Positions 1 to 64,000 of a stretch of DNA of 64,000 nt are shown here, in pieces. Every line of letters starts with the position of its first letter. Position 1 is the stretch's first letter. This stretch comes from Picochlorum sp. SENEW3 (taxonomy: Eukaryota). The translations under genes were made by a program, and so were the position numbers. The DNA lies in NCBI GenBank assembly GCA_034226945.1, contig CP120462.1, positions 868,001 to 932,000 on the forward strand, given 5' to 3'. Below the pieces are notes generated by a model, which saw nothing but the letters and a program-made list of their open reading frames with translations, did no database searches and was not told where the DNA came from.

Positions 1-520
1 GGGAATATATGGGGTCGTACGTTTCTGAGCATTCAGGAGAAAAGGTGCGATGTAAAAGCACCGCCATAGCCACCTGATACCGAATATGAACAGCGCCAGG
101 CTGTTCCACTGACCCAAGTCCCCACACATACATGCATTGTATGTGTCCATCCATATTCACCATGTGATCACGCAATGCCTGAAGAGTACTCTTGAAGTAC
201 ATGGAATCCTGAACTTCAGAGATGGCAGATTCAACGAGAACAGTGTAGTGCGCAATGACCCGCTCAGACGGAGCAGGGTCCTTGTCTTCTGACAACCTCT
301 GTCGACCAACCCCGCCGCCCATCTGCTCGCCTTCTTCTACAGATGCGTCATAATAGTAGTATAATATCTTATAGAAATAGCAATGGCGATGATGATTCAG
401 TGGATCCGTACCCATCGTGAGATGCTTCCGCATGCTGTGCATGTTCCTCTTCTTCTTCTTATTTCTCCGAGAAGAGGACCCGACAGTGGTCCAACCACCG
501 TTTTCGTTATTGGTAGACAT
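1..520 (-). CDS. SRR1: SRR1-like protein (sensitivity to red light reduced 1), runs off window start
   Basis: Not in the ORF track. Manual translation from ATG at 520 gives MSTNNENGGWTTV...RRNKKKK...MYVWGLGSVEQPGAVHIRYQVAMAVLL...TYDPIYS, matching SRR1 motifs (xxGLGS, xQLA, YDPxFS). Probable in-frame 75-nt intron at 337-411. Confidence 0.75.
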   Translation of the reverse strand, partial: MSTNNENGGWTTVGSSSRRNKKKKRNMHSMRKHLTMGTDPLNHHRHCYFYKILYYYYDASVEEGEQMGGGVGRQRLSEDKDPAPSERVIAHYTVLVESAISEVQDSMYFKSTLQALRDHMVNMDGHIQCMYVWGLGSVEQPGAVHIRYQVAMAVLLHRTFSPECSETYDPIYS

Positions 521-531
521 TATATATTACA

Positions 532-2000
532 TTATGATTTTTTAAGTAGAGACAGGGCTCTGTTTTTCTGTTCTACAAGGGTGGCATTCTCACGTTCTAA
601 TTCCTGGATTCGAGCCTGCAGTTGTTCCTGGACATTTTCCTGCTCTTGCCCCGGCATGGGCTGCGTCATGCCTTGTGATTCCATCATGGATGTGATTGTA
701 TACTCGTCAGATACTCTATATAGGGTACTATTGCTGCTGCTAGAATCAATGAGGACCATGGTTTGTTGCCATGGTTTGAGCGGGACACCTGAGGATCCTG
801 CAACCTTGGCAAAGTTTCCTAAAGGCATCATACGAAGGCTTGATTCGGGCACCTGCCCACGTCCTCGCCCCGACATGCCGAGTGGGTACTTCAACACGAG
901 AACAGTTGCGACTGGTGCACCGATTGAAGACTTGCGAATATGCTGACCTGTGACAGTGTCCCACGTGATTACTGATCCATCCTCTGTTCCAGCAACCAAG
1001 GTTGCGCCATCTCTCGATAACGCCAATGAGGTCACTCCACCGCACTGGGTTTTGAATTTTTTAATCATGTTTCTACTAATATGAGTATTTGACTGCTGCG
1101 CATCACTGGCTGCTTCTATAAAAGACACACTGAAAATGTTCCCACTACTTGATCCAACATACACACAGTACTCCAATGGATCGAGAGCTATGCTCATCAA
1201 AGCACAAGGTAATGTTACCTTTTGCAACAGTCGTCCTGACAGGAGGGACCTCACCGAGATTGTATGATCCAAACTGCAGACAAACACGTATGGATCAGTC
1301 ACCCCTGCCCCGACGCAAACCTGACTGATCGGCATCGTATGGTCGCTCCACGTGTGCAAACTCCCCTGTTGATTCTCTTGTGATAGAACACCTGCAACAG
1401 ACCACACAGTGACCAGACTATCCTCGCTCCCAGCCACAATCTCTGTCCCTTTGTCACTGAATGCAATCGTTGTCACCCTTTTGTGATGCGCCTTCCATGA
1501 CAGGAGAAGCTTGCCCACGCTGGCATCCCATATATGAATATTTCCTGAATCACCTCCAGTAGCGCAGAGAATCCCATCCTTGCTGCACGCAATACTCCAG
1601 CATTTCTCTGGAACAAAACTCTTCTGAAGTATCTGTTCCTGCACACATCAACAACAAAACGATACATATCAGCCTGATCTGATCTAGGGCAAAATACAAA
1701 GCCTATATCTTCATCATACCTTTCTCCAGTCCCAAAAGTGTAGAATCGGCTTTTGATGCTGGCAGCTTGCGAAATAATCCCTCCCAATTGTACATGCAGC
1801 TCTCAAAGCGTTCGAGTTTCCTTTAAAACTACACAGCGATGTACCCGTAGCAAGGTCCCTGAAATATTCATGAAATATGCATTGCACTCAGATGTCCCAA
1901 TAGCAGGATGATGCAGAAAGTATGGATCGTACCATGCATGGACCATGCCACTCGAAGCAGCTGGAAACACAAGGATGATATCATCATCCTGAGTAGCCAT
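532..2000 (-). CDS. WDR18: WD40 pre-rRNA processing protein WDR18/IPI3/RID3-like (3 exons)
   Basis: Spliced N-terminus (HAW|DLATGTSLCSFK...LHFWDWRK|EQILQKSFVPEK), WD40 repeats and a C-terminal coiled coil. GT-AG introns at about 1860-1932 and 1639-1720. Confidence 0.8.
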
Positions 2001-2067
2001 ACTGCTTTATAATTAATTAATTTAACATATGTGAATACAATTCTCAGGTGAAATGGTCAAATGTTTG

Positions 2068-3519
2068 TCAAAACAGTGTTCTTGAGAAGACATACATGAC
2101 AGCCATGTAGATGGCAAGAATTCTCCGTGCTTGGATGTCCCCTGTCGATAGCGTATCAACGAATGAATTGATACCTCCAGTCATCATATTGGCAGCCAGG
2201 AAGATGTATAGCATGCCCCTATTGACTGCATTCAGCAAAGGAGGGAGATATGGTGATGCATTGCTTCGTTTTGACACTGTCCGTGATCCCATATCCGTGT
2301 GGGAGCGCATATATCGGAGGCACACGGAATTCAACAGCATCGCCTGAACATTTATAGCGAGCATCCATGCGATGAAGGAGGCATTGCAGGATCGGCGAGA
2401 CGCAGGCTCGACATACATGGCAAGAGCCCAGTATGAGGTCCACAGGAATCCAACAAACAGGAGGAGAAGTGCGTTGATGTGTCGCCTCACCCTCAACGAT
2501 GCCATCCACACGAATACTTTAGCGCACCAAAGTCCCAAGAAATGTAAGGCTATATACCCCGGTAAGGATATGATTCCTTCCTTGTTTTGCTGCAGAAGAG
2601 AGGTGCCTCTCGCATCGCTGTTGACCAGCTCACCCAACCCAAATCCAAACCTGGATAATCCATACTGATGAGCTCCTGCCACCGTGACACCCAAAGCCAG
2701 AGGACTTGTCGACCGTGGTACATTCATGATGACGGCTCTGAGCACAGCAAGCGTCAAGAAGAAATTCCAATGCCTGCCATACTCACCTACATGGACCTGA
2801 TATCCCATCAGGGATGTCACCACGGGCTTCCCAATCCCCAAGAGGACCAACACAACAACCCGCAACAGACTGCTCCAAGAATCCTTCAGCCTCTTTGCTG
2901 TATACCTGGGAGATTTCATCTGATTCACTCCTTGCACAAAGGATGAACATAGAACAATAGACCCCACCCCTGCGTCCATCAGACTCGTACCATACGTCTC
3001 TGTCTTTGCAAATCTTCTCGGAAAAGCTCTAAAATCTACACCTAGAATAGCCAGACATGTCATCAACATGACCTGAGCCCGATGCATGGACACTGCATCC
3101 TTGATACCACCCTCCTCCAGCGCCACAGTATATGGTGGAGGCCTCATATCTCCATGCTGGTGAGACTGCTCAGCATCCCTCTTCTTCCCTACACCCAACC
3201 CTATCAATACAAAAGCGACCACAGATGCCACGACAAGCATCGCATACGCATCATACGCTTCAGTCATTCCCATAATTTCTGGCACAATCATCACCCCATA
3301 CTCCATCATACCCAGAACAATCGCCACCCTCCAATCACGTATACTACATCCACACCGAACAAGAATGCTTTCAATCGCCATGTAGATGATACTCAAGACC
3401 GTCGGCAGCGTGGTCATGACCACAATCTCAGTCACACCAGACCCAGTCAACCCCTGAACAAACGCTTCCTTGGCAGCCACTCGAGCCCGTTGCTCCTCCT
3501 GATTTTGACCCATCCACAT
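2068..3519 (-). CDS. PIGW: GPI inositol acyltransferase PIG-W/GWT1
   Basis: Motifs VDFRAFPRRFAKTETYGTSLMDAGVGS, EYGRHWNFFLTL, NKEGIISLPGY, SRRSCN; multiple TM segments. Confidence 0.95.
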   Translation of the reverse strand: MWMGQNQEEQRARVAAKEAFVQGLTGSGVTEIVVMTTLPTVLSIIYMAIESILVRCGCSIRDWRVAIVLGMMEYGVMIVPEIMGMTEAYDAYAMLVVASVVAFVLIGLGVGKKRDAEQSHQHGDMRPPPYTVALEEGGIKDAVSMHRAQVMLMTCLAILGVDFRAFPRRFAKTETYGTSLMDAGVGSIVLCSSFVQGVNQMKSPRYTAKRLKDSWSSLLRVVVLVLLGIGKPVVTSLMGYQVHVGEYGRHWNFFLTLAVLRAVIMNVPRSTSPLALGVTVAGAHQYGLSRFGFGLGELVNSDARGTSLLQQNKEGIISLPGYIALHFLGLWCAKVFVWMASLRVRRHINALLLLFVGFLWTSYWALAMYVEPASRRSCNASFIAWMLAINVQAMLLNSVCLRYMRSHTDMGSRTVSKRSNASPYLPPLLNAVNRGMLYIFLAANMMTGGINSFVDTLSTGDIQARRILAIYMAVMYVFSRTLF

Positions 3520-3885
3520 GTTTATCTATAAACCTCGATATAATATATATACTGTGTGTGTCACATAGAAATAGACGCGTCTCATCGTGCCATGGTAATT
3601 CTTGTTGAACAATTATTCTCCACAGCCAGCATCGTCCTTCTTTCTCTCTGTAAATCTTTGTTTGTATGGCCCAGTATATGCAAATTGAATGAATTCTTAA
3701 TAATGGAATTGAAATAAGCAGAAACAGGAGCGTATCCATGCCATATGGTCACTGGGCCAGTTTGAATTATGGAAAGCGCGCTGGCTCCATGCAATACCTT
3801 ATGGCGCTTTTTCCTATCCATGCTGCTGTTGGATTGCCGAAAAAATAATAATTATGTATGTTATTGTACGCAACGGGTATTTGTG

Positions 3886-4686
3886 ATGAAGAGCGTGGTG
3901 ATTCCAGTCCCCTTGAAACCCTCCTCTGTTCCTCTGGACTCGACGGTCAGTCGCGATACCACACCAACGATTGGCTTGGAAGGACGACTCAGACTGTATA
4001 GCCGTGACACGGTTACACAACCAGACATGGGCCTCGTCGTTCTACATCCCTATTCTCTGCTGGGTGGGTCCATGAACGATGCCATTGTCACAGAGGTTAT
4101 GAGACAGAGCCAGGCACTGAAATATTTTGGTGCAGTCTTGTGCTACAACATGCGAGGCGTTGGTGGCAGTGAGGGCAACAAGATGAGTGCCAGGAATCTC
4201 TTTGGAAGTGGACAAGAAGATGCGGCAGATGTGCACCATGTGATTGATTGGCTGGTGGCTAGGATGCAAGAGGTCCATACAGGGTCAGAAAAGCACATTG
4301 CTCTGGTGGGATACAGTTTCGGTGCAGCATTGGCAGCCCAAGCCATTGAACATGTCCGTGTTTCAGCATACGCTGGTATTAGCGTGCCGATCGGCACGCT
4401 AGCATCGAGCTTGTTGAGAACAAGGACCTATTGCAACAGCCTCTTCTCCAGCGACAAGAGGAAACTCATCCTCGTTGGGGACCAGGACCAGTACACATCC
4501 ATTCAGCAGCTTGAACGAATGCTTTCATCTCATGTCGACACGGATCATGGATCCGTCTCGTTACAACAGGCAGGCAGTGTCGCTGGTATTCATGTCCATG
4601 TGTTTGAGAACAATGATCACTTTTGGGGAAATGATCATGCCCTTATGGTGGAGACCCTGATGGCGTGGTTGGTTGAACAAACGTGA
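3886..4686 (+). CDS. Alpha/beta-fold hydrolase
   Basis: VVLHPYSLLGGSMND, YNMRGVGGSEG, nucleophile GYSFG, GDQDQY, DHFW. Start at 3886 is inferred (ORF is open from 3769). Confidence 0.85.
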   Translation: MKSVVIPVPLKPSSVPLDSTVSRDTTPTIGLEGRLRLYSRDTVTQPDMGLVVLHPYSLLGGSMNDAIVTEVMRQSQALKYFGAVLCYNMRGVGGSEGNKMSARNLFGSGQEDAADVHHVIDWLVARMQEVHTGSEKHIALVGYSFGAALAAQAIEHVRVSAYAGISVPIGTLASSLLRTRTYCNSLFSSDKRKLILVGDQDQYTSIQQLERMLSSHVDTDHGSVSLQQAGSVAGIHVHVFENNDHFWGNDHALMVETLMAWLVEQT

Positions 4687-4712
4687 CTTAAAAGAATAGT
4701 ACAGAATAGCCC

Positions 4713-5840
4713 ATGGTACCACCCATTGTCCTGGTAGCAACGACAGTGTGTGTCCCACCTGTCGTACTACGGGTTGCCCACGCACGAGGGTCTCGGGGAC
4801 TGCTCAGCGCCATCGCCCTTCTTGTGTGTCTCTATAACGCACTATTCCCAGCATTGCTATTATCTGATAGTACTACGAGTACAAATAAGGCAATTGTGCT
4901 GTTGTTGTATACATGGCTTGCAAATTTCAAATCAATCGGGCTTTGTTTGCAACGCGGGCCTCTGTGTTCGTGTGTGAACATTTGGCAGTATATTCTCATA
5001 TATAACCTTCCTATGATACCAGTGTTGGATGATAATAAGGGTAGAAGAACGAATGCAAGACAGCATGAATCTCTGAGCGACCACCCACGAGGGCTGGTGG
5101 TGGGGTTGGTTGGCAAGGTGGTGGCCTTGCTGGTTGTCACGGTGATTCTGTGCCGAATAGATGGATTGTACACGGATTATTACAATGATTTGCCTCTGTA
5201 TATGCAATGTGTATGCGAGATATGTGACTGTATCGGATTGTATGCGTTTATCAGCATCATCATGCAAGCTGGCTCTGTGGTCTTGCAGTGTCTGCCTGCG
5301 ACAACCTCCATGCGGGTTGCTGTCGATTTTGACAAGCCATGGGAGAGCACGTCGTTGACAGATTTTTGGTCGAGGCGGTGGAATTTGAATACTGGGTATT
5401 CGCTTCGATATCTGGTGTATGATGTGATTGTGGAGCAGTCTCTGGTCAAGAGGCAAAAGACTCCAGCTGGAGAGGCACCTCCACGAATGAGGAGGATGAT
5501 TGCCATGATGGCAGCCTTTGCTGTGAGTGGAATGATGCATGAGATGTTTTTGGTGTATTTACGATATTCCCTATCGTCGCATGGGATGTGGATGGCATTC
5601 TTCACGATACAAGGGCCTTGCATTCTGTTGTTTGATTACCACTGTCTCAAAGGGTATGGAGCGCGTATGCATCCCAGTATCAAGAGGGTGGCCACGTTGA
5701 CAATCTTATTTGGTCTGGCTCATGTTCTCTTCTTCCCTGATATTGTGCGTATGGGAATACCGAGAGAGGTTCATGATAATGTCTCGCAGGTGTTTAGATT
5801 GCTCTTGCCAAACAGCACTGTATACAGGTACCATACGTAG
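4713..5840 (+). CDS. MBOAT acyltransferase (wax synthase / sterol O-acyltransferase-like)
   Basis: FDKPWESTSLTDFWSRRWNL and AFAVSGMMHE (catalytic His) MBOAT_2 motifs; hydrophobic segments. Confidence 0.9.
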   Translation: MVPPIVLVATTVCVPPVVLRVAHARGSRGLLSAIALLVCLYNALFPALLLSDSTTSTNKAIVLLLYTWLANFKSIGLCLQRGPLCSCVNIWQYILIYNLPMIPVLDDNKGRRTNARQHESLSDHPRGLVVGLVGKVVALLVVTVILCRIDGLYTDYYNDLPLYMQCVCEICDCIGLYAFISIIMQAGSVVLQCLPATTSMRVAVDFDKPWESTSLTDFWSRRWNLNTGYSLRYLVYDVIVEQSLVKRQKTPAGEAPPRMRRMIAMMAAFAVSGMMHEMFLVYLRYSLSSHGMWMAFFTIQGPCILLFDYHCLKGYGARMHPSIKRVATLTILFGLAHVLFFPDIVRMGIPREVHDNVSQVFRLLLPNSTVYRYHT

Positions 5841-6068
5841 GAGTATGGTAGATTGATTTACATGTAAGCACATAAGTTATATATATATACGATGATACAT
5901 TGTACTATGTAAAGGAATTGTACGTAAAAAACAGGGTAGAACAGTGGTTGATATGTTCTTCTTTCTCCTCTTATTCTTCGCTTGTTCCACTTTTTTCTCC
6001 TACTCCTACTCCTTCTTCCTCTCACTTATAAAACGAATAGTGATGCATCAAAAACAACAACAAAAGCA

Positions 6069-7754
6069 TCACATGTCCAGGAGAAGTTGTTTAGCAATAT
6101 GTCTCCCGTGCTTGCTCCCCATGAGCATGGCCCGATAGGGTGCCAAATGTCTTGACAGCATCTGGCGAACTCTAATGGATGACATCATCAACATTCTCTG
6201 AACAACATAATTACCATACCTATTGATGGCGATATTCACGACAATCTGATCAATGTTCCCTGCAGTACGGCATTGCTCAAGGAATGCAATGATCACTGCA
6301 TCGCTCTGTTCTGCATTGCTATTCAACAGGAATGTTTCAAATACGTTGGACCCAAACTTGTCACAGGCCAGCGTCAACAAAGGACATTGTACTAAAAACT
6401 CGTGCACGGCGCGACGGACCCCCCACATGTTTGCCTGTATCAAATTCTGAACCAGATAATTCCCATACTCATCATAGGCAAGTTCACCTACAACATCAAG
6501 AAGACGCCGTGTCGCTGCTTTTGACAGGTTCCTTGAGATATCCGACTCCAACGCCGTCTTCAATACTGTCACCCCGTACTTGTGCGTCGCCAAGACCACC
6601 GCATACTCGCATATAGATGCGTGCATTCGCCCCACATGAGACGGCCTGTCTTGCCGTGGTAATGTCATGAGAGCATTAATCACATGATTGGCATTCTGAC
6701 TCTGGAGGCAATGCAATGCAAATGGTTCTAACGCATCGCACATCTTCGATCTGTAGTCCATGGACAAATGCTTCATGGCGCACTGAACCACGCGGCAACC
6801 ATAAAAGTTCAACGAGAATTGCAGCACATTGGCCACAATCACAGCTCCCAGCTGCTGTGCCACCTTGGGGGATGCTTCCATCAATAAACACTGCACTGTA
6901 TAGTTCCCATACATGTCCAAGCATAGATACATAATGTCTTTCGAAAGCATCTGATAGATACGATCAATCGCCTGGTAATCATCATCATCCTTGTCATCAT
7001 GTGGAGGCATCCCTCTGTGGGATGATGATCTGGCCCATATCGATGGGGCCGGTGTGTTGCCATGCGACAGAATGATTGCCTGTAGCGCCTTTGATCCCTC
7101 ATGATCAAATGCTACTCGTCGCACAATATCAGGATCCATCGCACTGACATCCCCATTCGACATCACATCAATCTCACCACTGCTCACGGTGCCCCTTCCT
7201 TTGGAGACATACTCCTCATGCGCCGCTTCCATAGACACTGACTCATACACAGGTATCTGAAACTCCTTTTCCCGAGTACGAAACGCTTCATCCGAGACAC
7301 ATAGCCCAATCATCGACGCAATGGCAGACTTATCAGGCTTTGACTGCTGCCGAACATCAACGGCAGATGCCGATGACCGGGATGATGGCATACTGCTCTT
7401 CCCACTGCTCGAAACACTGGGAGCACCACGCATCCCTTTATTATTGCTCCCACCACCATGACTCCTCCCAGAAACACCACGCATCCCTTTATTATTGCTC
7501 CTTCCACCATGACTCCCCCTGTCTCTCCCAGAAGCACCACGCATCCCTCCACTGCCGCCCTGACCCTGCTCCATCACATACCCCATGGGAGGATAACTCG
7601 AGTACATGGCTCCATAGATTTCATGAGGACTACCACTGTACACAGGCCCACCGCTCACCATCACAGGCATAGCCTGATGATAGTATTGGATATAATATGT
7701 GCCAGTCTCCTCGTACTCCTCCACCCCCTTCTCCCTGTGGTTGCTCGGATCCAT
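6069..7754 (-). CDS. Pumilio/PUF RNA-binding protein
   Basis: Eight PUF repeats (e.g. DMYGNYTVQ, NFYGCRVVQ, DKFGSNVFE, NRYGNYVVQ) and a low-complexity N-terminus. Confidence 0.9.
   Translation of the reverse strand: MDPSNHREKGVEEYEETGTYYIQYYHQAMPVMVSGGPVYSGSPHEIYGAMYSSYPPMGYVMEQGQGGSGGMRGASGRDRGSHGGRSNNKGMRGVSGRSHGGGSNNKGMRGAPSVSSSGKSSMPSSRSSASAVDVRQQSKPDKSAIASMIGLCVSDEAFRTREKEFQIPVYESVSMEAAHEEYVSKGRGTVSSGEIDVMSNGDVSAMDPDIVRRVAFDHEGSKALQAIILSHGNTPAPSIWARSSSHRGMPPHDDKDDDDYQAIDRIYQMLSKDIMYLCLDMYGNYTVQCLLMEASPKVAQQLGAVIVANVLQFSLNFYGCRVVQCAMKHLSMDYRSKMCDALEPFALHCLQSQNANHVINALMTLPRQDRPSHVGRMHASICEYAVVLATHKYGVTVLKTALESDISRNLSKAATRRLLDVVGELAYDEYGNYLVQNLIQANMWGVRRAVHEFLVQCPLLTLACDKFGSNVFETFLLNSNAEQSDAVIIAFLEQCRTAGNIDQIVVNIAINRYGNYVVQRMLMMSSIRVRQMLSRHLAPYRAMLMGSKHGRHIAKQLLLDM
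7424..7547. repeat. Coding tandem repeat (51- and 60-nt units) in PUF N-terminus
   Basis: caccacgcatccc recurs at 7424, 7475 and 7535; encodes GMRG..G.SHGG.SNNK repeats. Confidence 0.9.
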
Positions 7755-8205
7755 CCAATTGTGATACAAACAATCTCTATACAATTATTTTTATATAGTA
7801 GTAATATATTAATACGCAGTAACCAATTCGTACACCCAAGTGCGATAGTGACACATCAGAAACGTTGCTCTTGGTAGGTTCCTGAACGCATCATCAGCAG
7901 CAGAGAACCATGGGGTTGTCAAAGGAATATGAGAAAAAAATTATTGCATAGTACAGTACAAAAGTTGATATGGTGACGTTTGTACAATTGCAAGGCCACC
8001 GTTGATCGGAGCCGTAACGTGATGGCGTAGCGTGATCTGCAAGGATTCGTGATTTCGGCCGAATCTAGGGCACCCCGTACCAGGGGGGATTACCCTACCA
8101 ATCCGGATGTAATACATCAAAATGTTCAATTCAAGGAACTTTTCAATGTATTTTGGGGAAGAAGAAGAAGCTTCTCAGGTTTAAAAATATATATCATGAA
8201 ACCCC

Positions 8206-9330
8206 ATGAAGAACAAGAAGAAGGATGATGATGGTGAGGATGGAAACAGCAACAACAACAAAGAAGGAACATGTCAATCCCATGCAGGAGGAGGAATTCC
8301 TGATGCGACACAGTACTCTCTTGTGCGTCGTATAGGTGATGGTAGCTATTCTGATGTCTATATAGCAGAACATGTGTCCACTGGGGAGGTCTGTGCGTTG
8401 AAAGTGGTGGATAAGTATCACATTATTAAGAATCATGCGGTGGATGGAATTCGACGAGAGAAACAATTGTTGGAAAGGATGCGGGGGGAGGAGTCGATCG
8501 TTGAATTATTATTTACATATCAGGATTCTAGTAATTTATATATAGGGTTGGAGTTGTGTATGTATGGGGAGTTGTATGAACAGATTGACCAGGCCGTGGG
8601 TCTGGGGGGTATGGATGTGGGGAGGATTCGGATGTATGCTGCGGAGATTGTGGTGATGTTGGAGGCGTTGAGGAGGTATGGGGTGGTGCATAGGGATTTG
8701 AAGCCGGAGAATATATTGTTGGGTGCGGGGGGCCACCTGAAGTTGATTGATTTTGGGTGTGCCAAGGATGTTTCTTCTTCTTCTAGTTCTTCTTCTTCTT
8801 CTTCTTCTGAGGATAGAAGAATAGAAGGGTGTGATGTGAGAAAGAAAAGGACCGTGTCTTTGGTGGGGACTGCCGAGTATGTGCCTCCAGAGGTGTTGGA
8901 GAATTCTGGGGAGGTGTCGTATGGGGTTGACCTGTGGGCGCTTGGGTGCATTATCTATCACATGTGTGCGGGGAAGACTCCGTTCAAAGGTGGGTCGGAG
9001 TATCTCACGTTTCAAAATATTGTGAAGAATGATGTGGATATGGGGCCTGTGATGGAGAGGGGAGGGGAGGTGGCGTGTGATCTTGTGAAAGGATTGCTGC
9101 AGTCGGTGCCGGAGAAGAGGCTGGGGTATGCGTCCCTGGATGCGTTGAAATCGCACGAATTTTTCAAAGGGATTGCGTGGGATTCTCTATATAGGTCTAA
9201 AGCTCCGGCTCCGCTGACAAAGCGACCCTTGGCAGTCGGAGAAGAAGAAGATGATGACGAGTTTGATTGGGAGCTCAGGTCTCTGAGGTCTCAGCTCCAT
9301 GCCACCAGCATCTCGTCAAACCAATCCTGA
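8206..9330 (+). CDS. PDK1: PDK1-like AGC protein kinase, no PH domain
   Basis: GDGSYSDV, ALKVVDK.HIIK, FTYQD, HRDLKPEN, VGTAEYVPPE, TPFKGGSEYLTFQ are PDK1-type motifs; poly-Ser insert in the activation segment. Confidence 0.85.
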   Translation: MKNKKKDDDGEDGNSNNNKEGTCQSHAGGGIPDATQYSLVRRIGDGSYSDVYIAEHVSTGEVCALKVVDKYHIIKNHAVDGIRREKQLLERMRGEESIVELLFTYQDSSNLYIGLELCMYGELYEQIDQAVGLGGMDVGRIRMYAAEIVVMLEALRRYGVVHRDLKPENILLGAGGHLKLIDFGCAKDVSSSSSSSSSSSSEDRRIEGCDVRKKRTVSLVGTAEYVPPEVLENSGEVSYGVDLWALGCIIYHMCAGKTPFKGGSEYLTFQNIVKNDVDMGPVMERGGEVACDLVKGLLQSVPEKRLGYASLDALKSHEFFKGIAWDSLYRSKAPAPLTKRPLAVGEEEDDDEFDWELRSLRSQLHATSISSNQS

Positions 9331-9410
9331 GTACTTTTTTAAAAAAACAATAGTTGTATTGGTACTGAATAATCAATTGTAAACGCATGATTATTATATG
9401 ATTGATCACA

Positions 9411-10523
9411 TCATGACAGCGCATCTGGTTTTGTCCAATCAAAGCCTGCCTCATCCAACAACTGTATTCGTTCCTCATGCAAGACCTTGGATCGCTTTGC
9501 TATTCTTTGAATTGAGCACCAATTGATGAGATAGAAATCTGCACCACACACACATATATATATATATATATATGATTGTTGATTCTTCTACACACAGTAT
9601 AGCGAGTACATACCTTGTGGCTTCGTAAGATTGGCATCAGACCCTTGAGAATCAGCAATAATGTACTCGTTGTACCATCGCTTCCATTCTGCAAAGTCCT
9701 CATCAAACTCAAACCCAATATCTCTTAATTTATCCACCCTTTCCTTGGATACGTTACCTTTCTTGTATTCTTTCCTTTGCTTTTTACACCACAGTCGCAG
9801 CGACTGTGGGTCATTGTCTCTATACCCACAATGGCAATCGCCATGACTCTCTCTATACTGAACAAGTTCTTCTAAACGCCTTTTCCATTCATTTTCCCCA
9901 TCCCCAGACAAGAGACCATGCTTCCAAGCCTCCAACTTGGCACCAGTGTTATCACCATCATCCTGTGTGCCCATCTCCTGGGTATCCAAGAGGAGCGCAG
10001 GCTGTTGTTGCACCAGTTTCGCTACATCCACGCCATCCGATGCATCATCGATCCGAAGCTCTAATAATCGCCTTGTCAGTTGCTGTATGCTTGTATCCAG
10101 AAGCTTTGGTTCTCTCTGAACCATCCATACTACATCTATATCCTCTCTCGATCCTAAAAACCGATGCAGATCAAGAATACGCTGCGATGCCCATACAACA
10201 CTCGCTGGCACTTCTTTACCTCCATCCATCAGATCCCACGTCGACGAGACACCTGGAATGTCGACCACATCCTCATGTGCTCCATCCTGCACTGCAGTTT
10301 GAACATCCCCCCTGTCAACCACCTCTGTGAGGGACAGTTCCACCAATAATTGCCTACTCTCGTCATTCACGACTCCCCTCGAGTACCAAAACGAGTCTAA
10401 AACTCTTGCTTCATCGTTATGGGATGCAGATGGCGTGATTCTATCCACTCGTACAACTCTGCCAGAACGTCTGTTTGTTCTCCAGTGTGGTTGAGTTGCC
10501 CAGACACTGCAACACGCCGTCAT
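9411..10523 (-). CDS. Organelle-targeted protein with two helicase-associated (HA) domains
   Basis: WKRRLEELVQYRESHGDC...LRLWCKKQRK...ERVDKLRDIGFEFD. After an intron (about 9539-9613) a second HA repeat follows: NWCSIQRIAKRSKVLHEERIQLLDEAGFDW, stop at 9411. Transit-peptide-like N-terminus. Confidence 0.75.
9545..9572. repeat. (CA)n(TA)n microsatellite inside intron
   Basis: cacacacacatatatatatatatatata seen directly. Confidence 0.9.
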
Positions 10524-10824
10524 GAATTGTATACCCTGTGTTCACTATTGCACCATCAATCAATTGATTGGTTCGCAAATAATGATGTATCTGTTGTTGA
10601 TCGGATCGATGAGATTTTTGTTTGTTTTAAATATCGATAGAAGGAAAATGGATGCGCTCGAGAGCATTTGTATTACTATGTACTCTGGGATGGCACATTG
10701 TGTATGCATAATTCTTAAATGACTGTATTGGTGGAGTTGAAGGGAGTCGACATGCTTGAATTGGCATATAGGTGACGACATTGGAACAAGACGAAGACGA
10801 AGACGAAGACGAAGAAAGGGAAAC

Positions 10825-11625
10825 ATGTTGCGCAGAGGGTGTCGTCTGTATCGTGATATATCTCGATTGCTTTCTGTTGAAATTGTACATGTGGAATCGA
10901 AAGGGACGAGGGCAGGAATCAACCGTGCATGGGAGCATGGGAGCCTTGGGTGGTTGTGGAACATGGATTCCCTGGTTCCTGCCCGGAAGCGATACCATGT
11001 GACGGTACGCAGTGGGATGCCGGATAAGAACGAGCTTGAGGAGAGTATGTGTTGGCGGTGTGGTAAGACACCAGAGGATTTATTCCTTTGTGGTGCCTGT
11101 GGGACCATCCAACCACCAGGTCATTCTGTGGATGCGTATGCTATATTTGGATTGGATGAGGCGAGTTTTGATGTTGATCTGGACCAGTTAGAATCTACGT
11201 ACAAGAGTTTACAAAAATATTTGCATCCTGATAAGTTCTCATCCGCGACGCCGGAGGAGCAGGAGATTTCTTCAGAGCAAGCAATGCGTGTGAATCATGC
11301 CTATGCAACGCTCAAAAATCCACTGTCGCGGGCGACGTATCTATTATCTTTGTATGGATGTTCTCCTAATTCTGATCAAGAGAAAGAGACAATTAGAGAC
11401 TTTGATATGCTTCAGGCTATCATGGATTTCCGAGAAGAGGTTGAGCTTGCGACAGATGAAGCTGCTCTTTTGGAATTGAAACGCAAGGTTGACGGGCAGA
11501 TAGATACCTGTTTGCAGCAGATGAAACGTTTCTTTGGAGAGAAAGATTTGGATAAGGCCTTGAAGGAGACACAGACCCTTCGGTATTTGAACAGGATGCA
11601 CGAGGCGGTGGAGGAAAAACTCTGA
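10825..11625 (+). CDS. HSCB: Fe-S cluster co-chaperone HscB/HSC20
   Basis: CWRC...FLCGACGTIQP metal site, J-domain LHPDKF, NHAYATLKNPLSRATYLL, C-terminal LRYL. Confidence 0.95.
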   Translation: MLRRGCRLYRDISRLLSVEIVHVESKGTRAGINRAWEHGSLGWLWNMDSLVPARKRYHVTVRSGMPDKNELEESMCWRCGKTPEDLFLCGACGTIQPPGHSVDAYAIFGLDEASFDVDLDQLESTYKSLQKYLHPDKFSSATPEEQEISSEQAMRVNHAYATLKNPLSRATYLLSLYGCSPNSDQEKETIRDFDMLQAIMDFREEVELATDEAALLELKRKVDGQIDTCLQQMKRFFGEKDLDKALKETQTLRYLNRMHEAVEEKL

Positions 11626-11632
11626 TATGGCA

Positions 11633-14114
11633 TTACATTGTCATATCAATGTCCAAATCTGACAAGCCATCATCGCACCTTCCATCATCTCCTTGGATGG
11701 AAGTGCACTCATACGTATTATTGTTGTTCTCATCATTATTATTCTCATCGTCTCGATGATGATATGCCGGACTGCTTTTCTTCATCGTCTCTTTGTAGAC
11801 AAATGTGATTGGGCAAGAGTCCCTGACAGCCTGCAAGGCTGCATCATCATCGTCTGCTACATCCTCGTAGGATGTACCCATCTTCTCAAGTATGTCTGAT
11901 GTCATACATGATGTACCTAATTCTATTTCAAAAAGCTCTTTAAGCTGATTCTTGGAAAATCTGCCCTGTGTGTCCGTTGCTCCATCTCCATACACTGAAA
12001 CCTGAGCAAGATCTCCTTTTAACATTTGACGCTGATACACTTTTTCTTCCATCGTTCCGGTGGTCAGAAGCCGATATATGGAGCAATCTTTTTTCTGCCC
12101 ATCCCTCCAGATTCTGGCCATGGCCTGATTGTCTAATGCTGGATTCCAGGATGAGTCACAAAGGACTAATTTTGATGAGCCAATCAAATTAAGGCCTGCT
12201 CCCCCAGCCGCCGTGCTCAAAAGGAACACGCTACCAATGCCGTGGTTGTTAAACGAATCCACTATTTCTTGCCGCTTGGAGACCGGTGTGGCGCCATCCA
12301 ATCGGACAATGGAGATGTTTGCATCGCTGCATGCCTGCTGTACAATATCGAGCATGCTCGTCCACTGAGAGACCACTACAGCTCTTTCATTCATTGCAAA
12401 TACTATATGAGTGAGGAGTTTCATAAGAACGTGCATTTTCCCGCTGCTATCATGGAATGCAGACGATCCACGATCCTCTGGCAATAACCTTGGGTGGCCA
12501 CAGACTTTTCTGAGCTTGGTCAGAAGTACAAGTGCTTCCTCCTTGGCGTAGACATCCGAGTCCCATCGTGCATCTATGATTCGCTTCATCATTTCTATTT
12601 GGAGGTCCGAAGGGCGACAAAAGACGGCATATGATGATAGCTTTGGGAGGAAAGCTTCGTTCACAGATGCATCTCTTCGCAGCACGAAACCATGCAAAAT
12701 GCGCCGCAGTTCCTCAGATCTCTTCTTTCCAAGGGTTACCGTTTCCTCTGACGCATTGGGATCCCTAGACTTGACAATAGCCCCTTCAAACACCTTTTGG
12801 AATGTCGCTAATGATCCCAAACATCCTGGATTCACAAAATCACACATTGCAAAGAGCTCGCCAAGATTATTTTGCAATGGTGTACCAGATAAGATAATCT
12901 TCCTTGGACAGCGAATCTGATTCAGTGCTGCTATAGTTTTATTCCCTGCAGCTGATTTTAGTCTATGCCCTTCATCTGCGATGATAATATCCACATGACC
13001 CGCGAGATCGGAAGAAACCTTCCTCATCATTTCATATGACGTTATTGCAATGGGGTACAGCATGCCGTGTTTGAATGCGACAATATCTTCCTTCACCTGT
13101 TGTCCCGCGAGGATACAACATCGCAGTTTCTCATCACCAAGCCACTTTTTAATCTCTCGCTTCCAGTTCTCAGTCAAAGACGAGGGAGCTACGACCAATG
13201 CTTTCTTCACAAGAGGATGATTTCTTGGCCCCTGCTTCAAGACCGTGTACAGAAAAGATATTGTTTGCAATGTCTTCCCCAATCCCCTGCACAACATATG
13301 GTTTCGACAAGTAAAGATCCACACATCAATCCCCTGCTCATGCAACATACATTTGGTCTGCTAGAATACACCCCTGCTTCCCCCTATTCACATGCATGGT
13401 ACAGTCGTATAGAAACTGTACTCCTTCGCGCTGATGCGGCCTCATGCACTTGTAGAGCTTGGGGTCCAATACCACTGGACACACCTCCTCCTTATTTTGC
13501 TCCCAGGCAGCTCTGTTCAGTACCATTGCTTCTGGCCCATCTGGGTTAAACAAAGGCGTCAATTTTTTCCTGCTCACTCCTCCCACACTCTTATTGGCGA
13601 GTTTGAGAAATCCCGTCGTTTCCTTGCTGGGGTACGAATACTTTGACAGGGAAGGTTCTATTGCTGCTACTCTGCCTCCAGCTAAGAAAGCTTGGCCACT
13701 AAGGAATTCTTTCTCCTCAATTTCCACATCCACCTCCACCTCCCAAGAACCCAGTCGGAACGATTCATCTCCACCCTCATCACCATTATCACGCTGCTTG
13801 AGTATATTCGAGACCATGGGAACCTTGGATTGGGCCATACTTACTTTTTCCTTGGAGTCTTCGTCCAAAAGGACCACATTTTTGCTTCCCTTTCCCTTTG
13901 CAGTTCCACCGAATACCATATATCCATCCAAAAATGATTTATTTTTTCGCTTCTTTGTCGGAGCGTACTTTGTGTAGAGCACTCTGAAATATCTCGGACA
14001 ATTTGTGCTCGCACCAACAACCACCTGTTGGTTCTCCACCTCTCCCACTCTATTCTTGGGAATAAGGGCAGTAAATTGTTTTCTTTGGGGTATATTCCGG
14101 GAATTCGATGCCAT
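11633..14114 (-). CDS. SNF2 translocase RAD54/RAD54B(RDH54)-like (2 exons)
   Basis: MRPHQREGVQFLY, GCILADQM|GLGKTLQ (intron about 13289-13350), DEGHRLK, LSGTPLQN, WNPALDNQAMARIWRDGQKK. Confidence 0.9.
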
Positions 14115-14293
14115 CGTGTAGATTTCTAACCGGAATCGAAAAATGAAATTTTCAAACTGCCCTCCTGCTGAGAAGGAGGTGGTTGTACTATTCTTAACCA
14201 AATTCGTTACTGTATACCAGTGATGACAGTAATATAAATATAAATATAAGAATATATACGTTTGCTTGAAAAATAACAACCCTTGTGTTGAAC

Positions 14294-15655
14294 TCACTCG
14301 GACGGATTGTTTTTATTCGGAACTGGGCCCAGTTGATCATCATCAAATGTAATCTTCAGGATGTTGTCTAGAGAAGCAGAATCATGCTGAAATACGTCGT
14401 CGTCGTCATCAGCCACATTGCCGGACATATCACGCTCTTCACTTGCCGACGTGGGAGCAATTGTGACAATGCCGTCGCTATAAATATCAGTCACATTGGT
14501 GCATGCCTTTCTTTCAGGGTGCTTGAGATTCCATGTGGATTCAGTCAAATGATCGCCATACACGTTGAGGAATTCCTCGAATGCCATCACTCGAAACAGT
14601 CGATCGTGTTTATTCACCCTACTGACATAATATTTGTATGCCTCGGCTTCTGCGATTGGCCCAACTGAGCTCAGTACACCTTCGTCCTCCTTTTTTCGGC
14701 CGCTTAAAAAGTTCCTGACAGACCAATTGATGTAAAATCCTAGAAAGTCGCTGAATCGAATGCCTGAAGATACAAAGCCACTGAGCATGAGAGTTCGCCA
14801 ATCCTGCCCACCTTCTCTGTACTCCCCGGGTGTCATGACTCTATACCGGTCCACGCCCTCCCACATCATGGTGGTCAAACCTTGGTCCAAGAGCGGCTGC
14901 AGTGACGCTTTTATCTGAATATCGAGGTCGACGTAGATACTACCATAGAACCACACAATCACCACTCTGAAAAAGTCGGACTTCTTAATGCCAGATTCTG
15001 TGGCAGAATCTAAAAACCTCCAGAATCGTAATACATCAGTCCCGTTAAAATGTGTCTGCATAAAGTAATCCATGCTTGCATCGGTCCAGAATATTACCCT
15101 CAGGCGATCACCCTCGACAGCTTCCCACGTCTTCATAGGTTTCACTTTTTCATTCAGGACACACGGATTTCTCCACATCTGGTGCAGCACAAGGTGACCC
15201 CAGTCACTCAGTTGCAAGACACGCTTGTCAAATTCAGTCAACTCAAATCCAGGTGCAAGTCTAACCGGAATATCAACATCAGGGAGCAGGTCGTCATTCG
15301 TCCCCATAGAGTCATCCCATCCATTCTGCACGTGTATTTCTGGATGGTGATCGTCCTCGTCGATGAAATATATGGAGTCTGATCGATTCTTCACCGTCAC
15401 CTGCACTTGCATCCCCCCCTGGTCAAAAATGGACACCTCTGCTCTATCTTTGGCAAACAACTCGTCCTGCCGCCCGAGCGAATACCGAAATACCACATCA
15501 TATCCTATAATGACGGTGAGAATAATAGCCAATGTTGTGTAGTATCGGACTCGATCCATCCTCGCATGGCCTCGATCCATCCTGTCATAGTCCTCCAGAC
15601 TCAGAGCCGCAGAGGAGCCAGACCTACCGGCAATCTTTGCGGCGATCAACCCCAT
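14294..15655 (-). CDS. Type II membrane glycosyltransferase, DxD sugar-binding (GT32-like)
   Basis: Single N-terminal TM segment; KKSDFFRVVIVWFYGSIYVDLDI matches the GT32 SDxxR...GGxYxDxD motif. Confidence 0.7.
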   Translation of the reverse strand: MGLIAAKIAGRSGSSAALSLEDYDRMDRGHARMDRVRYYTTLAIILTVIIGYDVVFRYSLGRQDELFAKDRAEVSIFDQGGMQVQVTVKNRSDSIYFIDEDDHHPEIHVQNGWDDSMGTNDDLLPDVDIPVRLAPGFELTEFDKRVLQLSDWGHLVLHQMWRNPCVLNEKVKPMKTWEAVEGDRLRVIFWTDASMDYFMQTHFNGTDVLRFWRFLDSATESGIKKSDFFRVVIVWFYGSIYVDLDIQIKASLQPLLDQGLTTMMWEGVDRYRVMTPGEYREGGQDWRTLMLSGFVSSGIRFSDFLGFYINWSVRNFLSGRKKEDEGVLSSVGPIAEAEAYKYYVSRVNKHDRLFRVMAFEEFLNVYGDHLTESTWNLKHPERKACTNVTDIYSDGIVTIAPTSASEERDMSGNVADDDDDVFQHDSASLDNILKITFDDDQLGPVPNKNNPSE

Positions 15656-16263
15656 CACTGCAATAATATGTTTTCCATTCGAATTAATTACACACAACGC
15701 GTGAAATCCAATATTTCGGAGCAATACATCGGTACAGAGAACATGGTCAACGCCTGCCGTTGAACATGGTTGGTCCCATGTAGGCGGCTCTGCTTGGTCA
15801 AGGCACGCACCATATGTTTACTGCAATGTTTTCTGATGCTGTAGGTGTCACGTGGTAATGCCAATGAAAGGCGCATAGAACTGTTCTGCTGGTCTCCTCA
15901 ATGCCGCGTCAAACGAGGGCTGCTAGATAAACCACTCGTCGATACCGTCTTTCAATTGTGCAAATGGTACCAAATAATACATATATATTACACCTCGGGA
16001 CTATGAGAATGCATGAAGAATACGGATTGGTCTTGGTAGGGATCTCATGAAAGATATCGACGTCAGCAGACGGAGGAAGCATGTGATCGGTGAACAAGGT
16101 CTCTCGACCGATACATGTATCCTGTACAGGACGGGGTGTCTTCGTTGGGCGCATGGGTTGACATGGCCCTGCATGGTCTTGACACTAGGGTCAACGCCGT
16201 GGATTTTTCTTTCCTTCAAAGGAAGAAAGAATTTCTCCAGAACGTTATTACAACAATAACCTT

Positions 16264-17793
16264 TTATGTATCCATCGAGAGTACTCGAATCGAGTGTAAT
16301 GTGCATGTTTTCAAATCTAGTAAATATGCTACAGAGCTATCAACAGTATGGGTGGTGCCGATGAGGAGCCCCTTGTCAGTGACATTGTTTCTAATCGTTT
16401 TCATCTTCCTTCCAGTCTTGCAGACGTCCCATAGTTCTACCACGTTCCTCTTGGGGGCGTATATGAAGAGGTTTGCATCATCCTCTCCAACGTTGACCCA
16501 TGCTACTTGACAATCTCTGTATCCTTTGAGCATTTTAAAAATGCAACCATCACGTATACTAACAATCAATATCCTCCCTAGAGAATCGCAGCAAGCTGCC
16601 CATGCACCGCTGCATGTATGTACAGTGGGGAGATGATTCAGAGGATATGGTCATCTATTGATGTAATACTAATCACAACGTACCTGGAGCTCACATCTAA
16701 TCCGAAGCAGTCTCGTTTTGTATCATCCCAAACACTTGTATACGGAGACGCCAACGTGGTATGCTTTTTTAATGGGCGATCTTCCACGGGCGTGTCTGTG
16801 TCTCTCGTTTCACTGTGCTCAATGACCATTCCTGCCTCGCCATGGTGGTGGTCCTCGTCCGCCTTCGTTCGACCGAAGAGCATTTTTGAAGACATGGTCA
16901 CAAGTGAAGAGAATATTCCACTCTTTTGGCTGGCCCAATGCTTTTCATGGAGAGCATAAAAGGCAATGGGAGGGTCTTTGCCAGCAGTGAGAATCAGCAT
17001 GTCCTGTTCTTGTACTGTTGTATGGCTCGAACCCGCTCTATTGATGTCTATCAGTGCACTATGTAATGATGTTGATCGCGGGGTTGCCTTACACGGCACG
17101 TATAGAGACGCATGCCTGGGACCGACGGTGTAGAATTCCCATGCGTGCGCATCAACGTCAGGAGGCTGTCTGCCCTTCTTATGCCATTGCCATGCAGAGA
17201 GGACATCGATACAATGAACAAGGACGATCCCATCTCGAGTACCTGCGCTGATTATCCCACCATTGTGAGATTCTGTCACCGAAATATTGGTGATGGCCTT
17301 CTCATTCACTCGCTGTCGATGCAAACAGACATGGTCACCACGCTGGATGTTGATGGAATGTATCTGTAAAAACCCTTTCGACGTCCCAATCATTAAAATT
17401 CTAATATCGTTCTCGTGACCCTCAGTTGATGACAAAGTTCTACCATCCTTCCCGAGAAACGAGACACATGTAACTACTTCTTGGGGAGACGGCGTGACAG
17501 CTGACACAAAACATTCAGGGTGGGTATGCTTTGTCGTGGGGAACACGACCATCCTTCTCCCAAAGGCTATGCACATGTATTTCCTACACAATAGACATAT
17601 TGAATATCACTCGTCATGCATGACACCAGGCAGAGATGGCAACATACCCACTGCAGAGGTCTAAACTGCAGACCAATGGCAAGTGCTGTGACGCGTCCAC
17701 CAAATCCTCATTGTCCAAGTATGGACTATTTTCGTACTGTAACAGCACCTTGGGAAGATAATGAAGGTCAATCACCCCTTCATCCTCCTCCAT
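16264..17793 (-). CDS. RAB3GAP2: Rab3GAP non-catalytic subunit N-terminal domain protein (3 exons)
   Basis: Spliced CDSLGRILIV...KMLKGYRDCQVAW...LFIYAPKRNVVELW and IGTSKGFL motifs; inferred start MEEDEG at 17793. Confidence 0.8.
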
Positions 17794-18069
17794 CGTCGTT
17801 CAAACGGTGCAGTGTTTCAAATTCAAATTCTCCTCTTGTCTCGCGGGTGTGCTACTGCCACGCAGTCCTCGTCATTCTCAACATTTCAAGCGAATTTTGA
17901 GATGCTGTTACCCACTGCGTGAGTCTGATCTCCATGGTCTCCAACATTGCTTGGGTCTTCCTAATTTAACACTTGCTGCGATATTGGATCTGCAGTGCCG
18001 CTCACCTTGTCCATGGGCTACACATGCTATCGTATAATTTAAATTAAAATACATTCATGTGTGGGATAC

Positions 18070-19007
18070 ATGGATGCGCACGACGATACCTCTGAAACAG
18101 TGGTATCTGGACCAGACTCTGTTCTCCAAAGGCAACGTGGCTTGGGGGAGTATGGCTGCAAGCATTATAGAAGGAGAGTCAAGTTTGTAGCGCCATGCTG
18201 TGGTATGATCTGCTGGTGCCGCCATTGTCACGATGAAGAGAAGAATAGAGATGAACCTGTGCGTGTAGAACTCTGATTGGGCTGCTTCAAAAAGCCATCT
18301 CTCTTGCTGTGATTCTGGCCATTCTGAATGCGATATGCTTCATGCAGGATCCTAAGAAACGCCATGAGATTGTCAGGAAAGACATCACGCACGTGGTGTG
18401 TGCCCTATGTGATACAAAGCAGCCTGTTGGACATTACTGTACTTCATGTGGTGTTTCCTTTGGACAGTATTCATGCACAGTGTGCCCATTTTATGATGAT
18501 AATGTTGAGAAAGAGCCGTTCCATTGCGATGAGTGCGGTATTTGTCGAGTAGGTGGCAGGGAGAATTTCTTTCATTGTGAGACATGCGGAGGATGTTATG
18601 CAACCAGCTTGAAAGGCAAGCATGTGTGTGTGGAGCGGGCTCTCCACCAGAATTGCCCCGTGTGTTTTGAGTACCAATTCGAGAGTGTAGAACCTAATAC
18701 TGTACTCAAATGCGGCCACACGATCCATGCACACTGCCTGGAAGAGCTAGAAAGAAGCACGGCAAATATTTGCCCCTGCTGTCCAATCTGCAAGAAGAGC
18801 CTGGGGGATTACTCTTCGTACTGGGCAGCACTTGATAGAGAAATAGAGAATAACCCAGTCCCAGAAGAATATGCGGGATGGGAGGCCGATATTATGTGCA
18901 ACGATTGTTCCACAAAGTCCACAGGGGTGCCATTCCACCTAATTGGCTTGAAATGCACATCATGTGGGTCGTATAATACACAGCGACTATTCGCTGGCAA
19001 AAGATGA
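18070..19007 (+). CDS. CHY zinc-finger/RING E3 ligase (RCHY1/PIRH2/MIEL1-like)
   Basis: YGCKHYRRRVKFVAPCC...CRHCH, intron 18259-18347, RING CPVC...CGHTIH...CPIC, zinc ribbon CNDC...CGSYNT. Confidence 0.95.
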
Positions 19008-19030
19008 CGCTGTCACATATATAGAATTAT

Positions 19031-19511
19031 TTATTTTCCTTTACCTCCAACCCCTACATACCCTGATCTCCCACGCCGTTCCTGCTGTGCCTCCTCCATT
19101 TCCTTTTGAATCTGATACTCTGTTGTCTGCAATACCCATGGATCACAATGAATACAAACACAAATGCACAACAGGTCATGTATTTAACACGTACTCCTTG
19201 TGATGTCGCACTAGAGAGACTAAAAACTCGCTCATCTACCCGAAATGTGCGTCCTTTGTTCCTGACTTGTGCATTTTTGGATGTCAAAAATCCCTCAAAA
19301 CCTTTCGTCACCGTGCCAAAGGCTGTACATTCTGCCTGTCCGCAGTATTCGCTCTCTAATTCATAAATCTGAAACACAAGTTTTGATTCGTCATATATGC
19401 ATCGCATGCAAGCCCAAGAAGAAGCACTCGCACCCTTTTTTCTAATTCCTGCACATCTTCCTCAAGGCGACCCTTCTTCAAGGCCAAGGCCTCTCGCGCC
19501 TGGCTACTCAT
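19031..19511 (-). CDS. EAF6: NuA4 subunit EAF6/MEAF6 (3 exons)
   Basis: MSSQAREALALKKGRLEEDVQELEKR|IYELESEY...GTVTKGFEGFL...ERVFSLSSATS. Confidence 0.85.
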
Positions 19512-19796
19512 CAATTTATATCCTTCTTCTTATTGTTATTGTACGTGAAAAAGGCACAACAGCGACTGTACACCTCCTTCCGTGGTGAAAGTTTCTTACA
19601 TTGATACATTTGAAAAGAAAATGTCGAACAATGAAATTTGATGGCTTTCAAGTCACTCATGGATCCGATCGGCAAATGCCTTGGTTCAATATACTGTTTT
19701 TATTTCCGATCTACTGGTACCATGCATCAACCATACGTTGAACGGCAGCAATAGAGTTTATCTGCTCCTGTAGGTGACTAAACAGGAGGCCCCGGG

Positions 19797-21329
19797 ATGG
19801 GAGCGATGATGCTACGCCATGTGTATCGCCAGCCTATTCTTCAGAATCAATTGGGTGCTTCTGGCAGAAGACGTGTGAGGCGCTGCCAGTTGAACCATCG
19901 ACCATGGATGGAGAAGATGGCAACAGGTGAGAGGTGGCAGCCCCAGCAATTGTTGCAGGCACACGATGGGGAGTTGGATCGCCAGCGGAGTGGAGGCGAC
20001 GCGAAGCCTATCGAAGAAGAAGACTCATCAGGTTCATTTGGTAGAGTGCGAAGCAACATAGCTACAATTGTTGCGTTTTCCCTCCCTGTGCTGCTGGTTC
20101 CTCTTGCAGACCCAATAATGAGCTTGGTTGACACAATATTCCTTGGTCAGTTTGCTGGTACAGTTCAACTTGCGGCTCTAAGCCCGTGTACATTAATATT
20201 TAATTTTGCATTTTACTCATTCACTGCTCTGACGATTGCTACTGTGTCCATTGTTGCGGAGCACCTGAGGTCACAGAGGGAAGATTTGGCAGGAAAGGCT
20301 TTGTCCACATCCTTGGTGATTGGAGCGATCGGAGGAGCATGTATAACATTGGTTCTGACAACATATGGATCATTGTTATTGTCTCTGACCGGGTGTGACC
20401 CAGTTTTGCTGCCTGTTGCAGAAAAGTACTTGAGAATTAGAGCGTTTGCAGCTCCAGCAGCAATATTAACAAGCGTTTTACAGGGATCTTTCCTTGCTCA
20501 AAGAGACAGTGGAACTCCATTCAAAGTAGTAGCATCGTCAATACTTTTGAGTGCCCTTGGAGATGTCATCCTCTTGTATAGATTTAGATTTGGAGTGGTT
20601 GGTGCTGCATGGACTACATTGGCATCTCAGTGTTTCTCTGCGTCCGTGCTAATGTATCATGCGTGCAAGAGTCGGGTGAAGCCCAGCATCGTGTTGCCAT
20701 CCTTGTCTGAAGTGTTTGCCCTGCTTCGCTATGTCAGCACCTTGGGGGTCTTTTATGTGGCCAAAACAAGCAGTTACTTGTTCCTCCAGGCAGCTGCTAC
20801 TCGCTTGCCTGCAGCAACTTTGGCAGCGCATCAAATAAATTGGTCACTCTGGGGTTTATGTTCATTCACCAATGCGCCTTTAGAACAAGCGTCTCTTGCG
20901 TTCCTTCCAGTTGCAACTCCAGGAAGGGAGAAAAACGAGCTTACCATTGCTTTGTTGATAACAGGTGCACTCCTAGGAGTGGCTTTGAGCTTCGTGGCCG
21001 TTGGAATACCGACTCTCTTGCCTTTTGTTCTCACATCAGATTCACAATTGTGGCCAACGATGAAATCAGTGTGGATCCAAGGCTTGTCTGCCATGCTCTG
21101 TTGTGGTCTTGATGTCACCTCAACAGGCATTTTGCTGGGCAACCGAGACACCGTTTATGTTGCAAAGGCAATGATGATATCTCTTTGTACACTGGTAGGC
21201 TTTTTATCGGCTGCTAGTTTCTTGAATCGTGGGTGTACAATCGGGATTGTCTGGTGGGGACTTGCAACTTTTTTTGTGAGCAGGATCGTTCAATCATTTC
21301 CAAGAGTGCTCAGCGAGCATTTCACGTAA
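19797..21329 (+). CDS. MATE efflux transporter, plastid DTX/EDS5-like
   Basis: FSLPVLLVPLADPIMSLVDT, YLRIRAFAAPA, LAAHQ; about 12 TM segments; transit-like N-terminus. Confidence 0.9.
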   Translation: MGAMMLRHVYRQPILQNQLGASGRRRVRRCQLNHRPWMEKMATGERWQPQQLLQAHDGELDRQRSGGDAKPIEEEDSSGSFGRVRSNIATIVAFSLPVLLVPLADPIMSLVDTIFLGQFAGTVQLAALSPCTLIFNFAFYSFTALTIATVSIVAEHLRSQREDLAGKALSTSLVIGAIGGACITLVLTTYGSLLLSLTGCDPVLLPVAEKYLRIRAFAAPAAILTSVLQGSFLAQRDSGTPFKVVASSILLSALGDVILLYRFRFGVVGAAWTTLASQCFSASVLMYHACKSRVKPSIVLPSLSEVFALLRYVSTLGVFYVAKTSSYLFLQAAATRLPAATLAAHQINWSLWGLCSFTNAPLEQASLAFLPVATPGREKNELTIALLITGALLGVALSFVAVGIPTLLPFVLTSDSQLWPTMKSVWIQGLSAMLCCGLDVTSTGILLGNRDTVYVAKAMMISLCTLVGFLSAASFLNRGCTIGIVWWGLATFFVSRIVQSFPRVLSEHFT

Positions 21330-21409
21330 AACTGAATGCAATCAAAAATATTTTACACAGCAAATTTTACAAAAGAGATCGAAGGAACAAAACGAAACAA
21401 AATCACCTT

Positions 21410-22099
21410 TTATTGCAACTCTCCTTCCTCCATGTCAGAAACAATGGAGTAGACAATGTCAGATTCTGTCAGATCAATCACATCAACGTCGCTGTCATCG
21501 TTTGTCAAGTCAATTGACCATTGTTCAATGGCAGCCCCTTTATTAGGCTGGGCCGGTTCCTCCCTCTCAGGAGTTCCTTGGCATTCCATGTGAGTTGTGT
21601 GTGAATCTCCATCATCGTCGTCGTGGGAATCAACAGAACTGGTTTGAATGGTTCTCTTCCTTGGATCGGCTGGAGCTGTGAAATTTTCGTTCAGGCCTTT
21701 TTGTGCATTATAGAAGTATTCTTGTGCAGCCAGGAACAAGGATTGCCACTGCATTGCTTCCCCATTGTCCAGAGTTTGCTGTGTTAGCAAAAAGCTCGGC
21801 TCTCGCAGCACATAAATCATCGCGTCGATAAAGCGAAGAAGCCATCTTTCGCTTGTAAAGACGTATCTGGTCAGCTGCTTGTAGTAAGCATATGGATTGC
21901 GAACCAAGCTGAGCAAACAGTCATCGTCAGCCAACCCATGGTACAACTGTTGATTTATTACTTCGAAAGTCTTGATGACTTCGTTGGATTTTTGAGGCAA
22001 TATTGCTCGATTACATTGCAATTCTCTGATGAATCGTGTCTTATGGATGGGATCTTTCGACATTCTGGGTGCAACTCCAGCACAAGTGTAATCTCTCAT
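21410..22099 (-). CDS. Hypothetical protein with acidic C-terminal SIM-like motifs
   Basis: 229-aa ORF; SIDLTNDD and VIDLTESD motifs; no family recognised. Confidence 0.55.
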   Translation of the reverse strand: MRDYTCAGVAPRMSKDPIHKTRFIRELQCNRAILPQKSNEVIKTFEVINQQLYHGLADDDCLLSLVRNPYAYYKQLTRYVFTSERWLLRFIDAMIYVLREPSFLLTQQTLDNGEAMQWQSLFLAAQEYFYNAQKGLNENFTAPADPRKRTIQTSSVDSHDDDDGDSHTTHMECQGTPEREEPAQPNKGAAIEQWSIDLTNDDSDVDVIDLTESDIVYSIVSDMEEGELQ

Positions 22100-22235
22100 G
22101 TATGCAGTTGAGCAGAAGAATATGAACGTATTTTTCTAATGAAATACAAATGTACTATTACTAATATAATTATATTATAAATTTTATTTAGGTGATCTGG
22201 GAGAAGCATCGCTCTTTTGTATAGGGTGTGACAAG

Positions 22236-22304
22236 AAACCGGACAGTGTCCACATTACACTGGACAGTCCACATCATGTACGACAAATGTGGACTGTCCG
22301 GTTT
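22236..22304. repeat. Nested inverted repeat (GGACAGTCCACAT motif)
   Basis: ggacagtccacat (22262-22274) and its reverse complement (22287-22299), plus an imperfect third copy at 22236-22256. Confidence 0.85.
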
Positions 22305-22391
22305 GTACGGATATGAGCTTTCGCGAAGGTTCGGTCCTCACAACAACAAACAGACGAGTGTAAAATGCATTCAAGTTCGTTACAAATATCA

Positions 22392-24665
22392 TTATGATGT
22401 AATTTGAGAAGAAATCATATCACGAGCATCCATTAGTGTTTGGCGGAGGGTACTCTGCCTTGTCTCCAGGGCAGAGCAGGCATCCCTTTCCTTTTTGCGA
22501 GCAAAAAACAGCGCATCGGATGCCTGAAGCTCTCTCAGACCATGTTCCATTTCTTCTTTATCTGACAGAAAGTCGACTTCTTGGCGAAGCGATTTCAGAG
22601 CACTGTAGGCCTTGGCCTCCTTCTGGGATGACTTGACAAGTTCTTCCAGCTGCCTTCTCAACCGATCTACATCATTCTTTTCCTGTGTTAGTTTTCTGAG
22701 CTTCTGGGTTATTTTTGGCGAGTTTTCAAAACGCTCTAAAATGCTAGTGTATTCCGCTACTTCGTTCGATAGCATTTCCGAGGCATCCAGCATCCTCCCT
22801 GACCCCTCATATCGTGTCTCATCCTCTTCGTCACTGCTGGAAATGTGCATTGCACCGATGACAGGAACATTCTTTAGAGCTGTCTCTGCATCCATAGAGT
22901 CATTCATAGAATTAACATTGCTGGGAGACAAAAGCTCGAATGGACTCTCATTTGCTTCCTGGATGAGTTGTCGAATCCTCTTCAACCTTTCCCCCAAGGC
23001 AGAGTCGCCCAGATTTTCCTTGACATCGTCGTCGTCCACATTGACGGCCGCAGGTCGATGATCCATTGACTTTTGAAAGTTATTCAGGTGATCCCGAACT
23101 GATGATGACACGTCGTGATCTTGAACCCGGGCCAAGGGGGAAGCGATTCCCGAATCACCCATTGACTGTGCATACATCATCACCTTATCCAATTCCTCTT
23201 CTGTTCTAGCAAGCCTTTCTGAGACAGCTTTCTTTTCTTCTTCTGTGTTCCGCACTTCTTCCTCGAGCGAAGAGATCTTCTCTTGGAGTACAGCTGACGC
23301 TGACGACGCATCATGAGCCCTGCCTTCTGCAGATTCAAGTCTAGATTGCAGGTCCTTCAACTGCTGGCTCTGCGAAACAACGGTTTGTTCTCTTGATTCT
23401 GTTGCAGATACATATTCATTCACTTTCATTTGCAACTCTTCTATCTTTTGTCTGTAAGAGTCGAGCTTTCTGCCATCATGCTGACTAAAGTGCTGTCTCA
23501 GCGCTGCCATGGTCTGAACAGGCGTCGCATTCCTATCGACAGTCAGGCTCGACTTAATCAACGTTTCTAGTTCCCCGATAATTGGATCCCATGGTTTGAG
23601 CACCATAGGCGCCTCTCTAGGAGCCACATCCGATGCCTCCACTTCTGATTTGTACTCCAAAGCACCTGCATACACATCCTCTGCTGCAGCCAAAATACTC
23701 TGCTGTCTCCTATACGCCATCATATACGATCGCGTCGTTCTATACATGGACGTGCGCAACCTTTGAGCTTTCAAGTACGCGATAAAAGCACCCAGCAGTA
23801 AAATACCCTCACAGGTCATGAGTGTCAAGTCAACAGACTTGATGACGGAAGAATGCTGAATCGACAGCCGGACGTTCGATTCCAGCATGGAAATTTGACC
23901 CTCATATTCTTTCAACTGCTTACTCATCGAATGCACTTTTTGGGTGGACGCCTCCAACGCCGAAAACATGGAATCCTCCTTGGCCTTGGCTTGAGATGCC
24001 CTCTTCCGTTCCACCTGTACTTCCAGCTCCAAATCGTCCACTCGCCTACTCACCCTATCCCTCACATCCTTGAGTGCCTGTTCCAATTCCGACACATCGC
24101 GATCATACTTTTCTTGCAACGCAGACAACTCTGCAGAGAGCAAGGACACATTTTCCTCCTCAACCACCTCCTGCCTAGCCTCCTCGTGTTCCACCTCCTT
24201 CAATGGTACGACATCAACGAGCTCTGAACGAATCGTCTCCGCAATATCTACCGGCCTATTCCACTGTTCATCCACAGGCAAGGACGCATGCAGAGATCCA
24301 CGATGAGCATACAGCCAAACCCCGCTAAGGACCACGACAACAACAAGTGCCACAGCAATAACAGACGCTCTGAACGCCCGCCTAGTGGTAACAATATTCT
24401 TTACTGCAGATCCAATATCTCCCATGGTATCCGTCATACCCCTCAGGAAAGACCCTATGCGTTCAAACGTCAACTTCCCATCGTGCCGAGCATAAAACGC
24501 CTGAAGATCCTCACCACGCTCCCATGCCTTGAATGCTTCACTCTCTTTTAATTTTCGGACGTGATCTTCAGTACAAACTTTGCTGCGCTTCTTCATGACC
24601 CGCTTTGTCATGGATCCCCCACATACCACGCCGGGCATGAAATCTAGTCCCGCCGAGTCTTCCAT
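22392..24665 (-). CDS. Membrane-anchored coiled-coil protein, unknown function
   Basis: 757-aa ORF, two hydrophobic segments, long heptad-rich regions. Confidence 0.75.
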   Translation of the reverse strand: MEDSAGLDFMPGVVCGGSMTKRVMKKRSKVCTEDHVRKLKESEAFKAWERGEDLQAFYARHDGKLTFERIGSFLRGMTDTMGDIGSAVKNIVTTRRAFRASVIAVALVVVVVLSGVWLYAHRGSLHASLPVDEQWNRPVDIAETIRSELVDVVPLKEVEHEEARQEVVEEENVSLLSAELSALQEKYDRDVSELEQALKDVRDRVSRRVDDLELEVQVERKRASQAKAKEDSMFSALEASTQKVHSMSKQLKEYEGQISMLESNVRLSIQHSSVIKSVDLTLMTCEGILLLGAFIAYLKAQRLRTSMYRTTRSYMMAYRRQQSILAAAEDVYAGALEYKSEVEASDVAPREAPMVLKPWDPIIGELETLIKSSLTVDRNATPVQTMAALRQHFSQHDGRKLDSYRQKIEELQMKVNEYVSATESREQTVVSQSQQLKDLQSRLESAEGRAHDASSASAVLQEKISSLEEEVRNTEEEKKAVSERLARTEEELDKVMMYAQSMGDSGIASPLARVQDHDVSSSVRDHLNNFQKSMDHRPAAVNVDDDDVKENLGDSALGERLKRIRQLIQEANESPFELLSPSNVNSMNDSMDAETALKNVPVIGAMHISSSDEEDETRYEGSGRMLDASEMLSNEVAEYTSILERFENSPKITQKLRKLTQEKNDVDRLRRQLEELVKSSQKEAKAYSALKSLRQEVDFLSDKEEMEHGLRELQASDALFFARKKERDACSALETRQSTLRQTLMDARDMISSQITS

Positions 24666-24842
24666 CCTGTATATTTACAATTAGAAGAATATTTCTATCT
24701 ATAATAATGACTTTAAGGAGTACAAACTATTCTTTACCACGTGGATTGAGTTCCACGTGGAATACGCATGGTTGTTGACTGCTGCTCAAATTTCAAATTT
24801 TTTTTTGAATACCACGATCGTGGTTTTCCATCGCGATGGAAT

Positions 24843-25520
24843 ATGTATATGTATGATTCTGATGAGTACATCTTTGTTCGAATTATTCAAGAGCTATGCG
24901 ATATTGGACCATTGACAAAGTATATTACGGGGAAAATACCGATACAATTTGATCATACTGCTCTGTCCAGAAAAGAGTGCTGTGTTCTGATTGCCCTTGA
25001 TGTTGTGAATGCCTTGATGTACCTGAAACATCATGGGGTAATTCATGGTGATTTGTCCGGAAACAACGTCCTTCTGTCCTCGAATGCAATGTCACCTTTG
25101 GGCATGAGAGCAAAAGTCTGTGATTTTGGTCGCTCCAGGCTGACACGGGAGAAGATGATGACAAACACTCTTGGAACAGTCTCATACATGCCACCCGAAA
25201 TGGTCCTCTCTGGCGAACTAAACTTAAAGACAGACATGTACTCATTGGGTATACTGATGATAGAAATGCTCACGAAAGAACTAGTCTGGGATGGGCGACA
25301 GCCCGTGCAGATACTCTTCGCCATGAGCTCTGGACTCCGGATTGAAGTACCACAGCAGGGCATTCCCTCGGATATGCGGGACTTTTTGATCTCCTGCCTC
25401 AGTGACGACCCAGGAGATCGCCCTACACCTGAAATAGCATTCACTGCACTGCAAAAGATGATACCAATTGAACTCATCCAAGCCCATCTTGACCCTAGTA
25501 ACATGTTGGCATGCAACTGA
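24843..25520 (+). pseudogene. TKL-like protein kinase fragment lacking the N-lobe (partial gene or pseudogene)
   Basis: HGDLSGNNVLL, DFG, GTVSYMPPE and DMYSLG are present. No Gly-rich loop or VAVK, and no room for upstream exons before the divergent gene at 24665. Confidence 0.6.
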
Positions 25521-25757
25521 TTGTTGATTGATTTAAGGAATGATTGTTTGATTCAAGGAATGAGACCATCTCTGATCTATCAAGATACTTTTCAATTTTA
25601 TTTTCAAACTGATAATGCGTATATATATACATAAATACATCCGCAACGCGACTGCGTTTGTTTGAGCCGATTGGAACTCTACCAGTTGAAGAGGGGCTGG
25701 ATTTCTCCCTTTATTCCGTGCACAGAATCTTGGATGAAATTATATATATAGGAAGTA

Positions 25758-26225
25758 ATGGTGGTCTGGTTTCTTGCATTGGTTCTACAGATTGCCGCAC
25801 TTGGTTGTTCACTGTATCAGTTGGTTCAACTGACAGACTTGGAGTTGGACCAGATCAATCCACATGATGCCGCTAAAAATTACAATACAGCAGTGTACCC
25901 TGCTCTGATCTTGGAATGCGTATTGGCCATCGTAACTGCGGTGGGAGGGAAATGGCTTATAGCTCTGCCCCTTGTTGGGATTGCTGCTCTGGATATACGT
26001 GTCTTCCTGAGAGATCTGGGTAGAGGGAAAATTGACGTGACGGAAATTTTCAGGGTTCTGAGGCCGAAGAGAGTACGAATGACGCAAAAGACTGTTGTGG
26101 AGATGATACTACTGGGGTGGATACTGTATCGATTGGTGGAGGGAATAATCTCGACATTATCAGAGGGAGGCAAGGATGTTGCCAGGAGTTTGCTGCAAGA
26201 GGCTGCAGCGACCTTGTACCATTAG
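25758..26225 (+). CDS. CNIH: Cornichon family ER cargo receptor
   Basis: YQLVQLTDLELDQINPHDAA, DVTEIFR; three TM segments. Confidence 0.9.
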   Translation: MVVWFLALVLQIAALGCSLYQLVQLTDLELDQINPHDAAKNYNTAVYPALILECVLAIVTAVGGKWLIALPLVGIAALDIRVFLRDLGRGKIDVTEIFRVLRPKRVRMTQKTVVEMILLGWILYRLVEGIISTLSEGGKDVARSLLQEAAATLYH

Positions 26226-26265
26226 ATCAGATGGAATGACTGTACTGTAACAATAATGATATTTC

Positions 26266-28525
26266 TTAAAAGTTGGCATTGCCGGGCCATCTTGGGAATG
26301 GGATGACGTCTCTAATGTTCTCAATGCCAGTGGCAAAGAGGATGAGTCTCTCAAACCCAAGACCGAAACCGGAATGTGGCACTGTACCATACTTTCTCAA
26401 GTCGAGATACGAAGCATATGGTTCTAAAGGCATTCCAGAGGCTTGAATTCGTTCCTCCAAGACATCGAATCGATCTTCTCTTTGGGACCCTCCAATAAGT
26501 TCTCCTACACGGGGGACGAGCACATCCATGGCGGCGACCGTCTTGTTGTCATCATTCAGGCGCATGTAAAACGCCTTGATATCTTTTGGATAGTCGTATA
26601 CAATCACTGGCTGCTTGTATACCTCCTCCGTGAGGTATCTTTCATGTTCAGACTGCAAGTCGATACCCCATGAGACGGGAAACTGGAACTTCTTTTCTCC
26701 ACTCTTTTCAACCTCCTCCAACTTGGCGATTGCATCCGTATACGACAAACGCATAAATGGAATTGAAGCAACCTGCTCCAAACGATTGATTGCATCTGAA
26801 TCGATCATTTTAGTGATGAATTCAAGGTCTGGTCGGCAGGTGTCCAGCAAGTGCCTACAGCAGAATCTCACATAATCCTCTGCGCATTGCATATCGTCTT
26901 GGAGCGTACAAAATGCCATTTCTGGCTCAATCATCCAAAATTCAGCCAAATGGCGGGATGTGTGAGAGTTTTCTGCTCGGAACGTTGGACCAAACGTATA
27001 CACATTGGAGAGTCCGCATGCATAATACTCTCCATTGAGCTGTCCCGAGACCGTGAGATAGGCAGGCTTGCCGAAAAAGTCTTTTGAGTAGTCGATTGAT
27101 CCATTCTCTGTTCTTTGGATGCCACCAATAACACGAGCCTTCTCTTCCAGTTGTGCTAGAGATTCTTTCATAGCAAGCAATGTTTTCACTTCAGATTTAG
27201 ATGCCTTTGCGAGATCTTTGTTCTCCTTATCTTGTGCCGCAGCTTCTTTAGCTGCTTTGACTTTGCTTCCTTGCTCCGCAACTTGTGCACGGAGTGCTTC
27301 CAACTCGGCTTGATCGACTGGCTCATGGGCTCCAAACTCAGCCTCCCCCAGCAGAGTTGTCACCTGGAACATCTCTCCAGCACCTTCACAATCAGATGCA
27401 GTAATGATAGGAGTATGAACGTACAGGAATCCGTTATCTTGGAAAAATTTATGCGTGGCATAGGCCAGTGCATTCCTGATTCGTGCAACTGCCCCAATTG
27501 TGTTTGTTCTAGGCCTAAGATGGGCAATCTCTCTCAAATACTCCATGCTCTGCTTCTTTTTAGCCAAAGGATACACAGAGGGATCTACGCTCCCAACATG
27601 AAGAATCTTACGAGCCTTCAATTCGACCTGTATAGATTGATGATTGGATATCAGAATGTGCTACCAAGATGAATGTCGCCACCTCCGACACAGATTGCCA
27701 TTGTCGACAGCCCGCTTTAAAAGTGGTGAAATTAATGTACGAGAATCTACTAGAGGAGCCCGTCAAGGTAGTGCCATCCCACATCAAAATCTGATGGGGA
27801 TACACCTACTGTGGGCGCCACTCTCGGATCTCGATAGGGTTACTCCAACCACAATTCCACATACCTTTTGTTTAGTTCCCTCCGGTGTCTTTGCCAACTC
27901 TCCTTCGATAAGGACACATGTAGCAGTTGGTGTAATTTCTTTCAACCCACCAACCTCATCCCCAACTTCTTTATCCACCATGACTTGCATATTTGCGAAG
28001 CAGCTTCCATCGTTCACCTCCAAGAATGCAAATGATCCAGCTCCAGCCACGCGCCCAGTTTTCACCCATCCAGCGATACGCAACGTTTGACCAACCATGG
28101 ACAACCCCTCACTCTCGCTGTTGAGAATGGTGCTGATCATCGCGCGAGAAAAGGTCCTGGAATATGGAGCCACCATGGCGTGCTCGTTTTCCTTCTTCTT
28201 CAACTCAGTCTATACACACAGGGAGAGATCGATCAGGCACATGAATACCCCAATTACAACTCAATGTGCATCATCGTACCTTGAGATCTTCAACCTGCTG
28301 TCGAAGAGATTCAATCTCTTCAGCAGAGGACCCAGCAGCGCCTACCATAATGCTCCTTCTATGTGCTGCTTGAGACAATGGATAGCGATCTATAAAGCAA
28401 TTCTTGTGATTTTGCGTGATCAATTGGTGATTGCACGCTATACGATGTGCTTTCTTGGCGGCAGCCTTTGTTGATGAACCGACAGTGTGGAGGCGTTGAA
28501 ACAGAGCCAGGCGCCTGGCCAGCAT
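26266..28525 (-). CDS. asnS: Asparaginyl-tRNA synthetase with WHEP-like insert and N-terminal targeting peptide (3 exons)
   Basis: OB-fold GWVKTGR...[46 protein letters not shown]. Introns at about 28211-28279 and 27628-27864. Confidence 0.95.
27671..27833 (-). ncRNA. Candidate intronic H/ACA-like snoRNA in AsnRS intron 2
   Basis: Long hairpin (cgaga...tctcg with gccc/gggc and catca/tgatg), H-box ACATTA (27733-27738), second hairpin (ccactt/aggtgg), then ACA+3 nt. The intron is about 3 times the usual length. Confidence 0.5.
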
Positions 28526-28790
28526 GATATTGATACCAAAAAGTCACAAATAAAATAGGTGCGGCAATGGAGGTGGCGATGCGAATTCATGTGCCATCGA
28601 TGCCAACGTCTGATTCTCATGCGCCATGCATGGCCCATATGGGCTCTGCCCACAAGAATTTCTGCAATTCGCTGACCAACTTGTCGCTGTGCTCGGCCGA
28701 CCTCTGGGGAGACTGTACAGTACGTCTGTGAGTGGTGACCATTTACAATCAATATATTCATACGTCTACGACTGCTTCTTGTACATGAAA

Positions 28791-30647
28791 TTATTCCTGA
28801 TGGGCCTTTCTTCTCAAGGATGATGGTAGGAAGCATGCAGCAAGGCCAAACAAGCCTTTGATTGATCCTGTCCAGCTCTCAGAGTAGAACATCCAAACAA
28901 GGGATGTGACAAAGTTGAATGCCTGATCTTTGACTGGGTACTGTAATAAGGGTGGGATTGCTGTGCTAAAAGGCCACCTATCCTCTGCAACTGACTTGGG
29001 GATGCACATGCCCCTCAGTCCTTCAATGCCTGCAAATCTGTCAAATCCTGAATACTTGACACCCCCAAACGGCAGGGACTGGGCCATATATGTTGCTGCA
29101 AAGTCATTGATGCTGCTCATTCCGGTGTTCAATTTGGATGCGATCCGTCGAGCGCGGCGCTTGCTGCCACAGAAAACACTGCTTCCTAATCCAAAGGCAC
29201 TGTCATTTGCGAGTGCGATAGCTTCGTCATCCGTACTAAAAGTCACTACAGACATGACGGGGCCGAACACTTCCTCATGCCATATCCTCATGGAATCATT
29301 AACACCAGTCAGGATGGTTGGAGGATAGAACTGCCCAGTTGAGAGCTCAGAGTCTGGAGAAGGCATTCGCCCACCAGTCACCACGGTTGCACCGTGTGAC
29401 ACGGCATCATCAACCAGCTCTTGCACCTTTTCTGCCAATCCAGGTAAACAAAGAGAGCCAAAATCAACCGAGTCGTCCTGAGACGCTGGACCTTGCCTCA
29501 TCTGAGCAACAGCTGTCATGCAAATATCCAAAAACTTGTCCACAGAATTTTCATGCACAATAAACCTCTCGGCTCCCGTGCAGTTCTGACCACATGCCTG
29601 AAAGGCGCCCCGCAAAGCAGTAGGAACTGCAACATTTAAATCAGCATCTTCGCACACAATAAAAGCATCCTTTCCCCCCAGCTCCAGGACCACCGGAGTC
29701 AGGGTGTCTGCGGCAGATGCCATCACCTTCTTCCCAACTCCTGTCGAGCCAACAAATATAACCTTGTCAACTCCAGAAGTCACCAAAGCATGACCAGCGT
29801 CTCCATACCCTGTCACAATCTGAACCAAGTCAGGAGGCGCCCCTGCCACATCCAAAGCAGTTCTGATACCCTCTGCATAGTGCAGGGCAGACCAACTGGC
29901 ATGCTCAGACACTTTGATCACTATCCCATTCCCTGCAAAAATCGCCGCCACCATGGGATTGTAAATATTATGGAATGGATAGTTGAAAGGAACGATCGCC
30001 CCCACAACACCCACGGGCACATATTCCACCCTCGCCTTTTTATAAAACATCATTCTCCCTGCCGACCTACTCTCTGGCTTGAGCCACCTCTCCCCCTCCG
30101 ACATCAACCACCGAATCTTCTCACACGTCACAATAAGCTCTCCAAAAGCAGCGTCCACCATGGGCTTGCCCGAATCAATGGAAGAAATCCTACAGATGTC
30201 TTCCTGATGCTCCATAATATACTTGAGCATCACAGACAGCACCCTCCTTCTATGAGCAAAACTGGAATGTTTCCACTCCTCCTGTGCTATTTTAGCCTTC
30301 TTAATGCTTGCAGATACCTGCTCAGGTGTCATTGCTGGTGCGTATCCCAAGAGCTCCACGGTTCCAGGATCGTAACACGGAATGCTGCTCCCTGTCTGGC
30401 CACCCCTCTTGGATGGACTCCTCGTCCGACCTGGCATCGTTAATCCTTCTGGTTTCTCATCCATCAATCCAACTCCCACATAAATGCTGGGGACTGGCAT
30501 CGGGTAGTTAAGATACGCCACCAACAGCAGCACCACGACGACCAATCCACATGCGATGGACACGGCAATGGTCAGCGTCTCGCTATCAGTAGCCATGATG
30601 AACTCACCGATGGTATCTTTGAGATACCGATGCACTGTTTCCATCAT
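28791..30647 (-). CDS. ALDH22A1: Aldehyde dehydrogenase family 22 (MSC7-like)
   Basis: N-terminal TM segment, GAIVPFNYPFHN, FVGSTGVG, ELGGKD, catalytic GQNC, EEVFGP. Confidence 0.9.
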   Translation of the reverse strand: MMETVHRYLKDTIGEFIMATDSETLTIAVSIACGLVVVVLLLVAYLNYPMPVPSIYVGVGLMDEKPEGLTMPGRTRSPSKRGGQTGSSIPCYDPGTVELLGYAPAMTPEQVSASIKKAKIAQEEWKHSSFAHRRRVLSVMLKYIMEHQEDICRISSIDSGKPMVDAAFGELIVTCEKIRWLMSEGERWLKPESRSAGRMMFYKKARVEYVPVGVVGAIVPFNYPFHNIYNPMVAAIFAGNGIVIKVSEHASWSALHYAEGIRTALDVAGAPPDLVQIVTGYGDAGHALVTSGVDKVIFVGSTGVGKKVMASAADTLTPVVLELGGKDAFIVCEDADLNVAVPTALRGAFQACGQNCTGAERFIVHENSVDKFLDICMTAVAQMRQGPASQDDSVDFGSLCLPGLAEKVQELVDDAVSHGATVVTGGRMPSPDSELSTGQFYPPTILTGVNDSMRIWHEEVFGPVMSVVTFSTDDEAIALANDSAFGLGSSVFCGSKRRARRIASKLNTGMSSINDFAATYMAQSLPFGGVKYSGFDRFAGIEGLRGMCIPKSVAEDRWPFSTAIPPLLQYPVKDQAFNFVTSLVWMFYSESWTGSIKGLFGLAACFLPSSLRRKAHQE

Positions 30648-31021
30648 ATTTACACCATACTATGAATATATTTTGAATCAGAAGGATTCTGAAGACATGG
30701 TTCCACATATCCCAAATCAATCAATAGGATTGCTCCTATCAATGGACTGTGTCGATGGGACATCTGCAAACAAAAGAGGACGTATAGGTTGGGGACATTG
30801 ATTCTGAGTACTGGCACAGACTGTGCCCCCGATGGTTGTCCAATATCTTGATCAGATTGTTGTTTTCGATACTAGTGCCACAGAGGCAACATCTCTGGAC
30901 AGGATTTGAACTTGAATATCAGCGCATTCACTCCGTTGGCTCATTCTGTTCCTGCCTGCATGGGACCGATATCTCCGTTGACAGTGTATCATTAAAATTA
31001 TATAGGTCAACCTGACGAGGT

Positions 31022-31970
31022 ATGGGGTCCCCTCGGTGCGAGGGTGAGACGAGCGGGAGACGACTCGACGATGCTTCGAATGATGGAGAAGAGTACACGC
31101 GGAGGCGATCTTTGCGGACGCATAGGAAATCAGCATTTTCTAGAGATTATGTATTGGATATTGATAGGGAGATAATGGCGATCGAGTCAATGCCGGAAGA
31201 AGAAGAATCCAAGGTGGTTCAATTGGTAGGTTCGGCACCGCAGGGCAGTGTGAGGGGTGGATCTGAGTTGAGTGATTCTTTATTATATCCTCAGAAGAGA
31301 AGGAGGGGTAGACCGAGGAAGCATCCACCAATGGCCCAGGTGGCCAGCGATGTTCCCAAGGTGAAGAGGCCCAGAGGGAGACCTCGAGGTGCGTGGTGGC
31401 GGGATTGCGCTGTGCATGGTCGCACTGGAATTAACGTTAATTTTATACATGTGTACAGGGTCTGGCAAGCACCAACGGGCGGCGGCGGCGGCTGGGCAGT
31501 CCTCTGTCATGTCCATGAATAACCACGCCACACAGAGACCGACTGCATCAGACTCTGCAATCACGTCTGGAATGGCATCTGGGGCGGTGTATGCCCCTTC
31601 AACCACGTCTCAGAGGAAGGATCGGGTGGCGTTGAAGGGCACGAATAAGAACTCTCCACCTCTGCAGTCTCAGTGTGTAGAAGGGGAAGCTGTGAGTGAG
31701 TTGAAGATGGACCAGCAAACAGACGTACTGAAACATAGCGAGGTGAAACATGAGGCTGTGGATACCCCTCCAGATGTAAGGCAAGTGGATCATCACCATG
31801 AAACCCCACAGGGATCTCTGGTGAAGGCTGAGGACCGCCATAGAGGGCACACTGTCACGCCACTGTCCCTCCCATTGCATACGATGGATGAATCAGCAGA
31901 AACCCCGACTCCCAGATCAACAAGGAATAGGAGGAGGAAAGGTTTTGTTCCACAGAAGTCGGAAATTTGA
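31022..31970 (+). CDS. AT-hook DNA-binding protein (2 exons)
   Basis: KRRRGRPRK and KRPRGRPRG AT-hooks; intron 31389-31458 joins the two ORFs. Confidence 0.7.
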
Positions 31971-32115
31971 AGAGAAATACCCGAGCCCATCTGCTGAGAG
32001 AGATGCACTTGGATTTTGAACACTTACCCCGGAAAACATACATTGCTGCAGCCTTTTCATTATTATTTCAAGTATTATTGTATATAGAAACGTATTGATC
32101 GGCAAATCGCATCCA

Positions 32116-32510
32116 TCAACCGTCATGCAATAGCTCATCTAATAGCATGTTCCATTGAGCCTCTGTCATCTCTTGCAGCGACCCACATGCTACCCAATGC
32201 GCTTTAAGATCGTTCAATCGACTCGTATATCGACTCATACAATCACTCAGATGCCGGGATTCTTCTCGACATGCCCATACCATGGATATCACTCTACCTT
32301 TACAGCACTCAGCATATGCCCTGGAATATTCGCTGCATTCCACGAACGCTCTCTGCTTTAACTTGTAAAATAGTGCTGCAGGATACGTAAAATGCGTCAT
32401 GGGGACTTCAATATCGATTTCTTTGTCTTCAATTTCAATTCACAGCTGAACATGTCAGGGCGTGACGCACCTTCTTCAACCCGTTTTGGAACGGATTTTT
32501 CCTCATTCAT
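32116..32510 (-). CDS. CMC1: Twin CX9C COX assembly protein Cmc1-like (2 exons)
   Basis: MNEEKSVPKRVEE|ALFYKLKQRAFVECSEYSRAYAECCKGRVISMVWACREESRHLSDC. Confidence 0.8.
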
Positions 32511-32581
32511 TTCATCTATGAATTACAAGTAGACTGGCCCTGTGGGTGTGTTGAAATCGTCGCAGAAAAAAATGTCGTAAT

Positions 32582-33545
32582 GGGGCTCCTTATATAAGGA
32601 TATATATATATCCCGAATAAGAACTGTGGCCTAATTGGCCGCCTGCCGGGCCTGTGCCTGCCTAATTAATCCCGCCGAGGGCCTAATTCGACTAAGATGC
32701 CTGTTCTGCGTCGAATGGTCCAAAACTCGCCGCCTGGGGACGGGCGGAAGGTGGAAATGCGGTGATTCGGACGAATTTCGATGTAAACTTTCTAGAACGA
32801 CAGACTTTGTGGCGCACAGAGTGAAAAGTTTGTACGAAATAAAAAACCGGAAAACAAATCTCGGACGCAAAGGCTCAAAGACGACGAAGATATTGTGACG
32901 AGTGTTCGCGATAGTCGACCTTGACCTGAAGGGTTGACTGAGCGTCACCTGGTGACAGGAAGAGTCAACATGCTACGATGCGGCCAGTTGACCAGATGGC
33001 ACTTCACAGAAAGACGAACCATTGAATGGAATACATATTTGATGCTTGGAATGTTTCTGTAAAAAGATGTAACCTTTTCGTAACGGTGTTTGATGTTGTA
33101 AGCCTCGTCATGTGGAACTCCAGACGAGAGGAGGATAGAGACTTTACTGTGAACTACAGGACCCAACGACGTACACGAAGAGTTTGAGATTCAATAACGA
33201 CAGGGAATCAAATCCAAAGTAAGCCTGTTGAAACTCAAAGAGCCAAAAGATGTGCCACTAAGAGGACACAGTTGCAGAATGGAGACTTCTCCCTCTTCAA
33301 TGACGACAATGGAGTGGATGATCCTTTTGACTCGAGCTTTGAAGAGTAAGATGTCATGCAAATATCATATGACAGTCATGGACAGGCTACTGTCCCTTTT
33401 ACTTTCCTGTAGCTCTATTAATGGTCAATCAATACACAAGAAGACTGACCCACTCCATGTATCATCATTACTCCAACTGGCCGGTCGGGCACCGACCTCG
33501 AAAGAGGGGTATAATTATACCCTTATAAGGAGACCTCGGGACTAG
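32582..33545. mobile_element. Putative non-autonomous transposon with palindromic subterminal inverted repeats
   Basis: Left ctccttatataaggatatatatatatccc versus reverse complement of right ctccttataagggtataattatacccc; 3' hairpins and CTAG|T end; three gcctaatt repeats; decayed ORF; about 1 kb without a recognisable gene. Confidence 0.5.
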
Positions 33546-33715
33546 TTAGTTATTGGTTTCACGTTTCTTTTTTTGTTCGAATTCAGTAATCACGCCAGGC
33601 TTTCTGCATGAATATCGTAAGAATTCTTTTATCAGGATATTTATCAAAGAGAAATACACGAGGGGATTGGATTGGTTCGTCACGGGCGAGACTGAGAGGT
33701 TGAGTTGGGTGCAGA

Positions 33716-34135
33716 ATGGTAGGTGCTTTTAGGCGTCGCTGCTTTCCTGGTTTAGGACGTACATTGTGTACACTATTGTTATGATTTTCATCTATTGGTG
33801 TGCAGGCGACTCCTCTTGTGGCTGGGCTTGCAGCTGGAGCTGCTGCGTACGCTGCACGGTTCGCTTTCGAAGCGTACCATGGGTGGAAGGCTGCTGGGAG
33901 TAAGATGAGGCAGTTTTACAAGGGAGGATTTCTGCCCGAGATGACGAGAAGAGAGGCCGCACAAATTTTGGGGATTAGAGAGAGTGCTCCTGAGCAAAAG
34001 GTGAAGGAGGCCCATCGTAGGATAATGATTGCAAATCATCCAGATTCGGGGGGGAGTAGTTACATCGCTACAAAAGTAAATGAAGCGAAAGAAATGTTGT
34101 TGGGGAAAAAGAAGGGGGGTGGGAGCGTGTTTTGA
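33716..34135 (+). CDS. TIM14: Mitochondrial import motor J-protein PAM18/TIM14
   Basis: Only the ATG lies before intron 33719-33805; MATPLVAGLA...FYKGGF...EAAQILG...NHPDSGGSSYIATKVNEAK. Confidence 0.95.
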
Positions 34136-34147
34136 TTACACTGAATT

Positions 34148-36154
34148 TTATTTCTGTAAGAAGAAGAATGAGAGGACTGCAGCGATGGCTGTTGTGGAGA
34201 CACCAATGAAGAAAATTCTCGAGTTTGTCGAGGGATCCTCGGCCATGTACACAGTCAATGAGGGCTGGCCAGTCTCCCAGTTGCTTTCAACCAGCATTGG
34301 ATCGGGGGGCATCATTTCATATGATGCCTCCCATGAATCCCCGCGACTGAAATTTACTGACCAACCTTCGGTGTGGCTGTATGTCATATAGTAGGAAAAC
34401 GCAGGTACGAATAGGGGTGGATGTGAGACACAAGTTGCCCATTCCGCACCTCTCCCTGAGACTCGTCCTCCACATGATGTCCCATCTGGACACGAGGTTG
34501 CATTCCTTGCGTTGCATGCTTGTCCTCCTGATGATGGAACTAGATAATTCCACACGAATCTTTCCAAAGATGATTGTAGCCTATCATACATGAAGATGGC
34601 TGAATCTTCTGCCATGAACCGAACAATGCCTGGATACCCTGATTTCATGTGGGCTGTGTCAAATGGTCCTCCAAAGGGAATCTCTCGTATGATATCGCAG
34701 TCGAGCAGTCGAAACTCTGCATCTGAAGATAGACACGCCGTTAATCTTTCTGTGTCGTGCGATGAGACTTGCACACCGGCACGTTTGCCGATGAGAGTCT
34801 CAGCGAGGCCAGAAGCCATAGATTTGATGATTTGAATTTGATCCTTTCTGCTTGCTCTATGCAGACCCGTGCCATGCATATATTCTGACTTATATTCTGT
34901 TATTGATATTATTGGCAATGTTGGGTACAAAAAGCCGAACAAACGCCCCGAGGTGGGAGGAAGCCCAACCTTGCCAGACTGCACTTCATGCAGGTTGATC
35001 CTGCCATATGTGGAAAGAGATTTGCGCAGCTGGGCAATGATTGTGCCAGATACTGTCCCATTGTCACGTTCATTGGGATTCCTATGAGCGTACAGAGCGG
35101 TCGTGCCACCCGTCTCTACCATGGCTCCGCCCAAATCAAGGCCTGATATATCAATGACCACTTCAACATCAGACATCTGCAGCATGTGCGATATGAACCG
35201 ATTACTTGAGTCTACTTCGTACACCAATCTGCGCCCACCCATGAAATCGATAGATTCTGATTGTAGGGCTGCGAATACGACCCTCTTTTTCAGGCCAGAT
35301 GACTTGGACAATATTTTTGAGGCAACAAGCATCATTGTGCACAATCCTGGCCTACTGTCTGGACCATCGTGAGCAGTCCGAATGCCGTGGAAAAATTCAA
35401 AATTATCGAGTCGAGATACAACAAGTATGGTGGGAAATCCCTTGGGACCTGCACTAGACAGAACCGAGAACCCACCGACAGGCAGGCATGTTTTCTGCTC
35501 TATGCACAAGGTGCTGTTGTTGGAAGCCTCTGCCAACATGTGATGCTTCACGCGAGACAGAAACAATGGACCCGAGCCTTTTTTGTACCTTTCTTCATTG
35601 AATACCGATCTATTTCCAGTCAACAGAGTCATATTGGACGACAAGAGAGCCAATGGAATATCCAATACTGGGATGTCAAGGCCTTGAGGGTTCCAGTCAT
35701 GGCCCCTCATCGCCGCCTCCCTCTGAAACTTGGATAGAGATCTGGTATTATCCCAGCTCCACGTCGCACTATGTTCTGAAGACTCGCCATGGAGCCCCAC
35801 GAGGATGGAAGAGACCCTTTCCTTTCGAGATGGAGTTGTCAGGTGCTGCAATAGGCCACCAAGATTATGTTGCTGTACCACAAGGGTGTAGTTGTACAGC
35901 GCATCCACAGGCAGATTATCCAACGCTGCCACATCATGTACATTCCATAGTGCACCAACCAATCCACGCCCGCGATCAGATGATGAGCAACCAAGAGAAG
36001 AAGAAGAAGAATTTAGAAGTTTAATACACCAGTGCGAGTCCACCGAGTGTACATAGATGGATTGCTCCAACCAATCTCCTCCTAAAACAATATCACACAG
36101 AGATATCAATATGGAATGTCTGATTAGCCCATGTAACAAAGTTTGGAGCGACAT
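34148..36154 (-). CDS. NCSTN: Nicastrin (gamma-secretase subunit)
   Basis: CLPVGGFSV, ILVVSRLD, ESIDFMGGRRLVYE, GLPPTS, VESNW, C-terminal TM segment. Confidence 0.85.
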   Translation of the reverse strand: MSLQTLLHGLIRHSILISLCDIVLGGDWLEQSIYVHSVDSHWCIKLLNSSSSSLGCSSSDRGRGLVGALWNVHDVAALDNLPVDALYNYTLVVQQHNLGGLLQHLTTPSRKERVSSILVGLHGESSEHSATWSWDNTRSLSKFQREAAMRGHDWNPQGLDIPVLDIPLALLSSNMTLLTGNRSVFNEERYKKGSGPLFLSRVKHHMLAEASNNSTLCIEQKTCLPVGGFSVLSSAGPKGFPTILVVSRLDNFEFFHGIRTAHDGPDSRPGLCTMMLVASKILSKSSGLKKRVVFAALQSESIDFMGGRRLVYEVDSSNRFISHMLQMSDVEVVIDISGLDLGGAMVETGGTTALYAHRNPNERDNGTVSGTIIAQLRKSLSTYGRINLHEVQSGKVGLPPTSGRLFGFLYPTLPIISITEYKSEYMHGTGLHRASRKDQIQIIKSMASGLAETLIGKRAGVQVSSHDTERLTACLSSDAEFRLLDCDIIREIPFGGPFDTAHMKSGYPGIVRFMAEDSAIFMYDRLQSSLERFVWNYLVPSSGGQACNARNATSCPDGTSCGGRVSGRGAEWATCVSHPPLFVPAFSYYMTYSHTEGWSVNFSRGDSWEASYEMMPPDPMLVESNWETGQPSLTVYMAEDPSTNSRIFFIGVSTTAIAAVLSFFFLQK

Positions 36155-36289
36155 GGCAGGTCTAGGGGTGTCGACATTTTACAACATGGATTTATTATTA
36201 CTCCAGTATGTCATTTTTAAACATTATATATCAATTCATTTACTCTATTCGCGAGGAATTTATGAATACCGCGGAAATTGCTGATTTAT

Positions 36290-37044
36290 TTAAGACACCG
36301 CTGTCATGGCGAGACCAGATGCTGCTAAGAGCGTCAGAGGGCGCCGCAGGGACATGTACCAAGGAGGCAACCCACCTCGACGGGCCCAGGACCTGTCTGC
36401 AACATAAACGACGCCCAAGAGGGCAGCTTGCACTGCGGCAGCTTGTTCCGATGGAAGGACTAGAGTTGGAAATCCAGCAAGACATGGTACTACGCTCCAA
36501 ATGTACCTCTCCCCGGTTGCTTTCAAGGGCGTCAGGCTCGTCATGGCAAGTCCCCAGTGGACTCCTCCGAGGAAACTCAGGATGGTAGCGCCATAGGACA
36601 GCTGAAGCGTCACACAATCTGATGCAGATACTCCCAATGTCGCTTGAATGATGGGCAGATGCGATACTACTGGAGGAGAAAACATCCAGAATGGCAAGAC
36701 TCCTAGAAACCCCAGAGATTTTGCCTGGGCTGGAATTGACCCAAACCCGGCACTGGGGCTACTATTTCCTTGCTTTGCTTCAGGATCTTGATTTTCTGAT
36801 AAAACTTTTGGTGTCGTATGAAGAGATCTTGCATTATGATGCCTCATCCACGTCAAAGTGCTGCCTTCGTTGCAAAAGAGCGCCCTGCAGCTTTGCTGCA
36901 CCACTGTCTCGACATCCGTCCGAATCTGTTTCGTCAGGTAACCGATATAGTTCAAAAATACACCCGAGGTGGCAATGTATTGACTTAATCGCGCACCTGT
37001 TGGCAGGACCAGGATCGACAACTTGACTGAAGGCGTTTCAACAT
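36290..37044 (-). CDS. DUF3429/TMEM69 membrane protein (2 exons)
   Basis: LGFLGVLPF, YGATILSFLGGVHWGLAM, LPPWYMSLRRPLT; inferred start MLKRLQ at 37044. Confidence 0.85.
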
Positions 37045-37110
37045 GTTTTTATTATTGCAATGTATCACAATGATGGAGTACTATGTACATTTCTTTCTTT
37101 AATTGAGTGA

Positions 37111-39001
37111 TCAAACCGCTTGAGAAATGCTTGTTGCCAGGAATCCAAGGAGGTACGATGCTCCACCAGCCAAGACCATGGTCATTAGGTTTTTGAACAG
37201 GGTGGCATCGTCGTCATGCGGAATCACGGCATCCCTGAGCACTGCTGTCATTTTGAACAGCCTATGAGATAAGAATATGTATAAAGCTGTCACGACCGAG
37301 AAATTCAGAAGGGGATATCCCGGCAACAGGGAGAGAAGATAGATTGGTTGACTGTTTGGAACCTTGCTCAACAACCATGTATGGTATTGCCCAACATCTG
37401 CATCATGCGAAGTCCATTGTTACGTGTATCATACATATTATACATTCTTCAGACGGTATCGTACATGTTTCCAACGTGATGCAGCCCAACCATCCGTACA
37501 ATCCCAGGCTGTGGAGTCGCAGGCTTGGAGTAATGTTTCTCAGAATAAGGAAACTTGTGATAGGGATCCACGATGTGTATGGATGAATCTTATTGTACTC
37601 CAGCTTTGGAAGGGTGTAGATATGCTGGTACCAAAGGTACATTGCCCCGACACAAACAGATCCAAGAGCGATGCGGATGCTCTTTCGCGTTGTTGCAGAT
37701 TTGTCATCTACTGCCTTGAGCCATCGTTCAAACATGGGGTGGAGGTACGCGCATATCATCCCGTGGATCCATACATATCGATCTAATCCTGTTCTAAAGT
37801 ACCATTCATGCATGGCGTTGGGATTCGGTCGGCGAGGATCCGTATAGCCTAGCAACAGTCTGAATGGTGCCCAGACTGTGTAGAAGACCTTTTCATACTC
37901 CCAACACCCAATCACCACCGCAAAGGACGCGATGAATTTGATCCAAATGCCATACGATCTATCATTTCCCGATTTCCAAAGGCCTAAAGCAGCGTAAACC
38001 ATCACAGTGTACAGAGTGTGCATTGGACAGATATAATACAACATGTACTCGTTGTCCAATGCGAGGCAACACAACAGTGCAAGCAAGTTGAGCCTCCACA
38101 TCATCTGACAGAAGCGGCCCATCGAAAAATCGCGGGTCTTATAATAATATGCAAAATTTCCGAACCCAGTCATCCACACGTATGAGGCGATGAATATCCT
38201 GATGGCATTGTACACCTCGCGAGCTTCATAGTAGTGATATAGCAAGAACAAGACTTGCATCCATCCTTTCCATTCCTCAGTCTGCTGCCTATTAATCAAC
38301 GCTGGTGCCCTTCCTTGTTTGATAGAGTACGAGCTGGCTACAATGGTAAGAACGAGGAAAATAAATAAGAAGACATCACGAATGTATTCCTTTGGACCAG
38401 CAGCAATGGCAGGCGTTCGATCAGCAATGTAAAACCAAAATACAATTGTCCCCATCTCAACAGCGCTCCGAAGATTTTCCCTGTTCGCTTTCAGAGCCTC
38501 TGAGTTCAACGCAATCAATTTTAAAAACGTTTCCTGAATAAATCCTTGCGACTTTTGCACATAGGCCACAGTCTGACCACCTCCAGGTGTTCTTGGCTGT
38601 GCTATCGCAGGCTTGGCCTGCTCCGTTCCAGGATTTTCTTCCTTTACTAAAACCTCAAGCTCTTCTTCATGTGCATGCTCGCGATGGTGCGTATTGCTGG
38701 CCTGACGCGAAGACCTGCAGCAGGTATTCAGCCTGCTCAAGATTCAACCAAACAGATTCCCAAGAAACACGTCAGCAAACGCACCTCCAGTTCCAAAATT
38801 CAGCGCAAGCCCACATTAATAGAAGGAGCAGATACACAAAGAGACATCCTGCCTGCACGACGTACCAACCAACTCGTCAGAGTCAATTTCGGAGGAAGAG
38901 GCCATGCATTGATCACGATGACCCTTATATTCTTATTTTATTCAATCACATACCTGCGCAGAAGTCACAGGGCCCCCAATCACTTCTTCTTGGTCCACCA
39001 T
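37111..39001 (-). CDS. RWA: Cas1/RWA O-acetyltransferase (reduced wall acetylation, CASD1-like), multi-exon
   Basis: MVDQEEVIGGPVTSAQ|..., NRQQTEEWKGWMQVLFLLYHY, YVWMTGFGNF, YYICPMHT, EWYFRTGLDRY, HPYTSWIPI. Confidence 0.95.
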
Positions 39002-39099
39002 GCGGAACGACCCAATCTGGAGGGAGATGAGTGCTGAAGTGGAGCTATCCTGTCGATTGAAATGATTACCTCACTACAAATTGATTCATAAAGGATAAT

Positions 39100-39909
39100 T
39101 TACAATAAATCTTCGGAGACGTGGACGTGATTTTCCACATGATGAAGTCTCTCGCCGAGCGTGGCCACATCCTCCGTCATGGATGCCATCTCCGAATCCA
39201 GTCGAGACGAGATTGTCTGAGAGGAATGCTGCAAGGTTTCGAGCCATAGTTCCAGATGTTCAACTTTTTCTTGCAAAGAAGACAGGCTTTCACTGTTTTG
39301 GAGCATTTGGAGGGACTTTGGAGAGGGCTTTCCATCAATCAAATTCCCTTGAGAGACATCCTTGGAGAGAGAATCGATCTGATTCTTCAAGGTATCGAGT
39401 CTTCCTTTGACCCCAGCCCCGGATGACCCAAAGATGTACGTCTCGAGTGCCCGTATTCGACCATCCATGTCAGATATCGCTGCACTATGGCTCTTCAACT
39501 CTTGTTGCATTCGCAGGGATTCCATCTCAAGCTTCTCCATTCTCTCGTACATACTGTACGAAGACCCAGGAGGTAAGTATTGCGTGTGGTTCCAGTCTGT
39601 TGTTGGATACACGATGCCAGGAACCACGTGATTCCCAGATGTGGAACACACAGGACCACATGTACCATCATCTGTCCTGCTGACCTCAGAGGATGGTAGT
39701 GGTGGATTCCTTCTGGTGGCGATCATTGTGAGTAGCACACCAACGACTGTGAGGCTACCGTAGAAGTAGAGAACAGCCTTGTCCGAGGTTTCTGACCTGG
39801 CCTCCTTCTTCTTCTTCTGGGTGTCGGGGGTCTCGAGTACGTGGGCCTGTCGGTTCGTGTCCCCCTCCCCTTGCTTCATATTGGATTCACCCATACCAGA
39901 ATCTTTCAT
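39100..39909 (-). CDS. Single-TM coiled-coil hypothetical protein
   Basis: 269-aa ORF, one TM segment, heptad-rich C-terminus. Confidence 0.65.
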   Translation of the reverse strand: MKDSGMGESNMKQGEGDTNRQAHVLETPDTQKKKKEARSETSDKAVLYFYGSLTVVGVLLTMIATRRNPPLPSSEVSRTDDGTCGPVCSTSGNHVVPGIVYPTTDWNHTQYLPPGSSYSMYERMEKLEMESLRMQQELKSHSAAISDMDGRIRALETYIFGSSGAGVKGRLDTLKNQIDSLSKDVSQGNLIDGKPSPKSLQMLQNSESLSSLQEKVEHLELWLETLQHSSQTISSRLDSEMASMTEDVATLGERLHHVENHVHVSEDLL

Positions 39910-40414
39910 GTCCAGACCTGAGCATCAAAGCAAGTGTATTCATGAACCCGTATTACATTCGTCATCGACGTGTCGAGGGAAAAAACCCTTGAGGCAAAAG
40001 AGCACTGTGCTCGCACCTTGTAGATCACTATCACTGACAATATGCCAATCATGCAATGAATTAGTATGTTGAGCCAGGGGCTCTTGCATACTTTGTATCG
40101 GAAACTTGAGCTATTGGAGCAATGGACACGCGAGGTACCCAATGCACACGTTCGACTCTTGAGCAGGCGAAACGCACCAATTCAGATATGTGGTAATCTG
40201 ATTTCGAGTTAATAACGTCAGCTGTGTCTCGCTCAAACATTCAAATGCGGGTTTGAATCTTGTTTGAATCTCATATTAGAGAATCTATCAGTGCTCTACT
40301 ACCAGCACTGATACCATCCCGATATTGGGTTCCCGTGCATTATTGTAGTGTATTACATCTAACAATTGCTCACCAGCAAATTATACATAATTAATTCGTC
40401 CTATAGACCGACGC

Positions 40415-41321
40415 TTAGAATTTCATCAGGTGGGGTCTGTCTCCAGAGCGGAGGGTAAAGCGGGTTCCCAAATATCCCTTCACGTCGTCATTCAGAGCAC
40501 CGAGGATGGCGGCGTCGACGGTCTTCTGGTTTGCTATGTAGTCTGCTGGAAGCTTCTTCTTCTCGAGTTTGTCCTCGAAGAAGTCTGCCTCTCCTTTCTT
40601 GGTTCTTTGCTTCTTCTCCGCGGATTTGAAATAGCTATCATCGAACTTGGAAATGTCAACCTTGCTAACATCCACCTTGGTAGAGGTAGCAATGACGTAG
40701 GCCTGGTTCACACGGCGCAATGGCACTCCATTCACCTTGAATGGCCCAGTCACCAGGAGGAGACCCGAAGGAAGCTGTCCCAAGAAGACCACGCGCTTTC
40801 CCTTGAAGCGCCCGGCCAAGAGGATAAGCACGGTTCCTGGTGTGATAGAAGCACGAAGCTTGGTCTGTCTACGGGCAAAGCGGCGGGCCAATGGCTTGGA
40901 TTCATCATCGGCTGGGTAGAACTTGGGGGCCTTGGCCTCAACCTCGGCCTTTGCAGCCTTTGGATGCGTTGGGAACTTGCCTCCATTCTTTTTCTTAATG
41001 GCCCACAAACCACTGCATGGAAACAATATGATCGTATGAGAACGCACATCAGGTGAAACAAGGAGGTGGTCACGGCGGCGAATGTGCTTGAACACGCCGT
41101 CAAGCTTCATCTGACACGCAAATAGAGCGTCAGGGGATGAGGACGTGTATTAAATTTGTATGTGATGATATCCAGGGGGATTATAGCCTCTCTCTATCGC
41201 CAGCACTTGGTTCTACATCACCGCCTCCATTTCCTGAGAAAGTCTCCAGTCACACGCACCGTCTGTGGTAAGATTTGGAGCGCCCTTGGGCCTCAATACC
41301 TCTAGCTAATTCCTTCACCAT
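40415..41321 (-). CDS. RPL6: 60S ribosomal protein L6 (eL6), 2 exons
   Basis: MVKELARGI...[44 protein letters not shown]; intron 41013-41259. Confidence 0.97.
41080..41222 (-). ncRNA. Candidate intronic snoRNA in RPL6 intron
   Basis: Hairpin ggtgatgt/atatcatc, H-like box ATACAA, hairpin with ctgac/gtcag and acacg/cgtgt, then ACA+3 nt. Flanking stem ggaggcggt/accacctcc; 247-nt intron. Confidence 0.55.
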
Positions 41322-41701
41322 TGTTTGCAATTTATACTTTTGATGTGAGCCCAGGAGGCAAGGACATGAAAATACATGGCGAGCTTGGGAAGAGGAGTAA
41401 TTGAAAGGCTACCTGTCCCCATCGCCGATGATCTGTGAACGGGCCATACCATCGGCATCAGCAAACCCAGAGACAGAATATTTCGGGGAGCCAATCCGAT
41501 CGGTCAGATTTCGGGGTCATCAGTGCGGAGCAACGAACAAGATCGTACAGAATTATACAGCATTGCAAGTCCAGGATAGGATTTGGCTGCTTTCCTCACA
41601 GAAAGCACATCCTACGCCCTGAATTCTAGGACCTTTGCATGTCACTTGGCCCGTCTTCGTAGATCTGCGATTGACTGATAGAAAATCTGTGAGTTTTAGC
41701 G

Positions 41702-43465
41702 ATGAATACACGATCATGCTGCTCCAATGGGGTGCGAATGATGCTGCCCATAGGTCGCTTGTGCCACAGAGGGCTATCGATGCGCAAGGGTATCCGTTGT
41801 CATTTGGTCGGATCTCTGATGCAGAAGGGCCAGGAGAAAATGCTGTATGCAGATTACGAGCTTGGGGAGGTACTTCCCGAGACATATGAGAATATCGAAC
41901 CTGCTGGCTCAAAACAGAGAAGGGCTGGAGTGGTGTTGCACCCAACTTCTCTTCCTGGCAAGTATGGAACGGGAGAGATTGGCAACGAGGCCCTCAAATT
42001 CATAGATTGGTTGGTCGATGCGGGGATGCAAGTGTGGCAGGTACTTCCGCTAGTGCCCCCTGATCCACTGTATTGGTCTCCATATTCTGGAGAAGATGCG
42101 CTCTGTGGCAACACCTTGTTGATTCCCTTGGAGGGGCTTGTTCATATGGGATTACTAGAAAAGGAAGATATTCAGCAGTTGGATAGGGTCCAGACAGTCG
42201 ATGGAAATGCTGCCTTTGATGAGGCCATAAAGATTAAGACACCCCTGTTGGTGAAGGCAGCAATGGCATTGTTGGACAAACCAGAGTTCGAAGGCCTTCG
42301 ATCGGCATGCGATTCTTTCAGGGCCAAAAATCCTTGGGTGGAAGAATCTGCTCTGTTCCATGCGCTGTGCGAGGATCCGGACCTGGCAGAGTACGAGGCA
42401 TGGTGGGACTGGCCAGCGAATGTTCGGGACAGGCACCCAAGGACACTCGCCAACTTGCGTGCTCTTTGGTCCGATAAAATTGAAGTTTTTGTGGTTCTGC
42501 AGTTTCTCTTTGACAAGTTTTGGTCTGGCGTTAGAGATTATGCGTCTGCTCGAGGTGTGACAATTGTAGGTGATATGCCAATTTATGTTGGAGGTCATAG
42601 TGCCGATGTTTGGGCAAATAGAAAATTGTTTCAACTAGATCGTGAAACAGGGACTCCAAGCCTAGTGTCTGGTGTTCCACCAGACGCCTTTTCTTCCACT
42701 GGACAACTTTGGGGAAGCCCCTTGTATGATTGGAAAGCAAATGAAGCAGAAGGATACTCTTGGTGGATCCAACGCATGAAGCGGGCCATGGAGTTGTATG
42801 ATGAGACTAGAATTGATCATTTCCGTGCTTTTGCTGGGTATTGGGCTGTGGAAGCTTGGCGAGACACAGCAATGGTTGGCCAGTGGCAAAAGGGGCCTGG
42901 ACTGGCACTCTTCAATGCACTGAGACGAGAGCTAGGTGAGGTCCCTATTCTGGCAGAAGATTTAGGCGTCATCACAGCAGATGTTATCGAGCTCAGAGAT
43001 CTTGTAGGGGCTCCAGGAATGCTTGTGCTGCAGTTTGCCTGGGGAGGAGGTCCGCGCAACACACACTTACCACACAATGCACGACCAAATTCATTTATTT
43101 ACACTGGAACGCATGATAATCCAACTACAGTAGAATGGTGGGAAATACAGGCTACGGATGAAGAGAAACAGATCATCCACGAGTATTGCGGCATTGACAT
43201 TGCTGAAGGTGACATTGTCGCTGCATTCACCAAGCTAGCATTTGCCTCAGTCTCAAAGACCGCCATCATCACCATGCAAGATGCTTTGAGGCTTGGAGCT
43301 GAAGCCCGTATGAACACCCCAGGCAGAGCTGAAGGTAATTGGGCGTGGAGATTGGATGATTCTGAAGAGGTGTGGAAAAGTGAGAAATTGACTGCAGCTG
43401 CTGCAGAACTGCGTGAGTGGGTCACTGTGACGGACAGACTTTCAGATCTTCATATTACAGATTAG
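41702..43465 (+). CDS. DPE1: Plastid 4-alpha-glucanotransferase (disproportionating enzyme, GH77)
   Basis: RRAGVVLHPTSLPG, GDMPIYV...SADVW, GQLWGSPLY, RIDHFRAF, AEDLG, YTGTHDN, RMNTPG...NWAWR. Confidence 0.97.
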   Translation: MNTRSCCSNGVRMMLPIGRLCHRGLSMRKGIRCHLVGSLMQKGQEKMLYADYELGEVLPETYENIEPAGSKQRRAGVVLHPTSLPGKYGTGEIGNEALKFIDWLVDAGMQVWQVLPLVPPDPLYWSPYSGEDALCGNTLLIPLEGLVHMGLLEKEDIQQLDRVQTVDGNAAFDEAIKIKTPLLVKAAMALLDKPEFEGLRSACDSFRAKNPWVEESALFHALCEDPDLAEYEAWWDWPANVRDRHPRTLANLRALWSDKIEVFVVLQFLFDKFWSGVRDYASARGVTIVGDMPIYVGGHSADVWANRKLFQLDRETGTPSLVSGVPPDAFSSTGQLWGSPLYDWKANEAEGYSWWIQRMKRAMELYDETRIDHFRAFAGYWAVEAWRDTAMVGQWQKGPGLALFNALRRELGEVPILAEDLGVITADVIELRDLVGAPGMLVLQFAWGGGPRNTHLPHNARPNSFIYTGTHDNPTTVEWWEIQATDEEKQIIHEYCGIDIAEGDIVAAFTKLAFASVSKTAIITMQDALRLGAEARMNTPGRAEGNWAWRLDDSEEVWKSEKLTAAAAELREWVTVTDRLSDLHITD

Positions 43466-43482
43466 GAATTCAAATATGTAAT

Positions 43483-44117
43483 CTACCACTCAACGCCAGC
43501 TGCCTCGGCATAATTGACATCGTCATCAGAGGAAGAATCATCCTGTGGAATCAATCCCTTTTCCCTCAAAAATGCAAATCCGCATGCGGTGCACTCATCC
43601 CTCATTTTAATCGGGAACACCCCGGCATCTGGATTGGCTGGAACTGTGACTTTAGCGACCTCGTCAGTCTGCTCAACGATCTTCATGCCTTTGTCTGTCA
43701 CAGGCTTGAGCAGAGCGTCCATCCATTCCTGGAGTGTCACCCCCTTGGCCTCAGACAGAGCCTTTGGCACGTGGAAAATAATAGCCAACTGATCATTTCC
43801 TGAAGACAAAAAGGCCTTTCCAAGGTCGCCAGCACCACCCTTGCGCTCTTCGGCGGCCTCGTCCACTTCCACGTTGGCAGCGTCCAACAGAACCTGGAGC
43901 AACTCCAAGTCGCCTTCTGGTTCGTCTACGGCAACATTGAAGAATGACACTCCTCCCAAAGCAGACACACCCCTGTATAACCATGAATGCGAGTTTTTCA
44001 ATCTATGAACGTCGATCCAACACAAATACTGACAGAGAGAAATGAAACGTACGCCAAATCCTGTGCCTTTTTTCCTCCCTCCTTCTTCACAGCCTTGATC
44101 TTCTTGTCGTCAGCCAT
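43483..44117 (-). CDS. Hypothetical acidic protein (2 exons)
   Basis: MADDKKIKAVKKEGGKKAQDLA|GVSALGGVSFF...ERKGGAGDLGK...FAFLREKGL; clean GT-AG intron; family not named. Confidence 0.75.
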
Positions 44118-44394
44118 TGTTTACTCTACTATATGCAATGTATAATTCTATAGGGACAGGTCTGGGCTGTAAACCAACCTATATGGCTTTGATTGCTCAT
44201 GAATGCCGGCGGAACATGCGACCTGGGGACCCCCCCATGAAAAGTTTGTTTGATCGGAGTCCACTACGTAGCGCTGTATACAGCGGTCCACATCAAAATG
44301 CTGGACTGAAACAGACAAATTTCTCACATGAAATACCCTTTGTATCTCATAGCACGGAGAAGGATGGATATCTTCAAACGACAATGAGGGTGGC

Positions 44395-45702
44395 ATGATA
44401 CCAATGGAAAACCTGCCCACGGATCTTTTGGAGCGCATCGTGGGTACCCATCTGCTCGATATCAAGGATCGAGTGAGGTTTTGCCTGGCGACATCAAAGA
44501 CACTCCTCAACCGTCTCGGTTTGAGTCTCATAAATTCATTGGACTATGATACGAACGATAAAGAAGTACATGTGTTGTTTCGTCGTCACGAGGTGGCGTT
44601 ACGGGACGACCAACTGGACCAGTACTTGAGGTTCTGCAGTGGAAGGCATATTGCCCATGCCAAACACATTTGCATCATATCCGGTGAGACGCCTTATAAA
44701 TCATGTGAGGCTGAGCATGCAGAAGAGGTTGACAGCGCCACAACGGTCGTGCTGAAAGATCACCAGGACATTAGTGGGTTGTTGCAACTGCTCATGAACT
44801 GCGAGAGCGGCCTGAACCTGAGAATACACACACTGGTGATCAACAGAACAAAGCATATAGAGCATCAAATAAGTTTTCATGATTTTGTGGCATTGAAAAA
44901 CTTGAAAATATTCGGTTGGGATACCACCTCTCTGGTGCTCACAGACAGAAAGTTGCCAATGGACTTGGAGAAGTTGAGCTTGTCGAATACGTACATTGCA
45001 ACCAACCCAAACGATGATTTGCCAATTGTATCCTTGCCGAATTTGAGATCGCTGGAGATTCGACATTGCTATTGCCATGCACCAATTAATTCATGGATAA
45101 ACAGTGCGATACTTTGCAGGAGTTTGGAAAAACTTGTTATTTCCTCATGTGACGGGACGAGAGATGCATTCGTCATCGATGACACAATTGATGCATCTCA
45201 TTGCGAGAAATTGAAGCACATTGAAGTTAGAGATTTGGCTTGGAATCCCTTGAGGTCGTTGCAGCTTCCAGTAGGAATACAGCATGTTGACATCAGGAAT
45301 TCTGGCATTGATAAAATCAGCATGCCAAGTCAAGGTTCTCATCTTGAAGTTTTGAAACTATCCATCTTGAGTGTATTTTTAGATGATGTCGGCGATCGAT
45401 GCAAGCAGCTGTGGATACCAGCTGAGTATTTGTTCCGGATACCTACTGAACTGTTGTTACGATTGACAGATATTGATATTGCGGTCAATGGACAGCAATG
45501 GTACGAATATGTAGAGAGATACGTGTTTCTACCCCTCTTAAAATCAGATAAAGTATATTTAGATCGGTGTACGTTTCACATGAACCAAGGCCAAATAGAC
45601 TCCAGAAGTCAGGTGGTGGTATCTTCCAGCCGTGAATTTTTAAACCTTCTTGTGAAAGTATCTTCTCGCTGGCGCCGTATTCGTGTTAGCTTCGAAGAGT
45701 AA
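44395..45702 (+). CDS. F-box protein with LRR-like C-terminus
   Basis: MENLPTDLLERIV...KDRVRFCLATSK F-box; LxxLxL repeats (LPNLRSLEI, LEKLVI, LEVLKL). Confidence 0.7.
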   Translation: MIPMENLPTDLLERIVGTHLLDIKDRVRFCLATSKTLLNRLGLSLINSLDYDTNDKEVHVLFRRHEVALRDDQLDQYLRFCSGRHIAHAKHICIISGETPYKSCEAEHAEEVDSATTVVLKDHQDISGLLQLLMNCESGLNLRIHTLVINRTKHIEHQISFHDFVALKNLKIFGWDTTSLVLTDRKLPMDLEKLSLSNTYIATNPNDDLPIVSLPNLRSLEIRHCYCHAPINSWINSAILCRSLEKLVISSCDGTRDAFVIDDTIDASHCEKLKHIEVRDLAWNPLRSLQLPVGIQHVDIRNSGIDKISMPSQGSHLEVLKLSILSVFLDDVGDRCKQLWIPAEYLFRIPTELLLRLTDIDIAVNGQQWYEYVERYVFLPLLKSDKVYLDRCTFHMNQGQIDSRSQVVVSSSREFLNLLVKVSSRWRRIRVSFEE

Positions 45703-45995
45703 GTATATGTATACAATATATATTCGGAAAATCAATTTTAGAACACAGTGTTGTTGCGAAGGTGTGTTGTACTGGTGAAAACAAACATAAAAGAGGCATG
45801 ATAATGGAGCACACTTGTGGTTCCGATGCGCCTATTCTGACTCCTCTGGTCATGAGGGATTGTGCGATGTCGGCCAGGTAAAATTTCTGCCTTCAGAGGA
45901 TCCAAAAAAGTATGGTCACAGGGCCGCGGGTGCCCCACACATATTCATATCCATTGAAAAATTGCTGAATGGACGCACATTCTTTCCGTTGTACA

Positions 45996-46091
45996 GTCAT
46001 CGTGGTGAAGTGGTATCACGTCACGTTGTGGGATCAACCCCACGAGAGGTTCAATACCGTGAAGTCTCGAGTTCAATTCTCGGCGATGACA
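45996..46091 (+). tRNA. trnH: tRNA-His(GUG) with 25-nt canonical intron (46032-46056)
   Basis: Acceptor GTCATCG/CGATGAC, anticodon stem TCACG/CGTGA, GTG at 46028-46030, T-loop TTCAATT, oligo-T at about 46106-46111. Confidence 0.92.
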
Positions 46092-46165
46092 CGAAATGAA
46101 AATTCTTTTTTGCCTCCAACAAACAGAACGGAAAGGGGGATTCTTTTCCAATGCAGGGATATGGT

Positions 46166-46181
46166 GGTGTTGAATAACACC
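46166..46181 (-). terminator. Histone mRNA 3' stem-loop (H2B)
   Basis: GGTGTT-ATTC-AACACC followed by ACCA. Confidence 0.9.
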
Positions 46182-46229
46182 AGTTGATTGTTTTTTTTGT
46201 TCAGAGTACTATGCTCATCAGCAATGCGC

Positions 46230-46650
46230 TTAGGCAGAGGTGAACTTGGTCACAGCCTTGGTTCCCTCAGACACGGCATGCTTGGCAAGCTCTCCTGGGA
46301 GGACCAAGCGCACAGCGGTCTGGATTTCGCGGGATGTCAAGGTTGGCTTCTTGTTGACGCGAGACAACTGCATCAGATGTAGATAATACATGTATGTCAG
46401 AGGACTGTTCAGTTGAGAATGTCATTTGTGTGAAACCTTCACCTACCTGAGCAGCCTGGGAGGCAATCTTCTCGAACTGGTCAGCAATGAAAGAGTTCAA
46501 GATGGCCATGGCCTTGGAAGAGATTCCAGTGTCTGGGTGCACCTGCTTGAGCACCTTGAAGATGTAGAGCTTGTAGCTCTCCACTGACTTCTTGGCCTTC
46601 TTTCCGTCCTTCACGGTCTTTCCTGGTTTCTTAGCAGATGTTGGAGCCAT
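46230..46650 (-). CDS. H2B: Histone H2B (2 exons, intron 46368-46446)
   Basis: [20 protein letters not shown]...[48 protein letters not shown]. Confidence 0.97.
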
Positions 46651-46971
46651 TGTAGTTGATATTTGTGATTCACTGAGAGATTACAAAATTATTTGTTATG
46701 CGTAGACGTGGTTGCGAGCTGTCCTCAAGTTTCCTAGAATGCCGAGAGCGGTCATGGAATGGAGGAACGCGTCAGCGCCCGGGATGACCATAGACCCAGA
46801 TATGTCACATATCTGGTTGGACCCCACTCCCGGTCTCCGAGGCCTTGTTCGCATGCGATCGTCTCGAGGTCTGGTTACAAATTCGTTGCAACTCCCGGCC
46901 GTTGGATACTATAAAAATAATCTCAACCACTTGTGTTTGAATCTATCAACTACTCAAAACAACGCAACATC
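46651..46971. promoter_or_regulatory. Divergent H2B/H2A promoter
   Basis: Head-to-head histone genes; TATAAAA at about 46910; ACCCAGAT at 46794. Confidence 0.6.
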
Positions 46972-47346
46972 ATGTCTGGACGTGGAAAAGGAAAGTCTTC
47001 TGGCAAGAAGTCTATGACCAAGTCAGCCAAGGCTGGGCTTCAGTTCCCAGTTGGTCGTGTGGCCAGATACCTCAAGAAGGGACGCTATGCTGAGAGAATT
47101 GGAGCTGGTGCCCCAGTGTACCTTGCTGCCGTCCTCGAGTACTTGGCTGCTGAGGTTCTCGAGCTTGCAGGTAACGCTGCTCGTGACAACAAGAAGACCA
47201 GAATTGTGCCAAGGCACATTCAGCTTGCTGTCAGAAACGATGAGGAGTTGAGCAAGCTCTTGGCTGGTGTCACCATTGCCGAGGGAGGTGTGTTGCCAAA
47301 CATCCACGCTGTTCTTCTCCCAAAGAAGAGTGGAAAGAAGGAGTAA
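46972..47346 (+). CDS. H2A: Histone H2A
   Basis: [47 protein letters not shown]. Confidence 0.98.
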
Positions 47347-47390
47347 ATCCTGCTGCTGCTTGCATACAACAACAATTCAAACAATCAACT

Positions 47391-47406
47391 GGTGTTATTC
47401 AACACC
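47391..47406 (+). terminator. Histone mRNA 3' stem-loop (H2A)
   Basis: GGTGTT-ATTC-AACACC followed by ACCA. Confidence 0.9.
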
Positions 47407-47626
47407 ACCATACTATGATGGAAATACTGTCATCTCTTAGAGATGATCTCTGCAATACTGTGGATGCTCACTTGGAGCAACACCACAAAAGAAAGGAAAA
47501 CATACCATACATACACTTCATGTACATCTGAATATTTTACAACAAGGTTTCTGCTATCATGACGAGTGAGTCATCCATTCATTCAGGTGTGTCAAAAAGC
47601 ACAAGTTTCCAAAAATAATACATGGT

Positions 47627-47642
47627 GGTGTTGAATAACACC
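47627..47642 (-). terminator. Histone mRNA 3' stem-loop (H3)
   Basis: GGTGTT-ATTC-AACACC followed by ACCA. Confidence 0.9.
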
Positions 47643-47741
47643 AGTATGAATATAATTTGTCAAAGTCAGTAGTCTCTCGCCGGCATAACCAGCAGCAGCA
47701 GACTGTCAATCTCCACCTCCAGAAGAAAAGAAGAGAAAAGC

Positions 47742-48819
<1,078 letters not shown>

Positions 48820-48889
48820 ACGTCTCCGAGGCGTCTGCAGCCTGGTATTGCTCCAGCAGCTGCGCAACAATCATTTTCCAACAATCACT

Positions 48890-48906
48890 GGTGTTTATTC
48901 AACACC
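48890..48906 (+). terminator. Histone mRNA 3' stem-loop (H4), 5-nt loop variant
   Basis: GGTGTT-TATTC-AACACC followed by ACCA. Confidence 0.85.
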
Positions 48907-48979
48907 ACCATTATACACGCATTTGGAAATTGTTGGTTTTCCTTTTTGTATCTATGTATCATTACATTGTTGTGGTTCG

Positions 48980-50735
48980 TCACCTCCGCCTTGGCTGAGA
49001 TGAAAGAGCATTCATCTCGTATTCGTCAATGGAGTACCAAGTGTAGTCCCCTTGATCCAAGAACTTTCTGGAGGCAAATTTTCTTTTCCTGTCCGAGTTC
49101 AGATTGCAGAGCCTGTTGGCCACTGCATTGCCTGCATACGCGTTGCGACGAGCATGGAGCAGAGAAACACATCGATCCAACATGCCTTGCAGTCCCTCGC
49201 CATTTGATCCATTGACCTCTTCTATGTCCTGCTCCTCTGCACTTTGAGGAGCTTGCTCGTGCTCTTTCTCGTCTACGGCACCAGCCGTGTTCCAGTACAC
49301 AACAGGCCGCGTCACTCTCCTGCGGAATGGATCAAGCATGGTGTCTCCTCCAGTTGCATCATCGTTGTTTTGCTGTTCTGCCATCATGGTTGTTTTGAAA
49401 TTGATGCTAGCATTCTTCTTATTCAGTTCGGCAAGAGAATCTTTCTTCCTCCCGGCCTCTATGCTTGCTTGTATTTCTTGTATTTGACTGTCGAGTTGAT
49501 CAACCAGGACAGTATCTCCTCTCTGCTTGGCTGCATCGCGTTCCCTCTCCAATCGAGCTTTTTCCAAGGCTGCATTTCTCCTCGACCCCGCCCCTTTCAG
49601 TCGTTTTTCCTCAATCAATCTAGCGACATCTGTTTCGGTGAACACATAGTTCTCGGCTTCCACCAACCTGGCCCGGGCCCTCTCCACCTGGCTTCTAGTT
49701 ATTTGACCTACGCCATTTTCTTCGCATTGCTGGTGATACCTGTAAAATTCTTGCTCTGTGATTGAAGAATTCGATACCTGGGCCAGAGGCCATATCTTCT
49801 CGGAGTTTCCTCGCACCACTCGTAGCCAAATAGATGTCTTCTCTCCTTTGGGACCAAAAGGATACGGGCTTTTCCAAGGTGGGGCAGATTGATTCAGGTA
49901 CTTGTAGTAACCTGGTTCCTTCTCCACAAGACCGGCGACGCGAGCCGCCATGTACTGAACGACTGGTCGCCCATCGCTCCCGTACATTGTGTGCCCATCT
50001 GGAGCCTTTTTGTTGCCTGCCGCAAGGCGAACAATACAACCTGGCAAGGTTTTCTCAAAGAAAGGCTTGTTGTACCATTCCTCTAATTTATACCGCCGCA
50101 CTTGAATTCCTTTCACCTCCTGGTATGAAGCCTCTTCGTCGTCGTCGTGCTGCTCCACAATATCGTCCTCGGACATGATCTCATCCTCGTCCCCACCCAA
50201 AGACACAGGTTCTGCCTCAACCTCTTCCTCGTCTGGTTCCTCAAAGACAGCCTTCTCGCCCCTCGCCTTCCTCTCTCTCGCCGCTTTCAGTTCTTCAATT
50301 GCAGACTTCTTCTTATTCTCCTCTCGCACCTCCCTCCCCGATCGCCTGCGGCCACCCGCTGCCTTCAAAAGCTCTTCGCGTTGGCGTTTCTGCTGCTGTC
50401 TCTCGGCGCGTTCCGCCAACTCCATCTCTCTTTCCAACTCGGTCATTCTCGCCAGCCTTTCCTCATCCAAAAATTCATCATCGTCGTCAGATATATCCAC
50501 GTCGTCATTGTCCATCATGGTACTCCTACACGACCAGACAAAACACTAAAATCCTTTCCAACTCATCACCGAGGCACGGTGCATATCCAACGAACCTGCC
50601 ATCGTCATTCACGTCTGAGATGTCATCTTCTGAGATATCCGAAAGTCCTCCGGTATTGTTTCCTGCCGCACCGGGACCAGACTGCCCAGCAACCTGCAGG
50701 AGCTCGCTGTCCAGCTGCTCCTGTTTGTTCGCCAT
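48980..50735 (-). CDS. RTF1: PAF1 complex subunit RTF1/VIP5 (Plus-3 domain), 2 exons
   Basis: LARMTELEREMELAERAE, IQVRRYKLEEWYNKPFFEKTLPGCIVR, VSNSSITEQEF, DPFRRRVTRP; intron about 50527-50594. Confidence 0.9.
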
Positions 50736-50775
50736 TGCCAATTAGAATTACAAAATTTACTGTAGATTACATGTA

Positions 50776-52773
50776 CTAGCGCTGAAAGAAGCTGTCGTCA
50801 ACTCTCTCGAACAGCAAGAGGAATTTCTTGGAGGCCTCCACATGAAACACGAATCCAAGCTCGGCCCCCCTCGTGATGGGATTGCTCTTCGTGAGGGTTA
50901 AAAGTTCTCCATCAACCCATTTAGGGGAGCTGTACCCTTCTCTAGCTACTCGTCCCTGTCCTGGATACCTGCTTTGAACCCCATACTCGATTGGGTACAC
51001 CCCAGATGGAGACTGCTTGTTCTCCTTCCCAACGCGTGCTTTGAATGAAATTTCACCGGCTGGAACGTTGACATCCCCTGTGATTTTGACACCTTCAACC
51101 CACTCTTGTCCATCGATCATGGTCCGTCGTACTTGAATCACCTCTGGCCCATGAGGCCCAAATGATCCTAGGTAAATACCTTGGAAAGCATCGGTGAAGA
51201 CAGGCGGCAGTTCCAATCGCTCGTATGATACTGTCCCCTCTAACCCCGCTATGGCTGGAGTCATGAGGTCCTGTTTCACCTGCGCGTCGTCCACCACACT
51301 AATTGTGGCATCGGTTGCTGAGAGAGCATTCTTTACCATGTTTTCAATCTCTTTCAGGCTGTCACTGGATTGACTGCCCAATTCATTCGGCTCGTCCCCT
51401 GTAGGTTGTTGGCTAATGATTTCTTTTTGTTTTCTTTCGTCAATTTTAAGGGCAAATTTGTCTCGTCCTTGCCATAGAAGTTCAGCTGGGACACGCTGCG
51501 ACAGGTTCATCATGCTCATTTCACTCAAAGCAGACGAGAGATCATGAGTGTCATCATGATCAATTTCTCTGATAATATCCTCCTCTGATAAACTCTCACT
51601 CGAAGCAATCATCTCATCTTCCTCTTCATCCCCTTCATCATGACTAAGCGAATTCACCAAGTCGTCAATGGTGTGGATACCATCATCGTCATCGTCATCA
51701 CTTTCCTCCTGCTGTTCATCTTTCTCCGGGTTCGCGAGATTTATCCTCACAAAATCAGTTCCATCTGCATTATTTCCACGCTCTACACTAATGACATTTG
51801 AGGTGTTGTTTACCTGGGCTGAAATCAGAGCTGACAAATCATCCACAGGATTTTGCAACCCTGTGACGCGCAGTGCCGGGGAATTAAACACTGATGCCTG
51901 ATGATCCCAACCTCCATCGTCATTGTCTCTATAGAAAACTTCAAACACTGGAGATCCCTCCTCTTCCTCTTCAATAGGATCGTCTTGCTCAATCAAGTTC
52001 ATGATGTCAGCAACATTTCCCTGAGCCATTACATCCTCCATGGCACCTGCACTCTCACTGGACGACCATCCCACGGCCCTAGCCAAACTATATCCCGTAA
52101 ATGCGTGGGCAACATATCTACTGAAATCCCGAGTCACCACAACGAGGTGTCCTTGGGCATCGTCATCTCCCTCTTTGCCCACCCACCAGCCCAACAATCC
52201 AATGCCACCTTCATCTCTCAAAGCTGCGGCTTCGCCGTATTCCTCTTGTTGGATTGCATGTTGGAATTTCTTCGCTATTTTCAAGACGACGTCTTTCGCT
52301 TCGATAGCAGCCTGTTCCTTCTTCAGCTCAGAAGCTTTCCTGTAGTCCTCCACATCCACTGCCTCATCAATCTCCTCATCTATGGCATTCAGATCGCGCA
52401 CCATCTGATCCATGGAAGAGAAATAGTCATTCCAGCTTGTCCAAGGGTCCCTTGAATCGTACAATGCATTCGATTTACCCTTGATATTGCACTGTGATGA
52501 GGAAGACGAAGGGACACCTTCCACCATGTTGATCTCTAAATCCCTCTTCGAGTCCACGACTCGCCTCTTTGTGACCCATGTCTTCCCTTCTTCTCCGTCC
52601 GGAGATGATGATCTAGCAGCACAGGACACCATCAGATGAGAGGTACACGCCCGGGAAAGTGCAGACCAAGGTCTACAGCCTATCCTGCCCTGGACTGGTT
52701 GCTGGTCCCCGGTCGCCCGGGAGGTCGAAGCAGCAGCCCCACCTCTCGCGCTGGACCAATGCAGGGAAGCCAT
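50776..52773 (-). CDS. EX1: EXECUTER 1/2-like plastid protein (UVR + DUF3506)
   Basis: AVDVEDYRKASELK, EEYGEAAALRDEGGIGLLGWWVG, DAFQGIYLGSFGPHGPEV, KITGDVNVPAGEISF; transit peptide. Confidence 0.9.
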   Translation of the reverse strand: MASLHWSSARGGAAASTSRATGDQQPVQGRIGCRPWSALSRACTSHLMVSCAARSSSPDGEEGKTWVTKRRVVDSKRDLEINMVEGVPSSSSSQCNIKGKSNALYDSRDPWTSWNDYFSSMDQMVRDLNAIDEEIDEAVDVEDYRKASELKKEQAAIEAKDVVLKIAKKFQHAIQQEEYGEAAALRDEGGIGLLGWWVGKEGDDDAQGHLVVVTRDFSRYVAHAFTGYSLARAVGWSSSESAGAMEDVMAQGNVADIMNLIEQDDPIEEEEEGSPVFEVFYRDNDDGGWDHQASVFNSPALRVTGLQNPVDDLSALISAQVNNTSNVISVERGNNADGTDFVRINLANPEKDEQQEESDDDDDDGIHTIDDLVNSLSHDEGDEEEDEMIASSESLSEEDIIREIDHDDTHDLSSALSEMSMMNLSQRVPAELLWQGRDKFALKIDERKQKEIISQQPTGDEPNELGSQSSDSLKEIENMVKNALSATDATISVVDDAQVKQDLMTPAIAGLEGTVSYERLELPPVFTDAFQGIYLGSFGPHGPEVIQVRRTMIDGQEWVEGVKITGDVNVPAGEISFKARVGKENKQSPSGVYPIEYGVQSRYPGQGRVAREGYSSPKWVDGELLTLTKSNPITRGAELGFVFHVEASKKFLLLFERVDDSFFQR

Positions 52774-53191
52774 ATACTGTGTAATTTCTAGGCTAGTATA
52801 TTCCTAGCTGACGCCACGCGATCAAATCGAGTGACACAATGCAAACGAACCTCCTGCACCAAGGTCGGAAACATACCATCAGGCTTTTGTTACGTTCATG
52901 AGGACGGCAAACAAGTCTTTGTTTTTCAATATCATTGAATCTGCCACTCCGATGGATAAAGCCCGGGCGAGTTGCGTCAGAAACACGTTCACATGCCACA
53001 ACCACTGGCGTACCTGTGCGAATGACGAGCTTCAAAATTGGATTAAATGCTTACGAGTAAAAGAAAACACGAGTTAGCGACTGCCCTAGGACGTTCGATT
53101 GGAATACATCATAGGCATCTTGGAATATTCTCCCGAATCCGTGTCCAAAGAACAAGGCATATGTACGCTCGGCGGTGGCGGCTCTCCCCTC

Positions 53192-53370
53192 AGATCCTTC
53201 CACTTCTTTCTAGTGATTGGTTGTCAAAATCATGATCTAGAAGGAGGTTCTGACGGGGATTGATGAGTGGTTTGTACAGGCGTGCGTTGATTCGTGGCTG
53301 CCTGAAGGGAGAGCTCGCCCCACCTACCTTGTTACGAAAGAGCTTCCTTGTGAATACCGATCTGACCCCT
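53192..53370 (+). ncRNA. SNORD13: U13/snR45-type box C/D snoRNA (guide for 18S rRNA helix-45 ac4C)
   Basis: 5' GATCCTTCC (53193-53201) is complementary to 18S GGAAGGAUC. Box C TGATGA at 53261-53266. ACCTTGTTACGA (53326-53337) is complementary to 18S UCGUAACAAGGU. Box D CTGA at 53362-53365; GGGG/CCCC closing stem. Confidence 0.85.
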
Positions 53371-53402
53371 ACTTTTTGTTCATTTATTTTCTTGTTGTTC
53401 AT

Positions 53403-53490
53403 GTCAGAATGACCCCAGGCGGTCCTGGGTGCGGACTTCAAATCCGTAGGCAATGTGATGTTGCAGAGGCTCAACTCCTCCTTTCTGACG
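53403..53490 (+). tRNA. trnU: tRNA-Sec (UCA)
   Basis: Acceptor GTCAGAATG/CTTTCTGAC, long D-stem CCCAGG/CCTGGG, TGCGGA-CTTCAAA-TCCGTA (UCA at 53438-53440), long variable arm, 4-bp T-stem GAGG/CCTC, G discriminator; eukaryotic 9/4 fold. Confidence 0.92.
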
Positions 53491-54414
53491 TTAAGAAGCA
53501 GGCAAAGAATTCACCATGAGTTCCAGAGGCTGCTTACGTCCTTCTAAGAACGCCTGCAATGGCGTTTGTCTCGAGACGGACCTGTATCCAAGTCTCTTGT
53601 ACAACGCATATGCCGCAGTATTGGCTGGGTCCACGTGGAGCGCAATCCAGCTGCAACCCCACTCTAACGCACGTGCTTCCGCTGCTTTAATCAGTTTTGA
53701 ACCGATTCCGCTGCGTCGGAGACTCGAGCAGACCGCCAGATTGCTGATGTATGCTGTCTTTGGCCTGGGGCTTATGTTGAACAATTGAGAGTTGAAGAAG
53801 GCAGGCCATGTGAACCTTGGGGGGATGAATGCCATATGGGTATCCACCACCACTGCACCGACAATGTTTTTATCACTGGCCAATCTCGTGCTATACTTCC
53901 GATTGCCCTTCATGTTGGGAGCCCCCATCATCCACGTGAGCACCTTCTCCACCACAGCACTCGAATCAACCGACGGCATCTCCGACGGGGCATTCAGCAT
54001 GTCCACAGCCGTCATACAAGAGAACGACGGAGGGGAAGCAGTCTCTCCCTGATGGAGAGCCAGAACTCTATCCATACGAAGCACTGTATCCCAGAACCGA
54101 CCTTGGTCTCCGTAAAAAGATTTGCAGTGCACTTCGGCTATCTTTTCGTAATCGGACGCAGTCGCGTCGTGAATTACGTATCTCTCGACCTCGATCCGAT
54201 CCTGTATGCGCGTAGAAGCCTTTGTCACCCTGTTGGTCGCACGACAACCTACACTCCAAGGTGCGAGAGCACTTCGACATCGCCTGTGGCCACGACATCC
54301 GGGTGGCGTGTGTGAGCCAACGAGCAAACTATTATGTGGATGGAAGAATATCGGATGATATTGATGCGCACGTGAGGGCTGCAGAGAGTACCCATCGCCT
54401 ATGTGTACCCACAT
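53491..54414 (-). CDS. GNAT acetyltransferase, probably plastid-targeted
   Basis: AYISNLAVCSSLRRSGIGSKLIKAAE, LHVDPANTAAYALYKRLGY. Confidence 0.9.
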   Translation of the reverse strand: MWVHIGDGYSLQPSRAHQYHPIFFHPHNSLLVGSHTPPGCRGHRRCRSALAPWSVGCRATNRVTKASTRIQDRIEVERYVIHDATASDYEKIAEVHCKSFYGDQGRFWDTVLRMDRVLALHQGETASPPSFSCMTAVDMLNAPSEMPSVDSSAVVEKVLTWMMGAPNMKGNRKYSTRLASDKNIVGAVVVDTHMAFIPPRFTWPAFFNSQLFNISPRPKTAYISNLAVCSSLRRSGIGSKLIKAAEARALEWGCSWIALHVDPANTAAYALYKRLGYRSVSRQTPLQAFLEGRKQPLELMVNSLPAS

Positions 54415-54457
54415 TTTTTTTTCCTACACTCGTAATTCAATTCAATTCAATCATACT

Positions 54458-55570
54458 TTATACATTAACATTTTGTATAAGTTTAAGTTTAGCCAGATGC
54501 CTTCTGCGAACATAAACTGATGCTGCCAATCCGAGAATCCCAACGACTGAGAAGAAGATCAAGGTTTTGGGCTCTTCCCCATCGGTCTCGTCTTTGTTCT
54601 CGCCTTCTCCTTCAGCAAGGTTGGTGTGTGTCATTCCCAGTAATCTGAAAATGAATTTCTGGACGGTCCCCAAGGAATCAAGGCCTGTTGGCACGGAGGG
54701 GTCATCTGAATGCTTTTTATTCCACTCCTGATCTCGTGTGCCAAAGAACTCCAACTGCACAGGCGATATTGCCAGATCAAACTCTTCTTTGGGGGCACGA
54801 TCCCCGCCCTCAAAACTGTTGGATGCTCGCAACGACTTGTCTGGGCTCACACCATAGCCAGAAAGAGTGGGTCTGCTGCCATGGCTTGTTCTCCTAGACA
54901 TGCTCTGCATCGGTGACAACACAGGGCCTTGCGTCGGAACCCTATGTGGTAACTGCTGTTGAAAGTCCCTGGATAGGTTGTCGGCTCGTTCATCCTTATT
55001 TCCTACCCTCTCCTGCTCGTGGCTCTTTGCTGCAATCTCTTTCTCCAAGAAGAGGCGCTCTCTGGGATCCAATGGCAGGAACGTCTGCCTCCGGAGCCAA
55101 AGCTGTACTTCTGAGGGATCTTTCAGGGTATCTAGAAGTATTTCAGTAGTGTACATGTGCACCAGTGTCAGATACTGCTCTCGAGTCCATCCGCTCTGTC
55201 GCGAAGCTTTCGACTTGAGCAGCAGGAGGACAAGAGAGTCAGCATGTCGTCGCTCTTCCGTTTCCAATGCAAGTGATATCCAAAGCAGGACCGCATTGGG
55301 CGGGGCTAAATCTAAAGATACAAACAAGGAGCAGAGGCGAGACCTTGCTGAGGCAAAGTTCGAGGTTTCGTAGCACGACTGCAGAAACACAACTGCTGCT
55401 CTCTCCACGAGTTCATCTCTGATTTCCAATGTCTCCTCCGATACTTCCAATTTTCTCAAAGAAGAGAGAATATTTGACGAAATAGATTCGGATTCTGCGT
55501 ACTTTCCAAGGATCAAACACCTCTCCGACTCTTCGACGAGGCCGCTCAGCTGAGAACTGAGGTCGTGCAT
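54458..55570 (-). CDS. APEM9/PEX26-like tail-anchored peroxin (tentative)
   Basis: EESERCLILGKYAESESISSNIL...ERAAVVFLQS...LFVSLDLAPPNAVLL resembles the plant APEM9 N-terminus; C-terminal TM segment followed by RRR. Confidence 0.6.
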   Translation of the reverse strand: MHDLSSQLSGLVEESERCLILGKYAESESISSNILSSLRKLEVSEETLEIRDELVERAAVVFLQSCYETSNFASARSRLCSLFVSLDLAPPNAVLLWISLALETEERRHADSLVLLLLKSKASRQSGWTREQYLTLVHMYTTEILLDTLKDPSEVQLWLRRQTFLPLDPRERLFLEKEIAAKSHEQERVGNKDERADNLSRDFQQQLPHRVPTQGPVLSPMQSMSRRTSHGSRPTLSGYGVSPDKSLRASNSFEGGDRAPKEEFDLAISPVQLEFFGTRDQEWNKKHSDDPSVPTGLDSLGTVQKFIFRLLGMTHTNLAEGEGENKDETDGEEPKTLIFFSVVGILGLAASVYVRRRHLAKLKLIQNVNV

Positions 55571-55638
55571 TCCTTCCTTTAGGCTTAGAGAAGCCACATT
55601 GTGTTCTAGATTTTTACAGCAGATTATTCATTTTGATG

Positions 55639-58600
55639 CTACGCCCGCTGACCTCCATCACGCTGTCTACAGGATTCAAGGGCCTTCTCCAAAGCCACCA
55701 TGCCTTGTCCAAGCAGATGGTGAGACAGGGCTCTCTTGGAGACAAGGATTCCTTCGTCCATCAGATCTTGTGCATGTATCCACACCGCGTCCCATGTGAT
55801 GTCTTTCGAGTTGTTTGTGAGATTTCCGGATGGTCTCAAAAATATGATCCGACCTGGTGGGTACATGGGCCTGGTGTCCACGTCTTTCTGATGCAGTTGG
55901 GCCCTTGCAAGGTACTGCTGGAGCACCTCCTTGACATCCGGATCAATGCTTTCAAACGGCTGGAAAACATGGGGTGCGGCGGAAGCATTCACATATCTTC
56001 CGATGAGCGTATCCAAGAGGATGGACAGCTTGGGACGATAGCATGTGCCTAGGGCAAACATCATATCGTCAATCACCCGCTTCATGGTCTGCATCGACAT
56101 TCGTGATATTGCATCCTGACCAACCACAATCGACGTGCAAAAGCTTTCAGATATGGCACGAAATGTGTCATCCACAAGCCCACCTGGTGGATTGTACGAA
56201 AGACACCGCAAAGATGGAAAAATTTAGATTAATTCAGCCCCAATGATACTCGAAACTGCCGCACCCAGGGAGTGCCCTGTGATCACCAGACCATACTTCT
56301 GGCCATGTATTGCATGTTGAATGAGAGCAATTGCCCTGGATGTACTGAATTCCATCTGCTCTTCCTCTTCCATCGCATCAAACTCCTTGATTTGGCAATC
56401 GTTATAGGAAGACTCCGGAGAGAGCAGATCTGCATCTGCTGATATTGGCCCAGGAAGATGCTGGATTGCCTCGTAAATGCCAACCTTCTTTAAATCCTCT
56501 AGCAGGGCTTTGGCAGATGACACGATGCCTTCGTGCGCGTACATTTCTTCTGAATCTCGACCAGTCAGAGTTCTTATTTGATCTAAGGTCCAAGGGGACA
56601 CCTGGCGATTGAAATTTTTGGGACTGCTCAGAAGGTCTGTGACCAAATCAGAAAACCCAACGGTGCCCCTGATACTTATGCAAATGTTTTTAGTCACCTT
56701 GTCTACCAAAATCAGATACGGCAAGATCCCCAAAGGACTAGAGGTATAAGAAATATAGAGCAAGTCCTCAATGGAAGTCTTCGTGATTCGGAGGATGCTC
56801 TTCAAATTTCGTTTCTGATAGTATGACTTTTTCAATGAATCTGGAATACATACAGACACACAAGACAAGCACTTGTCTAGTGCAGCTGTGTGGCATTTAG
56901 TGGCAGCACCTCCTTTCCACTTTCTTTCCATCAAGCCATAGCTTGCGCGAGCTATTGGGAGGAAGTGTCTGACTTCCTCCAGTATGGAATGCTCTACAAA
57001 TCGGACTTTAGACCCCATGTACATACTGACACATTCACTTGTATTTGTTGGTGCGCCGTTTTGCTTCAATGTGACTGTGTTCAGGCCCAACGGTGTCATC
57101 AGTGCCCTGGGTTGCTGGACACATGTAATTTGTTGAGGATGGATGCAATTCTCCGACGCTCCATTTGCCTCCATTGTGGAGCTTGTTTCTGAATTAATTC
57201 GGATAAAACTGTGCTGTAAAGTTATTGATGCACCTAGATCATCCATTTCCTGTCCAGAGATCGATGAAGAAAGCTGCCTCATGACTGTGTCTTCCGAGGG
57301 ACTGTCATGAGGCCTCTGTGATACATCGTCCTGTTCCAGCGATGAAGAGGTGACATTTCTTTCCATGCGTTTCTTCCATCTCAATGAAATTTTCACAAAA
57401 GGTCGGTGATAACGGTCTTTGAATAGCGGAAACAAGATGAATCCCATCAATCTGGACCACCAGGTGCTCAAATGTCTCTCTTGGCAAGAGTAGCCATGAT
57501 CCTCCAAGCGCTTCAGGGCGTGCTCTTTCCGCTTCCATATCTGTCTTAAATGAACCAAATAAAGTCCTAAAATCAAGTCTGAGATATCCAAATCTGCCCC
57601 GCCGAAGAGTTTGTGCAGCAAACTTCCAATTCCAGCCAAAGCATCGCTGCCATCTTCAGTCGTCAGGTTTTCCAGCGATTCCAAATAACCCGCCCTCCTT
57701 GCGAAGGCGCTGAATAGTCCCTCCCAAGATTCTTCCGACTCGTAATCAGGAAAGGCGTTGAAAGAGAAAAACAGAATGAATACAGTAACTAGTATCACAC
57801 CCTCTGATGTGTAGACAACAGCTGCAAAAAATCCTTTCAGGGTGTAGACACTAGGCAATGTCAAAAATTCGTTCCACATCGTACAATTCGACGATAAAAG
57901 AGCCCTGCATCTAGCGCTAAGGCATTCTGACCAAGGTATCCTCTTCTCTAAATCGGCGAGGGTCAGAATCTGGTCCTCCTTTACTGAAGGAGAAATGAAC
58001 TGCAAAACAAGACCTTGGAATACTGACGGAAACAATGACGTATAGGTAGCATTTGCCTCCGAGGCCCGAGATCCGAAATATGAGAAAATAGATTCCTTCG
58101 AATACGGATTGATCTGTGCAGCAAACTTGCCATCATGCTTGATGTAATCATTGCAAGTGACAATCCCTGGATAGTCAAAGAGTGCATGTTGGCTACTCTC
58201 ATTCGTCCCATTATAATTCTCGCGCATCCAAGTCGCCCCGTGGTCACTCCATGTGCGAAAGCATGAGATGAATTCCCCTCTATTGTCCCATATGATTTGA
58301 CAAGCTGGTGTGAGCCGAACATCACCTGAAGCCCCTGGCAAGCAGACTTTTGGCAACGAATCTGAAAAGGAATCACAGGGATTGCTGGACCAGCAAGCTT
58401 TGGAGACTGTTGGGCTGTATAATACATAAAACCCATATATGGCGAGGACAAATTTTATGAACAGAACTCCAAACCAAGCATAAATCAACCAGGACATCAT
58501 TGGCATCCTCTTCGTTTCGGCCAGTGGCCCTCCATTCCAGCCAACCCAAACTATCAGTTCAAATACGAGCAGCTCCGCGACATAGGCGGCTGTCGAACCG

Positions 58601-58785
58601 TACATGGCAATCCCAACTTTGGTGAACTCTGGACATTCGTAGTTCCGGCTCAAAGTCATTGCAACGAGTGAGAGCAGCATGATGAGCATGACCAGTGCCA
58701 AAACGGTCAGGACTGGATAAAATATGATAGGTAAAAAGTCAGTGGCAAGCCTCCACCGTCGACCGAAAAATTTTGCCTGAGGCAT
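55639..58785 (-). CDS. DAGL: Diacylglycerol lipase (DAGL)-like membrane lipase interrupted by in-frame TAA at 56224-56226
   Basis: MPQAKFFGRRWRLATD, TM segments, ISIRGTVGFSDLVTDL, GHSLG, then in the same frame LRCLSYNPPGG, SIVVGQDAISRMS, MYPPGRIIFL. Confidence 0.85.
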
Positions 58786-59140
58786 TCTTCCAACCCTGTT
58801 CAATCAACGTTGGCTTTGCTGAACCGGTGACTGACCGGTCGAAGTGCCTTTTCCTGGCACAGAAAGCCACAAAGGACAATCACTTCGACCCATGACCGAT
58901 GGAAGAGGACTTTTACTTGAAAATGGTCCCTAGGTTGTAGAGTGCAGAGAAAATTTCAAGGGGAATCACCTTCCTTAAATGGCATTATAGAAAATCAGTC
59001 ACGTGTCGGTCAAAGACAATCATCCATTTCTTTCTTGGGTATGCAAGAATGCGCACATTTTCCAATTTATGCAAGCATTTGATACACATTATTTCATAGA
59101 ACATAACAAGACACTTTGAAATCAATATTGGGCGTGGGTC

Positions 59141-59443
59141 ATGAACGCAAGTGTCCTTTTCAGCGGGTGCTTCAAGACGACCTGCAAGCCAGTGGTCGTG
59201 GTTGCCGCAAACCCTAATCGAAAGGGAGGTGAGCTCGCGGAGAGACACAGAAAAAGTTCAAGTTCACCTGAAAAGGATGGTGCATTGGCCAGACAAGTAG
59301 ATCAGGTTGGCACTCAGGATGACGAGCACAGAGGACCTGCGGTTCTTGGCGTCCTGCAATGCTCTGATGCAGGAATCGAAAGAGATGTTGGGACAAAGAT
59401 GCAGTGGTCGGATTGGGCCGCAGAGGATCTCTTGACAGGATAG
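59141..59443 (+). CDS. Possible small hypothetical protein
   Basis: 100-aa ATG ORF filling an otherwise empty gap; transit-peptide-like N-terminus; no family recognised. Confidence 0.35.
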   Translation: MNASVLFSGCFKTTCKPVVVVAANPNRKGGELAERHRKSSSSPEKDGALARQVDQVGTQDDEHRGPAVLGVLQCSDAGIERDVGTKMQWSDWAAEDLLTG

Positions 59444-59460
59444 AATTTACAATTTTTTTT

Positions 59461-61173
59461 CTAGTCGTTCAGGTGGTCTTTGTTGGACAAAGAGGCCAGC
59501 ATAGTGAGTCCAAGCACTTTGTCGAGCATATATTGTCGCGAAAAGTAGAGCGACTGTGTCCCGCGATAGGCGTATTCATCCGTTTCCATATATTTCCTGT
59601 ATAATTCATACGTAATCCAACGCACTTTGGCGGTCTTACTGCGGACAACTGCAGAATACTGGGACGGCAGCGCTGGAGAAAAGAGGCCCTTTTCTCCAAT
59701 GATGCACGGTGCTGTGACCTTCTCTATGATACAGTTCCCTGACTGGGTCTGCATATCTTTCAATATTGCTCTTGCTTCTTCCACACTTCTTTGTACCTCC
59801 TTTGGTACTTGATACTCTGACTCCGAAGAGCTGCTGCTCTCTTCACTACTGAAACTTCCCTCGTTGCTTGGCGGGAATCCTGACCATTGGAAAAGATCCC
59901 TGGAGTTGATAGAGGAGACGCTGGAGCCATCATTCCGCATATGCGACCCATCTGTACTTTCTAACAAGACAGTGGTAATGAGATCAAGCTCTCCCTCCAC
60001 CACGACACCAATCTTGCCCGTGTTTGCTTGCCCCTGTCTGCACGCATACTCCCCAAGAGAAAACGTGCGAGTGCTGGCACAGTCCTTGCCGGCAGAAATT
60101 GAACCGAGGAAAGATCGGAACTCCTCTCCAACATGGCATCCTATGGGACATACGTCACTCCTTGAATCTGATATCCATGGATGCTCCAGGAGCTTCGCCA
60201 ACGTCAGGCGTTTTGATGGATCTTTTTCCAGCAAGCCCCGCAGGACGTCTTTTCCAGAGTCACTCACTAAGGGAAATTCTGGGATTGTTAGTTCAGATTT
60301 CTTCAAATTTTCTGAGAATTCGGACACACTCTGGCCTATATATGGAAGTCTTGAGTACAGAAGTACATAAAGGCACACGCCCAATGCATATGCATCTGCA
60401 GCCTTGCCACTGTACGTTCCCCTGCCGTGTAAAATCTCTGGTGCCTGGAATGCTGGGGTGCCTCCCTTACGACGACAGACATGATCGTCCACATCAAACT
60501 CTGTGCTACACCCAAAATCTGTCAAGCCAACTCTTCCATAACGATTCAGTAATATATTTTCCAATTTTAAATCGCTGTGTATGACTTTGTGTTCGTGCAG
60601 AAACAGCAAGCCATTAATTATCTCCCTCACATAAGCCCTTGCGACATGCTCTGAAACATAGTGCCTCAATTTCATTTGATTTCTGTCGAATAGAGGACCA
60701 CCTTCGTAGTATTCCATGACTAAGAGTACCCTGGAGCGCGCAAGATCATGAATGATTTCCCTCATGCCCACAATATTTTCATGCCTTCCCAATCTGTTCA
60801 GCACTCGGGCTTCTGTGGACACTGGATGGCAATCACTCTCTTTCGATTGGAAAAGATTCACAGAATTCTTAACCTTGCTTTGGATGACTTTGATGGCGTA
60901 CAGCCGCTTTGTACATATATCCATGCATAAATACACCTCTCCAGAGACTCCCGCACCAAGAAACCGCACAACTGCGTAGTCATTCCAGAGCAACAATGGG
61001 ACTCTCGAGTAGTGCTGCTCCTTGAAGTTGGTAGTGTCGATGATAGATTCGTCTGACACCTTTAAGGATTCTGCCTGAGAGTGAGCGGATGAGTCCTCGT
61101 TCCCTCTCCATGTTGCCTTGGCGTCAGCCCAGAGATTGGCACCTCCGTCCATCTTGCTGCCGAAACATCCCAT
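59461..61173 (-). CDS. CAMKK/GRIK-like kinase with N-acylation motif and C-terminal cyclic-nucleotide-binding-like domain
   Basis: MGCFGSK; LGAGVSGEV, YAIK, HSDLKLEN, DFG, GTPAFQAPE, YSGKAAD; FSLGEYACRQG...VVEGELD...IIGEKGL. Confidence 0.85.
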   Translation of the reverse strand: MGCFGSKMDGGANLWADAKATWRGNEDSSAHSQAESLKVSDESIIDTTNFKEQHYSRVPLLLWNDYAVVRFLGAGVSGEVYLCMDICTKRLYAIKVIQSKVKNSVNLFQSKESDCHPVSTEARVLNRLGRHENIVGMREIIHDLARSRVLLVMEYYEGGPLFDRNQMKLRHYVSEHVARAYVREIINGLLFLHEHKVIHSDLKLENILLNRYGRVGLTDFGCSTEFDVDDHVCRRKGGTPAFQAPEILHGRGTYSGKAADAYALGVCLYVLLYSRLPYIGQSVSEFSENLKKSELTIPEFPLVSDSGKDVLRGLLEKDPSKRLTLAKLLEHPWISDSRSDVCPIGCHVGEEFRSFLGSISAGKDCASTRTFSLGEYACRQGQANTGKIGVVVEGELDLITTVLLESTDGSHMRNDGSSVSSINSRDLFQWSGFPPSNEGSFSSEESSSSSESEYQVPKEVQRSVEEARAILKDMQTQSGNCIIEKVTAPCIIGEKGLFSPALPSQYSAVVRSKTAKVRWITYELYRKYMETDEYAYRGTQSLYFSRQYMLDKVLGLTMLASLSNKDHLND

Positions 61174-61293
61174 GGCGAACCCTAAATTTTATTCAAAGTC
61201 ACGCATCATGAAATGTTCGGTACTCCACTACGGCTGCGGTCGCGTCCAGAGTAGAGAACTTGGCGTTTGGAAAGAAAATGCAAGTGCCATAGT

Positions 61294-62841
61294 TTACACG
61301 AATGTACTAGGATCTCTCTCGAAAAAATAGTCTGATATTGTGCCTGCGAGGATTTTTCTTAGGGTATTATCTGGGTGATCTTGTGACACGGCCATGCCAT
61401 TGTGCGACCGCGGCAAAGCAGAATTCTGCCCTTTCGAAAGGGCACAAGCATTGAGTGCTGCGCAAGCTTGCTCTCGGATCGCGGGATTCTGCATCCTGCC
61501 GAGTATATCTGCTGGATCAATAGGGATATGGGAGTGAGTCATATTGCGGTTGAACAGCATTGAATCAATAGGAGTCGTACCTACGAGGGAATCAACAAGC
61601 AGATGCAAAGAACCAGTTCCGTGTTCCTGGGTCTGACCAGCTTCGGCCGCCAGTTGGCGATGTAAATCATCTATAGCAGCATCGGTTGCAGAACGGAACA
61701 GTGTGCTGACGTCCATGGACTCGCTCTTCTCTGGGATCGACCCGACACCGGCTGGTATAAATGCCAAAAAGATGCGTGAAACATGTGCATACTGATGCTT
61801 GCCTGTCAGAGTCTGCAATCGCTTAGCGATGGACACTATGGATCCTTTTCTCGATTTGAATCGAAATCCTGCTTTTCTGGACCATGCGCTCTTCCGCAGG
61901 GCCCCAACTATGTTGAAAGGTGCCACGAAATGAGAAGGAGGATCAAGTTGCACCGGGGAACTTGAATTGTATGTCTCAGCACAATGACATACAATGGCAG
62001 CACCACCGAGCCAGGCCCGACCATTCTTATCGACAAAAACTCCATTAGATATGCCAATCGAACAAATGCGACGCACAAGTTCTTCACTGGCATGTTTGGA
62101 CGGCTGAGCATGCAGGCTCGCAGACTCCAATATAGCTTCTCTGGGATTTCTGCAACCTCGGACTGACAAGACGTTGGAGCTATTATTCAGCAGTGTGCAT
62201 TCGATCGCAGGGACCATGATACCTCCCTCCGAGGCTGTTTCTCGCGGTATGCAATTCATAGCGCACCAGCAACGAAGATCAGTCTCCACCAGCGGCATCA
62301 TGCGTTGTAACGCCTCCTCGTCCAGGCTTTCCAATGCTGCGGACACCTGGAAATCCCACTGCTCGACATCTCCCCTGTTGGCCCTTTTGGAAATATCTTT
62401 TGACTTGACATCCATGATTCGTATGCCATCGTTCGAGGAAAGGGAGACGGACGCTTCATGGGCCATGATGGCATCATTGTGAATGCTTGCACGTACTCTG
62501 GACTCGTACTCAACCTTCAGCACCTTTGTCACATTGGATCGGAGGAGAGAGATAAAACTCTTTCCGAAACAAAGGGGAGATATATCGTGTTGCGCTTCAT
62601 GCCTTGATTCCGCAGAGAGCTTGATGTTGACTGCATGAACAACAACATTATGCATGAGTACCTCGGAAACGCGTGGGAAAGACGCACCGAGTGCAAGCAA
62701 AACAATAAAGACACGTACAAGTTATAACATATTTTTCTGAATTATTGCTCGATTGATGCACGCGCACGTGGATATTGTGGCACATGTATTGAGAGACCAG
62801 GTTCGACAGACTTGCCACGATGCTCTGAGAAAGTGACATTG
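61294..62841 (-). CDS. Meiotic topoisomerase VIB-like protein (MTOPVIB/TOP6BL), tentative; 5' exons uncertain
   Basis: ALRKSAWSRKAGF, FRSATDAAIDDLHRQ and (after removing in-frame intron 61512-61580) LVDSLVADILGRMQNPAIREQAC resemble the MTOPVIB transducer motifs. Confidence 0.5.
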
Positions 62842-62948
62842 CGTGCTCCTCGTTAATCTGTATTGACAGGATGGATATCTAATATACAATAAAATAATAC
62901 TTGAATATAATAATACAGTGCACGAACGGGCAGTGCCATCAAAATGAG

Positions 62949-64000
62949 TTAACACCCGACGGGTCTTGGCGTGTACATCTCAGAAAGGTACAGCAAGTGG
63001 TCTGCCAGGGAGGAGCAAAAGCCAAAGCGACAAGCACCTCTGTGGCACTTTGGATCTTCACCAGATCCGTCGCAGACACCTACTAGAGTTCTACTAGGAA
63101 CCACGTCTACGATCCATATTTCTTGCGCGATATGAGAGAATCCCATGTACATGGGCGGGAGAGAAGGTATCATGTCTCTGTTATGGGTGAACCTGAGATG
63201 CTGCGGAATGGTCTTGCCGTACCAAGATGCAAACACAGAGTTTCCCACCCGCGGGGAACCAAACGTTATCAGGCGAACATCCGGAATTTTTAATCTCAGT
63301 TTCATTTCGAGGGCGCACAGCGTGGCAAGCGCACCTCCCAGGGAGTGTCCCGAGACAAAGACGGTGGGCATTGACCCAAGGTTCTCATCACCAGCGTCCC
63401 TCAACATGCCCTGGTCCCATCCCGCGCCCGAACCTCCACCTGAGCCCCTCGGGTGTTGTCGTCGCTTTGATATGATATTTAGAACAGCCTCTGTCACGTT
63501 CCCCGCCAGGTATGAACTATTGTACGAATAAAAGAAACCCCCGTGCACAAGGGCCTGTGGTGGCATTGCTTCGTATGAGAGTGATAGGTCCGTCCTCCAT
63601 GTCTTCATGTTCTCCACCCAGTTATAATACGAGTGACTGTCAGTCCCTCTGAATGATATGATAATCCCGTCCAAATCATCACTCCATCCTACAAAGCCTT
63701 GCAAATCCCACAGCGGATCAAAAATAGCCCTTTCCAAGACAAAGCCATCCGTGCAACGAGAACAGTTCCAATTTTCGATGTTCTCCGGACGGCAGTACGA
63801 TGCCGCGACGAACTCTGAAACAGCTTTTGCCACGCCAATATCAAGCAATCCACTGCCAGCCTTGGCGTACATGGCTTTGCTGTCGAGCAGCCAGGAGAGG
63901 CTCCCTGGTACCAGGTATGCAGCGTCCGAGGAGTTGTACGTGTACCAGGGGACTGGTTGATCCTTTGGATTCTTTCTATGTGGCCACCACCAAGAAAATC
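62949..64000 (-). CDS. Class 3 lipase, 5' end beyond window
   Basis: AASYC...WNCSRC, IIISFRGT, VHGGF, GHSLGG, TFGSPRVGN, HNRDMIPSLPP, DHLLY; frame open to the window edge. Confidence 0.93.
   Translation of the reverse strand, partial: FSWWWPHRKNPKDQPVPWYTYNSSDAAYLVPGSLSWLLDSKAMYAKAGSGLLDIGVAKAVSEFVAASYCRPENIENWNCSRCTDGFVLERAIFDPLWDLQGFVGWSDDLDGIIISFRGTDSHSYYNWVENMKTWRTDLSLSYEAMPPQALVHGGFFYSYNSSYLAGNVTEAVLNIISKRRQHPRGSGGGSGAGWDQGMLRDAGDENLGSMPTVFVSGHSLGGALATLCALEMKLRLKIPDVRLITFGSPRVGNSVFASWYGKTIPQHLRFTHNRDMIPSLPPMYMGFSHIAQEIWIVDVVPSRTLVGVCDGSGEDPKCHRGACRFGFCSSLADHLLYLSEMYTPRPVGC

Follow-up and report, generated by a model that had tools for sequence, protein, structure and literature searches.

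Do a U13-type snoRNA and a tRNA-Sec gene that lie in tandem on one strand of Picochlorum sp. SENEW3 share a transcript, or are they independent genes that happen to be neighbors? The initial annotation proposed a dicistronic unit from which RNase P cleavage releases both RNAs, and it was right about the order, the common strand, and the identities of the two genes. They occur within a 64,000-nucleotide stretch of contig CP120462.1 (the window), which is chlorophyte nuclear DNA with long, mostly uninterrupted open reading frames (ORFs) and a G+C content of 44-51%. A 4-alpha-glucanotransferase encoded in the window has 100% identity to a marine microbial-eukaryote transcriptome protein, and its nearest named relatives are trebouxiophytes at no more than 62%. 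Both RNA genes are on the plus strand inside an intergenic stretch of approximately 690 bp between two minus-strand genes, an ORF with a Cyclin_D1_bind domain on the left (50776-52803) and a GNAT acetyltransferase ORF on the right (53491-54423) that is convergent with tRNA-Sec. The GNAT stop codon (53493-91) abuts the discriminator base of tRNA-Sec, so the GNAT 3' UTR must cross the tRNA in antisense. A Plus-3 gene (48980-50545) lies 2.9 kb upstream of tRNA-Sec and points away from it. Further to the left, the model of the histone 3' UTR stem-loop has three matches, at 46140-46186 (-), 47386-47430 (+), and 47601-47647 (-), that stay below threshold with 25.5-29.2 bits (cut-off 34) and hint at a cluster of histone genes whose 3' ends are stem-loops.

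The tRNA-Sec gene is real. ARAGORN calls an 88-nt tRNA with anticodon TCA at 53403-53490 (+), and Rfam model RF01852 matches 53403-53489 with 72.1 bits against a cut-off of 47 in a gathering-threshold scan of the whole window. The RNA has the 9-bp acceptor and 4-bp T stems, 6-bp D stem, long variable arm, UCA anticodon, and discriminator G of its class. For comparison, metagenome contigs were scanned with a eukaryotic tRNA-Sec pattern of 19 specified bases (anticodon arm), which returned at least 118 stretches, those designated L081-L118 with flanks of 300 nt only. ARAGORN finds a tRNA-Sec at the pattern in 91 of the 118 listed stretches (77 distinct), and the others are truncated tRNAs, tRNAs that ARAGORN does not call, or chance matches. 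The B-box region of the window gene, GGCTCAACTCC at 53468-78 (+), had been described as degenerate, and it does depart from the commonest forms, GGTTCGATTC or GGTTCAATTC, which are present in 54 of the 77 distinct listed loci. The unusual acceptor and T arm to which it belongs recur in 3 of the 77 among the matches listed. Positions -60 to -34 relative to tRNA-Sec, the place for upstream promoter elements, are occupied by the 3' half of U13.

The upstream gene is a U13-type box C/D snoRNA of approximately 178 nt (53192-53369, +). Model RF00304 (snoZ279/R105/R108) matches its C/D core (53255-53369, +) over the full model length with 40.5 bits (E = 1.4e-6 on 901 nt, permissive scan), below the cut-off of 54. 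The corresponding RNA of a related metagenome contig, L003, is also sub-threshold at 40.7 bits. A curated-threshold Rfam scan of the whole window recovers nothing except tRNA-Sec, neither U13 nor an 18S gene, and the U13 call is based on the sub-threshold match together with motifs and covariation and not on a curated-threshold hit. A C box (TGATGA, 53261-66, +) and a D box (CTGA, 53362-65, +) are joined by a terminal stem, GGGG at 53255-58 with CCCC at 53366-69 (+); all three are evident in the sequence and in the RF00304 alignment. The RNA also has two boxes with predicted complementarity to the 18S rRNA 3' end, a hallmark of U13. Box A, GATCCTTCC at 53193-201 (+), is identical in L003 and is the complement of GGAAGGATC, which we take to be the universal motif at the 18S 3' terminus. 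Box B, ACCTTGTTACGA at 53326-37 (+), lies in a loop closed by stems 53306-15 and 53341-48. The 9-mer of box A and the 12-mer of box B are exact complements of universal primer-site motifs at the 18S 3' end and putative complements of this alga's own 18S. At up to 1 mismatch, the box B 12-mer is single copy in the window. The box A 9-mer occurs twice against 0.79 copies expected; it is therefore not rare alone, and only its position approximately 60 nt before the C box counts.

Between box A and the C box, the 5' domain (53192-53254, +) contains a 12-bp hairpin (53202-53248, +) that is present in both the minimum-energy fold and the centroid. Because these 47 nt are inserted here, the RNA reaches its length of approximately 178 nt. 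The domain is conserved in L003. Its proposed 5' end, placed by sequence, is the start at 53192 given in the initial annotation, which fits box A. An RNA-library contig (X11, 53203-53283) covers the hairpin and C box, in keeping with a 5' extension and an internal C box. It is joined at 53203 to what we take to be an Illumina adapter, and this junction was rejected as the U13 5' end, since an RNA that started there would lack the conserved box A. Fold energies are not unusual for either 53186-53372 (z = -1.25) or 53186-53495 (z = -0.86).

Members of RF00304 include snoR105, snoR108, and snoR146, which are described as plant U13 orthologues (PMC2875012). According to the same account, plant U13 is a capped RNA of approximately 130 nt with about 30 nt ahead of its C box and complementarity to the 18S 3' end in two regions, and it is encoded by single genes with a USE and TATA in the Pol II configuration (PMC2875012). 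U13 and yeast snR45 are reported to pair on each side of the helix 45 cytidine that is acetylated and to be required for its acetylation by NAT10/Kre33 (PMC5464676). As these sources describe plant U13, vertebrate U13, and snR45, the algal RNA would resemble them in its internal C box and 5' extension, in a putative pair of guide boxes matching the 18S 3' end around helix 45, and in being a stand-alone gene with conserved upstream sequence. Unlike the Arabidopsis RNA of PMC2875012, it measures approximately 178 nt instead of 130 and places the C box approximately 69 nt from the proposed 5' end because of the 47-nt hairpin. It also differs in having a T5 run 3 nt after its 3' stem and a sub-threshold Rfam score.

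Conservation was assessed against L003, whose GNAT orthologue is 83% identical over 171 residues and ends at the same stop position; by this measure L003 is from a sister species of the window's alga. The two sequences differ at 32 of 113 columns (28%) in 53008-53120, at 1 of 30 in the block 53121-50, at 9 of 22 (41%) in the TATA-like stretch 53151-72, and at 2 of 17 in 53173-89. In the U13 5' domain, 4 of 66 columns differ (53190-53254), 2 of them at 53190 just before the proposed start, and the C/D core has 3 differences in 115 (2.6%), including one compensatory pair. The spacer has 4 in 33, tRNA-Sec 0 in 88, and the GNAT coding sequence 51 in 380 (13.4%). The compensatory pair is 53312/53344, which is A-U in the window and U-A in L003 and closes the box B loop in the Rfam structure. 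In the 5' hairpin, a G to A change at 53243 in L003 converts a U.G pair to U-A. An X12 strain variant with T to C at 53344 breaks the 53312/53344 pair and counts against covariation. Taken together, these changes show that selection acts on the U13-like stretch as a structured RNA.

The block at 53121-50 (+) is a candidate snRNA-type upstream element (USE-like), with a promoter role predicted from conservation between two sequences only. Within it, TCCCGAATCC (53131-40, +) spans approximately -61 to -52 relative to where U13 is proposed to start. This block does not have the seed-plant USE consensus, and it bears only a loose similarity to algal USE words such as ACCCATAA (PMC8287931). With up to 3 mismatches allowed, the USE-like 13-mer matches the window 26 times (18.9 expected); a second copy of the conserved block was not found there. 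Only the original 13-mer is exact, and a promoter family built on it was not definable from the window. A TATA-like word, CATATGTA (53158-53165, +), is found at -34 to -27 from 53192 within the poorly conserved stretch, where 2 nt are deleted in the X6 variant and likewise in the X12 variant. In the green algae analyzed in PMC8287931, TATA-containing snRNA-type promoters are assigned to Pol III and TATA-less ones to Pol II. If Pol III transcribes U13, then the T5 run downstream terminates it. With Pol II, as for the Arabidopsis genes, T5 is no barrier and the polymerase would enter the tRNA gene, which is why a dicistron keeps a small chance.

The two genes are separated by a T-rich spacer (53370-53402, +; runs T5, T3, T4, T2, T2) of 33 nt in the window, close to the 'about 32 nt' first estimated, and 31 nt in L003. 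Its T5 run (53373-77), already recognized in the initial annotation as counter-evidence, begins 3 nt past the U13 3' stem, and its T4 run is at 53387-90. T5 is kept in L003 despite changed neighbors and is T4 in an X6 variant, so a run of at least T4 occurs in all three variants seen. The claim that no oligo-T follows tRNA-Sec also holds, as there is no T4 for 204 nt after the gene, the first being at 53695-98 (+205), and none occurs in the 400 nt downstream of the L003 tRNA-Sec. A dicistron might be expected to have no terminator between its genes and one after the second; here T5 lies between them and the first T4 past tRNA-Sec is at +205. The single ordinary tRNA gene of the window, tRNA-His (GTG, 25-nt intron; 45996-46092, +), has T6 at 46105-10, 13 nt after its end. 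Oligo-T terminators are therefore used in this genome, as judged from one gene, and tRNA-Sec departs from this usage. The tRNA-His gene scores 52.2 bits with the Rfam tRNA model in a local scan and is called by ARAGORN in intron mode; default ARAGORN and the whole-window gathering scan do not see it.

Termination varies widely among other tRNA-Sec genes. For the 73 distinct listed loci with at least 100 nt downstream, the first T4 is found within 25 nt in 46, at 26-50 nt in 7, and at 51-100 nt in 8, and 12 have none within 100 nt. A TATA-like word is present at -42 to -18 in 26 of 72 listed metagenomic tRNA-Sec loci, as scored with a simple pattern. The promoter and terminator layouts of tRNA-Sec look diverse across eukaryotes. 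Lack of a terminator is a trait common to the relatives of the window gene and to a sixth of the other listed tRNA-Sec loci.

The spacer may also belong to the 3' end of the GNAT gene. Its minus strand contains AATAAA (53388-83) at +103 from the GNAT stop codon, and TGTAA was not found within 520 nt downstream of GNAT. This word is enriched behind stop codons in the window: among 30 long ORFs, 10 have TGTAA within 50 nt past the stop codon, which suggests that ORFs in this DNA have 3' UTRs of very short length and use a poly(A) signal of the chlorophyte type.

The linkage of U13 to tRNA-Sec has a narrow reach. When both strands of the 118 listed stretches are searched for box B with up to 2 mismatches allowed, nine matches result. 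Only the L003 match is exact, just upstream of the tRNA, and on its strand; each of the remaining eight has 2 mismatches and is located at another place or on the opposite strand. Rfam identifies a U13-like RNA in L003 and none in L014, L098, L045, or L001. The L014/L098 and L045 loci have the same unusual GGCTCAACTCC T arm as the window tRNA-Sec, and each has an orthologue of the Plus-3 gene (43% and 39% identical, respectively) that converges on its tRNA. By these features they are true yet distant relatives. The sequence upstream of their tRNA-Sec genes (300 nt in L014/L098 and 141 nt in L045) is without U13, a TATA-like word, or a shared motif. As for conservation of the linkage, which bears directly on the dicistron proposed at the outset, the pair is kept in the sister species L003 and in the X1, X6, and X12 strain variants and is absent in the distant L014/L098 and L045. 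U13 is missing upstream in two of the three other listed members of this unusual-T-arm lineage. Since the linkage is found only in the window and L003 among the matches listed, the juxtaposition would have arisen, or survived, only within the genus. The tRNAs of the relatives are near-identical internally and presumably expressed without U13, from which we infer that the window tRNA can be expressed alone. The two RNAs, their conservation, and the extent of their linkage are observed features of these sequences.

Other arrangements are found beside tRNA-Sec in this sample. In L014, the stretch approximately 30-150 nt after tRNA-Sec contains, in this order on the tRNA strand, a word that resembles the plant USE (CCCACATCG), a C/D-like RNA whose TGATGA ... 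CTGA motifs are flanked by a 5-bp complement, and T6. This T6 is the first oligo-T after the tRNA, and the C/D-like RNA lies between tRNA-Sec and the Plus-3 gene. Rfam names nothing here, and a relaxed Rfam search of L014 and L045 likewise found nothing named beside the tRNA. L014 could contain a tRNA-first tRNA-snoRNA unit. L001, from another metagenomic eukaryote, has T4 directly after tRNA-Sec (1161-1247, -), which is convergent with a 5S rRNA gene (856-973, +; 102.9 bits) 188 nt away.

The RNA data are assembled unstranded contigs, and such contigs cannot show that two genes share one transcript. They come from RNA libraries X6 and X11 of one study and X12 of another; the X1 run is probably DNA. 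In X6, an oligo-dT metatranscriptome, one contig (53041-53500) bridges U13, the spacer, and tRNA-Sec and ends 10 nt past the tRNA. Its left end is 150 nt ahead of the start proposed for U13, and it may equally be antisense read-through from GNAT, or DNA. X11, from the same study with another selection, has a contig at 53399-53660 in addition to the one at 53203-53283, and X12 has contigs at 53008-53395 and 53378-53615. The contigs that start at 53378 (X12) and 53399 (X11) continue into the GNAT coding sequence. Across the two studies, RNA contigs break in the spacer where X1, the probable DNA run, reads through (53152-53588), which is a weak hint of an RNA boundary there. The coverage gaps at 53284-53398 in X11 and beyond 53500 in X6, as well as contig depths (73 versus approximately 3), were discounted as evidence.

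The same contigs reveal a discontinuity farther upstream. At 53008, approximately 185 nt upstream of U13, X1 and X12 contigs and L003 all depart leftward from the window and are mutually similar there, and one more X1 contig departs from it at 53152. Even with 3 mismatches allowed, the unmatched X1/X12 sequence left of 53008 was not found elsewhere in the window. We read 53008 as a probable breakpoint of a strain rearrangement. A splice at this position was rejected because L003 diverges at the same point.

With moderate confidence, we favor two independent genes of a compact genome that were juxtaposed recently, within one genus. The first would produce a U13-type box C/D snoRNA of approximately 178 nt whose two guide boxes flank helix 45 when paired with the 18S 3' end. 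It would be expressed from its own snRNA-type promoter, with the conserved block at approximately -70 to -43, and its transcripts would end in the T-rich spacer. The tRNA-Sec gene would be expressed independently, because its closest relatives share the internal sequence without U13 or a shared upstream motif, and its transcript would probably have a long 3' trailer that is removed by RNase Z. The juxtaposition would have arisen within the genus, and the spacer may both end U13 transcripts and serve the convergent mRNA on the other strand. For this scheme, we infer the promoter use, the acting polymerase, and the points where transcription ends. Several observations stand against it. The X6 contig bridges both genes, tRNA-Sec is without T4 for 204 nt, and its B-box region is unusual. 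The linkage-free relatives are distant (39-43% protein identity), so the linkage is conserved within the genus. Finally, the TATA-like stretch is unconserved, and recruitment of Pol II to U13 would carry the polymerase past T5 into the tRNA.

Much of the same evidence could be accommodated by a snoRNA-first dicistron, which we consider unlikely, as the evidence leans against co-transcription. Here, the U13 promoter, probably with Pol II, would generate one precursor through the tRNA that would be a main source of tRNA-Sec. Its processing would consist of RNase P cleavage at 53403, RNase Z cleavage after 53490, and trimming of the 33-nt U13 tail back to the snoRNP. The oligo-dT contig of X6 and the unusual B-box region are compatible with such a unit, as is the absence of oligo-T after tRNA-Sec in both the window and L003 compared with T6 at +13 for tRNA-His. 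So is the weak, variable TATA-like stretch, in that TATA-less snRNA-type promoters of green algae go with Pol II in the species covered by PMC8287931 and Arabidopsis U13 genes are described with a Pol II promoter configuration (PMC2875012). The tRNA-Sec of Trypanosoma brucei is a reported precedent for synthesis by Pol II (PMC2943599). However, the X6 contig is unstranded, begins 150 nt before U13, and could be antisense GNAT read-through or DNA, and the contigs of two other RNA libraries (X11 and X12) break in the spacer. Relatives that have the same tRNA-Sec without U13 upstream must express it otherwise, and the lack of T4 within 100 nt is not special, as it is found in 12 of the 73 distinct listed loci. 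A run of at least T4 has been kept directly after U13, and U13 has a conserved upstream block of its own. The more specific proposal, that the tRNA-Sec of this genus is without a working promoter and terminator of its own and is made largely from a U13-promoter transcript, probably by Pol II, with release by RNase P and RNase Z, is rather unlikely.

Functional coupling of the two genes without a shared transcript is quite doubtful. In such an arrangement, TFIIIC/TFIIIB on tRNA-Sec and over the spacer would stop or help to end U13 transcription or keep chromatin open, and the spacer would also be the GNAT polyadenylation region. The tight spacing of 33 nt (31 nt in L003) fits this possibility. 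The minus-strand AATAAA at +103 from the GNAT stop, the lack of TGTAA within 520 nt of GNAT compared with its presence in 10 of 30 ORFs, and the RNA contigs that extend from 53378 and 53399 into the GNAT coding sequence are compatible with the polyadenylation role. Small-RNA genes that depend on tRNA genes in trypanosomatids and a U3-tRNA linkage in Euglena provide parallels, as described in PMC2784804. However, factor binding is purely hypothetical here, and the known cases have a divergent or convergent tRNA gene and not a tandem one downstream. In addition, the U13 orthologues described in PMC2875012 are stand-alone genes, and the linkage is absent in L014 and L045.

That the U13-like stretch is non-functional, a chance or decayed C/D-like sequence beside a normal tRNA-Sec, would suit its Rfam score of 40.5 against a cut-off of 54, the two copies of GATCCTTCC in the window, and its ordinary fold energy (z = -1.25 for 53186-53372), but this is highly improbable given the full-model match with C box, D box, and terminal stem, the unique box B 12-mer, a core that differs from L003 by 2.6% versus 13.4% for GNAT coding sequence and includes a compensatory pair, and the X11 contig over the 5' domain and C box.

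Plant dicistronic tRNA-snoRNA genes, reportedly described by Kruszka et al. in 2003, have the tRNA first. The algal locus is similar in that its C/D snoRNA and tRNA genes are only tens of bases apart on one strand. It differs in its reversed order, in having oligo-T between the genes and none after the second, and in the conserved upstream block of its snoRNA, and it is known here from the genes and unstranded contigs. The tRNA-Sec of Trypanosoma brucei is described as transcribed by Pol II and embedded in a long protein-coding polycistron (PMC2943599). The algal gene likewise has no evident terminator of its own and is located directly behind another transcription unit, but this upstream unit is a single snoRNA gene. 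Vertebrate tRNA-Sec, which PMC2943599 classes as a type-3 (U6-like) Pol III gene, is the same type of tRNA with a similar single-copy character. In contrast to the vertebrate gene, the region from -60 to -34 is filled here by the 3' half of U13.

These results place a U13-type acetylation-guide snoRNA with an enlarged 5' domain in a chlorophyte alga, for which we claim no priority. They also define a compact locus of less than 500 bp in which polymerase choice and termination are testable together for a snoRNA and tRNA-Sec, the only tRNA known as an exception to the usual Pol III rules. If the dicistron were true, it would mean more than one escape of tRNA-Sec from Pol III, with this alga as a second independent non-Pol III case after trypanosomes, and it would establish a new order for snoRNA/tRNA dicistrons. 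If it is false, the locus still offers a clear case of one short spacer that is common to a snoRNA, a tRNA, and a convergent mRNA.
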